Positions 1 to 64,000 of a stretch of 64,000 bases of DNA are shown one piece after another. The stretch comes from Marsupella aquatica (taxonomy: Eukaryota; Plantae; Marchantiophyta), in the NCBI GenBank assembly GCA_973895155.1, contig OZ316898.1:19479292-19543291 (forward strand), in the 5' to 3' direction. Position numbers and translations under genes: made by a program. The notes under the pieces were generated by a model. It saw nothing but the letters and a program-made list of their open reading frames with translations. It was not told the origin of the DNA and searched no databases. The stretch's first letter is position 1; each line of letters opens with the position of its first letter.

Positions 1-3000
1 ATAGCTGAACCCAACGAAGAGAAGGTGTCAGATCAGGGATCGCGTGAACAGGGCGATCGGGATGGAAGTTCCTCGACTAAATTGGCAGGATCTGAAGGTA
101 AGCTTTGGCTGCCGTTAATCCAACCCGTAATGCACGTGGCTTCCATTTGCTCGTGCTTTGCATTGTTGATTAGTGAACTCTGTCAACTCCTAGTGACGAT
201 GGAGAGTGCGGCACTGCAATTTAGGTTGAAAAAATATGGTCCCGGCTTAATGAGTGCAAGCACACGCACATCCTCTGTTGTGTCATTGAGAAGACAATCT
301 GAATACTCAATTGTGTACATTCCTATAAATACTGTGAACCACGTTTCTGGTCATTGGATAATGATCAGATAGCCTTGCAATGCCGTGACCTCGAGTGACA
401 ATGTGAAGATGTGGAAGAGTGCTGCTGCCACACAGACAGTGAGTTTCACAGAATCACATTGCCTTCTATCTTCCCCTGAGCAGGTGGTCCAAAGTCTACC
501 AATCCTGCCTGTCGCAAGATCGGCTTCAGTGTATGTAATAATTGTAGGAGTTCTTCATTCACATTTGATTCGGTTTGAACTGGAATTTCCTTAGTACTGT
601 CAATTTGTGTTTTCCAGCCTCAATTGTGTTCATATCAGGGGTTTAATTGTCCTTGGTAGCCTCAGAAGTGTCTGGTATTTTGGGGAGGATTACAAACTGG
701 ACTGGAACTGGAATTTTGCTTACACGACGGCAAGTCAGGGTTGAGTACATAATGAGCCTCTGGATATTGGAAACAGATTTTAATTGCAGTGAGCTTCCTA
801 CCGGGCCCCCTTTCCCTCCGCTAGCCACTGGATTCTCTATCTCAGCAGCACTCAACGCTCGGGTGGAAAAGCTTCAATGAGGGCCATTTATCTAGCTTTC
901 GAACTTATTGGGAAGCTGGCTAGAGAGTATTCCCAGTAAAGAGTTCACCGTAGAATTCTTTAGCTGATGATGCCGTTGGCTCCTTGGCGGTATGTTCTGC
1001 TAGCTCCACTTCTATGTCATCGCCTAGTGCAAGGTGCATTCTAATTTCAGATTTTTTCAACTTACCTATCTTGACTTTCATTTCTTTCACTCAGGGCCTT
1101 CTCCAGAAAAGAGTTCAACAGATAATTTTCAATCTCCGGGGGATGAGGATCAACGAATTGCTAATGTGAAGGCAACAAAAGCTTACAGCTGCATAGAGCA
1201 AATAGAGGGGAAAATGGTAAGATCCGACGCGTTGGTTTCAGTACACTAATGAAGTATCATATCAGTGAACTTGTGGGTGTGAGGCTGTACTGGTAGAAGA
1301 TAATGAAATAATAAAAGAATCAGATTCTACCTGGGTCCGAGGGTGCGTAAACACGTTCAGACGGGGAACGGCTTCACCAAAAAAGGCCCTCTGTGTTGTA
1401 TCCTGCTCGATCCGTAAGGTTATACCACAAGTGCGAGTTTCCCCGCATGTGGCTCGTCCATGGCAATTTCTACAGCTTAATCTGTGGGTAAGGTCCTTGA
1501 GGTGAAAGGTTGGGAGAAAATGGACCACAGGAGCGATAAAGTGAGCTCCATATGAGAAAATTTTGGTGATGTCATTCACCTGTTCGATTTCCATGTGAAA
1601 TTGAAATACTGCTCTTGAGTCGAAGTCTGAATTTTGGATTAGGTGAGAGCTGGAAAAACTAAGGATGAATCTTGACGTGAAAATTCCCTTGACCGTCGCA
1701 GGTGAATACACTCGACGGCCTTGAATTGCATGAGAAAGTGTTGGACAAGTTTGAAAGCGGTCGGCTTATAAACTTTATACAGGATATCCGAGCTGCAGGA
1801 AAAAGAGGCGAACTTGGAGGCAAGATTTCTTTCTTACATGATACTAGTGTCTGTTGAAAGGAGAAGGTTTTAGTGGTCTGCTCTATGTTGAGTTCAGCCA
1901 AAATCAGACAATTGGCACCTCGGTGCATCGGTAAGCATGTTTGGTCCGTTAATGACTGGGAAGTTGCGAGTTGCGGGGCTGAGAGGAGCCCCAGTGTTCA
2001 GCGGGCATCTGTTGTAAGTGTACGAGTAGAGAGAGTGAGAGAGAGTGTTCCAACAAACTCTGCTTGTGATGGCTTGACAGGCAGTGTGTATGCTGGTTCC
2101 AAGAAAGGTGCGAAAGGAAATGGAAGAGAAACACTTCACTTTGGTCATTCCCATCATGAAGATCACAAGCGGCGGTCATCTCCTAAAGGTAATTCAATAA
2201 TCAATCAGAAGCTCGACGATCCCTGCTTTGAGTAATGTCGACCTCCGACATCAAATATGTAAACTTCTCAGCGTTTACTTTTGTTGACTAATTCCCCTTC
2301 AAAGTCGACAACAGAAAATAGATAACGTTAACTGAAAACACATGATTGTCTGAGGTACTCAACCAAATCACTTTAAAATATTTAGAGTCGGGAATTTGAC
2401 TAAAACGTTTGGACACGTAAGAAACGAATCTCAGCGACATGCTCTGACCCAATCAAATGGAAATGTCAACTTGCTTGAGAGGAAGGCTCTTCACGAATGA
2501 CAAGCGCCTTCCTTACTTCCAAAGTTGAGGCATTTGGGAGGAACGCTCGTTAAGTTTGCGATATCTTGGATGGCAATAAGTTTTGCCATCGACTGTGAGA
2601 CAGCCGTACTTCAGCCGACTTCACAGTGTGAGCAGGATGTTGGCGACCGGAATCTCGTAAATTGTCGACTCCGTCTTAGTGCTCTTCGCTGACTAAATCA
2701 TGGGCCAAATTTAGTACTAAAACAGTCCCGCCATAACATTTATCAGCATCTCAAACCTGAAGTAACTGCTTCACTGCGTGAAAGCATGTTGCTCGGTCTA
2801 AGTTTCTATGGGTCCAGATTGGCAACTAATTATTGATGGCCGATGACTGCATCCGCTAAGATCTGGAAATATCAGCAAGTTTACTTTGATCTGTGTTCCT
2901 TTGTACAGATGACTTCGTACCTCCAGTGCCCGCTTTCTTGGAGGATATCATCGATCGATTAGTAAGGTGGCATATAATACCTGCTAGCAAACGGCCAGAT

Positions 3001-5294
3001 TGCTGCAGTATAAATATTTTGGAAGAGGTCTGTGACTCTGGTGCATTAAATGTTGCGTCTATCCGTCTTTCGTCTTCTCGAGTTGTAACTCATACTGAAT
3101 ACATTTAGTAAATTGTCTTGTATTGAGGGTCCATAGTGGATTCTTTAGCTATCAATAACGGCGAATGGAGTATTGGCGCTGTAGTTGCGACGCTTGACTT
3201 AGAGGTGCTCAGGGCCCAGAAATTCCTATGAATGACTCACCTTATGATCAAGGTTTGAAAAGATGGTCTCCCTAAGGAATCTTTGTCTTGAGAACTGAAA
3301 TCAATCCAAACCGAGAAGCTTTCTTTACCTACGGAGTAGATCGAAGTGTTCACTGCCACACCTCTTCCTTTTTCTGGCAAGGAGCTAAGGTCGTCCGCTA
3401 TTCACTTATTAATGTCTCGCATGTGTGAACCTGGGATTGTTTGTTGCAGGGAGACTCTCTACCTCCACACGTAGACTATTCTCATCTGGAGCGACCCTAC
3501 TGCACTCTCGTCTTGCAATCCGAATGCAGCCTTATCTTGGGTCAGTCTCTGACGACCAGTGCTGCGGGCGACTTCAGAGGTTCTTTTCAGATGTCTATTC
3601 CAGTTGGGTAAGTCTTTTCTCTCAAGGCACAACCTAATAGTCTCCGACATTGAATTGCAGCGAGTTTTGAAGGATGCCATTAATATTTGATTTCTTGCAA
3701 GTTTTTTCGACTGCAATTGATTGATACACGGCCCTTCAATTGGAAGTTTTTACCCAAATGCTGCTACCGGCCGGTGATCTCAACCAAATTTGACGGTTTC
3801 TAGAAGACAAGCTGGTGTTAATTAGGACGCCTGTTTGATCTTGCACTGGATCGAACGCTTTCTGTACCTTCCATCGCCCATCGCCAACGGAAGTCTGTTT
3901 GGAGACAAGGAGACGTGAGGGAGTGGGTGGTTAAATTCAATTTGTCGATCTTAGAGTATGACGAACGAGATGAGGATGTGCTATCGTGTTGCATTACAAC
4001 AACTTGAGTAGAAGTACTTACAGCCAACTGCAGAGCTGATTTCCTTGATCTCAATTCATCCTGTCATTGCGTTCTTTCTCAAGAACTGACTTTTAAATTA
4101 ACTGTGTAAGTAGACGTCATCCTCGGCCAAGACGTCTCAGAGAGCAACAGAAAGGGAGGTCGATGAATTTACTTTGTTTTACGCCTTTAGGTCTTTTGTC
4201 TGAACGAGCAGAATCTCCGCTAACATGTCTTCTCCTTTTGTTTTATGTCTGTGAGCAGCTCTGTTTTGGTCTTCCAAAAAAATAGTGCGGATATAGCAAA
4301 GCATAGCATCCCTGCAGCCCAAAGCAAACGCATTGCTGTGACATTGGGGAAAATTCTGCCCTCGAGACCTGCGAGAAACTACAGCAATGCCCCATCAGGA
4401 ACTGGGATCTCCCACTTGCCTCCAACTCCAGTCTCCACTTCATGGGGTGCTTCATTTAATCACAACACCAACAACCGACCAGGGAACAACAACTTCCAAC
4501 ACAACTCTGCTAGGGCAGGTAGCGGTGGTGGATTTGCAGCACCATTCAAGTCGCATAAGTATGCCCCGGTTACATCATCGTCCCCATCATCTTCAGGTGG
4601 AGTCCTGCCTAACCCAACGGCCAGGCCACCACCACCTGCACAAATCATCACCAATGTAGCCAGTCCTGTTCCGCCGTTATTTCCTGGCACTCCTGGCCCT
4701 CCTGCTGGTGGGGCATTTCCTCCTCCGTCAATGCCCATTCCAACTTGGTCCCCTTTACCTCGACCCCCTCCACCTAGCCGACCTCCCAGTGCTGGAACTG
4801 GTGTGTTCTTCCCTTCTAGTGGAGCGTCCAGTGGGCCAGGCCGGCCAGTGAACATGGCCCCACCACGTAGATCTAGTAACAGTGTTCCTTCTGGTGCTCC
4901 CGTTCTCCAAAAAACCAATTCTGCCCCAGCTTCGTTTGCTTCACTAGAGGTAGCTGCCATTGCTGCTGCCGCTGCTACAGCAGCATCTCCATCAAACCCT
5001 CCTAGTAAGAACTCCAAATCTGTTAGTGTCATAACGGCCGGGAGTGTTGAAAAAGTAGCACCAGTAGCACTAGCAGCTAGAGGGTTGTCACCTGGTCCAG
5101 CATCAACCCAAGACTCCCATGTAGCCTCAGGAAAAGCACCCTCCTCTGATCTGCAATCTGAAGCGAACGGAGGGAAAAGTACAATGAAAGACGAAAACCC
5201 TGTTGTGCGTAGCTCAGGGCGTTCTTCAAAATCTTCAGGAGCAGGAAATTCTGGCAGGCTGAGTGCAGTCAACACTGGAGGAGGACATTTATAG
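1..5294 (+). CDS. ALKBH10: ALKBH9/ALKBH10-family 2OG-Fe(II) dioxygenase (m6A RNA demethylase-like), 5' end outside window; spliced
   Basis: Exons join in frame: <1-97, 1095-1216 (KAYSCIEQIEGKM), 1702-1819 (VNTLDGLELHEKV...AAGKRGELG), 2081-2188 (KGNGRETLHFG), 2909-3027 (IIDRLVRWHII..RPDCCSINILEE), 3450-3607 (GDSLPPHVD..RPYCTL..SEC), 4259-5294 (GSVLV..NSADIAKHSIPA..KRIAVT, then a Pro-rich tail with GTGVFFP typical of ALKBH10-type proteins). HxD...H iron ligands are present. Confidence 0.85.
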
Positions 5295-6985
5295 TGACAC
5301 AAGAGGACAGGAGATTGAGTTTCATTTTAGGCTAGGAGGTATGGTAGCATGACTAGTCCTTGCAGTCAGTTTTGAAAGGGAGGTGGGAGGAGGGAGAACA
5401 TTGTATCCATACGGGGTTTGTAGATGAGATGATACAAATTGTCCAGAGACTATTATAGTCAACAATTGACTGTTTGTGATTTTGGTTTTTGAGAGGTACA
5501 TTCTGATCGAGTTCTAAACATGTGCGGCGGGAGAGTGATAGAAAAATTGTATGAAACCTTAAAAGTTCAGTGAGGGTAGCTAGCTGGCTAGCGAGCTAGC
5601 TATTTAGAAGAAAACGATGAAGCCATTATCATGCCTAGTCATTAAGGAGGTAACCATTCTGCCTCCTTCATGATCTTTCAATTCCATTCTTTCAATCCAC
5701 TGTTGCTGCTAAACAGACGTTTGTAGCAGCCAGGATACAGACGCTCCAATAAATCATATCTTGACATTGAAAGTGGAGTATCCAACCAAAGAGATACGCA
5801 ACTCCAGGCATGATGTGGATGGTTATTCATATCACAGGAGGTCTCTTGTTCTCCTGCTGTTGCAAATATGATCGAACCTTAGCTGATGGTATTCCTTGCA
5901 TTTTTCAGTACAAACAACTCTGTACATGCATCTGTGGCTGGATATCTTTCGAAGCCTGATAGTATCGAATCAATGGATCTGCTGAAAAGGCCTTCCAACA
6001 AGGCAACTTTCTAGATTCCATCACCTCCATTTGTGATGGATTGGATGGAGTGCGTCATCTTCTGCGGTGGTCACATTTGAAGTTGCAGTCTCACATTTCT
6101 CCACACAAAACGAACTGTTTTCGAGCCTCCAGGCTGTAGCTATGGACCGCACTATCACGCCATGAAATGACCCAGCCTTTGGAGGTTTTTGATAGAATTA
6201 TCGTTATCACTAAAAGAACCACCCCAAGACTTGCCATCCAGTTTGCACTTTTTTTTGGATTACCACAACATATGGTACGGTTTACTAACTTGCCACTTTG
6301 GAACTTGACATTCTTGACATGACTTTTTAACAGGGTGTCTTACTAGGTTGTCAGATTTCTTGCGTAGTAAGTATAGTAAAATGCCACTTTCAGAATGAAA
6401 GATCTTGGAGTGAAAGATCCATCTCTTATGAAAGTCACGAGTTTTTATTTCCTGTGTGACACAAAGGGTTGTTGTGAGTGGAAGGCACGGTGCAGAATCA
6501 TTACTGGGGGCGTATTGGAAAGGACAATCTGGGCCATCAATCTTCCTGGTCTCCGATGTCAAGGGCATGGTCGGGTTCTCTCTTGGGGGCCACCGTTTCG
6601 TGGTAAAGAGATGGAACATGTTTTTCCCTGCCAGCAAGGAAGGAGTTTGAGATATCAGCCAAAGCAGCGGTTGATGTAAACGGATTGAATATCAGTATTT
6701 TATAGTTAGAAATGCTATCCTGTCCCCATCTTCGATTCTTCGGCACCTCATTGTTGGTCCCTCGCAACCAGGCAGCATTTTTCAAGTACAGCCAATTGCA
6801 GATAGAGTAAGATAGGGAAAAAAAAAAAGAGTGCTGATCAGACGAGTTGGGAGCCACTGTCCAGTCCGAGGTCGGCAAAGAATGGGGAAGGTTTCCTTCA
6901 AGTTTCATCTCAGAGAGATTTGTATAGAAAACAGTTAGTGAAGACTTTCCACAAAGATTGTACGTGAGGGCAGTGAACTAATCAA

Positions 6986-8239
6986 TCAAGACACAGGTGT
7001 GAGAACAGGTTTGCCAGAAAAGTGGGAACTAAGGTTCGCGACAACAAGTTCTGCCATAGCCTCTGATGTCTCCCATGTATCAGTCCCAACATGTGGGAGC
7101 AACACAACATTATCCATATTGAGCAACCCTTCTGGGACATGAGGCTCTCTGTCAAACACATCCAAGCCTGCTCCCGCCAGACGACCTTCCACCAACGCTT
7201 GCACCAATTCTCTTTCATCCACCACAAGGCCTCTGGCAACATTCACAAGGTACCCTTTCGGGCCCAAGGCATCCAGTATTTCACGATTTATGATTTTGGT
7301 CGTTTCCTCCGTCAAAGCACATGCAACTACAAGAACATCAGAATCCGTTGCAAGCTCTATTATGCTGCCAAAATACTTGTAGGCTAGCCCTTTCTTTTCT
7401 GATCTACTCCAATATCCAATCCTGCAGTCAAATGCTTCGGCTCTTCTGGCAATAGCTGATCCAATCCTACCGAGGCCCACTATCCCAAGTCTCTTGCCAC
7501 TAACCTGCAAGCAAATCATGACAGCCGGAGCTTCACATGAGTTTTCTATTTCGCTTGCTTTCAATTTAAGCGTCCGAGAAATAGTAAACGGATCAACATT
7601 TCTGGGCCCACTCTGAAATCCGAAGATAACTATACTTTGGATGGAGCTATCTCTGGAATCGGGTCTCTGTTTCGAATTCACGTGTACGTGGAATTACACG
7701 CTTCAGGCGCTGTGCTAAGTAATTCATGCTTGGAGGTCGAGTTTACGAGAAACCTAATTTAGACAACTGACAGACCGGAAGAAGCAGAGAGCCAGGATCT
7801 GACCACATACCTTGGTAGTCAGAGGAAAGGGCTGAACTGGCCATTCACCTTCTCTCACAAATCGGTCTGCAGCGCAGATGCGTCTCAAGGTGGTGAGCAG
7901 TAGAGCCATGGCAGTGTCTGCTACAGCATCTGTGAGCACGTCGGGAGTGTTGGTGACGACCACACCACGCTGTTTGCAGAATTGAAGGTCTATTTTATCC
8001 ACTCCCACGCTGAAGGACGCAACGATCTCCAAGTTTGGCAGCATGCTTACCAGATCCTTAGTCACCGAGCTCGATGCGTCAGTCACAATTCCTCGTATGG
8101 ATGGTCCTCTCTGGGTGAGAAACACCTCTTTCTCTGGCACTCTCCACCATTGATGGTAGGTGTACATGGACTGCAGCGTTGCGCAGAGTGGTGGGTACTG
8201 TTCAGGAGAGCATAAATCTAGCACTGCCGGTTTTGCCAT
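6986..8239 (-). CDS. HPPR: Hydroxyphenylpyruvate reductase / glyoxylate-hydroxypyruvate reductase (D-2-hydroxyacid dehydrogenase), 2 exons, about 315 aa
   Basis: Exon 1 8239-7811, GT-AG intron, exon 2 7504-6986. Motifs [34 protein letters not shown] (NAD binding), [22 protein letters not shown]. Confidence 0.93.
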
Positions 8240-8603
8240 AGCTCTACTTGCAGTCCATGAGAATGGAGAAGAAAGCTACTGAAATGGATTTATGTTCAGT
8301 TCTCCGGTCCGTTCGGATCGTAAGCTGCTGCTTTACTCGAACCCAATCCCATCTCCAAGTTGTGAAGAACAAAACTTGAAGATTGCCTGCCGGATTTGAT
8401 TCTGGATGAAACGTTGAATTGAATGGAACCCGTTTGACACAGCTTCTTCACTTCAACTTAGCGTGACTTCAAAGGCTTTTGGGACTGTCGTATGAATTTC
8501 ACATGATTGTCCAGTCTGAATTCTCACAGCCCCTTAGGGCCCAGGAATTCACCACTCGAGGCCTCTAGACATATTTATTTTCTGACCCTAAACCCTTCCT
8601 GAT

Positions 8604-8790
8604 TTTTTTAGTTTGTATGTGTGTACAAGGTTATGATTATGAGGCATTACTTTTTTTAGTTTGTATGTGTGTACAAGGTTATGAGGCATTAGTGTTTTTT
8701 TAGTTTGTATGTGTGTACAAGGTTATGAGGCATTAGTGAGGGAGTGGAATCACTGATTTGTATGTGTGTACAAGGTATGAGGCATTAGTG
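8604..8790. repeat. Tandem repeat, about 4 copies of TTTAGTTTGTATGTGTGTACAAGGTTATGAGGCATTA
   Basis: Directly visible copies upstream of the HPPR gene. Confidence 0.85.
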
Positions 8791-8942
8791 AAGTAATTTC
8801 AATTTACAATTAGCTAGGACAAACTCTTCCACATGGGAAGTCTTGCACATTAAATAGACACCGTATAGAACAGTGAAGAGTTTAGGTTTAGGATTGAGCT
8901 TGCAAGCACAGGGATGCCAGTTAGAGGCAAATTAAGCTCTTG

Positions 8943-9106
8943 TGTGTGATTTTGGAGTGAGCTGCAATCAGAACTGCTATGCAAGGGATGGTTAAAGTCA
9001 AAGCAGTTGTGTGCAATTTTGGAGTGAGCTGCAATCAGAACTGCTATGCAAGGGATGGTTAAAGTCAAAGCAGTTGTGTGCAATTTTGGAGTGAGCTGCT
9101 ATCAGA
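8943..9106. repeat. 67-bp tandem repeat, about 2.4 copies
   Basis: TTTTGGAGTGAGCTGC recurs at 8950, 9017 and 9084. Confidence 0.9.
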
Positions 9107-9188
9107 CTTGCTGTGCGCTAAGGGATATTTGTCAACTATGTGTATTTGGGCTCATAGTTTAATTGGATTCATTCCCCAAATCTTCATC

Positions 9189-9345
9189 CCTGCCAGTAAT
9201 CAACCATCAAAATGTGGTAACATACTGTGTGCACTCACTGATTTAAAGAAAATAATGTAGAGGTTAATTTTATTATGGTATGGAGTGATGTCATACACAT
9301 ACACCATATATGTCATATTTTGATGTGCAATTATCATGTAGACCC
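9189..9345. repeat. Short dispersed palindromic repeat (MITE-like), copy A
   Basis: CATCAAAATGTGGTAA...GTGTGCACTC...TTTTGATGTGCAATTA; homologous to 56790-56932 (inverted) and 61221-61360. Confidence 0.7.
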
Positions 9346-10834
9346 AATCTTCCTTGTGCATTGATCTGGTGGAATCCAAGTTTAAAGTGGCTGACAACAA
9401 GAGCACAATGTAACAGTTGGAAATACTGTGGCATGCCCCTGGGCCCACAATTTATGACATTAATAAGGGAATTTGTAGACCTGCAAATGTCCAATGGGTA
9501 TTAAAACTGATTCAAAAATTAGTATGATAATCATGAATGTTATAATCAGGGCGATATTCCCTAGGTTGAGGTTATAACTATATTACAAGCTATTTTACAG
9601 TCAGGTGGATAATTAGAGTCAATGGGGTCAAGGATGGGGCATGTAAATAGCCAATGACATGCATCACTATGATTGGGTCACATGTCACTAATTATATGAT
9701 TGGGCAAGACTCCATTTCCTTACAGTTTGGGTTTAGGCGGGTGCCATGACCTGGGGGTGACACAGTGCCTCGACCAAGTCGGGAGTGAGTTAAGTGCACC
9801 ACTCAGAGCCACACCTGGACAACTAGGATTGCTTACTCAAGGAGGGCTTACATTTGGCCCAGACCTCTGTTTGGAGACATGAGACATTATTGCAACCACC
9901 TTTTAAACACTTACCTGCTTGTTGAGGTCAGGTCCAATGACCTGATTAACCCTCCAATTGGGAGCCACAACAGAAGGCCGGGACCAAAGCTGGCAGGTAT
10001 TAATCAAAAGCATATAGGAGGGAAATAGGGAGGGGAATACACTTGTGTGGTCATCAAGAGATTGATCAAATGTTCAAAATCACTTTAAGATCCATTGCAA
10101 ATTGACCAACAGACGAAAAGCCCAAAGGTGCCCAGAAAGCAATTGTGGCACCTAAATGAAAGCAAGAGGAGACTGGTTGTCTTTTAGACAATTTAAGTAG
10201 ATATATAGCACCATATTCTGGGGCATTTTGTCTGAACTATCTGTCATGTATAGGATTTACTTTACTCCCCATCTCAAAGGTGCCTGCCTATATATGTTTC
10301 CAGCCCACTCTTTTTGAAAATCACATTTTTTAGTTGGGTGCCAACAACATTTTTTTTTGTATTTTGTCCACTAAGTAACCTAATCACTGCCACACACATG
10401 ATATCCTGGATATGGCCTAGATTATTTTATGATACCTTGATTAGTTTGTCCCAGACACAGCCTGCACACACACAAGAAGGCAGGACACACAAATTAGGAA
10501 ATTAAAGAAGGCACAGCACACAAATTAGAAAATTCAACTTTTTCAATACTTTGCCACTAAAGATGGTCAAATTGACAACACTATCATGTTTATTTTTGTA
10601 TTTACAAATACGCCACTGATGTATACAGATGACAAGTTCACAAAGCAAAGCAACCAAAGTGTGTTCAAATATAGGGTAGGACATCTGTAGTTATTTAGTG
10701 GCAATGTAGCTAAAAATAATGATAGAACATTGTAAGTCCGGTTTCGACTACAATCCCAGAAACACTCATGTCAGTATTGAAGGATTGATGCAGCCATGAT
10801 TAGATATGAAAACTGATGTCAAATTTGAGCAGAC

Positions 10835-11696
10835 CTGGTAGGAGTGACCCACGCCAATAGCCAAGAAAATGCGGCCAACGGTGATCATTGTCGAGCCCAG
10901 GGCAACGACATTCAGGATGACTCCGATCAAGAGGGAAACGCCACACACAAGCGTGGATGAGCGCCGGCTCGGCGTTGTACAGCCAGCAACGAAAATGGCA
11001 ATCGAAACCGCAAGGTAAAGCCAGGAGGTGAACAGCAGGACCTGAGAACCCAAGGAGTCCGCATCATGCTTGGCGTAAGCTTTCGGGAAAAGCTTCTGCA
11101 GGAACATGTCCTTAGACGTGACTCCTGTTCATCGACCACCCAACGTACCATATAATTCATCAGTACTTGTCAAAACCATTCCTGTCAACGAACTCTTAAT
11201 CCCAGAAGTTACCAATTGGGGGTCCAGGAAACGCCACAGACAAACTATCTCATGATTTACAAAATTCTAGCGCTCGAAGGGTAACGCACTGTCAATTTGC
11301 AAAGCTTGCAAAATTCTAGCGCTCGAAGTGTAACGCACTGTCAATTTGCAAAGCTTGCAATTCCGCAGTCACGAAAGCGGTCTGTGCAGTCTAGCGCTCG
11401 AAGTATAATGCATAGTCTATTTGCAAAGCTTGCAATTCCACAGTCACGAAAGCGGTCTATGCACAGCGCTCGAAGTATAACGCACAGTCAATTTGCAAAG
11501 CTTGCAGTTCCGCAGTTCCGCAGTCACGAAAGCGGTCCGTGCAGAGGTTTCATGAGATAGAGGAGTAACACAGACCTGAGGTCCCGAAGATGAGTTCACC
11601 GGTGGCTGCAACGATGCAAATGAGCAGCACGTATATGGTGATACTCCCATGGTACTGCTTCCCCGAAGGCGCAGCAGCAGTCGTACCTCCCGCCAT
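10835..11696 (-). pseudogene. Truncated sugar transport protein (STP/MST, MFS) - exons 1 and 2 only
   Basis: Exon 1 11696-11576 MAGGTTAAAPSGKQYHGSITIYVLLICIVAATGELIFGTSG; exon 2 11124-10835 GVTSKDMFLQKLFP...LLFTSWLYLA...VGRIFLAIGVGHSYQ|GT. Intron positions match STPs. The conserved YDIG and YCKFD segments are missing and no downstream exons were found. Confidence 0.8.
11262..11545. repeat. Tandem repeat array in the STP-fragment intron
   Basis: Repeated AGCGCTCGAAGT..AACGCA...ATTTGCAAAGCTTGCAA..CCGCAGTCACGAAAGCGGTC units. Confidence 0.85.
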
Positions 11697-11989
11697 CCTA
11701 GCTCCTCCTCCTCACGCCAGTCGCAGCTTCGACTCGACGATTTGAAGACTGATTACACTACAGCTTCGCCGATTGAAAGAGTGGAAGTACTTCTGCCTGG
11801 CTTGCAGGCTGTCACTAACTCTGTAATCACTCTTCCAATGGCTGAAATGCTCAAGAGCGAAAGCCAGAACAACTTCGACGATTGAAGAAGTGGAAGTACT
11901 CAGAAGGAGTTGAGTGACTGACACAGATTTATACTCAGGAAGAGCACGCTCCGTCTCGCACCGATCTCCCGTCCAGAAGATACTGCGTA

Positions 11990-12645
11990 GCTGAAATTTG
12001 GGAGGGATCAATCGATCGGCGACACCATCCGAGCATGACTCACTCTCGTTCATCCTGGACAACTTGAGGATCGACTCTTCCGAGCAAGACTCACTCCTGT
12101 TCGTCCGGGACACTGAAATTAAGGAGGGATCAATCAACTGGCGACACCATCCGAGCAAGACTCACTCTCGTTCGTCCTGGAGAACTTGAGGATCGACTCA
12201 TCCGAGATTCTCGTTCGTCCGGGACATGTTGAGGATCGACTCACGGTTTCTTCCTTTCAAGCCCACAACTACTAATCATTATGTTCCAACGATACTCAGG
12301 TCATTGGTTGAACTTGTGATAGGCTCCAAAAATGGCCGCCTGAATTTGGGAGGGATCAGTCGATCGGCGACACCATCCGAGCAAGACCCACTGACACTCG
12401 TTCATCCTGGACAACTGGAGGATCGACTCATCCGAGCAAGACTCACTCTCGTTCGTCCGGGACACTAAAATCAAGGAGGGATCAATCGACTGGCGACACC
12501 ATCCGAGCAACTCACTCTCGTTCGTCCTGGACAATTTGAGGATCGACTCACGGTTTCTTCCTTTCAAGCCCACAACTACTAATCAAAATATTTCAACGAT
12601 ACTCAGATCATCGGTTGAACTTGTGATAGGCTCCAAAAATGGCCC
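11990..12645. repeat. Nested tandem duplication array
   Basis: GGAGGGATCAATCGA.CGGCGACACCATCCGAGCA...TTGAGGATCGACTC subunits arranged in two larger units of about 310-350 bp, each ending GTTGAACTTGTGATAGGCTCCAAAAATGGCC. Confidence 0.85.
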
Positions 12646-13097
12646 CTTGATTTGATGTAGTGGCGTCCTGTGTAAACATCCCCCTTCTAAGACAGCTATT
12701 CATAATTTGACTAATTCCATCTACTTTGTCATGTATTTTTAGAATTTAGGCATTACTGCAACCCTTTTAGTTTTTTCATTTTCTTTTATCAGACTCCCTA
12801 ATTATACGTGTATTTAACAATTTAAGGGCATTCTTTCTTACTTGCATGAGAAGGTTAGACCCCTCAACGACGCACCTTATATGTCCATAGATTATAAAGT
12901 TTGCAAAGTATGGATCATCAGGTGTCACCTAAATAGAGAGCCCGTACAAATAGGGCAGAAAATTTAAAAGTAACAGAGGTAATCAATTTCTCTTTGAATC
13001 TATGTATACACTCATTGACTAGTACTGTTCAAATAATGCCCTTGTCTCACCCATAAAATATTGTAACTTTCTTCTTTTTCGAACTTAAAGCCTGGAT

Positions 13098-13273
13098 GGA
13101 CTGGCAGGTTGTCCATGAAGCCCCCATGGATAAAAGAAACTTGAATGGAAGGGGCTAAAACATATAAATATGCATGGATACTATTGGACTGGCAGGTTGT
13201 CCATGAAGCCCCCATGGATAAAAGAAACTTGAATGGACGGGGCTAAAACATATAAATATGCATGGATACTATT
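13098..13273. repeat. Near-perfect 88-bp tandem duplication
   Basis: GGACTGGCAGGTTGTCCATGAAGCCCCCATGG...GCATGGATACTATT occurs twice. Confidence 0.9.
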
Positions 13274-13699
13274 CTTTACTTTTCTGTCCATACAAAACAG
13301 TGTCAATGATCAAAGCATCGCTTCTGTCCAAAGATTTTCCCCGTCACTAACTCTGTCCTCACTGATGTCTTAAAGATATTTTGTCAGAGGTCAGAGCACT
13401 TTAATTGAATGCTTCGCTCCATTCCCTAAATAGAGTTCAATAAAAATATAAAGTATATTTAGGTCCTTATATAAATACTTGATTTGGCCTCTATGCTTTA
13501 TCAAACTTCGAGTATGAGTGCTTCACTTTTTACTCATAGTGCCTCAAGTAATTTGCTCAATGGTAAAATACCAAATGAACTTAATTTACTCCAAAAAATA
13601 ATTTAATGTTTATAAGCCCGGTTAAAAGGGAATCAAGTAACACAGTGACTCATTAACCAAAGGAACAATTCTGGTTAATTGTAACGTGCGAGCAAATAG

Positions 13700-13970
13700 T
13701 AAAATTTTTCCTCGCACGAGCAAAAAAAATTCCTGCATGACCCCTATTTTTCTACATGCAATTGCCTCACTATCAACTACCTGGCTGGTAACATCTCTTT
13801 TGGGGACTCCCTTTTTGCTAGCGAGCTCGCTAGCCATCTGCAGCCTTTAAAAAACACCAAAATGTAAAAGGCACCAAAAAGCAACTGAAAATTGGAACCA
13901 TTATGGTCTCGCTATCAAAATCTCCTCACTATCAAAATCTCTTGTTTGCTCGCAACATAGAATACCTCAA
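13700..13970. repeat. Dispersed repeat homologous to 31075-31350
   Basis: Shared TTCCTCGCA.GAG...CATGACCC...CTCGCTAGCCAT...AAAAACACCAAA...AAAAGGCA; contains the palindrome GCTAGCGAGCTCGCTAGC. Confidence 0.7.
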
Positions 13971-14409
13971 CAATTCTCACCAAGGAGGCTATGGGGCAAA
14001 TCTAAGGCAAAAATAATCTCAATTTTTACAATGGATTCATATTTTTCTACACATTTGTTAAAGATTCTAGGGCATTGACACTTTGCGTAATGACTATACT
14101 ACTTTCAGAAATGCTTTTACATAATCTTGTAGTTTATATAACATTGCTCTTGTTACCGGGATTGAAGGAAGTTTTTCATTGTTTAATAAGCAGTTGTTGA
14201 ATATTATTTTTGACAGACCATTCATTGTTCTTGTTGTAAATAATGTTTTGACTAATTTATTGCTATAGTGCTATTTGAGATTTTTTGGGGGAGTATTGTT
14301 AATGAATCCTATTTTTTAGAGAGCGCTGCTCTTGTTACAAGGACATCTGGAAAATGGGGTGGAGAATATTCATCAAATAATCATCAATGAAATTGACTGT
14401 GCGGGGTAC

Positions 14410-15235
14410 GATATTGACCAAGTAATGTGTCATTGCTTATTACACGCTGACATGTCATTGTTGAATTTACAATGTTTACTCATTGATTCATTGTTTTGTA
14501 TTTTTTTAAAATTGATTCATCAATTATCCATTGTATGATCAAGATTGATTCAATTTCAAAATAATAAACAAAGAATTTGCATTGATTCATCATTGGACTA
14601 GCATGTTGAATTAGCAATATATCAATGCCACATTAGTGTGTAATCATTGTGTTTTCATTGTGTAAAAGCCATATTTTCATTGAAGGATCATTCATGTTTC
14701 ATTGGTTATTCATTATCACTTCATTGACAAATCATTGTCCTTTCATCATGAACCTATATCATTTGTCCATTGTCATTCGGTCAATATTGATTCAATACCA
14801 TTCCATTGATCCATCATCATGATTTCCATGATATTGTATCATGAGTTTATCATTATTCCATCATCTGTTAAATTGTCATTTCAGTGCCATTTCATTGTGA
14901 CATTGGTCACCATTTGGTCCTCATTAAACAACTGTGTTTTTGTAGTTGATTTGTTGTTAGTTCAACATAGTTTTCAGAATATCACCAGTGTGATTTATTT
15001 GTCATTTTTTCATCACAGACTCTTTTTCAGTTCCTCGTTGAATCTATGTCAATTTAATGTCATTTCATTAGCATTTCAATATGATTTTCTCATTATCATT
15101 TCCTTGTATTTGCATTGTCATCTTATTGGTGAGAAGTTGTCATTCCATTGTTATTTCATCAATCTTCCTTAAGCTCATCAATGTTGTTGACTGAGACAAT
15201 GATTTGTTGTTGATGCATCACAACTATCATTGAAT
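14410..15235. repeat. Degenerate CATTG/TCAT-rich low-complexity tract
   Basis: Dense CATTG/ATCAT words and almost no CpG; the reverse-complement bias occurs at 25680-26350. Confidence 0.5.
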
Positions 15236-17554
15236 AGATAATTTTTGGGGGGTATCCCAATTTTTCTAATTTGAACACACTTTCGCAACCTATTTCAAAA
15301 GCTTTCACTGTAAATGTTTCCAATGAACTTTTGATCAAGATGCAAAAGAAATTTGAGCTATGTAGTCAAATATTCGTCTCCATATTAAAGGTCGACTAGA
15401 GCTAGAGTTATCAAAGTTTTAACAAATATGTTACCGCTGGATTCCAATCATAATGACAGTTTGTCCTAGAGAATCATAAGAGAACTTTCCTAATTTAAGA
15501 TTTAACTTCGGCTAGTCCAGAGCTCTAAATCTTGGGAGAAGACTTGTTTTTCTGGTGCTTGCCGACCTATCCTGCCACTCTCTTCATACATGTGAACCAG
15601 CGCAGAGCCCACACGCAAATCCGAGCGATCCCATCTTCAGACACATTGACCACTCTTTTCTCGGCACTCATCCACCTGGCTACATTGCATGACTTCTGCA
15701 AGAATCTTCTCTCACCTGGATTCGGATACCATTCATCTCGCCCCGTTAAAATAATTTAAAATATGGCATGACAAGACCAGAAAAAGTGCGAAGGCAACCA
15801 TAATTCTCGAAGATCCATCACGGAAAATGTTGTCGTAGTATGTAACTTCCACCAAACAAGGAACAACAGAGCACACCAACAAGCAATGACGTGCCTTGTC
15901 TGCAAGAAACCGTGCCTGGGGTCACGGGGCGGCCGAGTCCCCATCCACACGCACCGATTGCGAGCAACTGATGTTCATTGACGACACTCCCTGCTCCCTC
16001 CCCGCCACCCTCCCTGCCTCCTGCTACCACTGCTTCAGCAAATTCTTCAAATCACTCATCCATCTCTCCCCCTGCCCGCAATCCCGCACCGCATCCCTTC
16101 TTTCCATTCCTACTTGTCTTCTACTCTGCACTACGCGTCCTCCTCCAACAAACATACGGTGGGACCGAGAAACTGTTTCGGAGTCCGGATAACTTGCAAA
16201 AGTTAAATGACTCCTTTCCAACTGAGAGTAACGGCTATCTATGAAGAATGCAATGATCTTAGAATAGAATATTGAAATAATTGTGAAAGGCATATCCAGG
16301 TATCAAGAAGCTCGTTCCTTCTCCCGTATTTCACTGTACCCACAGAAAGTACAGAGTCAAGAGCCTATCAAATTGGTACTAAAATACTTCAGCCAGAAGT
16401 CACATGTTATCCTTGGGTTGTGTAAAGGACAGACTCTTAGGGCATTCATTTGTAAGTTGCCTACACTGTCCTTTCTGCGCTATACACAAACCAGAATCTC
16501 AGGTTTCTGAAAAGAGACTACTTAGAAATAAAGCCTAGCCATCATCTGTACAATCCATCGTGATTAGACACAGATGAAATGAACGTGAAAGCGCTTCCCT
16601 CCCTCTCCTACAATTCAGAAATAGTGGCTATCCATCATTCTTAAACTTGGCTCTTATACAATCCGTGAAGAGACACATACGACATGAATGTAATAGCCTC
16701 CCCTCCCCTCCCCTCCCCTCCCCTCCCGCCCCGCCCGCGCGCCCCCCCCCCCCCGACCCACCCTGTGCTTCCTAACACGGAAAAGGAATCAAACTTGAAG
16801 TCCAACTCAAGTCTTGATCACATAAGCCTCATAGCAGGAAATTCCCACAACTATAAATGTCACACCGTGGTGCTGGAACAATAGTTTCTGTTTAGAAGTA
16901 GGTACGCATAACGTTGAAATCGCTCTTCAGTCTCATTACCTGAAGGCCGTGTACAAGAACAATGGCGGATGCCAATACCAATCAAACCGGAAGATGAAGG
17001 ATAAACTCTGCAAATCAAACGTCTTTGTTGAGAATGTATTCAAGGTCGTTTGGTCACATCAAATCCAACAAAATGACATTCATACAAAATTAATCATACC
17101 TGGCTGAGGGCTGTTGCCTAAAGCGGTCCATATCCAAAGTTCCATCGAGTCAGCTCCGTTCCCGTGCCGGGAATACGGAGCTCAATGGTACAGTTTTGAG
17201 AAATACGATCTTACCTGTTTGACAAAGGTTCAAATCAGTCTAAGTAGTGCAATCTTGCAGACCCCTCAAATTTCAAGTCTCATCTTTCCTTCCCATGGAC
17301 TAAGGAAAGAATATTCATTACGCGAAGGCTCTGTTGGGGAAACCTTGCCCGGGCAGAGGAATCTAAGCTCAGCGTAACAGTTGGAGGAAGCCCTAGAAGC
17401 ATAGCAGTAGCGGTATCTTCTCCAGGATCAATTCCTCCTGCTGGACTCTTTTACGAATCATCCCAGCTTTGCCATCAAAACTTGAGAATCAAAACTACAA
17501 GTTTTGAGAAGAAAAACTATGAGAAGATCTTCCAGCCAAACCCCAAAGCAACCC

Positions 17555-17702
17555 ACCCTTACTGTTGAGCGGGTGTGGCTTCAGCTGGAGGAGAAGCAGA
17601 TCAATTACCAAGTGGAGAAAATCAACATGCGGTACTACGGTGAGAAGCTGGATTGGTACAAGCGCATGGTGCCCTCAGGGTTGCTCCCAGCGGTCATGCT
17701 TA
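17555..17702 (+). pseudogene. Glutathione S-transferase N-terminal fragment (iota/cyanobacterial-type, Cys-GST)
   Basis: PYC|[43 protein letters not shown] matches the [24 protein letters not shown]...VPSGLLP pattern. There is a 1-nt frameshift just after PYC and no continuation. Confidence 0.75.
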
Positions 17703-20555
17703 AAGTCCCAAGAAAGGCTCACCTCTTGCTCTAAACTCCGTGATAGCTTCTTGTCCATACCTGCAAGCTTGCCTGAATCAATTAACCAACCACAGAAAGT
17801 CGTAAGAAAGCGCGAGACAAAAACACTCCCTCCAAAGGTCGAGGCAGAACGTTAGAAGCCTCGAGGGATCAGGTGGAATAGAGCACACGGTTCACTCCCC
17901 GTGAAACTACCGTTGATTTGAAAAAAAACATTGACCAGAAGCGTTTTAGCGACCACAAGAGTTTAATTGAGGAATGCTTGTCCAGAAACTGCAACGTACA
18001 ACCTGTGCACCAAGCTCTGAAGACTGAGAAACCGTAAAACCTGCTGAAAAACTGCTATGTGGTCCACGACAAATGGGCGGTCGAGTTTGCAAGAGCCTTG
18101 TGGACGGCTATTCGGTCGTGTTCAGACTCGACTTGGCGCTTCCCCTTGGAGCTTCACGATGGGCAGGGGAGAACTCCGTTTAGTGCCGCCATTGGCCACT
18201 GGCATGGCAGTAGCAAGAACATTCTCGGCATGCTGGCAAGTGATGATGGGAAAGCGGAAGACGAGGTGGCCGAATGCACCATGGCCTCATGTGATGGCGC
18301 AGACAAGACGGCTATACAAGTTGCCTTGGCGACGGGAATTGATTTTGCCGTCCAAAGATTGGTGAGTTTTGCTGGAGGCGCCAAAAAGCTTGCGCCCCAC
18401 GTTCGTGCGCAATGGCGCCACCCGATCCCCTCCATTGTCAGTGCTTGGTCTTCTAACGACGTTACATCGCTCGAGAGGCCAGAGAACTGACCGGCCTTGG
18501 GCGTGGAATTCTTCATGACAGCCAGGGGCCAAAGCTCTCAGAGACCATTGAAGCAGGCCCTCTCCAGTCGGCCATCCTCCACAAAAAGCTCTTCTTTTAA
18601 AACTGGCGTTATTTAAATCAGCTTCTCAATCTGTGCCGGGACCTGCAAACCACAAATGAAGTGATTATGTATACCTCAAATCTGACTCCGACAAAGACAC
18701 GTCCACAATCCACCACAAAAAAGTCTGTACTCCAGTACGCATTCAGAAATTCCTTATTGTCTATGTTCTTGCTGCTAGTTTATGATATTCTTCGGGCACA
18801 TAAGAAGGTTGGTGTTATATTTTACAATATAGCACAGTACTTGTGCCAGCCTGACTGTCTTGTCGATTAATACTACCTTACTTGTGCCAGCCTGACTGTC
18901 TCGTTGCTGTACTGGTGGCCTTACTCCTAATTCGACAACAGTCTTTGTTGACAGTCATGAGGTCAAAACATATGAGTTATTACAGGGCACTCAGACCTTA
19001 ATTCTGAGAGAGGATGCTCCCTTGATTATTGGTTACTTATCGCACACTGTTCTCAAATATATCCAGTCAGTTCCACTCCAACCTGAATTAAGTACGTGCT
19101 CGAGGACCGATTTGTGAACAGCTGCTAGACTTATCCTCGCCGTCCACTCTGGACTCATGTATTTAATCTCTGAACTCATGTAGGAACTCAAGTTGCATTG
19201 CATGGATCCGGTGCTTACCCTGTTATAATTCCTCCTCTGTGAAAGTGGTAGGTCACACCTTTTGACATCCCTTGAGTCATGAACTCCAACAATAATGAAG
19301 GACTTTTTAAGAGTGACGGCCAGACCTTTTATGTGTGATCCATCATGATCCTGTCACGGCAAAGTACAGAGAACAGAGTATTATCACAAGCTAATGACCC
19401 CAGCCATACAACTTTAAGACGCAAAATTTGGAGATTTGGCAAACACTTGAGCAGCAAGAAGTTGATCAGTCGCATCTCAAAGAGCCATCTGTCCCGATAG
19501 GTGCAGAGATGAAGACAGTAATGTGTAGCAAAATGGCCGTAGCGTACCCGAAGAATGTTGACATTGGAAAAGGGCCCGGGAGTGTCTTATACAAAGTGGG
19601 ACCGAAAGGTGGCCAGCAACAGCAATGCTCAGATGGCTCACCGGAAAGTAGCTGCAAATTGCAGCCCAACGCTCAAAGCAATCAAAATGACACAGCCGTG
19701 TGGAACATCATAGCTCTCTCAATGTGTCTTCGCCCGCAATTACCCGACTCAAACATTTGCCTGGATTCCGCTTCCCCCTTGTCTTCCTCTCCATCTTTAA
19801 ATTCTCCTTCCACCTCTGATTCTCCTTCCACCTCTGAGAGAACTTCTTTTGACGGGGGAGATAAATTGCCGTTGCCTAGCAGTACAACTACTTCCGTTTC
19901 TACAACTAGGAACTGCTCGGGCCTTGGCGGCTCGTTGAAACGCGGACTGGATCATGAGCAAAGAAGCCACAGCGGGTGCCAAACAGACAGTGACAAAGAG
20001 AAATCCACGGTGTCACACTTTGCGGATCAGTTCGGTGGAATTAGAGTTATTCAGACTTATGGCTCCCACAAGGATTTGTCGATGTTGTTTGGATGACAGT
20101 CGCTTGGGGCTGAGATGGATGGACCCGAGCTTTCTTCGTAATCTTTACCGTGCTAAAGTTTGAGAAAACGTAACCTGAAACGAGTATTTAGCTCTGCGTA
20201 AGCAGACATCGTTGCACTTCAGCACCGGGAAAGTCTTAACCTGTCTTCAAGAACTCTGGCGGTAGATCGCATTTCGACTAGAGCTTTGGTAATCGGACAA
20301 CCTATGTTTTTTATCTCATGTTATTTGAATCAAAGTTCATTGACTAGAAGCTGTAGGACAAAATTTCATGCCGGCTGGAACTGACCATCACTCCACTGGC
20401 AAAGTACGATCAGCCTTAGTTACATAGTGGCAGTTCCTTTCTCTTACGCAAACAAGCACTACTCGGCAAAATGAAATTCAATCCATTCCTGATTAATCAA
20501 AAACTATACTGCATTGTTCTAAACAAGAAAGGTATTATGGACGAGGGATTCTTAC

Positions 20556-20691
20556 CATGATGAGGCAATACACCACCATGGGCAAAAAGCCAACCATTCA
20601 CCTTCAGCACCACTCCATGTTGTGACAACTTCCTTGCTACGGGTCCACCAGGACTAAAGAGGTATGCTCGTGAGGCAGCGCCCTTTCGCAT
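20556..20691 (-). pseudogene. Orphan exon of a Shewanella-like protein phosphatase (SLP1-type metallophosphoesterase)
   Basis: AG|MRKGAASRAYLFSPGGPVARKLSQHGVVLKVNGWLFAHGGVLPHH|GTAAG; PGG and F.HGG.LPHH motifs of plant SLPs. Neighbouring exons were not found. Confidence 0.75.
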
Positions 20692-23600
20692 CTATTTAAT
20701 TCCGCCAGACAATATCAGAGTCAGGCAGGCATGCTGCTCAGGTTTTGAAAGGCCCCAGCAAACAATAGGCACTAGCATAAGCTACTTTACAGCTTCCAGT
20801 GCTCACTCTGATGCATCCTAAACTTGAGTAAACACCGCAGCAAAGAAACGCCAGTCCACTATTGTAAAAGACAATCTGCGACCAAGGAACTATGAATCCC
20901 CACTGGACCTACAAAATCTGCACAGGAGGGGATTTTGCCCTTGCAACCCTTTCAAATAGAAATCTGTCAAGTCATAGTTACCAGTTTAAGATTGCTCATA
21001 CGCAATGGTGCCGTTCTTAAGAAATTTGACTGATCTTTTGGAGATTCTTCAGAGGCGACTCTGAAAGCTTTGCATGCCTTCTCAAAGAACTCCAGTGCAT
21101 GAGTAGCTCTGCCTTATCGAATTCAAGAGTCTTGACGTGCTTTGGCTCGATGTAGAGAACGTTGTTTGCGTCTGTCAAAAGCATTCTTGTAAAGCATTCT
21201 TGTAGTCCTGGAGCCGCAACGGAGAAATTCTTTTCCCTAGGACAAACTACAAACGACACGGCGAAGGAATGACCTAAAAGAAGAGATGAACAGCTTTCAT
21301 CCAAACCAGTTGCATCACAATGTCCGTCTTCCATCCAAAAACAATTGCATCACAGTCCCCGTTGCAACTCATCGCACCTCCCGCATAGCTTGGCATCGTT
21401 GCTCATGAGCACTTCGATACATCCAAATTACCATAACTCCAAATAAGTTCTTGGAGCAGTAAATCAAAATCTTGCACCAGATCCTTAGCAGAAAGGAGAG
21501 TAGTGTGGAGTGGCGTATAGTAGAGAACAGAGGAGATTGAAAGAGCAGACGAGAGGAGAAGAGAGAGAGAGAAGAGACGCAGTGCATTACCTTGGAAGAC
21601 AGAAAGCCGTGGATCCCGTCCAACAAAGAGAAGCAGCAGTCAATCCCTTTCTGTCTCTCCCACTCCCTCGAGAAGGGAACGAATCGAACCAAAGCGGAAA
21701 CCAACACCCTAATAATGATCCCTACCTTTGGCTCGTCTGCAACAACGAACTACAACAAATCGGATTTCATCCAAATTACCATAACTCCAAATAAGGACAC
21801 AACTGGACTCTTAAATAAGAACAAAGTGAGGGGGAGCAAAAAACAGGGATGTGGCAAATATAAGTGTGGGAGACAGCATAGAATTAAGTTTTATGGAATA
21901 TTTTATTTTTCCTTCATCTATATTTAAGCTGAAAGAAGGGGTAATCAGGGTAGTTTTATTAATGCTCAACAGTCTAGAGTCAAGCCTCTAAAGCGTAACC
22001 CGTGATAAAGACAAAACTGATAATGAGGGTAGACAGAAAAACAGGGATGTGGCAAAGATGAACAGGAAATAGCATAGAGTTATTATTTTGCAGGATGTTT
22101 CTGGTCGTCATCTCTATTTACTTTCAATAAAGGGATAATCAAGCTAGTGAAGAGAAAATAAGAAAATAAGAAAATTTGACCTTCAATCTCTTCCTTGACA
22201 TGGAGAGAGATGGACTCTTCTTGGTTGCCAATTTTTTAGCAAAGGTTGACATTCAATCTGCCCTTGCTATCCAGGGGAATACTAGGCTCTAATTGAAGTT
22301 CTTTTGGGGGAGTTTGCCAACCAGTTTACTATCTCTAGTTTTCCAACCAGTTTCCTACCTCTAGTTTTCATGAAAAGTTTACTATCTTTAGTCTTCATGA
22401 AGAATTGTGAGATCTGTGAATTCTAAAGACTATCTTCACTCACTGTCCACACTTTGGCATGTTTCCAAAAGGCTGTCTAGGACTATCTTTAGATTTCCTG
22501 AAAAAGTCTAGTTTCTCTAGGTTTCATAAAGAATTGCAAGACTTATGAATTGTAAAGATTATCTTTTAATCATTCACTGGCCTCGCTAAGCAGAGCCTGC
22601 CAACACCCATTAGCTCATCACAATATTGGAGTGGTAGATGTTTTAGTCATTGTTCATTCTAGGCGTTTGGGGTTTGCATATGTCCACTTGTAAATTATGA
22701 CAGATTGTACTTCTAAAACGTATGGGAAGCTACAGTAAGTTTTACAGTCAATATCTCCCTCTATATATCCAGTGGGTTTGAATGTTTTAGGTTAGTTAGA
22801 AATGATTTGAAAATATCTTTTCAATGAGCCTCCAATTTTACTACTGTCTACACTAGTAATTTGGGAATTTGAAGGCCCCATAGACCACATTTCAGTTTTG
22901 GGGGTATGCTACTGTAAGTAAGCTATACTTTTATGAAGTGAGAGTGAAATGTTGGCCATTTTGGTTGAGAGTTCCATCACCAAATGGGGAGGGGTAAAGT
23001 TCATTAGATTAACTTACATTGTGTAATTAACATGAAAATTGTTATGTGTCTCTTCCTTTTCTAGTTGCTTTAATTATTACAGGTGCATTTGAAACTAAAA
23101 TTTATTTTAGGATTCATAATCATCAAGTTATTTGGTCAAAACTCCCAAGCCCGCTCCCAAGGACCACCAAAATGTGATACACCAGAACAATGTGTCCAAC
23201 ATAGTGGTTCATCCTGGTTTCAGCTTTTCAATTTCTCTCACTCAGAATTACTTTCTACAAAATAAGTGGGCTGCAGGCTTAACCAACTTATTTCCTTCTT
23301 CCTTGAAATTGGGTTCGTTTAAGAAATTGGGTTAGTTTAGGATATTGGGTTTTTTTAGCGTTCCTACTTTTCTGTCTTCTATTGCATAATAAGTGACAGG
23401 CTTTTCCTTCCAAAGTGAAGCTAAGCCTTCCGAAGTGTTCAAGCTGGACAATGTGCAGAGAAAAAAGGACGGTTTGTTTTGTCCATTGCCAGGGTGTACC
23501 GGCCCTCCCCGATCCTTCCCTTGTCTCTCCCGGCTATCGCCAGTCGAGACTGTGTCAGGACCTGGTCGGTCCATTACACCCACAAAGCATGGAAAGAGCT

Positions 23601-25679
23601 GCTGTATTGCCGTCAACAAGTGAGGTGAGAATCTATTTTTCCAAATTTCATCGTAATTCTCCAAGGGACATGATGATTTGTGGCCTGTGAAGCATTGTTT
23701 GTGCGTAGATTGGATTTTCATTCTCTCGATCATGCATCTGTTTTTTGTTTGAGAATCCACTTTTGGTGTTTTGCCTGAATTCATGGAGCAGCTATTCGCA
23801 TGAGATAGTGAGGTCTTTGTTTCCTACCGTGAGCATAACGTTTTTGTTCCTACAAGGTTGTTTTTTCCTCTCTCCGGATGGATGTAGCTTATTGCTGACA
23901 GCTTTGTTTTCGGGCTCGGGCTTGGTCAGTTGCTCAATAGGAAGGAGTCTGTATCAACATTGGAGCGCGATGGTGTAAAGCTTGGGGTGGAAGGATATGC
24001 CAGCATTTTTGCTTGCATTGGATCACAAAGTATGGTAAATGAGTATCTGCATTGGTTTTTGGCTCGATTTCAAACACTCGCATCATCCACAAAATCCTCA
24101 TTCCCAGGTGCAATAACAAATTCTTGCGTTGTGGTAGCCAACTTATACTCGGCAGGATATGGTTCGTATCCGTGGACTGTTTGTAGAGGCTTTTCTTTCT
24201 TCCATTCAATTTCCACATTGTGCATGTTTCTCAATCAATCATAACACACACCACTTTCTGGAGCTCTATCTCACATCCTTCAATTTTGATATTTGGCTTG
24301 AGTAGTTCTCCCGGTAGTTTTTCCTCAGTGGCCTTGAACTTCAAAGAAAGGCTGTCAATTAGACTAGTATTCTCGAGCTGGATTTGCGCCAACCTGTGGT
24401 TTTCACGATGTACCTTGTCCATCTCCAGTTCTTCCTCCATTAGATTTGCAATTGCAATCTGCATCCCGTGCTTTGCCAAAAGAATAGTATTTTCCTTCTC
24501 AGAGATCTTGGCTCGTTCTCAACACTTGGCTTTTCCCCTGCTTCATTGATGAGCCTCCTCTAAATGCTTCTGATCTTCCGATTATAGGATGCACTTGGGC
24601 GGCTCAGCTCTCCTCTATTTTTAGAAACACCAGACCCCTCGTTGCTGACTTCACTTGTTGTACCTTGTAAGCTCTAGTTTGGGCTCCCCGAAAGGCAATT
24701 GCTCAAAGCTCTTAGGGGTGCTTGCTCTTTACATTTAATTTTATTCAAGCCATGTACTAACAAGTCTATTTGCAATCACTAACTCCTTTTACAATGGTTG
24801 TTTCTTCTGTTTTAAAGGTGTTAAGAGAAGAGTTCTACACTCAGCTGTGCTTACCGAAGCCCCGTGATGGAGACAATGAGAAAATGAATTAGTGGAAAAG
24901 TGACTTGGCTAAGCAGAAATGCACGAAGGAGTGGAGGGTCGATGTGGATGGTGATGCATATGACCCATGGGGTGCTCATGCTATTCACCATAGCATAGCA
25001 CGGGTTTTAAGTGGCAATAGATACAACAAAGCAAAACCAGTTTCCATAAGCATTCGATGAGCAGGATTTTTTTATTTATAATGTACGTAAAATTTGTCTT
25101 TAAGGTTATTCATTGTTTAAAGTTCTTACTAAGCATCCCAATGACACTTATATAACTGGTTTGCTTTGCAGCTTGAGCTTGCCATTGATGGACGAGTGAT
25201 GGAGGCCTCTTGAAAAAACCTCCATCATGCATAAAGGCATGCAGGGGATGGAGGAGAGGGTCAAGAAGGTTCAGAGGGATATGAAGAGGGTAGTTATTTT
25301 GGTAAAATAAGTTGAGTGGAGACTCAATCACATACTACACATGACATTGTGCATTACATCTTGTAGATTCTTGAACACTTTTCCTTTTTGCCCCCCCCCC
25401 CCTTATTGGGATGCTTTGTCATTGGGACCATGTCTCCCGGTTTGGCTTAACATAGTTTTCTATTATTACTTTTAATATTCAGGCCACCAAAAAAGGTGTC
25501 GAGTGCAAGTGTGTGTCTTTTACATACTTCATAAATAGTTTCAACCATGAACAACTTTTAACTACAAAACAATAAGGGGGAGAAGAGGAAGGGGTGGGTG
25601 GGGTACGTAAGATGAGTTGGGGAAGACTCAGGGGAGCTACATGCAACAAGAGGAAGAGTGAAAATATGCCGACTGCGAA

Positions 25680-26350
25680 TGACAATGATTAGACATTGAA
25701 ATGGTCATGAAAGGGCAATGAAACAATGCAAATCTGTTTAAAAGTCCATATTAACCAAATAATGATATTGCAATGATTCCACAATGAATCATCATGATAT
25801 GGCACTATTAAACCACTATTGATTCATGATATAGTTTTTCATTGTGGAAACAACTTTGAAAATTCATTGCATAATGGATGACACAATTTGAAATACGCAA
25901 GGATACACCATGAAATATCATTGAAATCAAAGCTTTTCAACCACTCTAACATACTGATTCAACAATGAAACAACATGGATGTCCACTCCATAACCATGTT
26001 AGTTCCATGATGATAACTTTATGATGATTCATCATAAGAACAATGCATACTATTGCCAAGTTGAACACATACTGAAAATACAATGAAGATATGATGAAAT
26101 GCATTGCTGATTTTACAATGAGTCTATGCTTAAGCATTGTCAAAATTTTCATTGTATAAAAAGTGATGCCAATCAACAATGAAAATGTAATGAATCCATC
26201 CATGATGACACTACAATGATTAAACATGGAAAATATTTGTGGTCAAACTACCACATTCAATGCTGAAAATTTCAATGATGAATCATCGTCAAGTACTTTG
26301 TGTGTAAATCAACACTACTTACACATTGTGATGAAAATATCATGAAGCAT
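25680..26350. repeat. Degenerate CAATG/ATGA-rich low-complexity tract
   Basis: Dense CAATG/ATGAT words; mirror composition of 14410-15235. Confidence 0.5.
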
Positions 26351-28341
26351 CACCGAATAGTATGGGTACCAATTTCCTGATGGAGTGCTTCGAGTACTTT
26401 GCCGCGGCAGAGATGCGGAATATTTTAAATGTGTATTTTCATTCCATTTCATTGACATCCTCAAATTGACTTTGAGGTGAGCACGCAATGTTCTTAGAGG
26501 GACAGAAATGTAGGATTAACAATTAATGAGAGAGTTTACCATCCATTTACAGTTGGGCTGTCTCATAATTAGGTGTAAAATGGTCTGTCCCTTGTCACAG
26601 TCCATGGGGATAGATGGGGACAACGTAGCAGTCCATCTGGGCTTTTGTTTCTTCTTTTTCAGAAAGGTGTGCATTAAAAATACATGAATCAGATAGAATA
26701 TATTTGATTGAAAATTAATTAAAATAGCTCTCTCGTCAGAACGGGCTAGCTATATGGTCACTTATTTGGAAAACTCGAAGATTCCAAGATTGGTCGGCTT
26801 ATATTCTACTTTCGGGAAAAAAAATTGAAGGTCACTTCTTTGGGAAACTCGAAGATTCCATCATGGTGTGATATGACACACTTTAGTGTAGAGTAATCAG
26901 CGATGCAGATATGCGTCGTACAGACCTTTTACACGGCTTGTACGCGGGTGCTTATCCAACGCAAAGCACCAAATTCCAGAAGGTGGCATTGAAGCTGGAA
27001 AACTCTTACTCGGACTCATTTTGGTAACAGGAGTCTCGACAAGAATGTTTGAGATGAGAGGTGAATGAAATTACACATATATGGCTCATAAGTTCAATCG
27101 ATGAACGAAAGCATGACATCAAGATAGAAGAACAGTGTGAACATTAATTAGATATAGAAGATTAAAGTTTTCAGAATTTTAAGAAGGCAATTGGGACAGA
27201 AATATGAAGAGAGTAAGTATCTGGCCATTGACACACAGATTAAGCCACAGGACGGTAGGGCGGAATGGAAAGTAACACGCTAGAGCAAACAATCAACAAT
27301 GTAAGCGAAGGGATGGGTCGGAGGTCTCCCATGCAGAACAGCTAGGAGAGTGAAACCGAGATGACAGATAATATCTGGAGCTGAGAACACAGAAATCAAC
27401 AATCATGCAGTGCACATGTTCAGAAGAATAAGTTCAGAAGAATAAGACGACTCACAAGAGTTGCTAGAAGGAAGAAGACTCAAAGTGGGGGCAACACAAT
27501 ACGACCGGGATAGTTCACAGTTGAGCAATGGAAGCACAGAACGACTGCCAAGAAGGGAGCAGACGATACCAAGATGGCAGAGAAGGATTGCGAGAATATT
27601 GATGCAGGTGTGAACTAAAGCGCGGAAGTGAGACTCTGCAGGTAGGAGATATAAAATCAAATCCATTTCTGCGTGAAAACATTGAAATGGCAATCACCAG
27701 CCGAAGAGATGAATAAAGCTTACGTCTATAACGCACTAACCTCCGGACGCCAATGTGGTAGGGGGAAGCAAGAATTTATCTGCCTTGGAATTTTTACATG
27801 ATGTAGTCCCTGCATAGGAAATTAGCGATTCCAAAACTGGGGAACTTGAAGAGCAGTGAAGAGGAAACACATGAATTGCCGGTAAAGTTGCTGGAAAGGA
27901 CAGCTTCGCATTGCAGTAGACTGACAAACTTAAGCGGATAGGACCACATGTCATGGCGGGTGATCAAGTGAAGACGAATGACTGTGGATTAAAAGAATTT
28001 AGAATACAATGCGTATTAATTACAAGAAGAATACAGAGACAATGGACCGAGGTTGCGAATTTTTGCAGTTCAAGATCATGCCCGAGATCGATCATGAAGA
28101 GGCGATTGTAGCAAACGTGAGGTAGCGAGTCAGAGTACGATCCCAAGTAATCTGCCTAACCGATCGACAGTGCACTACATGAAAGAGACGTGCAGGGAGT
28201 ATTATTTAGCACTTGAACGTCCAGACGCACACACTACCAGCGGTGCACTGTGAAAACGCTTGACGTGATTCAACCAGATCTAGTCAGAATCCCTTCCGAG
28301 CTTAGTACCGCTCACATTGGATTCTGATGTTCAACGCGATC

Positions 28342-29457
28342 TCACCTTAGATTCAATCGAAAATGCTTAGATGCTTCCAGTGCGTGCGGTTGATCAAGAA
28401 TTGATTTTGCACCACCAGGAGAAGAGTGAATGGCGGAGTGCAGCCAAGGAAAAATCACGTCATTGGCATCGCTTGTGAAAGAATGCTTGGCGAAAGCCCT
28501 CTTCAGCTCCTGCTGCACTGGAGCACCGAGGCAAAGATTCCCAGACGGGCATAACGGCAGCACTTTCGCATTCCGTAACACGGATTGCCAGTCCTCGATG
28601 CTTGGGTCTCTAGTGAGATACCCATTGCCATCGACCCATCCAGCAGCTTCGTAAGCTGCGAAGATCGCGCGTGACATCTCGTCGCTCATGCACCGAATGC
28701 GCTCCGTGAAGAAAAGCGGGGAGAGCGGCTTTGGCCAAATCTCCGTGTAAGCCACCTTCACTCCTCGTGAGCTAAGAATCGCCATCGCCATTTTGGCCTT
28801 CCCTGTGTGATTCATCTCGGGGTTGGATTCATCAACAGGCATTTACGCAAAGAGCGTTGTTGGAAAATTTCCCGGAGTTGCCACCGCCTCCACTTCCAAG
28901 AGTCCTCCTGCACACGACAACACCATCGCTTGCATGGGAAGGATCTGAGTTAGCGCGGTCGCGATAAATGTGCCTGACGACTGGCCCCATACCACCAAGG
29001 GCAGGCTGTCCAACATGTTCTCTGCCATCCACTGCTTAACTACAGCATTCAAAAGAGGCACGTCGACGATATTCTTATTTGCGGCATCGGCTGTCATTAC
29101 GATGACAGCATAATTTCTCTGAAGAGCTTCCAGGACCACGGCCCGGTGTTCGGGCATTCCATAGCATTTCTCGCAGTTGGGTCCCCGATCAAAGAATTCG
29201 AACGCGTTCCCGTTATTTTCGTGTGCGAAGAGCAGAACTGCTTTGTGGTCGGACGGAATTTGCCATACGACGTCGTGTCCATGATGCACTTCGTGAAATG
29301 GATCCATAAGCGGGTCCGTGAGAGAACATGGCGGATGGCTCCTCGGATCGAAGCCTTCAACGGTCCAAAGCACTGACCAAAGAAGGAGAGGCAGCAAACT
29401 GACGAGAATTGTTTTGGGCTTGGTCCTATGCTTGAGTTCCATTTTGATGTTCGCCAT
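28342..29457 (-). pseudogene. Secreted alpha/beta-hydrolase-fold protein, intronless, with one premature stop
   Basis: ORFs 29457-28843 and 28842-28342 are in frame, separated only by TAA where the paralog has TAC (FAY MPVDES). Signal-peptide-like N-terminus, DVVWQIP..KAVLLFAH, CxxC.G.PE, GQSSG elbow, MPVD, H-SFTS. Confidence 0.8.
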
Positions 29458-29757
29458 CTTCGAACTCCCAAAAGAAGATCATAGAGCTCCCTCCGTCGCC
29501 TACAACTTTGAAAACATTTTCAGAACACGGGCATCACGTCTTCGATGGATCCAATGCTGCAGCAATCATCTTGAGGCTTGGGCTGGTGGAGCCACTACCG
29601 TAGTGCACAATCATGTGCTGCCCCAAAGACCTCGCCGCGTTGCCAATATAAATTTGTGTGCAACATTGCTTGCTTTTCGTCATAGCTCTTGCCCATGCTT
29701 TTCAATAGGTATATGCTTGATGGGACCCTGCAAAAGCTGATGGGACCCTGCAAAAAC

Positions 29758-29877
29758 AAATGTAGGTGATAAGCCCTTATGAAGCTTTTGCTACAAACTA
29801 GGCCCCATGTGACACTCAAATGTAGGTGATAATCCCTTATGAAGCTTTTGCTACAAACTAGGCCCCATGTGACACTT
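29758..29877. repeat. 60-bp tandem duplication
   Basis: AAATGTAGGTGATAA.CCCTTATGAAGCTTTTGCTACAAACTAGGCCCCATGTGACACT occurs twice. Confidence 0.9.
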
Positions 29878-30104
29878 TTTGTGTGATGTTCTGACTTCTG
29901 AAGTTACTATAAGTATTTTTAGTTTGATGTTATCACCAATAAAACCAATAAAGTTTAGAGTGAAACCATGTTGAATGACAAAGTACACAGTTGGGGGAAC
30001 AGCGGAGTAATGGCGGTTGTTCTTGCACACTGCAAGTTCCTAAGTTTATGCCTCCAGTTTGAATTTCTACCGTACCGTTTGTCTCTGGGTTGCTTCAAGC
30101 AACT

Positions 30105-31050
30105 AGTGGTGGACCTAGGCACCACCGCCCTCACCAAACCTAATACTCTTGCCTAAGTACCCTTGGTACACAAACGCCTCAATCTCAAGACCATTGTCTT
30201 GCCTCAAGCTCAACTTACAACCATTAGTAAGTAGGTCATTGTCTAGAACTTCTCAGGTCCGCATGGCCTGCCATAAGTTGAAGCTAAGGTCGACACCCAC
30301 TAATTGTCATGAACAACCCTACTACCGGGTGGCGTCCGAGCTTCCTCACTTTCTATCCATCATTAGCTAACCGCTTTTCCTCTAGTATTTGCCCATGGCT
30401 CAAATAGCTACTAGCTTGCCCGGCCCAAAGTTTGTCCCAAATGCCAGGACCAGCTTGGCCCCGACTCGAGCAACCATCTCCATGGCTCTAACTCAACTGA
30501 GAGTCCAAGGGCAAGATGCACTTGGACCTCAATGTTCGTGCCTACTCCACATTGCCTCCCCAACTCAAGATCTTGTGGGAAATTGAACGTGACTTGGATG
30601 TTGTTTTGAAAAGATTCGCAAGCGGGTGAGATAGCCCTTGCAAACCTAAAGTACCAAAGGCGCCCCCAAACCCAATCAAGCTCAAGAGGATGTAGTCCTC
30701 CTTGATAGCTTTCCAACGCACCCAAGAAATCTTCCAACTGACTTCCCGTTGAGAAGTTATTATCGTTTCCATTCGACATTTCCCACTAGTAGAGCGACCG
30801 TCACACTTCACGACTTGGGCTCGCCCTTGGCCCCCAGTGAGACACCACTCCTCTCATATATGATTTTGGGGACCTGTTACCCCCTAACCAACTTTGGTCC
30901 CCTATTTTGGCCCTCCTTGGACTCAAACCCATCCAATGCTAACTTGTTATGCCCATAATTTTCTAGTAACTAAGATGTTTCTAGGTGAGGTATCTTAGCC
31001 CGTTGCGATCAGGCCTACACGTTGCTCATGCCCAAGCACTCAAACTCATC
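30105..31050. mobile_element. Degenerate dispersed repeat (probable TE coding remnant), homologous to 59632-60740
   Basis: Collinear matches such as AGTGGTGGACCT..CGCCCTCACCAA, GAGACACCACTCC.CTCATATA and TTAGCCCGTTG.GATC; this copy lacks about 165 bp present in the other. Confidence 0.6.
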
Positions 31051-31279
31051 ATCTGTTGAGGTTCTGGGAAACAACAAAAAATTCCTCGCATGAGAAATTT
31101 TTTGCTCACATGACCCTTAAATTTTCTATTTCCAACTGCCTTGTTAACAACAACCTGGTTGATAACATACATTTTTGTGACTCATATTTTTGCTATCGAA
31201 CTCGCTAGCCATTTAGAGTCATAAAAACACCAAATATATAAAAGGCAAAAAAAGCAAAAGAAATTAAAAACCACGGGTG

Positions 31280-32575
31280 TCTAGCTAATAATACGTACTC
31301 TCCTAGCTAACAATATTCCTGTTTGCTTGCATTATGCAATACCTCAAGCATGTATTCCTAGCTAACAAAACCGGTAGAACCACTCTGATAGCAAACAACA
31401 AATAGTTACTCGTAAAAACAAACGGGTGGTAATGTTTTTGTAATTCGTTTTGGAAATTCTTTTTGAATTTGTTTTTTGAATTTGTTTTATTTCTGTACAG
31501 TTGATATTTTCTTGCTAGTGCCTGGAGTTAGTAATAGTATTGCCTGACACTAAAAAACAATTGTGATGTTTTAAATTATTTTGAAAATTGTGACTTTTAA
31601 TGACACATTTTTTAGATTATTTTGTTTATTAGTAATAGTAAACTTTTTCTCGGAACAATAATTGTTTTTGCTCATAACAATAAATTTGTTTGCTGTCATG
31701 GTGAAAATATTTAACAAATCCACTAGTGTCTACTGTAGCTAACAAGAGTCTCCTTGCTAAGAAAATTTACTTTTTGCTAGCATTATACAATACTTCAAGT
31801 GTCTCCTATCTAACAAACCCACTAGTGTCTCGCAAACAATAGTCTCCTAGTTGACAAAATTCCAGTTCTTAGCTAACAAAATCCAGTTCCCTTGCATTAT
31901 AGAATACCTCATCCGACAATAGTCTCCTAGTTCAGCCCAGGTACCATAGGAAGCTACATGAGGAGGTCTTGCAGATCCCACCGGTTCCCCGCCCCCCGTC
32001 CACCCTGAACGTCTAGTTTACAACAGGTGTGTAGCTGCACTACAGATTAGACTGATAGAACTTACCTTCTCTCATGGACCCACTGGATGGAACCTCGCCG
32101 GGGCCTGATCACTGGCCGGTCTTAGGAGTGTGCTGCTCCCGCTGTAGTATCTAAATTACTTGTTTAGTTGCCCCTTTTTGAGACTCAGCTTCTCCCCTGG
32201 CACCGGCTCCACCGGTCTTTTAGCACATCGACCCTCAGTCCTCTTGGGTGTGGCCCTTTTTGGTACCCCCTTCTCTTTGTATGTTGACTATTTGAATGGT
32301 CACTTGGTTTTTTTTTAGGCAAAAAAAATAGTCTCCTAGTTGACAAAATTCCTGTTCCTAGCTAACAAAATTCCTATTTCCTTGCATATAGAATACCCAT
32401 TAGCTGACAGAATTACTGTTTGCCTGCATTATAAAATACCCATTAGCTAACAGAAATTCCTGTTCCCCTGCATTATAGAATACCCATTAGCTAACAGAAT
32501 TACTGTTTGCTTGCATTATAAAATACCCATTAGCTAACAGAATTACTGTTTGCTTTCATATACAATACCTCAAGC
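31280..32575. repeat. Degenerate tandem array (TAGCTAACAAAAT..C.GTT...TTGCATTATA.AATACC units)
   Basis: Many visible copies; interrupted by the 31933-32326 insertion. Confidence 0.75.
31933..32326 (+). mobile_element. 5'-truncated non-LTR retrotransposon (LINE-like) insertion with A-tail and 15-bp TSD
   Basis: Flanked by AATAGTCTCCTAGTT at 31918-31932 and 32327-32341; ends in an A-run; starts with a short open frame (QPRYHRKLHEEVLQIPPVPRPPSTLNV*) followed by UTR-like sequence. Confidence 0.65.
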
Positions 32576-32639
32576 ATGTCCAGTTGTCCACTGCGGTAGC
32601 AGCTCCCACAGCCCAAGATGATTGCTACAGGATTCTATC

Positions 32640-33000
32640 GACGGCATTCCTCAACACCAGCCAGTTGAGCAAACACTTGCCATCGTCAGCTGAAGATGGA
32701 GGAGACAAAACGCCTACAGCTTTCCTCAACACCAGCCAGTTGACGAAACACTTGCCATCGCCAGCTGAATATGGAGGAGACACTATGCCTACAGCTTTCC
32801 TCATCACCAGCCAGCTGAAGATGGAGGAGACACTATGCCTACAGCTTTCCTCAACACCAGCCAGCTGAGGAAACACTTTCCGTCGTCAGCTGAAGATGGA
32901 GACACAATGCCGACGGCTTTCCTCAACATCAGCCAGTTGAAGAAACACTTGCCATCGTCAGCTGAAGATGGAGACACTGAAGACGGAGACACAATGCCAT
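32640..33000. repeat. About 75-bp tandem repeat (about 5 copies) just upstream of the hydrolase gene
   Basis: GCTTTCCTCAACACCAGCCAG.TGA..AAACACTTGCCATCG.CAGCTGAAGATGGAGGAGACA units at about 32640, 32715, 32790, 32840 and 32912. Confidence 0.9.
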
Positions 33001-33067
33001 GATGTGGAAACAAATTACAGAGTAGTACGTTAGACAGGGCTCTGTCGAAATTGGCGAACAGATCAAA

Positions 33068-34168
33068 ATGGGGCTCAAGCATGGGAGAAAGCCCGAAACA
33101 TTCCTCGTCGGATTTTTACCTCTACTTCTTTGGTCAGTGGCTCGGATCATTATTGTAGCTGAAGCTGCAGCGGGCGCAGGCTTGGAGCTGTTGAGCCCGG
33201 CGCCATGTTCCTTCAGGGATCCACTGTCGGATCCAATTCACGAAATGCATCATGGACACGACGTCGTATGGCAAATTCCGTCCGACCGCAAAGCTGTCCT
33301 GCTCTTCGCACACGGATATGGCACGGACGCGTTCGTATACTTCGCTCCAGGACCCAACTGTGAGCAATGCTATGGATTGCCTGAACATCGGACCGTAGTC
33401 CTGGAAGCTCTCCGGCGACGGTATGCTGTCATAGTAGTGTCGGTCGATGCCGCAGATATGGAAGGCGCCGACGCGGCCATTGTGTATACCGTCGTTAAGG
33501 AGTGGATGGCAGAGCACATGTTGGACAGCCTGCCCTTGGCGGTGTGGGGTCATGCTTCAGGGACCTATCTCGCGACGGCTCTAACCCTGAGCCTTCCAAT
33601 ACAGGCGATGGTGCTCATGTGTGGCGAAGGGATCTTCGAAGTGGAAGAGGTGGCGACCCCGCTAAGTTTTCCACCAACGATCTTCGCGTACATGCCTGTT
33701 GATGAATCCGATCGATTCTTGAACCACACAGGAAAGGCCAAAACAGCGATGGCGGTCCTCAGCTTGCTTGGAGTGGAAGTGGCTTACACAGAGCTTTGGC
33801 CGAAGCCGCTTTCCCCGCTCTTCTTCACGGAGCGCATTCTGTGCATGAGCGAGGAGGTGTCACGGGCGATCTATGCGGCTTATGAAGCTGCTGGATGGAT
33901 AGGCGCCAATGGGTATCTCACGAGAGACCCAAGCCAGGAGGACTGGCAATCCGTGTTACTGAATGCTAAAGCGCTGCCCTTATGCCCGTTTGGGAATCTT
34001 TGCCTAGGTGCTCAAGTGGAGCAGGAGCTGAAGATGGCATTCGCTATGCATTCGTTCACGAGCGATGGTAATGGCGTGATTTTTCCTTGGCTGGACTCGA
34101 CCATTAGCTCTTCTTCTAGTGCTGAAGCATCAATTCTTGAATCTCCCGCACTCACTGCAACGATTTGA
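33068..34168 (+). CDS. Secreted alpha/beta-hydrolase-fold protein (plant uncharacterised family), 366 aa, intronless
   Basis: Intact ORF with hydrophobic N-terminus; DVVWQIPSDRKAVLLFAHG, CEQCYGLPEHR.VVLEAL, WGHASGT, FPPTIFAYMPVD, AMHSFTS; close paralog of 28342-29457. Confidence 0.85.
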   Translation: MGLKHGRKPETFLVGFLPLLLWSVARIIIVAEAAAGAGLELLSPAPCSFRDPLSDPIHEMHHGHDVVWQIPSDRKAVLLFAHGYGTDAFVYFAPGPNCEQCYGLPEHRTVVLEALRRRYAVIVVSVDAADMEGADAAIVYTVVKEWMAEHMLDSLPLAVWGHASGTYLATALTLSLPIQAMVLMCGEGIFEVEEVATPLSFPPTIFAYMPVDESDRFLNHTGKAKTAMAVLSLLGVEVAYTELWPKPLSPLFFTERILCMSEEVSRAIYAAYEAAGWIGANGYLTRDPSQEDWQSVLLNAKALPLCPFGNLCLGAQVEQELKMAFAMHSFTSDGNGVIFPWLDSTISSSSSAEASILESPALTATI

Positions 34169-36671
34169 ACATTTCGGATGGTTTGAAAATATTCGTGACT
34201 CCTCTTTACCATCAGATACTCAGGCGATAATATTTATGAACTCCATCTCCCATCTCTTCAGCTCGAGATTTGCCATCACAATGCTGCTACTCAGAATTGA
34301 ATTTCAATTTACTTCCCCCTAGCAGAAATTCATTTCCATCCTCTAGCTCCTAACTGCATCCATTCTCTCGCCATCCTTCCATGTTCCATCTGGACATCTT
34401 CGATCACTCTTGTTGCTGTCATTCCTCGTGCTTCCATTGCCCAACTGTGGAACCATCCCTCTCGTGTAGTTTTGTCCTAATTTGGTTACCATTCGCCCTA
34501 TCAACTGCTGTTGTCCTATTGTTCTCCAAAAAGCAAACCTTGCATGATTGTTGCTCCCTGCGTTCTCAACTCCCTGTGCCTCATCCCCCTTAGATTTTCT
34601 TTTTCTGGATTCAACCTCCGACCCATCTCCCTGCCGACATTATTTGTTTGGTCTAGCTAGTTTCCATGCCCTCGGCTCCTGAATTTCTTTCCTTCTTGTG
34701 GCTGAATTTTGTGTCATTGGCCAGATACTCCTCTTAGTGTTTCGTGCGCATGTGCCTTACTTTTAATTGTCTGGAAATTCTCGTCCATTCTTATTCTTCA
34801 CTGTTTTGTTCTAATATTGGTTTGATGCTGTCTTGCTTCGATTGCATTCCTGCTCTATATCAAATCAGTCACACCTCCTTCATCATTCCCCAACATTGGT
34901 GTTAACAAAGTGACTCTGAACTAGATTTTTGCAGTTCCAATCCCTCCTGTGCTGACAAAATCCCTCCTTTACTGACAAAGACTGAGCGATCTCGCTCTTT
35001 ACGGTTCATATCTCGTTTGTCATAGTTGCCTTATGTCCCGTTTTTATTTGCTTCATTTCCCTCTGGAATAGGGCTTTCTTCTCGTTCCATCTCCTTCTCT
35101 AGGTCAAAACTCCCTTAGTTTCGTATCATACAACAAATTTTGTTTGCGCCAGCGATATTCTATTGATCTCCTCAACTCACCTACAACCTCTCTACACCTG
35201 AAGAACCGTCATTTTCCCTTCAGTATGCTCGGATTATTCTTGTGCAGCATTTGTGGTTACCTGTAACTGTTCGCTCTTCTAATTTGACTTCTTCAATTGC
35301 TTCATGTATATTCTTCTAATGTTGAGTTTGCGTAATCACTACTTAGCAGCGCACACATCCAAATAAACACCTACATCCGCCAAATTGAATCACCCACTTA
35401 TCTCATTTGAACAGTTCTTCTATATGAGTTTGTGCCTTTCTATATTTTCCTGACCTCCCCTTTGAGACAATACTCCGGCTCATGAGAGTCCGTCAATAGG
35501 GAGCAGCAATTTTCTTGGTTCCTTTGCTGGAGGATGACGAGCTTTTCCTCGGTTCCTCTGTAAGCACGCTGCAGCTCTGCTTCGGTTGTTCCCATCAGAT
35601 GCTTTATGGTGGTGCAAACTAAATTTTACTCGGAATCATGCTCCTTTTCCGGCCAGTTTTCAGTATCGGGAATACTCTCTCCGTTTTGTCATTCTCTAGA
35701 CACAGAAGGACAATCGCAACACAATGGGTCAAGAACTATTGGCGAAATTATGTGGATCTTGTTTCAGCGTCCTATGCGTTTCTTTGGAAATGTTGGCAGC
35801 TTTGCTTTCACGAAAATGCGTAGCCTGAGGCTTGTTTATAAAATAGTGCCAGAATTGTCACCGATGGGGGGCTTTTCAAGTTGTGTCTCGGGTACTGATG
35901 GCGAACGTGATGATAATTTGAATCGCAGAAATAGTCATGAAGCCCATGTCACAGGGAAAATTAAGAATTCTTCCAGAATAATGATGTCTGCCTATTCATT
36001 CTTTTAACCAAGTTGTTCAGGCCCTGAGAGCGATCATGTTTACTTTATGTAGACGAAGTTATTTCAAAGCTTCATCTATGATTCGAGAAACGCACGAAGC
36101 AAAATTACGTTAGAGCCAACGGCTCTGGTGTACAAGATAAGTGATGTCGCCTCTGAAGGGAGAAGGGGCTCTTCAAGCTCTTGGAATGCTCTAGGTCATG
36201 GAACTAGCCGGGTTAGGACGAGAAAAGCCCTCTTAAGTCGTAGAAAGCACATTCCAAACGGTTGTCAAATTCTCAGGTGGCCTTCCATCGAGGGTCATCC
36301 GACTGCCTTCAGTAGAATTGACGAGTCCTTGTCCAAGGTTCAATTTTCTTCTCAGTGCGATTCAGCAAGAGCTTCCAGGTTCCCTTCTAGATATATGACA
36401 GATATCAAGTATCTCGTTACTGGATAGAACCTCTACAGCTTGTCCTTTTCAGTATTCACATTGTATGAGTACACTTCATTCTATATTCTTAAAATTGAAC
36501 AACCAACCTTTTGTTCATTAGAATAATTGTGATCCTTCATAATCCTCTCACAATTAAAATCATCTCGATAATGCAAATTTGGTCTCATCCTTATATTGTG
36601 TCAATAGGACTAAGGTTCCACTGTTTTCCTGTTCTAGCGATCTGTTTTGATTAGTTGGTTCATATGGAATG

Positions 36672-37323
36672 ACTTTTTTTTTCTTAACGACATCTTTTTA
36701 TTTCGAGACATCTTTCACATAACAACATCTTTTGTGTAACACACGGGTATTTTCCCTGAACGATGTCTTGGCCGACACGATATTTTTTTCACAATGACCT
36801 CTTGGCCAACACGACATCTTTTGTTTTCAACGACTTCTTAATTGGCCAACATGATATTTTTTTTTCTCAATGACCTCTTGGCCAACACAACATCTTTTTT
36901 TCTCAACGACTTCTTTTCTCTCAATGACCTTTTGGGCAACATGACATCTGTCCACGACCTCTTGGCCAACACTACATATTTTCTTTCAACAACCTCTTGG
37001 CTGACACAACATCTTTTTTTCTCAATGACATATTGGCCAACACAACTTCTTTTCTCTCAACGACCTCTTGGGCAACACGATATCTTTACTCTCAACGACC
37101 TCTTGAGCAACATAACATCTTTTCTCTTAACGACCTCTTGGGCGACACAACATGTTTTCTCTCAACGACCTCTTGGGCGACATGACATCTTTTCTCTCAC
37201 GACCTCTTGCCCAACACAACATCTTTTCTCTCGACGACCTCTTCGCTGACATGACATCATTTTTTCTCAATGACATTTTGGCCGACACGACTTCTTTTGT
37301 GCAACACACGGGTATTGAGCTAG
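36672..37323 (+). mobile_element. Helitron-like non-autonomous element: minisatellite body plus 3' hairpin and CTAG end
   Basis: Array of about 35-40-bp TTTCTCAACGACCTCTTGGCCAACACGACATC units ending TTTTGTGCAACACACGGGTATTGAG-CTAG|T. This looks like a C>T-decayed CCCGTGCAACGCACGGG hairpin about 7 nt before CTAG. Confidence 0.65.
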
Positions 37324-38820
37324 TGCCACTATGATACAGAGAAGTAGTAGGCGGCACGGGGGAACCTCTAAGAAGACTAATTTGAGAAGGCAAATTTTCC
37401 TATTTGCAAATAGAAGGGAATTGAGTGGTTGCCCCCACACCCACAGCCATAAAAATGGAGAATGAAGGGAACTTCGTAACAATTGTGGAACGTAGGCAAT
37501 TTGGAGGGGCAGCCGGTTGGTACACAGTATGCTAAGGCCCTGTCCCAAGTACCTTATGCAAATAAGGTCCAAATATAAGAGGGGGCTTAATAGAGTGGGC
37601 TCAAGCCCTATGTCAAGAGACTTTCATTCTCGTAAGAACAAGAGTACTAAGCATTTATGGGGTTCTATTTTAACACAGTAACTATGTTTATTTGTTTTTA
37701 AAAAAGGGGAAATGTGTGAAACCTCACAGAAAGTGAATAGTTAGCCATAATATTTGAACTCTAGACTTATGAATCTCTCTACATGTTTCTCTCACTGGCA
37801 AACTAAATTTTAAACTGGTTTTGTTCCAATTTCTCAGGGCTCAATGTACTGTCATACGCGTTTATGACAGTTGTAAGAATGATCTAACAAAATTTCCAAA
37901 GCCAGTTGCGCTGCTTGCTCTCGTGCGATTTCAACTTAAATAAAAGAAGAGAGTAAGGAACCATCGCTTCTACTGTAGTGTGGGACTGGGTTCTCCCTGA
38001 GCAGACTTGATCAAAGGTTTGAATTGCTTTGTTTGATTTGTTTTTTCTCTGGGAACTGTAGGCATAGATTTTCTGCCGCGTTGAAATCTTTTCTGGATTG
38101 CTACAGTCTTGAATTTCTTAGGTTGAGTCCTACAATTATGACGCAGGCATGGGCCACATTCGAAAAGTTTTAGCTATCATGGGTCCCTCCCTCCCTTGAA
38201 TCCTTGAATTGCCCCCCTACAAAATGGCCATTCGAGGCAATGTGGGGTTATATTCTATCGTAAATTCCTATCAATCATGTCAATGGAGGAAACGAGGAAT
38301 GGGTCACAACGGGTCCCAAAGCTTGTATAATCATCAGCGACCATCCCTCCCTATTCTCGTATTCCTTGATTAGACTGTGGGACCTCACAGTGGTCAGCCT
38401 GGATATCTTTTGACAGTAGGGCTTGGGACGGACTGGGCTATGTCAAATCTACTGCAGACTGGACTTGTTCGAGCTAATTGCACAGATTGCACGTGAAGAG
38501 ACAGCGCGTGTTTTTCTCTGGTCCGTTGATATGTGGAAAAAATGTTGACTCTACCTTAGTATAATCTTGTACCGTCAAACAAATTAGTCTAGTACAAGCT
38601 CTCTGGGATTGATCCTTGTTCTTCTCAACTAGGGGCCACTTTGGGAACATACACCTCAACTTACCACTTTAGACGAATTGGTGGTTGATGGACCCCCAAA
38701 ATAAATAGTGTACTTTAGAGGAATTGGTAGTTGATCTACCCTCAAATGAAAAGTGCTATTTGATGAGATCGGAGGTTTTGGGTAAGTTGATTTAACTTCC
38801 CACTTTACAGAAATTGGTGG

Positions 38821-38947
38821 TTGATGGACCCCCAAAATGAAAAGTGCCATTTGATGGGACCCCTAAGGTTTGGGTAAGTTGATTTAAGGTCTATTGGTGG
38901 CTTAGGGGTCCCATCAAGTAACACTTTTCATTTTAGGGGTCCATCAA
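38821..38947. repeat. Inverted repeat (47-bp arms, about 33-bp spacer)
   Basis: TTGATGGACCCCCAAAATGAAAAGTGCCATTTGATGGGACCCCTAAG pairs with CTTAGGGGTCCCATCAAGTAACACTTTTCATTTTAGGGGTCCATCAA (4 mismatches). Confidence 0.85.
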
Positions 38948-41769
38948 GCATAAACAGGTTTGACCCCTAAACAGACGTCATGGATGTTCCACTTGAGAAC
39001 AGCCAAGTTTCACTTACAGATTAGTTACTACAGAAGATGACTGTGTACTATTATCCAATCACACTATTGCAGTGGTCTTCTTCACCTATCATTTGCTTAG
39101 TCTGGAGTTTGCATCACCCCTCTTCATTTTGGTTTGGTGTTTGACTCCTTGGACCTCTTTCGCTTTTATTCTATAGTACTTTGTTTGGCCCTCTTTTACC
39201 TGCCGAGAAATTTGGATTGTAGAGTGCATATTGGCAAAAAGCAATCGTCTGCTACCAGCTCTAGCTCGGGAATGATACATACTTCTCCTTCAATCAAGCA
39301 ACTTGAAGGTGAACAAAAAGAAATACAGAAACATCCCAATGGAGGAAAGAAAACAGGGGAGAATCAGTGCACCCAAAGTACACTTGATCCCGCACTTGAT
39401 GCCAAATCAGATATCAGAATACACTCACCTTCTTGCCACTCTTTTTTTAAAGAGATATATTTTCATTCTTTTTAGTGTAATTATTATTCTGCAATGTTTT
39501 CACTGCTTGTTAAGCAAAGTAACTTGAGTTGGCTTGTAACGATTGAGAGTCACTGTGAAATGGTCATCCATCTCCTCATCTTAGTTACCCAACACCCTTT
39601 CTAACCCTTAATGTTGGGTAGGGTCTCTTCCCTTTCCCACTTTCCCCTACCCCAAACCGCTCTGCCCTCTCCTGCATTGATTGCTTGACTCCCCTCGGCC
39701 CCTGACCGAGGGGGTGGACAAGGGGAAATGACGTGAGCCATATGAGTACAAGTAGCAGTATTACATTGCTAACTAAATGACATTGCTTGTTCATTGCTGG
39801 AACTGTAACATTGTAGTAAATATACTAGTCTAAGAATTAGTGGCAAAGTCTTACTAATAAAGCGCAATGCAAAGTTACTTTCATGTGCTACTGTCTATGT
39901 AGACGTAACTCTCAATAGGACAAAACTGAAAAGTGAAGGTGGACAAAACTGAAAAAGGGATAGGAGCAAAAATTAACCAAGTGACATTGACTCTAAATAT
40001 GGACAAAACAAAGAGTGACTCTCAATAGAAGTGAGGGTGAAAAAAAGAAGAAGGATGGAGGCAATGATGAACACCAGCATTGCTTGGCAAGAAATGTTTT
40101 TGTCTTCATCTCTATTTTCTTTCAAAGAACGGGTAATAAGGATAGTATAACAAAAAAATTAAGAATGGCGTCGAAGTAAATCTTAGTAATTTAGGATACC
40201 CACCTTACTAATATGATGCAGGCCCGTTGCTGGAATGCTTGGGCTTGCTCATTGGCAAGTTCCCTTTGAAAATTATAATAATTTCAATTGATGTAGACTG
40301 GAAGATAATGTAATTAATCCGTGGACCCCAATGTTATTTTAGAGTCAATTATCTAGAAACTGAAGCAAAGGGGCCAATTTAAAAACACTAAAAAGGAGAC
40401 TTGTCCATTTTTTGGAAATTTTTTCTTTAGAGGATGATTTATTTTCTAGTTTGAATATAATTATAATGTAAATAAAACGGTAGTAGGAGCAGTTTAACTT
40501 CAATCTTTTCATCTTTTGATTTTCATGTCAGTTTTTTACATTCTCTTTTATGGCATGGTGTCCCAATTTTTACAAAGAAGTTGCCACAAACACGAATGCA
40601 GAAGTTCATTTTATCCCAAAACAAATCTCTTTGTGTTTGGAGCATGTCATGATGATGTGGCAAGTTGTGGAGCCAGGAATTTGGAAAGGACCCCTAATGG
40701 GGGTCCCTAAATACGACTTGGAGAGAATAATATACTTTTTGACGAAAATAATAAATGAAGAAATAGTGTCCCGCCTCTTGTTTTTCTAATGCCCCAAATA
40801 CACTACACTGCAACGACAACTCCAATCATAGATTGGGAGGACCCACTAATTGATGGCACTTTGTAGGGTTGTTTGGCAAGCTGACATCGAGATTTTAGTT
40901 CCTTTTGACTACCTTGCCAACTGACGATGGCACTTTATGCTTGGATGGGTGTACATTCGCCTCTCTGGCACGTTCTAGGAAAGAAGCATCTGGTGTGTAC
41001 TTTAACAAGGGTTTGTACTAAGTCTGAAGAGCAGTGACTTGAAAATTTGCATTTATGACAAAAACATACAATCATGCCACTACATGCAACATTTTGGGCC
41101 CTATTTGAGTCCTAATTTTGGTGACTTCTTTCCTAAATGGCACATCCCTGTCCAAAATGTGGTCCCCTCCTTAATCAGGGTAATTTCTACTCTATGTAAA
41201 CATAAAAAACACTTATTAATAAGGTAGTTGAAGGAAATTGCCCAGGTAATTCATGAGCTTATTCATAAGTGTTCATACAAGCATAGGAGTTTGCATTTAT
41301 GTACATGAGGTTTAGTGCAGCCCTCTTGCACTTAAAAAAAATACAAAGAAGTGCAAAATGGTCAAGGGGGAAAGGGAAGAAATGCATCCCTTCGAATTAG
41401 CCAGGGTTTTCAATTATGGATATTGCACTTTAGACAAGTGGACACCATGATGAGCTGACATTTGAAATTTTAGTCGTGGTCAAGTTGTATGCCACTTTTT
41501 CATACAGAATCAACTACAGTAGTAATCATGAACTGTATCCACTATACAGTCTGTTGGGCAAGTTGGGTGTCTGGTAGGGCCACTTTGGGATGTCATGAAC
41601 GGTGGTCCTTAATTAAGGACCCTGGATTAGATATATGGGCAGGTCTGTGGCTCAGTCCCTATCGTCCCACCGACCCAATGACGTATCAATGAACAGGTGC
41701 AAACCTCTATACCCCGGTTTGGACTTGTCGGACAAATAGACAAATTTACGAAGACAAATGACAAATGTC

Positions 41770-42200
41770 GTCCCGGTCGATCCCGGTCGGGTGACAAGGC
41801 TGGGCCGGGAGAAAATCGAGCCGGGACCGGGAAGGGAGGGAAAGGAGGTAACCCCGGGCCGGGAATGGTGGGAGCCCCGGTCCGGGCCGGGACGGGAAAA
41901 TGGCCGGGAAGGAGGGAGCCCCGGGCCGGGAAGGAAATGAAAACGGAAAGCCGGGAAGGAGGGAGCCCTCGGGCCGGGCCGGGAGGCAAACCGGGCCGGG
42001 AGGGGGGGACCGGGCCGGGGAGGGGTGGGTGGGGCGAGCCGGGCCGGGAGGGGTGGGAGGGGTGGGTGGGGTGGGCCGGGGAGGCGCGGGAGGCGAGCCG
42101 GGGCGGGGATTAGGGTTTCCCTCCTTAGGGTTTCAATTAGGGTGCGGCCGGGAGCTTAGGGAGCCGGGAGCCGGGAGGTGAGGCGAGGCGGGAGCCGGGG
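41770..42200 (+). repeat. Left GC-rich subterminal array (GGGCCGGGA/CCGG motifs)
   Basis: Dozens of CCGG/GCCGGG words, G-rich on the plus strand. Confidence 0.85.
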
Positions 42201-42314
42201 GGCATAAAAGGTGGAAGAGGAGGTGAGGAGAGGTCATTGTGTGTGGAGGAGTGGAGGAGGAGTGGAGGAGGAGTGGAGGAGTGGTGGAGGAGGAGTGTGG
42301 AGGAGTATAGAGGT
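42111..42314 (+). promoter_or_regulatory. Putative left-arm promoter and leader exon of the hAT element
   Basis: Telo-boxes TAGGGTTT (42111, 42126), CATAAAAG (42203-42210), GGA-rich leader, donor AG|GTAAG at 42313 followed by a T-rich intron-like tract; mirrored on the right arm. Confidence 0.55.
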
Positions 42315-43205
42315 AAGATTTTTTGAGTTTTATGTTTTGTTATGGTTTATGCTTTTATTTATGTTTTGATTTTTGTTATAATGGATGTTTTGATTTTTGT
42401 TTTGTTTTATATTATGATGTAAATTTTGATTTTTGTTTTGAATGTATATATATTGTTTTGAATGTATGTATGTAATTTTGGAATATATGAATATAATTTT
42501 GGAATAAATGTATGTATTTTGTTTATATGGTGTATGTTGTTTGTGTTTTGATTATGTGCTAATTCTAAAATCTAAAATTTTGTTTGTACCCTAAACCTAA
42601 AACCATAAACAAGCCCTAAACCATAAAACAAGCCCTAAACCATAAAAAAAATGAATTTTAGATTAATGGAGAGATATAAAGAGATTCCTGTGCGCGCGTG
42701 TTTAGAGCTTCGGCTCAGCATGGGATATTTCGTACAAAAGTCTTTTAATATCACCTTAACAATTTATCATTATTTGCAAATTGAGTGAAAGATTTTTGGA
42801 GATAGAGAAACCCATGTACGCAAGCTTGGAGCTTTGTCTCGGCATGTGATATTTTACATGGGTGTCACGATTCTTCGAAATTCTTTTCACTCAATTGGTA
42901 AATGATTGATAAATTATAGCTATCACATAGATCCAAGTAGGAATGTCGGAACTGTGAAAGAAAAGAAAACTTTTGTGCACGTGCTTGGAGCTTAGGCTCG
43001 GCATGGGATAATTCACAAATGTGTTCTCCCTTCTTTTATCGTTATGACATTCAAAAGATTAATAAAAATAAATTGCAATCAAATCCAGAAACAATAATCT
43101 AGTGCGTAATAATCACGTGAATCCGTGATTCTCAGGGTATATGTGGACAGTTGATTGAGTGGGTAAGGTTGTACTCATCTCACACACCATTCTTGTGAAG
43201 CCACA

Positions 43206-45341
43206 ATGGACTCGACTAGTCGAGTAGAATACAGGCAGTTGCTAGAAACGATTACTAGGGTTCTTGATGAGGGGGCTGAACCGGATCATGTGGCCCTCCA
43301 AGCACTCAGGAATGCACGAAATACTCTTGAGTATAAACCAATTGCTGGCAAACTCAGTGGGAAGAAGAAACGAAGAGGGGGCAATGTTGAGGTGAAACAG
43401 GTTCGCTTTAATACAGTAGTGGCGATCTGGAAAGGAATATTACATCGTTACACTCAACCTAAGCAATATGAGGAGAATGTGTTCGAAATGGATTTTACAA
43501 GGCACGGTCTAAAAGGATACAAGAAGTTTGTGAACGAGATCACTTGTTGTATGCGTGAAAGTGTAGAGGATGAAGACACTTTCACACGGGAACAGAAGGA
43601 TGCATTTGTACTTGAGTGTGAGAAAGCAGGAGGATTCATTGACAACTTGGCTGTCAATTTGGAGTTCAATATTTGGGATTTGATGGTGGCCAAATTAAAC
43701 TTGGATGATACTACAATGCTTGGAAATCCTGGAATGTTTAAGCACAAGAGGGACTTGTTATCAACTTGGAGTAAAGAGTTGGCAATGGCAAAAGCTGAAA
43801 GTAACGTCAAATATGTAAACAAGGTGATGCAGTTTGGAGATGTGAGTATCAGAAGCGATGGAAAAGGAACACGCCCATCACGTGTACTTCCGGATGTGAG
43901 GAGTATCCATTTCTTGAAGCCTGAGCAAGTGCAAAATGCTCATTCCATCGGGAAAGGTGTGCAAGGGGAGGTGTACCCTTGTCACGTATTAGATTGCCCT
44001 CTTATTCCGAAGAATGTCACACTAGTGGCAAAAAGATTCAAAAAAGGAGATAAGCAAAAGAGGAGGACAGATGCACTACAAGAAATGCTTATGGGAGGAC
44101 TAAATCACAAAAGAATTGTTGGGGCTTTGGCAATGACGATTGATGATCCACCAAGACTTGTGTATGATCATTACAATGGAGGTGATTTGGGAGGCTTCAT
44201 AGATAGATGTGGATTGTGGTCAAAGAACAAAGGGAAATCACAAGGTTCCTCCAACATTGATTTCAAGTTTGTTTCTGAAAAGAAACTCTTTCTGGAGAAT
44301 CTATTGGGAATTGCGTTGGCGCTGCTTGAGACGTTACAATATTTGCATGATCACAACCGATGTCATTGTGATCTTCACTTTGGAAATGTTCTTCTACATT
44401 TTGACTATGAAGATGATGTAGCCATCAAGGTGTATGTTGGCTTATGCAATTTTGGCTTGTCCAAACATAAGTCACAGTGCAGACTACCAGAGAATCGAAT
44501 GTGGTCTACTCCTGCAGATAAAGTTGTAGCCTATCAAAAACAATATCCTCAATTGGCTCCAGAGCTTGTTTCACCCACCCCCGGGTATGCAACTCCCCTT
44601 TTTATAAATCAAGTTTTTAATTCCTTATAATGACCCTATATCCTTAGACCATCTTAGATTTCATTTTAGTTTACTAAATTCTTGTACCTCTCAACTCAAG
44701 GAATCCAAAAATATAACTTAAAAAAAATTCTGAATATGTTTTGATGTATAAAAAGTTGATCAAAACTAGATTATATGACTTTTTTTTAATACAGGGGTCT
44801 ACAACCAAACTAGCCAGCTTTTTAGGATTTTTATTAAAATTTTAAAAATCTTTTAATAAAAACTACAACATGTATAGGGATATTTTTTAATTTCATATGG
44901 AAAAAGAAGAGAACCAAACCTTTTATATGACTTGAAAAATTTTTAAAGTGGAAAACCCAGCTTTTTTCAAATTTAAATAATTTTGTATAGCCAACTTTTT
45001 AGTCCATATAAAAATGTAGACCCCTGCCTATTATACAAGAGTTGCGTACCCGGGTGCCCACCCCAGTAGAGTATAGTGCTGCCACTGATATATATGTTTT
45101 GGGCAACATTTTTTAGAGTCTCTTTTTAGAGAATTGGGATGGAGCGTCCATGAGGACACGGTGGTTGGGTAGGGGTTGGAATACCTTGGAGCATGGTCCT
45201 AACTTGGAAGCAATGGTCCATGATATGATGTCCACCGAGGTGAAGAAAAGGCAAGAGTGTGCCTTTTGGAGTTTGAAGATAGTTCAGACATTCCCGGATT
45301 GTAGACTATTTGCCCAAAATAGTCCTTATCTTAGAGATTAG
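43206..45341 (+). pseudogene. Transposon-borne protein kinase with about 230-aa unknown N-terminal region, interrupted by a MITE
   Basis: IGKGVQGEVY (G-loop), LVAKRF, DALQE, HCDLHFGNVLL, CNFGLSK, QLAPEL. After removing 44580-45054 and one TSD the frame continues PTPVEYSAATDIYVLG (subdomain IX), TAG at 45114-45116, then MVHDMMSTEVKKR (XI) to the stop at 45341. Confidence 0.88.
44580..45054. mobile_element. 475-bp hAT-type MITE nested in the kinase gene
   Basis: 16-bp TIRs CCCGGGTATGCAACTC / GAGTTGCGTACCCGGG; 8-bp TSD CACCCACC (44572-44579) / TGCCCACC (45055-45062); AT-rich interior; homologs at 58667-59153 and 61533-62006. Confidence 0.92.
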
Positions 45342-45509
45342 AGATGAAACTTGACCCTCTAATTATTACATGAAGTCATTAAGTTATACACAATCAAATG
45401 GTTATTATAAAGTGATATGTATCTTATTTGTTTATATTGTTATGCCATGCCATTTCATGATATTTGGATTTGTTCTAAATATGTTTTTATGTTTGTAGAT
45501 CTTGCAATC

Positions 45510-47467
45510 ATGACGAAATGGAATTTGGATTCTGATGATGATGAAAAAGTTCCAAAAGACAAATATGCTCATTTATACATGCAAGACGCTCAAGATGCTT
45601 ATTACGATCACTTTGATCATGATATTCATGGAAACTCGCTATCTCCAACAAAAGGGTTGGAAGATGAGTCTGAACCCAATGCTTGTGACATTGGTACGGG
45701 CGACAAAAACTCCTTGCCAAATTCAACTAAGTTGGAGGATGAAAGTATCGATTTGGAGTGGAACATCACAATAGAAAATGTGAAATCTCCTCATCATGAA
45801 TGGCCGATCAACGCCAAAGAATTGGAGATTTTGATGCCCAAAGCAGAGTTTGGCAAATTTGTGAAAAAGCTATTTGACGATCCAGAAATGTGGACAACAA
45901 AATCTTGGTTACAGGATAAATTTACGATGTCTAGGCTAACACATCGAGATGCCGCCACACATTGGCAACAAAGATTTTGGGAATATGCTCCAAATAAGGC
46001 AAACGGGAAAGTTAGTTCTGCTTATCCTCCTTTTGTTCGATGTTTGATTGTCGAGTTCATTCTAAAATGGAAGGTGGATTATCATTGGGAAAACAACGAT
46101 GGCAAGGTGACCCATTCTGTGCATAAATCAGTGCATGCTATTGCAGCAAACAGAGGCAAAAGTGTAAAGAAGGATGTTCCAACCATGACCTCTAACAAGG
46201 GGTCCAAAAGAAAAATGGATGAGGCGCAGAAGGTGAATACACAACCAAAGGAGAAAGCAACATTTATCTCGCAATTCCTTGTGAAGCCTGAGCCAGCAAC
46301 CACACCAAGCAATGTGGAGTCTACCAACAACAAAAGACCAAACATTTCAGGGATTGGAAGCAGAACTCCACCTGTAATCAATATCGAACCTCCTAACAAG
46401 GAGAGGCTCAGCATGCAACATGTATGCAAGAGCTTGGGAGCAGAGATTGGTGATTTGCTTGAGAAGAATCTTCGCACAAAGTATGCTATCGAGCTTTGTG
46501 ATTCTGGCAGCATGGAAAGATACAAGGCAAAACTACAAGAGACCGATTTGAAGATACGATCACTAGAGAAGAGGCCCATGGAATCGGGGACCAATTCTGA
46601 GGTGATGTACTACAAGGCTCAATTATTTGACCAAATGAAGAAAATCCAGAAGTTGACTGAACAACTTTCCAACAAAGAAGGTCAAGCTAGTCAAGTGCTA
46701 GAACTTGAAAAGAAGAACAAAATCATCAAAGATCTTCAAAATCAGCTTGCATCTCAACAACTCATCATTACAAATTTGCACGAGGAGATAACCAATGTCA
46801 ACAATGGTGATTTGGGATGTGAGTCAAAAAAAGAAACATCCTCCGATTTTGTTCAAATGCAAATCATTGATCCTACAGGACACAACACCCTATTTTCCTG
46901 ATGTGGAGGCTAGTGCAGAAGGCATTGAGAAATATTTTGACAAGTGGAAGAAGGATGAAACTATGGCACCATTTGTTCGTGAAAAAGATGACAAGTGTAC
47001 TTGGTGCCTCTATCCTTGGGGCCCAGAATCTGTTTCCATGTTGGGAACTTGCGGACATATATGACATTGATCATGCTTGTTTGTTCAAATGGTTGAAGAA
47101 GAGCAGAAAATGTTGGTGTCGCACACCATTTCATGAACGTGAATATCAGCAACGAGGATTGTTGGACCAGATGCCATCAATGGAGACACAACAAGACACT
47201 AAAGAGACACAAGAGGGTCTAGTGATGACGCAAATAGATTCCACTCCCATTGAACACTTCACAATCAATGAGTATAATTTGTCAGATGGCAAATTTGACA
47301 GATTGCTCCTTAGTGGTCGATTCAATGAATGGAAAGAATATGCTGCAGCCAACCAGCCATCAATAGACGAGCAAAATATGCAACGATCTATTTGTCGCCA
47401 TCGACGACGTCAACAATAGGCAGAAGTGAAAGCAGAAGTTGTTGACATCAATGGAAAAAATGTTTGA
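45510..47467 (+). pseudogene. Transposon-borne protein with unknown N-terminal domain, coiled coil and RING-like zinc finger; frameshifted
   Basis: Long ORF 45417/45510-46901 with heptad-rich KAQLFDQMKKIQKLTEQL...IIKDLQNQLASQQLIITNLHEEI. Frameshift near 46890 into KCTWCLYPW...TCGH; frameshift near 47060 into DHACLFKWLKKSRKCWCRTPF; in-frame TAG at 47417-47419. Confidence 0.7.
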
Positions 47468-47902
47468 ATACAGTAGTCTCTAGATTTTCATGTAGTTACT
47501 ATTAGACACTTCTTTTTTCTTGGACGATTGTTTTCAAGTGTAATTGGTAAAGAAATAATGCAGTGGCATAATATATGACTTATCATGGAGTCACATTTTG
47601 GTGGAGCTCGTGTGTGATGTTTGTGGATTTACATTATAGATTATTTAACCATTTTTGTAGTATAAGTACCGTCAGAATTTAGGGTTTATCCCATGGGGAA
47701 TAAAGTTTAGACTAGGCACAAGGTAGATTTGAAATATCATTAAAAATGGATACAAATATCTGGTCCATAAACATTATTTTGCAAATCGTGACACTTATAA
47801 AACTCAATAACTTATATTCATGGCCAAAAAATATATGACATTCATTGTTATTGTCAGTAAAGACAATACAATAGTAACAAAGCATGCTAAACATAACATT
47901 TC

Positions 47903-50846
47903 TCAAGGCTGTGAAAGAAAATTCCTAGTGTTTTTGTTGTGATTTCGCTGCAAAGCTTGATTCCACTCTTCCTCTGCAGTCCATGCAACTGGGTCGCGAT
48001 TTTGCGGATGGACATTCCTTTGAGCTTGTTGAAATGATGATGTTCTTTGAAATTCACGATCAATAGGATTGTTGGATGTATATGGATTAGTCACAGTCTG
48101 ACCTCCATACTCATTGAAGATTGTAACAACTTCTTCCCATGGTGCACGTGTGTTGTTCAAAGATGTACCTTGAACATTATTTGGTTGTTGAAAAATAGCT
48201 GATCGCTTCCCTCTGAATGATGTCCTTGTGCTAGTGTGTTGTTGAACAAAGTATGAGCTACTTGGGTCGACATTATTGTGGACGTTCAATGATGGATAAG
48301 CCCAAGATGCGTTTGGTTGGAAAGATGTTGCAAAATCTGAATACAACGATGCATGATCTTCATCTTCAATCTGCGACTTGTCAATTGTAGGATATATCTC
48401 GAAATCCATTTCATTCTCCCAATCACCTGCATCACTTACATCTGTATCTGGTGGAAGACGAGTTAAGAAGTCACCCTCTTTATGTAATGATAATCCTTCC
48501 AAGGCTTCATCCGCATCATCAATTGCATCAAAATCTTCAACATCTTCTTGACCAAGGGCGGCACACGTTGCATCACACCCTTCATTCTGAGTCTGCTCAG
48601 TGGATAATGGCCTGACACCGTCATTTGTTGCTCTTCTTTCCTCATAACGTTGATATATAAACGTATGAAGATTTCTTACTTTTGTAAGCCCTTTCTCCAC
48701 TCTCATGTTTGTGAATACAAACACTAAATCCTTTGCTCGATCATTTGTCAATCTGTTGCGACTTGCAGAATGAATAAATCCATAAGAACTCCAGTTTCTT
48801 TCACACGCAGATGCGCACATTTTTTGGTGACAGATTTTTCTAGCCAAAACTCTTAAATCTAGATAATCAGCACCGTATGAATGCCACCACTCTCCTGGAC
48901 TTACTTGACCTATACTAGATTGGGCTCCTCTCATGGTTACTGTTGTGTTTGGTAATTTCTTTTGCGCATCAATTGCTTGCAATTGTATGGCAAAAATGAG
49001 TGCATTAACCTCACGATCATGGTTGACCCCTTCCTTCACCTTGTGTTCGGCATATCGGGCAATGTACTCACTGAAACCTCGACATAGTTCTCCATCTCCA
49101 GCAACATCTAGGTCTTCATCAAAAACATTTGAGGATTGATATATGCTGCAGCTAGCATAAAATCGGTGGTAAGAGATTCTCTTCGATCCATGTACACTTT
49201 TAATATCCTTGGCTTCAAGAACTCTGTTACCAATGGACATTCCTCCATGCTTGCCTTCAAATCAGTAATCCCTCTTTTCAAACTCCAATACAACCAGGCT
49301 GACTGAGGTGAAGCACCATCAAATTCGCGAAGCATCTTCACCTATGGAAGAAAGAAGTTCACTGTAGCTTTCACATCAGCCCAAAATTTATCTTGTTGTA
49401 TCCACCCTTTCAGTTCTTCTGCCTTGGCCCTTGTCATGTGCCCATTTAATTTTGCACACATAGGAAGTCTATCACGATAAGACTCCCATTTATCATCAAT
49501 GACCATTTGTTGCAAAGCTTCTCTTAGCTCCAATGCTCTTTGCGCCATGAGAAAATTTGTTGCAAATCTTGTTGCATTTGGATTTAGTAGTTTTTGTAAG
49601 TCAATTTTCTCACAAATACTGCGGAGAGCTTTTGGGACGATGAAACTGCTTTTACTATCCATCTCAAGCGTTTAAAAATGTTTTTGAATGGATTCTGTCT
49701 ACTCTCATCTAGCACTACATTCTTATGACCGCACATGTCTTCTAGCAACAAATTGAACACGTGGGCAGCACACCAACTCCAAGTGACATGTGGATATTTT
49801 TTCATGACTATCTCACAACCTACTACACGATTTGTAGGCGCACCATCAGTTACAATTTGAACGATGTGATCTGGACCAATGTCATCGATATATTTCAGCC
49901 ACATCTCTCCAAGATATTTTCCATCTTTCCTATCAGCTTGTGCCGCATTCCAACTATCCAAGAAAAAATCACCTTTAGAAGTCAACAACATGACGTTCAT
50001 CAAAGGTTCCCTACGAATGTTTTCCCATCCATCTGATGAAACAGAATAACCAAAAGGTTTTGTTTCCTTCATGATTTTGGTGATGTCTTTTGTGAGATCT
50101 TCCTTGGCTTCCTCCAACAACTTCATTCGCAAATTCCGCATAATGGGAAGAGAATATCCATTTACAATACCTTTTGAAGTCTCATGTACTGCTTCTCGAA
50201 AGTAAGGATTCTGTGAAACATTGAATGCAATACCACTTGTGTAGAAAGCTTTTGCCCAAAGCTTGTCCAAATACGCTCTATGTGGAATTTGATAAGCATC
50301 CATAATCGGGTTTGAAAGACTTCCTGCCCGAGCCATATGAGTCATATTTGACTCATTTTCCATTTGAAAATGGTTAGACTCTCGTGTGGATGCTTGTGAA
50401 TGGGAAGTTCCAATCTCTGGCCTGCGACCCCTGACATCCCGCAAGATATGGGTTCCATCCCTTTGTTTGTAGTTGATGTTTGATGGAACTTTGATGACAT
50501 TGTACATTCTGTTGATTTCATCCAACTCCACATGACCATACAGGCCTAGGCATAGTGGTGCATTCCCTTTGATGATGTTTCCCATCAAATGTGCTTTGGC
50601 TCGTGTTGCATGAAAAGTAATATATGTTTTACAAAACTTGCATTTTCGATACATACGGTTTGCATCATTAGATGTTGAAGGCGCATCACACTGTTCGAAA
50701 TATTTCCACACCGTAGAAAATTTTGCACCATGCTCTCGCGAATGATTTGCTCCATGCCTAGGGATAGTGGAACGATATCCAGATTCACCGGACTCATTGT
50801 CATCGGAAAAAATCATTGAAAAGAAAGATGTACATGCAGAATTCAA
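47903..50846 (-). pseudogene. hAT transposase (BED finger, DUF659/RNase H-like DDE, hATC dimerisation), disrupted
   Basis: VWKYF...CKFC...AHL (BED); SSDGW, VTDG, WCAAHVFNLLLED, TRFATNF, WWHSYG, SACERNWSSYGFIHSASRNRL. Two frameshifts (near 49630 and 49130) and an in-frame TAG at 49342-49344. Confidence 0.93.
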
Positions 50847-51504
50847 ATTCTGTAGTGTACCGTCAATAAAATGACAGTGTCATCTCCTCTCCAACGCACA
50901 CTGAACATACATAAATACAACAATACAAAATAAATATTTATTGTATACCAAACTTCATATAGCATATACAATGAACCCCAAGAATAATCACATTTCACAA
51001 CATTTTGAGTTCCCTAAATTTTATCATAGTATTTTTGTTGTTTTTATGTTTGGTTGTAACAAGTATAAAAGAGTAGGACACTTTGATGAATTACCACAAT
51101 CTGAGTCGAGACTCCAAGATTACGCACCATCGTTTCCTGATCTCTCATACTTGCTTACATCCCTACTTCGTCCTAAGTTATAGAATATCTATAACTTAAC
51201 AATCACTTCTTTATAAAGCAGAAATATTTTCAGGGAAATCGTGACACACATGTGAAATATCACAGACTGAGCCAAAGCTCCAAGCCTACGCACATGGATT
51301 TCTCTATCCTTTGAAATTTTTTTGCTTACTAAATAAATGACGTTAAGTTGTTAAGTTAATATATAGAACTCTTGTATGAAATATCCCGAGCCGAGCCAAG
51401 ACTCCAGACCCGCGCATACAAAAATTCATATATATTACTCCATTACAATTCACTAAGGAAAAACATTTCATTGTAAGACTCTAAAATTGAGAAGTATTGC
51501 AAAA

Positions 51505-51680
51505 CTTACCCTTAGACCTTAGTAGCTTAGAGTTTCTCGTACTAAGTTGTGTGTACAATGATTGGGGGTCTCCCCTTTTATGGCCTCCCACAGACCTCTT
51601 TTTCCGTAGTTTTAGCCTTAACTTTTGGGTTGCACCCTTTTAACCCTAATTTTGGCCATCTCGCGGCCCCTAACCCTAAT
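51505..51680 (-). promoter_or_regulatory. Putative right-arm promoter and leader exon driving the transposase
   Basis: On the minus strand: TTAGGGTTA telo-like boxes (51641-51679), CATAAAAG (51575-51582), donor GTAAG at 51509. Confidence 0.55.
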
Positions 51681-51699
51681 CCCGGCCGCAAAGTAAATT

Positions 51700-52650
51700 A
51701 CCACCCGGCCCCTTCCCCCCGCCCCCGGCCTCCCTGCCCCCACCCCGGCCTTCCTCCTCTCCCCCTCCCCCCCGGCCTTCCTCCCCCCGGCCCGGTCTCC
51801 CTCCCCTCCCCACCCCCGGCTTCCCTCCCCTCTCCCCCCCGCCCCGGCCCCGGCCTTCCTCCTCTCCCACTGCCCCCCCCGCCCCGGCCTTCCTCCCCCC
51901 GGCCCGGCCTCCCTCCCCTCCCCACCCCCGGCTTCCCTCCTCTCCCCCTCCCCCCCGCCCCGGCCCGGCCTTCCTCCTCTCCCACTGCCCCCCCGCCCTG
52001 GCCTTCCTCCTCTCCCCCTCCTCCCCCCGCCCTGGCCTTCCTCCCCCGGCCCAGCCTCCCTCCCCTCCCCACCCCCGGCTTCCCTCCTCTCCCCCTCCCC
52101 CCGCCCCGGCCCGGCCTTCCTCCTCTCCCACTGCCCCCCCCGCCCCGGCCCGGCCTTCCTCCTCTCCCCCTCCTCCCCCCGCCCTGGCCTTCCTCCCCCC
52201 GGCCCGGCCTCCCTCCCCTCCCCAACCCCGCCTTCCCTCCTCTCCCCCTCCCTCCCCCGCCCCGGCCTTCCTCCTCTCCCCGGCCTTCCTCCCCCCGGCC
52301 CGGCCCGGCCTCCCTCCCCTCCCCACCCGGCTTCCCTCCCCTCTCGCCCCCGCCCCGGCCACCCACCCCGCGCCCCGGCCTCCCTGCCCCCGGCCTCCCT
52401 CCCCTCTCCTCCCCCCCGGCCCCGCCCCGCCCCCACCCAACCCCACCCCGCGCCCCAGCCTCCCTGCCCCCCGGCCACCCTCCCCTCTCCTCCCCCCCCG
52501 CCCCGGACCCGTTTCTCCCGTCCCTCCCCAACCCCCGGCCGGGCCGGGCTGGGGGGTTTTAGGACCTGGCCGGGAAGATTTTCGACCTGGGCGGGAGAGT
52601 GTGGTGCTCGGCCGGGAGGGGCCGGGAGAATTTGACACCGGGCCGGGGAA
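51700..52650 (-). repeat. Right GC-rich subterminal minisatellite (CCCGGCCTTCCTCCTCTCCC-type units)
   Basis: About 900 bp of almost pure C/T/G on the plus strand with repeated CCCGGCC; G-rich on the minus strand. Confidence 0.9.
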
Positions 52651-52986
52651 TATCAAAGAATATTGGACAAATAGAGGGTTTTTGGATGGACAAGTTGTCA
52701 TTTGTCATGTCGGACAAGGACACATCTTGTCCGACAGTGAAAACCGGGCTCTATACCTTATTTTAGCGTTGGTGAAGTAGTGACCAGGAAGCTACCCTTG
52801 AGAGATAGAAGGTCCATTCAAGGTACGTAAGCCCAAAATAGTAAAGGTAAAAATACTATGTAGTTATGGGCCCTTTGCACTTCGTTGGGTTTTGGGTTGT
52901 TTTATGCCCTCTGTTTGGTTTCCTGCCTTTGGGGTCTGCGTCCCTGTTTGACACTTTGTTCTTTTGCAGAGTGATATATGTATATA

Positions 52987-54110
52987 CTAGCTCAATACCC
53001 ATGTGTTGCACAAAAGATGTCGTCTCCCAAGATGTCGTGTCCTCTAAGATGTTGTTAAGACAAAAAGATGTTGTGTCACCCAAGATGTCATTAAGAAAAA
53101 TTAGGTTGTGTCGCCCAAGATGCCGTTAAGAAAAAAAGATATGGTGTCTCCCAAGATGTCATTAAGAAAGAAAATGTCGTGTCACCCAACTGAAGATGTC
53201 ATGAAGAACAAAAATGTTGTGTCGCCCAATGTGTCATTAATAAAGAAAAAAGATATCGTGTCACCCAAGATGTTGTTAAGAAAAAAGATGTTGTGACACC
53301 CAAGATGTCCTTAAGACAAAAGATATCATGTCAACCAAGATATTGTTAAGAAAAAAGATGTTGTGGCACCCAATATGTCCTTAAGAAAAGAGATGCCACA
53401 TTGCCCAAGATGTCGTTAAGAGAAACATTGTCGTTAAGTAAAAAGATGTTGTTAAGACAGAAGTTGCACAAAAGATGGTGTGGTGAGAAAAAGATGTTGA
53501 GGTGAAAATAGATGTTGAGGTGAGAAAAAGAAGTTGAAGTGAGAAAAAGATGTCAAGGAGAGAAATGTTGAGGGTGAGAAAAAGATGTTGAGGTGAACAA
53601 AGATGTTGATGAGAAAAAGAGATGTTGAGCTAAGAAAAAGAAGTCAAGCAAAAACTATGTAAAGGAGAGAAAAGATGGCGATGTGAGAAAATATGTGAAG
53701 ATGAGGAAAAGATGTTGAGGGTGAGGGAAAGATGTTGGGGTGAGATAAAAATGTGAAGGTGAGAAACAGGTCAGATGTCGAGGTGAAAACACATGTCAAT
53801 GAGAAAAAGAGATGTTGAGGTGAGACAAAGAAGTCAAGGTGAAGAGAAGATATTGAGGAGAGAAAAAACATGGCGAGGTGAGAAAAAGACGTTGAAGAGA
53901 GAAAATATGTCGAGGGTGAGGGAAAGATATTGTGGTGAGATAAAGATGTCAAGGTGAGAAAAGATGTCGAGTCAGGTGAGAAAATATATTGAGGAGAGAA
54001 ACAAAAATCAAGGACCTAGACGATGTTGAGGGTGAGAAAAAATTGTCGTGAGATAAAGATGTCAATGTGAGAAAAGACGGCAAGATGAGAAAAATATGTC
54101 AAGGCAAGGT
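52987..54110 (-). mobile_element. Helitron-like non-autonomous element (same 3' end as 36672-37323), minus strand
   Basis: ACTAGCTCAATACCCATGTGTTGCACAAAAG is the reverse complement of CTTTTGTGCAACACATGGGTATTGAG-CTAG|T. It is followed by CCCAAGATGTC.TTAAGAAAA units and then about 20-bp GAGGTGAGAAAAAGATGTT units. The 5' end is not defined. Confidence 0.62.
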
Positions 54111-56079
54111 AGAGTTGTTGTGGTGGTGTGCAACAACTCGTGCACTGCACATAGATGGAGACTGAGATAATAGTCACCGCAACATAGAGTCCAAGCACAA
54201 CAAAGTGACAAAAAAATTTGTTTTTTATTTAAAAATTTTAGAGAAATTAATATCATATATATATTATTTATACTCAAGTTTTTTCAAAACTTTAAAGTTA
54301 TTATCCAATTCTTTAAGTCTCAATTTTAATAATTAGTTTTAAATTAATTTTCAATTGTTAGTTTTTATCTTGGTTGGGTTTGGGTAGGCTATGGGTAGCT
54401 TGGGAAGAGGTAATTGAGATTAATAGAGATATGGATGGATCCTACAATTACAGAAAAACAAATTTTTACTTAAGACCCAGGATTGTTCCCATTTTTTCTT
54501 GAGTTTGTAAATAATACCATATCCATTTTTAGAGGATATGGTATATAGTGACTTTTGATACTCTTGCATACAACAGGGTTAGGTACCTTTTTTGTCTTTT
54601 GTTTCCACCATTAGATTCTTTTTTGTGTGAAAAGTGCATGCAACAGGGTTAGTTACATTTTCTGTTTTGTGTGTCCACCACATTTTTTGTTTTGTGTGTC
54701 CACCAATTCATTACTCTTTGTGTGAAAAGATTTCCTGTACTTTTTGGTCCACTCTATATTTAATTTGCTTTTGGTTTTATCCCTTCTCTTTATTGATTAC
54801 TTCTTTTTTTGGCACTGTATTTTTGAATGACTACCACGGCATAAAAAGGCGCAACCTTGTATTATAGAAGTTAATATCTGTGCCCAGTTTGCTGGCATAG
54901 GACTTAGATGTCCATCTCCTAGTTGAGTACAGTCAGCTCATAATAGGTCTCGTTATGAGCAGTAAGTTATTAAATCACTGATATTAAACATAGATAGTGC
55001 ACGTTGTAAAAGGGTTAAATCTATATTAAAGTTGACACATTTTTTGTGGAAGGTTGATCTCCTAGAGGACAAGGAAATTTGGGTAAGGAAACCTTTGTGC
55101 CAAACCTTCTACCTACGAAGTGTTTGAATACCAAGGTTTTTGTTGGAAGCAAAACTTGCACCTCAATGCCAGCTTGTATGCAAATGTGCATGCAAATGAG
55201 TATCTTGCATTGGTGCCATTCAACAGTGCGCCAAAAACCATGCAATGAATATAACATTGCGAAAGAACCCAAGAAGACCCAAGAGCTAGAAAAAGCCCAA
55301 GAGTATGTGTCCCAGTGTATTATTGACAAAAGAACCAAAGCCTTACTGAGCAACAAACCAAAGGCTGCAGCTGCTGATATAGCTCAATCCGGAGTAAACC
55401 GAATTGGAGGGTCACAATTTAGTGAAATTTGGTCACAATTTAGTGAAATTTATTTTGACTAGACTAAAACCAACAGCCTTGGCAAGACAAAGGAAACTGA
55501 ATGTCTGAGCCCTTTCTTGTGTCACTGACACCCAGTACCAAAAGAAACCAGTGAGGATTGAGACAGGACAACAAGACGTGATAGGGAACATGCAAGTGGG
55601 CATGCAAGGTACAAGGAATGGAATGTGTAGGTTCCATGCTCAAGCAGTTTTCATCTCGATCCCACTCAGACCCAAACAACAATGTTTAACCATAGCAATA
55701 CCTACTGTATTCCTCTTGGACATTGTTTCTTGTGGTGAAGCACAAACCTGTTCTACTTAGCACATAGTCAGGTATAGATGGGAGGCCATTCTCTGTCATT
55801 AAATCGGGCATTAAATGCAAATTGCATACATAAAAACCCCTTCAGTTAATTTGGAGGTATTGTCCTGGGTAGTTGTAAGGTTGGGGTAGACCCTAGGCTC
55901 CATATCAATCACTAATTTAAAGGGCCCACTAATTGACATGTAGGATCAGCACATTGCAAGCAAAACACAAACTAAGTTTAAGGGTTAATAGGGTTTGGGG
56001 ATTTTAAATAGTTACCCCATACTGTCCTCAATGGCAATATGAACATGGTCTACTTACAGGTCACGGAGCATTTTTTTCA

Positions 56080-56690
56080 CCCATTTTTTCAATGAGTCAG
56101 AGTATTTTTTGCTAACCCAGGCCGTTCAGGCGAGGGTAAATGGCCAACACTAGTGGTTTTCAAAGACATTATCAATGGAGATTGTCCTCAGATTGCACTT
56201 AACATTTTTTTTCAGCAAGAGTATTTTTTGGCTCACATTTGCCAGTTTGGCATGGGTGAATGGCTGACACTGATGGTTTTTGAAGACATTGTGGAGATTG
56301 TCTGATGATCCATCACACAACATTTTTTGGCAAGAGTGTTTTTTAATTGCTCACCGGCAAGTGGTTCAGGCGGGGTGAATGACTGACAATGGTGGGTTTT
56401 GAAAAAAATGTGGGCGTTGTCTTCAGATCACACTTTAGAGTATTATTTTGGCTGCCCACCCAAGCCATTTTGGCATGGGTGAATGGACTGGTGGTTTTAG
56501 AAGACATTCTGGGGATGGTCTTCTAATCCCACTTAGCATTTTCTTGGCAAGAGTTGCTTTTGCTCCCCCATGCAGTTTGGGCAACTAGGGGTGCAGGAGG
56601 GGCAACACTAGTGGATTTTGAAGACATTGTGGACATTACAGTTTAAGGTCACACTTCAGTTTTTTTTCAGCAAGAGGAGTTTTTGCCATT
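56080..56690. repeat. Degenerate tandem repeat of about 120 bp (about 5 copies)
   Basis: Recurring TTTTTTCAGCAAGAG...GGGTGAATGG...GGTTTT.GAAGACATT..GGAGATTGTC. Confidence 0.75.
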
Positions 56691-56789
56691 AGGGTCCCAT
56701 AAAAGATCTACTGGCAGGCAATGGCCAAAATGAGGAATAATGTTTATGAATCACATGAGTATCTTCACTTTGTGATTACCCTAATCTTG

Positions 56790-56932
56790 TAGGGGTCTTG
56801 GTAACTGCACATCAAACTATGACATATACCGTGCACGGCATCCCTCCATACCATGATAAGCCTTGTTATTTTTGTTAAATTAATGAGTGCACACCTTATA
56901 TTACCACATTTTGATGTGTGATTACCAGCAGG
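56790..56932. repeat. Short dispersed palindromic repeat (MITE-like), copy B
   Basis: GGTAACTGCACATCAAA (56800) ... TTTGATGTGTGATTACC (56926) imperfect inverted ends. Confidence 0.7.
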
Positions 56933-58666
56933 AATCTTGTAGTTTGGGCTGACAGAGCGGATCCCAAAGCGGATATGAGGCACCTATCCCAACAATGACG
57001 ACAACAACCAGCCCCATTCAATGCCTACAGTTTGACCTTTGCACTGTCACATCAAAACTAGGCAAAGTTCATACTTCAGGTCTTGTAGTCACTATGGACC
57101 AAGTTTGGTCCTAGTATGCCCGAATCATGTTTTAGGAGAACCCTTACACGAACATTGTGTATGGCTCATTAAGAGGGGGTACGTTGATCAGGTAAAAAAA
57201 TTATGCATGGGCTGATCAGGCAAAGTTTGATGTCTACCAATCCTAGTGGCAAGCAATGGGCCCCAAAAGGGAGTGATCTCAAAGCTCAGCAATATCAGGA
57301 TGGCATCTTGCGATTACTCAAGAGTTATAGAAACTCCCATAAAGCTGTCAGGCCCGGGTCTTCACATCTGACTTTTCTTTGGACCCATCTTCGGTCTGAC
57401 CCTGTGCCTGATCATGCACAAATAACTTAGGGTTTTTTTACATTGAATTGGTCAGAAGACTTTCATTTTTTTGTTGAACAACATAATTTTTGAGAACTAA
57501 AGGAGAATACCAAATTTGTGAATATGACTAGAATATTACATAAATTTAGGGGTTAAAAAAAATTAAAATTACTTTATTTTCTTAAGTTTTAGGGTGTTTT
57601 CTACTTGAAAACAAGTCTCTCCTTTTATCACCTTTGGGTCAGTTGACCCCAAGGTGGGTCGGGAATGCTACAGTTGGGCTATAGGGCAAGGGCGAGAAGG
57701 GGCACAGTTGGGGCAGACAACCCACCTTTGGGCCAACTTTTTTTTATAATAATTTTAAATTTCAATCTTCATAAAAAAAATGCCATCGCGAAAGCAAGGG
57801 GACAGAACCACCCAAGTGAAACCCGAAGGAACAACCACCGGAAGAAACAAAACAGAAACACCACCCGACACCCCCAAATGGCACGCAAGGGAACTACCAC
57901 CAAAAAGGACCCTAGTAACTATTGTCAGCCGAGTACCAGTGGACCGTGAGGGTGATAAGCACCCTGCAAATACCTCTCTCACTCCTCCTACTATTCAGCT
58001 TCCTACTGACAAGGGTGGTAAAAAATGAGACTGAGGGAATCAATCCAATGCCATTGGATCTTAATTGTTAAGGGAAGCATAGACAGTTTGGATGCTGAGG
58101 AGCTAACCTGGGCTACTTTTCTTGACCCACAGGCAAAAACAGTGGCAATTTGATAAATAGAAAAAATTGGTGGCAATGTATGTTGCAACAAAAAGACCAC
58201 ACTGTACCAGTTAAAGTTTGGTTGCACACCATGAGGGGTCTCTTCCCCCCCCAACCACCCTCAAATGGGTACAGATCCAAGTTGGCAAGCTCTGTATAAT
58301 TAGGCTTTCCAGTTTGTTGCTAAGTAGGGTGGGAGTAGGGCCTTGTAGCATCTCCAACCCAACTGGGTTTTGCTAGGGTAACTGGGTGTGGACCAAACTG
58401 AGTAAAGAAAATCTAAAAAGTCAGGTCCAATTACCTACTCAGTGTAATGCTATCTGGATTTCAGGAATGAGGGTTTTTGGTTACCGGATCTGCATATGGG
58501 AGAGATTGTACACTACAATAGTTAACTCCTTACTGGGTTTTCAAGATCTCCATCTACAACAGTCAAATCATGATACCTGTTGTTTAGGGAAGATTACTTA
58601 AAGGTGCTTCTCAGTTGGCCCCTGAAGATTCGTACGGTGAACTAATTTTAGGAAGGTACATACTTT

Positions 58667-59153
58667 GGTACATATGCAACTCTTAAATAAAAGGCAGGGG
58701 TCTACGCCCAGGTCTACATATTTACATGGACTAAAAAGTTGGCTAGATAATAAAAATTAAAACTTGAAAAAAGTTGGGTTTTCCACTTTAAATATTTTAT
58801 GAGTCATATAAAAAGATTGATTTTCTTCTTTTTCCAGATGAGATTAAAAAAAGGTTTATACACTTGCTGTAAATTTTATTATAAGATTTTTAGAATTTTA
58901 TTAAAAATCCTAAAAAGCTTGCTAGTTTGGCTGTGGACCCCTTGATATTATAAAAAGCCATATAATTTGGTTTTTAACAAGTGTTGCCGCATCAATTTTT
59001 TTATAAAAAAGTTACATGGTTAGATTCTTTGAATTACAAGGTACAAGAGTTTAATAGACTAGAATAAAATGAACTTCACATGGTCAATTTGGTATAAACT
59101 CATTATAGGGAATTCAATACTTGCCTTATAAAAAAGGGAGTTGTGTACCCGGG
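58667..59153. mobile_element. hAT-type MITE, older copy of the 475-bp family
   Basis: Right TIR GAGTTGTGTACCCGGG (59138-59153); left TIR partial (TATGCAACTC, 58673-58682); interior collinear with the other copies; no TSD seen. Confidence 0.8.
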
Positions 59154-59631
59154 ACGGGGTATTTAATACTGTACCCCAATAAGAAAATCCCAATTGGATT
59201 GGAGGTGGTCTTAGTTCTTTTCTCGGGGGTCTCATTATATGGGGATCTCCCCATCACCTACGACGTTTTTAGGTCTCGGACATCCTAAAATTTTAAGATT
59301 TTGAATTTTATTTAACCCCTATAAAGTTGGAATATTCTTGGATTAAAAAGTTGGATTAAAAAGTTGGAATATTAAAAAGTTGGAATATTCTAAAAATTTG
59401 GAATATATTTAATCCAAAAATTGGATTAAAAAGACCCTAATGTTCTTATAAGTATCAAAATTGAATTTAAAAGAGCCTATTGTTCTTCTGCAAAAATTGT
59501 TAAGTCTTCCCGTAGAACCAATAAATCGACCGGGCTATCCTTTGTTGCATGTGATATGTCATTTTTGTGGAAGTGAAACCCCGGGGTTCTTTAATTTGGG
59601 AACACTAAGGCTCTTGGCCTATTGGACTTTC

Positions 59632-60740
59632 AGTGGTGGACCTTGCCACCCAGCGCCCTCACCAATCCCAACACTCACGCCTAAGTGCCCCTGGTGCCCG
59701 AATGCCTCCACGGAATACCCCGAGCAAGCAACCTAGTGCCTCTTGCACCACCAGCGGCCCCTCCCATATGAAGCCGCACTTGCTCTCCAACACGACCGCT
59801 ACTCAACGGTCCTCATTGTCTGCACAAGCAACCAAGCACCTCGGTAAGTAACCCTTCAGGATCTAGAACTCGCCAAGTCTAGCATCCTAACTCAAGCTCA
59901 ACAGACGTTGGTAAATAGGTCAGCAATAGGTCCTCCCGATGCCATAAGCCGGAACCAGAACCCATGCCCACTGTTCGTCCAGAACAACTCCTTCCTTGAA
60001 CGCGGCCCGGGTTCCCCCTCGTACCTATCCATCACCAATTGACCGCCCTGACCCCAGGACATGCGCATGGCCCAAATAGCGTAGCTAGTCCTAAAGCTTG
60101 TCCCAAACTTGTCTCAACACGCCGAGACTAGAATGGCCCCGACTCTAGCAACCAACTCCCGGTTCTCGCCCCACTGATGGTCTAGGGCCCGAGCACCCTC
60201 GGAACTCAACCTCCATGCCTACTTGGCCTTGCTTCCCCAACGCAAGCTCCCTTGGGAGACTGAACGCGGGTGGCTGCTATTCGGCAGGATTTGGCAAGCG
60301 GGTGAGCTAACATCTGCAAAATTTGAGAACCAATGGTGCCCCCAGACCGAGCTGAGCTCAGAAGTACGTAGCCCTCCTTGAGAGATTTTCAACGCACCCA
60401 AGAATTCCTCCAACGGACTTCCTGTTGGGAAGATATCGCAGTTTCCATTTGGCACTTTCCCTTAGTGTTGCGACCGCCGCAGTTCACGACTTCGGCTCAC
60501 CCTTGGCCCCTGGGGAGACACCACTCCCCTCATATATGCTTCTAGAGACCTGCCACCCCCGGACTAACTTTGGTCCCTAAACATTTGGCCTCCAACCCGG
60601 AACCTATCGCGCATACTGGGCGCGCTACCAACTGGCCCCATAACTTTCTTGTTAGGCGTCCGCAAGCGGACTCGTGCCCTTATTAGCCCGTTGTGATCGG
60701 GCCGACCCAGTGGTCATGCCTAGGCCCTCAGGTCTCATCG
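59632..60740. mobile_element. Dispersed repeat (probable TE coding remnant), homologous to 30105-31050
   Basis: Collinear similarity with 30105-31050; GC-richer and CpG-richer copy; no recognisable protein domain. Confidence 0.6.
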
Positions 60741-61220
60741 CTGCTTGGGGTCCCCGATCGGCCAAACCCGGATCGGGCCATAACTTGCGCCCCAAGCATC
60801 CGTTGCCCATGGCATCAACTCCATTGGCCTTGGGCCCAAGAGGAGCTCACACTCAAACCCTAACAACTCAAAGTCCGTCCGGGTGCCCGGATGATCGACC
60901 TTGAGTCCGGCCCCTTTCCCCTTGACCCGATCAACTCTCAGCTCGCCTAAGTCCTTAGTGTGTGTCACCAGCTTGGCTCCTTGCCTTCACCAGTGCCACG
61001 TCTCATTGCCACAAGTCTCCCCATGCTAAGTCCTCCCCGGATGGCCTATCCGGGCCTAGACCATAAGGGAGCTCGACGTCGGAGTAAGCGACGCCGGAGC
61101 TAAGTGTTAAGGTAGTCGAGTTCCGCGACTCTTTCAAAGATTCACTTTTCTTGGGCTTTTCTTTGTTTTCCTCCCTTTATTGGCCTCGGCTTCCTACCAT
61201 GGGGATCCTGTCTCCCACCC

Positions 61221-61360
61221 GTGCCGGTGATCACACATCAAAATGTGGTAATATAAGGTGTGCACTCTTTGATTGAAAGAATATAATGAGGTTTATCATG
61301 GTATGGCAAGATGTCGTACACCCTATATATCATATTTTGATATGCAATTACCAAGACCCG
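61221..61360. repeat. Short dispersed palindromic repeat (MITE-like), copy C
   Basis: GGTGATCACACATCAAAAT (61226) ... ATTTTGATATGCAATTACC (61352). Confidence 0.7.
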
Positions 61361-61532
61361 TGTCCCACTATGACACCTTTTGTTCTTTGACACACAAGAC
61401 TGACTCTACATATAAATTAATTTTTTTTAGTATTATAATGATTTTAAGGACAGTTAATTTGATCCTGCATACAGAAACAAATGAATAATCCCATAGCAAA
61501 CCTGCACACCTCCATAGAATCGTAGAGGCAGC

Positions 61533-62006
61533 CCCCAGTATGCAACTCTTGTATAATCTGCAGGGTCTACATTTTTATATGGACTAAAAAATTGGCTATA
61601 CAAAATAATAAAATTTCAAAAGACCTGGGTTTTCTATTTATTAAAATTTTCAAGTCATGTAAAAGGTTTAGTTTTCTTCCTTTTCCATATGAAATTAAAA
61701 ATATTCCTACACATGATGGAATTTTTAGTAAAATATTTTTAAAATTTTAATAAATTTTTTGAAAAGCTGACTAGTTTGGCTATAGACCCCTATATAAAAA
61801 AAATCTCATATAATTTGGTTTTTATCAACTTTTAGTACATTAAAATATGTTTGGTTTTTCTTTTTAAGTTACATTTTTTGATTCCTTAGGTTGAGAGGTA
61901 CAAGACTTTAGAAGACTAAAATAAAATCTAAGATGGTCAATTGGATATATGACCATTATAAGAAATTAATAACTTGCCTTATAAAAAGGGGAGTTGCATA
62001 CCCGGG
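61533..62006. mobile_element. 474-bp hAT-type MITE with perfect 8-bp TSD
   Basis: TIRs CCCCAGTATGCAACTC / GAGTTGCATACCCGGG; TSD GAGGCAGC at 61525-61532 and 62007-62014; opposite orientation to the kinase-nested copy. Confidence 0.92.
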
Positions 62007-64000
62007 GAGGCAGCACTGTATCAACATCCATACTCAAAAACAAATACTAGACTGTAAGTTATAAATAGTATAAGTGGACCCACACGAAAATGTTTGCTGG
62101 GCTGTCAATCAGTCAGTGTCTATCAGACTATTCCAGCCAATCGTAATTTCGATTTCTGAGAAAGTTACTAACTTGGCCCCAAAAACACTAACAAAATTGT
62201 CGATTCACCCAGCAAAGAAAAACCAAGGCCTTAACGAATAATGATGGGACATGGATCTGGTGCTTACAGACAGCTACCGTTAGGGAGAAATCTAGGCTCA
62301 CCGTGATTTCCATACTTCATCCTCACTGTTGAGAACTACAGGACTGCACACACGTATAAATATGTACATTGTACCGCTCCAGATAGTAGATCGAGAGGGT
62401 GCTGATCATGCAGCTAGCTAGATAGTAAACTCCACGTCAACGGCAATCTTTAGTCCACAGCCTCAGCAATCCATTGTTCAGGTACCACTTCCGCTCCGTC
62501 GATCAGTTACATACATCATCGAGAGGGTTTGAGGCTCCATATGTATAGAAATCTCTATGATCTCACATTCAAGTTCATTACTAGGAATCCGGTTTCATTG
62601 TATCGTTATCCACATGTCCATAATTTCGCTAGTCCATTGTTGGAAACCCGGTTTCATGGTGTACGTACTGGTCGACCACTCCGTGAGCTAGACAGTGAGA
62701 CTATGGATATGATGTAGTCGTGACGAGTGGACGACAAGCATGTTCGACATATCCCTTCAATTTCGAAGGCCATGCATGCTGCGAGAGCTGCAAGGTCGTG
62801 CCGTACCATCCATCTCTGCAACTGGTCTAGAGGTGAGCATCTGGACTGATCGACTAGAGATATATTACTTAACCATGCCAGGGCCTTTGCACATATCGTG
62901 AAAGATCTGTTACAAAGTTTGGGAGAGGATTTTAAGATTATTTGATACAATTTCGCCTTCTCAGCGCTTTAATTTGTGCTATCAGATTCACAATTATATA
63001 AGCGAAGTTGTTGTTGTATTTAAGTAGAGTCTCTGCTGAAAGCCTCCTTGTCAATCATTAAATTATACTCTCCAACCCTGGATGCTGGGAAGCTAGTATT
63101 TCATTCTGCCATGTCGATCAAGCAGTTTAGAGTATTATTGCACTCTCGATTATCGTTAGCTGCACCACTGCCATGAGTTGTTTGGCTTAGTCTACGTAGT
63201 ATCAGGTGGCATCATTTTCCGCATTTGCAGGTTGATCGATAACACAAATCCTTAACGAGGTTCATCTTAAAATCTTGATATATGTGTTTGTCAATTTTGC
63301 ACATTTCAGGAGTTCTGTTGGCGTGCGACAGGTAACGATTTCATTAATTGATTCTGTCAACCAGAAGTGACTACGTACATAAATAGGCTCTTCATCGGAT
63401 CTTGGAGAAGAATTTGAACAGCCTCAAAGGAGACTGCTCTCTTGAACGACTTCAATTGTGCTACAGCGCATGACTAACGCTCTTTGTCGACAAGTTGCAC
63501 TCCAAGCCAGTAGCGGAGTCGCCGACTCGGTAAGCCGACCATACCAATTCCATTTGTGGGAAGTTTATATTTACCATTACAAACCACACTAACTTTCGAG
63601 AAGGAAGCCAGAAAGCAAGCTTCGGGTTTCCGCACCTTCCTATGCGAATCTCTGAAATCGATGGAGTTGCAGTAGACTCGCGTCCGCGTAGGTACTAATA
63701 AATCAACGTGAGAGAGCTTTGGAAACCAATTATTCAGTCTTTCAGCCCATCACTTCAATGAAATGGCTTCCAAAGGTCTCCGCAACATGTTACATTAATA
63801 TTCTCATGATGCATGATGGTCAGAAATGACAGCCCTACGTTTCCAATGAAAACATTTAAGTATGGCTGTCTGAATAAATAGGGGTGAATATCACTTCAAT
63901 TGAAGGTGTCTATCTGTTGCTTTTTAAGCCATCTCTCCCTGATGCAGCGTAGCCGGTCTATACTAGCACGCACTTTTTCTAGCTACGATCGTAACTTCGT

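Follow-up and report, generated by a model that had tools for sequence, protein, structure and literature searches.

Elements of the hAT superfamily are treated as single-gene transposons, and the locus described here raises the question of whether one lineage has long carried, and kept, a protein kinase gene and a RING-ligase-like gene of its own. Such a dedicated, element-encoded cargo had been proposed in the first-pass annotation of the window (the whole stretch of 64,000 nucleotides analyzed here), and it is largely supported by the recurrent order of the two genes at related loci, their intact reading frames in diverged copies and dN/dS values of about 0.1–0.5. Taken as a whole, the structural and evolutionary evidence makes it probable that the window element belongs to a multi-copy hAT family in liverwort-type genomes, of which it is a full-length, dead copy. 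The family layout is, by the same reading and with the same confidence, a terminal repeat, a CCGGG-rich array, three to five hairpins and then two intronless genes, for the kinase and the coiled-coil/RING-H2 protein, which converge on a transposase gene with a hairpin array and CCGGG-rich arm of its own in mirror image. That the kinase gene, the RING-ligase-like gene and the hairpin arrays have long been kept by the family alongside the transposase appears, from sequence comparison, to be largely supported.

Boundaries and gene content of the element

The element occupies about 11 kb (window 41713–52748), and its boundaries were confirmed from the sequence; the extent, terminal inverted repeats and perfect 8 bp target-site duplication annotated earlier were exact, with CCCGGTTT and CTCTATAC found at both ends. 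On the left, the terminal inverted repeat CCCGGTTT (41713–41720, plus strand) is preceded by the duplication CTCTATAC (41705–41712), and on the right its reverse complement, which reads AAACCGGG on the plus strand (52741–52748, minus strand), is followed by a perfectly matching second copy (52749–52756). The terminal repeats are perfect over 8 bases only, and then share GTCGGACAA about 14 bases in. Other copies with the same ends were found: two related loci, L002 (CCCGGTTTTG, position 51) and L001 (CCCAGTTTGAC, position 8240), start at the terminus of the element, unchanged in the former and with one change in the latter, precisely where homology to the window element begins. The 8 bp duplication and short terminal inverted repeats fit the hAT superfamily, while the termini start with CCCGG and differ from the common hAT consensus, (C/T)A(A/G)NG, which gives a CA- or TA-type start. 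Inside the left end is a degenerate, G-rich tandem array in which CCGGG/CCCGG is very frequent (41713–42330, plus strand; 31 sites in 618 bp), likely a transposase-binding region and CpG-rich promoter, and the right end carries its mirror image, a C-rich degenerate tandem array (51691–52748, minus strand; 44 sites in 1059 bp). Between these, the kinase and coiled-coil/RING-H2 genes on the plus strand converge on a DUF659/hATC transposase gene on the minus strand, which is the layout originally described.

The transposase pseudogene (47903–50816, minus strand) corresponds to a protein of about 945 aa when intact, and both of its annotated domains exceed the Pfam cut-offs: DUF659 (PF04937, 107 bits; cut-off 34.7) and the hAT C-terminal dimerisation domain (PF05699, 36 bits; cut-off 21.4). 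Together they fit the hAT pattern of an RNase-H-like core and a C-terminal dimerisation domain. For BED, Pfam gave no match at E ≤ 0.1, and the translation shows only a CxxC...H...H motif. Introns were rejected as the cause of the interrupted reading frame, the breaks being 1 nt deletions near 49593 and 49120 and a TAG codon (49344–49342) where the L006 copy reads TTG. The L006 transposase, with one frameshift, is the best recovered, and among the loci examined none had all three genes fully intact.

The kinase pseudogene (43206–45341, plus strand) has an N-terminal helical domain and a TKL-like kinase domain that matches PF07714 with 54 bits in the window copy and 54–63 bits when relatives are included (cut-off 23.1). 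This agrees with the kinase domain noted previously, but the domain is complete, as was then claimed, only if read through a 475 bp insertion and one stop codon (TAG, 45114–45116), which cut off the C-lobe; the window copy also has NFG in place of DFG (44445–44456). The kinases of intact relatives retain the glycine loop, VAK lysine, helix-C glutamate, HxD...N, DFG and APE motifs, and in most family members a His follows HxD instead of the usual Lys/Arg. Structure comparison placed the fold nearest to TKL kinases (Z 8–11), using a poor AlphaFold model (mean pLDDT of the cargo proteins 55–59). Against solved kinases the family profile gave a best E of only about 5e-8, and a phmmer search of the PDB with one family kinase gave no match at 1e-5. 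The insertion itself is a nested MITE (44582–45056) with inverted ends of the CCCGGGTATGCAACTC type and an 8 bp duplication, CCCACCCC. A second copy lies at 61536–62003 within the window, and contig joints that skip 44571–45055 and 44577–45067 represent other element copies without it. Because of the inverted ends, duplication, second copy and absence elsewhere, an intron was rejected as the explanation of this AT-rich gap.

The coiled-coil/RING-H2 pseudogene (45510–47419, plus strand) contains frameshifts near 46893 and 47075 and two TGA codons (47062–47064 and 47068–47070) inside the finger; in contig comparison, other copies have G at 47064 and are one base shorter at 46893. No Pfam match was obtained for the gene in the window copy. 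Its intact relatives have eight zinc ligands in the arrangement CxxC-14 residues-CxHxxHxxC-10 residues-CxC (C3H2C3, RING-H2), the last ligand pair being CxC rather than CxxC, and weakly match four to seven RING models at E values of about 1e-4, below the Pfam gathering scores (for zf-RING_2 and zf-rbx1, about 22 bits and E 1.5e-4, against cut-offs of 27–31). The ligand pattern and a long coiled coil fit the earlier description of a coiled-coil/RING-like protein, and a KRK-rich stretch is also present. A profile search covered 1.84 billion representatives; the nearest proteins from outside the family were true zf-RING_2 proteins, and beyond generic RING fingers only about 20 family fragments were returned. 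When the intact RING protein was used as query, a word-based protein search retrieved nothing but the query, and Foldseek with the RING model gave no match at E ≤ 0.001, only weak RING rows. High contig depth at 46873–47270 was considered as a sign of a separate repeat and rejected; it is best explained as the most conserved stretch, recruiting diverged copies at the 90% threshold.

All three genes are broken in the window copy, with four stop codons and four frameshifts in total plus the MITE in the kinase gene, as expected of a copy first described as decayed. It would have been silenced and have decayed mainly through transitions, and it was hit by the MITE. For the family, multi-copy status argues for past transposition activity.

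Hairpin arrays in both arms

Each arm of the window element contains three repeat units with a hairpin of about 60 nt. Those of the left array (42670–43053, plus strand; units at 42670–42771, 42794–42894 and 42953–43053) are in sense to the kinase gene, and those of the right array (51049–51439, minus strand; units at 51049–51149, 51215–51315 and 51339–51439) are in sense to the transposase gene. Across the family the arms hold 3–5 copies ahead of both transcription units. A covariance model, run over 153 kb, gave 31 matches at E ≤ 0.1. Each of the 29 with E < 0.01 is located upstream of, and in the same sense as, either a kinase or a transposase gene, and the remaining two are weak antisense echoes in L006. 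In an alignment of 27 sequences, compensatory changes were found in 17 of the 22 pairs, 94% of cells were paired (82% in shuffles and 24–52% in slid controls), and G-U cells numbered 45 on the sense strand versus 4 on the antisense strand. The hairpins matched no Rfam family above threshold; the search returned only MIR8007, at E 0.24. The hairpin is predicted to be a new structured element, and the prediction is well supported.

The hairpins would act as RNA in both leader regions, where they may bind one regulator that couples the expression of the two transcription units, or may yield small RNA. It is unlikely that they work instead as DNA, either as transposase-binding palindromes or cruciforms or as small palindromic repeats with no role as RNA. 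Their position in the transposon arms and their inversion between arms are as seen for transposase-binding repeats, but the compensatory changes preserve pairing and not sequence, the G-U imbalance favors the strand that is in sense to the downstream gene, and the units lie about 1–1.3 kb from the left end and 1.3–1.7 kb from the right, far inside the CCGGG-rich subterminal arrays.

Relatives of the element and the role of the cargo genes

The cargo is not unique to the window copy: kinase followed by RING recurs at six other loci (L001, L002, L003, L006, L007 and L008), two of them in Calypogeia fissa, and in L001, L003 and L006 the transposase gene converges on the pair. Both reading frames are intact in L003 (636 and 624 aa for kinase and RING, respectively), L007 (553 and 640 aa), L002 (540 and at least 645 aa) and L008 (at least 460 and 632 aa), and the copies with both cargo genes intact share only 30–67% protein identity with the window copy. 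Pairwise dN/dS values (NG86) of 0.13–0.32 for the kinase and 0.10–0.48 for the RING gene would fit purifying selection, and are approximate only since dS is above 1 and saturated. Neither gene has introns in any relative, in line with their apparently intronless state in the window, and protein searches found no close relative of the kinase or RING protein outside the family. The initial impression of a full-length cargo unlike any recognized host gene is upheld by these results, and the possibility raised with it, of an intron-containing host gene in neutral decay, did not materialize.

The three-gene layout is not universal in the family, because in L004 and L005 a large DUF6729 ORF takes the place of the RING gene after the hairpins and kinase, and in L007 the kinase–RING pair is followed by an SNF2 gene (exons). 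No hAT transposase was found within reach of the kinase/DUF6729 pair in L004 and L005. A search of the protein atlas with the 487 aa ORF of the DUF6729 partner returned nothing usable, a search for the right end of L001 did not find it, and the transposase-side end of L006 reads CCGGGTTTGAG, an assignment that is insecure without the partner end.

The element would move by ordinary hAT cut-and-paste, leaving the 8 bp duplication, with the transposase probably binding the CCGGG repeats and the two arms providing the promoters and leaders of two convergent transcription units. Coupled control of these units is suggested because all three genes are co-inherited and both units share the leader hairpins. 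As for the cargo, host proteins are, tentatively, the most likely targets of the kinase and the nuclear RING protein, whose action on them would favor the element, for example if phosphorylation of a silencing or repair factor were linked to its ubiquitination. Further elaboration is more speculative, and we would place little confidence in a putative 'parasite toolkit' where the kinase and nuclear RING E3 mark such a host factor for removal, the shared leader RNA array couples expression or yields small RNAs, and the hairpin–kinase cassette can be exchanged between backbones (RING/hAT, DUF6729). Co-inheritance of the three genes and the same leader hairpins on both units would also suit a kinase and RING protein that regulate the activity, localisation or turnover of the element's own transposase and not host factors, an alternative we consider rather unlikely.

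The kinase module may move more freely than an accessory fixed in hAT elements would, because the kinase pairs with DUF6729 with no visible hAT transposase in L004 and L005, and SNF2 follows in L007. The same loci could be taken to mean that hairpins, kinase and partner form a separate mobile or recombining module set on varied backbones (hAT, DUF6729, SNF2 neighbor), which we regard as improbable. The independent nested insertion envisaged earlier for the kinase/RING block was not seen, as the block has neither termini nor a duplication of its own in the window, and the same hairpin array also precedes the transposase, which argues that both arms are of one design. In addition, the hAT layout is present in three loci (L001, L003 and L006), the ends of the L005 element were searched for and not found, and the kinase tree is star-like and fails to separate RING-partnered from DUF6729-partnered kinases. 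Pack-type transduplication, with the kinase and RING genes as captured host sequences drifting neutrally, is very improbable, for although host-sequence capture by DNA transposons is common (PMC2528002) and all three genes are broken in the window copy, the cargo genes are full-length, intronless and intact in relatives as diverged as those described above, with dN/dS well below 1 and conserved order and orientation, and no host parent was found.

Comparison with known systems

A dead copy of a hAT family with conserved accessory genes, the reading preferred here, has close counterparts in canonical plant hAT elements (Ac/Ds, Tam3, Tag1 and Tip100). These also have short terminal inverted repeats, an 8 bp duplication and subterminal arrays, and their transposase likewise contains DUF659 and hAT dimerisation domains. 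The present element is larger (11 kb versus about 3–5 kb), each of its arms has a hairpin array, two more protein genes are conserved in addition to the transposase, and its termini begin with CCCGG where a CA- or TA-type start is usual. Within its partial coverage, a literature search turned up no report of kinase or RING genes carried by a hAT element. New to this analysis are the hairpins of the two arms and the presence, in some relatives, of DUF6729 where others have the RING partner.

Among other superfamilies, VANDAL Mutator elements with VANB/VANC anti-silencing proteins (PMC5735166; PMC13547354) are similar in being a DNA transposon family that keeps accessory genes thought to be host-directed, but the proteins are unrelated to those of the present family. 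In an Arabidopsis atlas of transposon products (PMC13547354) the words hAT, kinase and RING do not occur. More than one conserved, element-encoded protein is also found in En/Spm (TnpA and TnpD) and PIF/Harbinger (Myb-like ORF1) elements (PMC2528002; PMC13547354); their second proteins bind DNA and belong to the transposition machinery, whereas the extra genes here are a kinase and RING E3-like pair. MULE and CACTA elements with ULP proteases likewise carry and keep a host-type enzyme domain (PMC2528002). These have a single protease domain, belong to other superfamilies, and are without kinase, RING or hairpin arrays.

Herpesviruses are nuclear parasites that deploy a RING ligase and kinases against host defenses, the RING E3 being ICP0. 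On the kinase side of this analogy are US3 and UL13 (PMC4482649). The likeness would be functional only, between a virus and a transposon that have no sequence relationship, and it is offered as a lead, not as evidence. The value of the present case lies in family-level features rather than in the window locus, where the copy is dead. If kept by selection, the kinase/RING pair and covarying hairpins would place hAT among the DNA transposons whose accessory functions are probably aimed at the host, and bryophyte geneticists would gain a concrete candidate for counter-defense by a transposon.

Borders and decay of the element

The element spans 41713-52748 in the window (11,036 bp). Its left terminal inverted repeat, CCCGGTTT (41713-41720, plus strand), is found as the reverse complement at the right end (52741-52748), and both ends are flanked by the target-site duplication CTCTATAC (41705-41712 and 52749-52756), which agrees exactly with the borders proposed in the first-pass annotation. 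Perfect terminal pairing is limited to these 8 bases, with a common GTCGGACAA about 14 bases inward. That 8+8 bases should match exactly by chance at the two borders of such a symmetric structure is improbable (approximately 1e-3 by our own estimate, allowing a few kb of freedom per side). The borders are independently supported by two related contigs, L002 (a metagenome contig) and L001 (from the liverwort Calypogeia fissa), in which homology to the window element starts right at the same terminus, reading CCCGGTTTTG at position 51 of L002 and CCCAGTTTGAC at position 8240 of L001. Each arm consists of a degenerate, GC-rich tandem array, in which G predominates on the left and C on the right; CCGGG/CCCGG sites number 31 in the left arm and 44 in the right, compared to six in the 9.4-kb interior. 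Since the repeated core of these arrays is also the core of the terminal repeat, they are likely to be transposase-binding regions.

The 8-bp duplication and short terminal repeats are those of a hAT element, as are the DUF659 (107 bits) and hAT C-terminal dimerisation (36 bits) domains detected by Pfam, both above cut-offs, in the minus-strand ORFs. The BED domain that had also been proposed for the transposase was not detected by Pfam in these ORFs. A Pfam kinase domain (54 bits, above cut-off) is present in the ORF at 43206-44630. In the window gene (43206-45341, plus strand), the complete domain described earlier is obtained only by reading across an AT-rich insertion of 475 bp (44582-45056) and a TAG stop at 45114-45116, and NFG stands in place of the DFG of the family. 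Alignment of intact relatives to the window revealed lesions in the other two genes as well, so that the copy is decayed, as had been suggested. The coiled-coil/RING-H2 pseudogene (45510-47419, plus strand) has frameshifts near 46893 and 47075 and two TGA stops within the RING finger (47062-47064 and 47068-47070), while the transposase pseudogene (50816-47903, minus strand) has 1-nt deletions near 49593 and 49120 and a TAG stop at 49344-49342, where the C. fissa locus L006 has TTG. Contigs of three public runs show a G at 47064, restoring Trp, and one base fewer at 46893, indicating that these two lesions are private to the window copy. Differences between copies in the public contigs are mostly transitions, which fits the decay of a methylated, silenced element.

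The insertion at 44582-45056 was considered as an intron, a reading that was rejected because the insertion is a MITE, with CCCGGGTATGCAACTC-type inverted ends and the 8-bp duplication CCCACCCC. In public contigs from three runs, 44571 is joined directly to 45055, or 44577 to 45067, so that these contigs represent element copies without the MITE. A second copy lies at 61536-62003. The terminus of this family (about 470 bp) resembles the CCCGG start of the large element, and contigs cover it 5-20 times as deeply as the surrounding element, which makes it a high-copy family; it may be a non-autonomous hAT relative.

Hundreds of pieces of the large element with 90-99% identity occur in public contigs, and the family is therefore multi-copy. 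In organism B, the left junction is spanned by a 674-bp contig that shows seven differences and seven small gaps, which places the insertion in both organisms A and B. The window also holds ORFs of ordinary host type, one with a D-2-hydroxyacid dehydrogenase NAD-binding domain (6986-7681, minus strand) and one with a weak alpha/beta-hydrolase match (33068-34168, plus strand).

Kinase and RING genes in diverged relatives

The kinase ORF matched only 11 proteins among 5.8 billion clusters, two of them from C. fissa, and retrieval of the contigs behind these proteins gave eight loci (L001-L008). The order kinase then RING gene, previously described from the window alone, recurs in six (L001, L002, L003, L006, L007 and L008). 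Both genes are intact in L003 (a Logan run; 636 and 624 aa), where they are followed by a converging transposase tail, and in L007 (a metagenome; 553 and 640 aa). In L002 an intact kinase (540 aa) precedes a RING protein of at least 645 aa, at which the contig ends, and in L008 (a Logan run) the contig starts within a kinase of at least 460 aa that is followed by an intact RING gene (632 aa); neither contig reaches the transposase. The two C. fissa loci L001 and L006 (95.7% identity) have decayed kinase and RING genes, with a decayed transposase in L001 and one with a single frameshift in L006. Between the RING gene and the transposase they also carry about 4 kb of extra, rearranged DNA that appears to be noncoding (L001 13230-17223; L006 12867-17120); in the window copy this interval is 330 bp and lacks the extra DNA.

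Amino acid identities to the window kinase are 67% (L008), 65% (L001), 52% (L007), 51% (L002) and 48% (L003), and those of the RING protein, measured on the main window ORF (45417-46901), are 50, 52, 39, 39 and 31%, falling in essentially the same order, so that the two genes have diverged together. For the kinase, pairwise NG86 dN/dS lies at 0.13-0.32, and for the RING gene at 0.10-0.48, although dS exceeds 1 and is saturated, making the ratios rough. The same point is made by frames of 540-640 codons that stay open in strongly diverged copies. Judged from these comparisons, the cargo genes are under purifying selection and keep a conserved order, as the first-pass annotation had anticipated for a dedicated cargo.

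About 230 residues make up the N-terminal region of the intact kinases; residues 63-199 were predicted with confidence as a helical domain (pLDDT about 80-90) in kinase P0098, as was the equivalent part of P0008. Their kinase domain keeps the glycine loop GKGVQGEV, the lysine of VAKxF, the helix-C glutamate, HCDLHFGN, DFG and APE. Against solved kinases the family profile matches weakly (best E 4.5e-8, to DDR1/2, Kit and Roco4), and the poor structural model aligns best with TKL-type kinases and pseudokinases (Z 8-11). Apart from a conserved N-terminal domain of unknown fold and a conserved helical tail, the second protein has a KRK-rich stretch, a long coiled coil and a RING-H2 pattern (CxxC, 14 residues, CxHxxHxxC, 10 residues, CxC). 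RING models match it at E about 1.5e-4, under gathering scores, and when 1.84 billion representatives were searched with a profile, about 20 family fragments came back first, followed by ordinary zf-RING_2 proteins matching in the finger only. The kinase is thus a member of its superfamily and the second protein probably one of the RING superfamily, neither with close cellular relatives in these searches, consistent with the earlier impression that the cargo resembles no recognised host gene.

Hairpin arrays in both arms

Each arm contains a noncoding block of 100-170 bp that is 70-78% conserved, compared to 65-77% identity for the coding DNA of those loci, with an approximately 60-nt hairpin formed by its core. 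RNAalifold analysis of 12 units gave 22 pairs, 13 with compensatory changes, and 94.7% of cells were paired, as against 85.4% for shuffles (none of 500 reached the observed value) and 22-52% for slid partners. A covariance model trained on the 12 units was used to search 153 kb on both strands (E ≤ 0.1), and found 31 matches, 17 of them outside the training units. All 29 matches with E < 0.01 lie upstream of, and sense to, a kinase or transposase gene, and the remaining two are weak antisense hits in L006. In the window, each arm contains three units. In a 27-unit alignment, which was fitted to the model and is biased towards the structure, 17 of the 22 pairs show compensatory changes. The folding energy of single units is -19 to -28 kcal/mol, the best conserved parts being the apical stem-loop (often of C(UUCG)G type) and a 6-nt bulge, and no matching family was found in Rfam. 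There are 45 G-U cells on the sense strand and four on the antisense, which points to the hairpin acting as RNA rather than DNA. At L002 330-420, a TATA-like box, TATATAAGGG, lies in the GC-rich arm with GTAAGT about 70 bp later, so that the hairpins of the kinase transcript may be part of a leader intron or of a long 5' UTR.

Possible functions and comparison with known elements

The two arms would serve as promoters and leaders of two convergent units, with the hairpins acting within the leader RNAs of both, where their possible roles are the binding of one regulator, an effect on translation or stability, or processing to small RNA. The kinase and the RING protein, which is probably nuclear, would act on proteins to the benefit of the element. 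Viruses with RING-plus-kinase sets provide an analogy for this pair. Together with VANC of VANDAL elements (PMC5735166), they make host proteins the tentatively favoured targets, a reading we hold at somewhat less than even confidence, while control of the element's own transposase by the pair seems less probable.

Two loci depart from the usual gene content. In L004 (a metagenome; kinase 455 aa) and L005 (C. fissa; kinase decayed), a large ORF with a DUF6729 domain, broken in part, comes after the hairpins and the kinase (L004 2587-4480; L005 11855-15696), and no hAT transposase was seen within reach, on the 4.5-kb contig of L004 or within 10 kb in L005. Directly after the intact pair of L007 are plus-strand exons of a SNF2-family ATPase (SNF2-rel_dom and Helicase_C, 4825-7427), which may belong to a neighbouring host gene or represent another variant of the cargo. 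The DUF6729 and SNF2 loci may be derivatives spawned by the hAT family, or the hairpin-kinase cassette may move between backbones; the ends of the L005 element were looked for and not found, and the kinase tree does not set the RING and DUF6729 kinds apart.

In the literature covered, full-text searches turned up no hAT element that carries a kinase or RING gene, and the words hAT, kinase and RING are all absent from a 2026 atlas of Arabidopsis transposon products (PMC13547354). Accessory genes are found elsewhere, as in Mutator (VANB/VANC), En/Spm (TnpA), PIF (ORF1) and ULP-carrying elements (PMC2528002, PMC5735166, PMC13547354). The window locus itself is a dead copy, and the interest lies in the features of the family, which is set apart from Ac, Tam3, Tag1 and Tip100-type elements by its size, its two conserved enzyme-type accessory genes, the hairpin arrays in both arms and its CCCGG-type termini.
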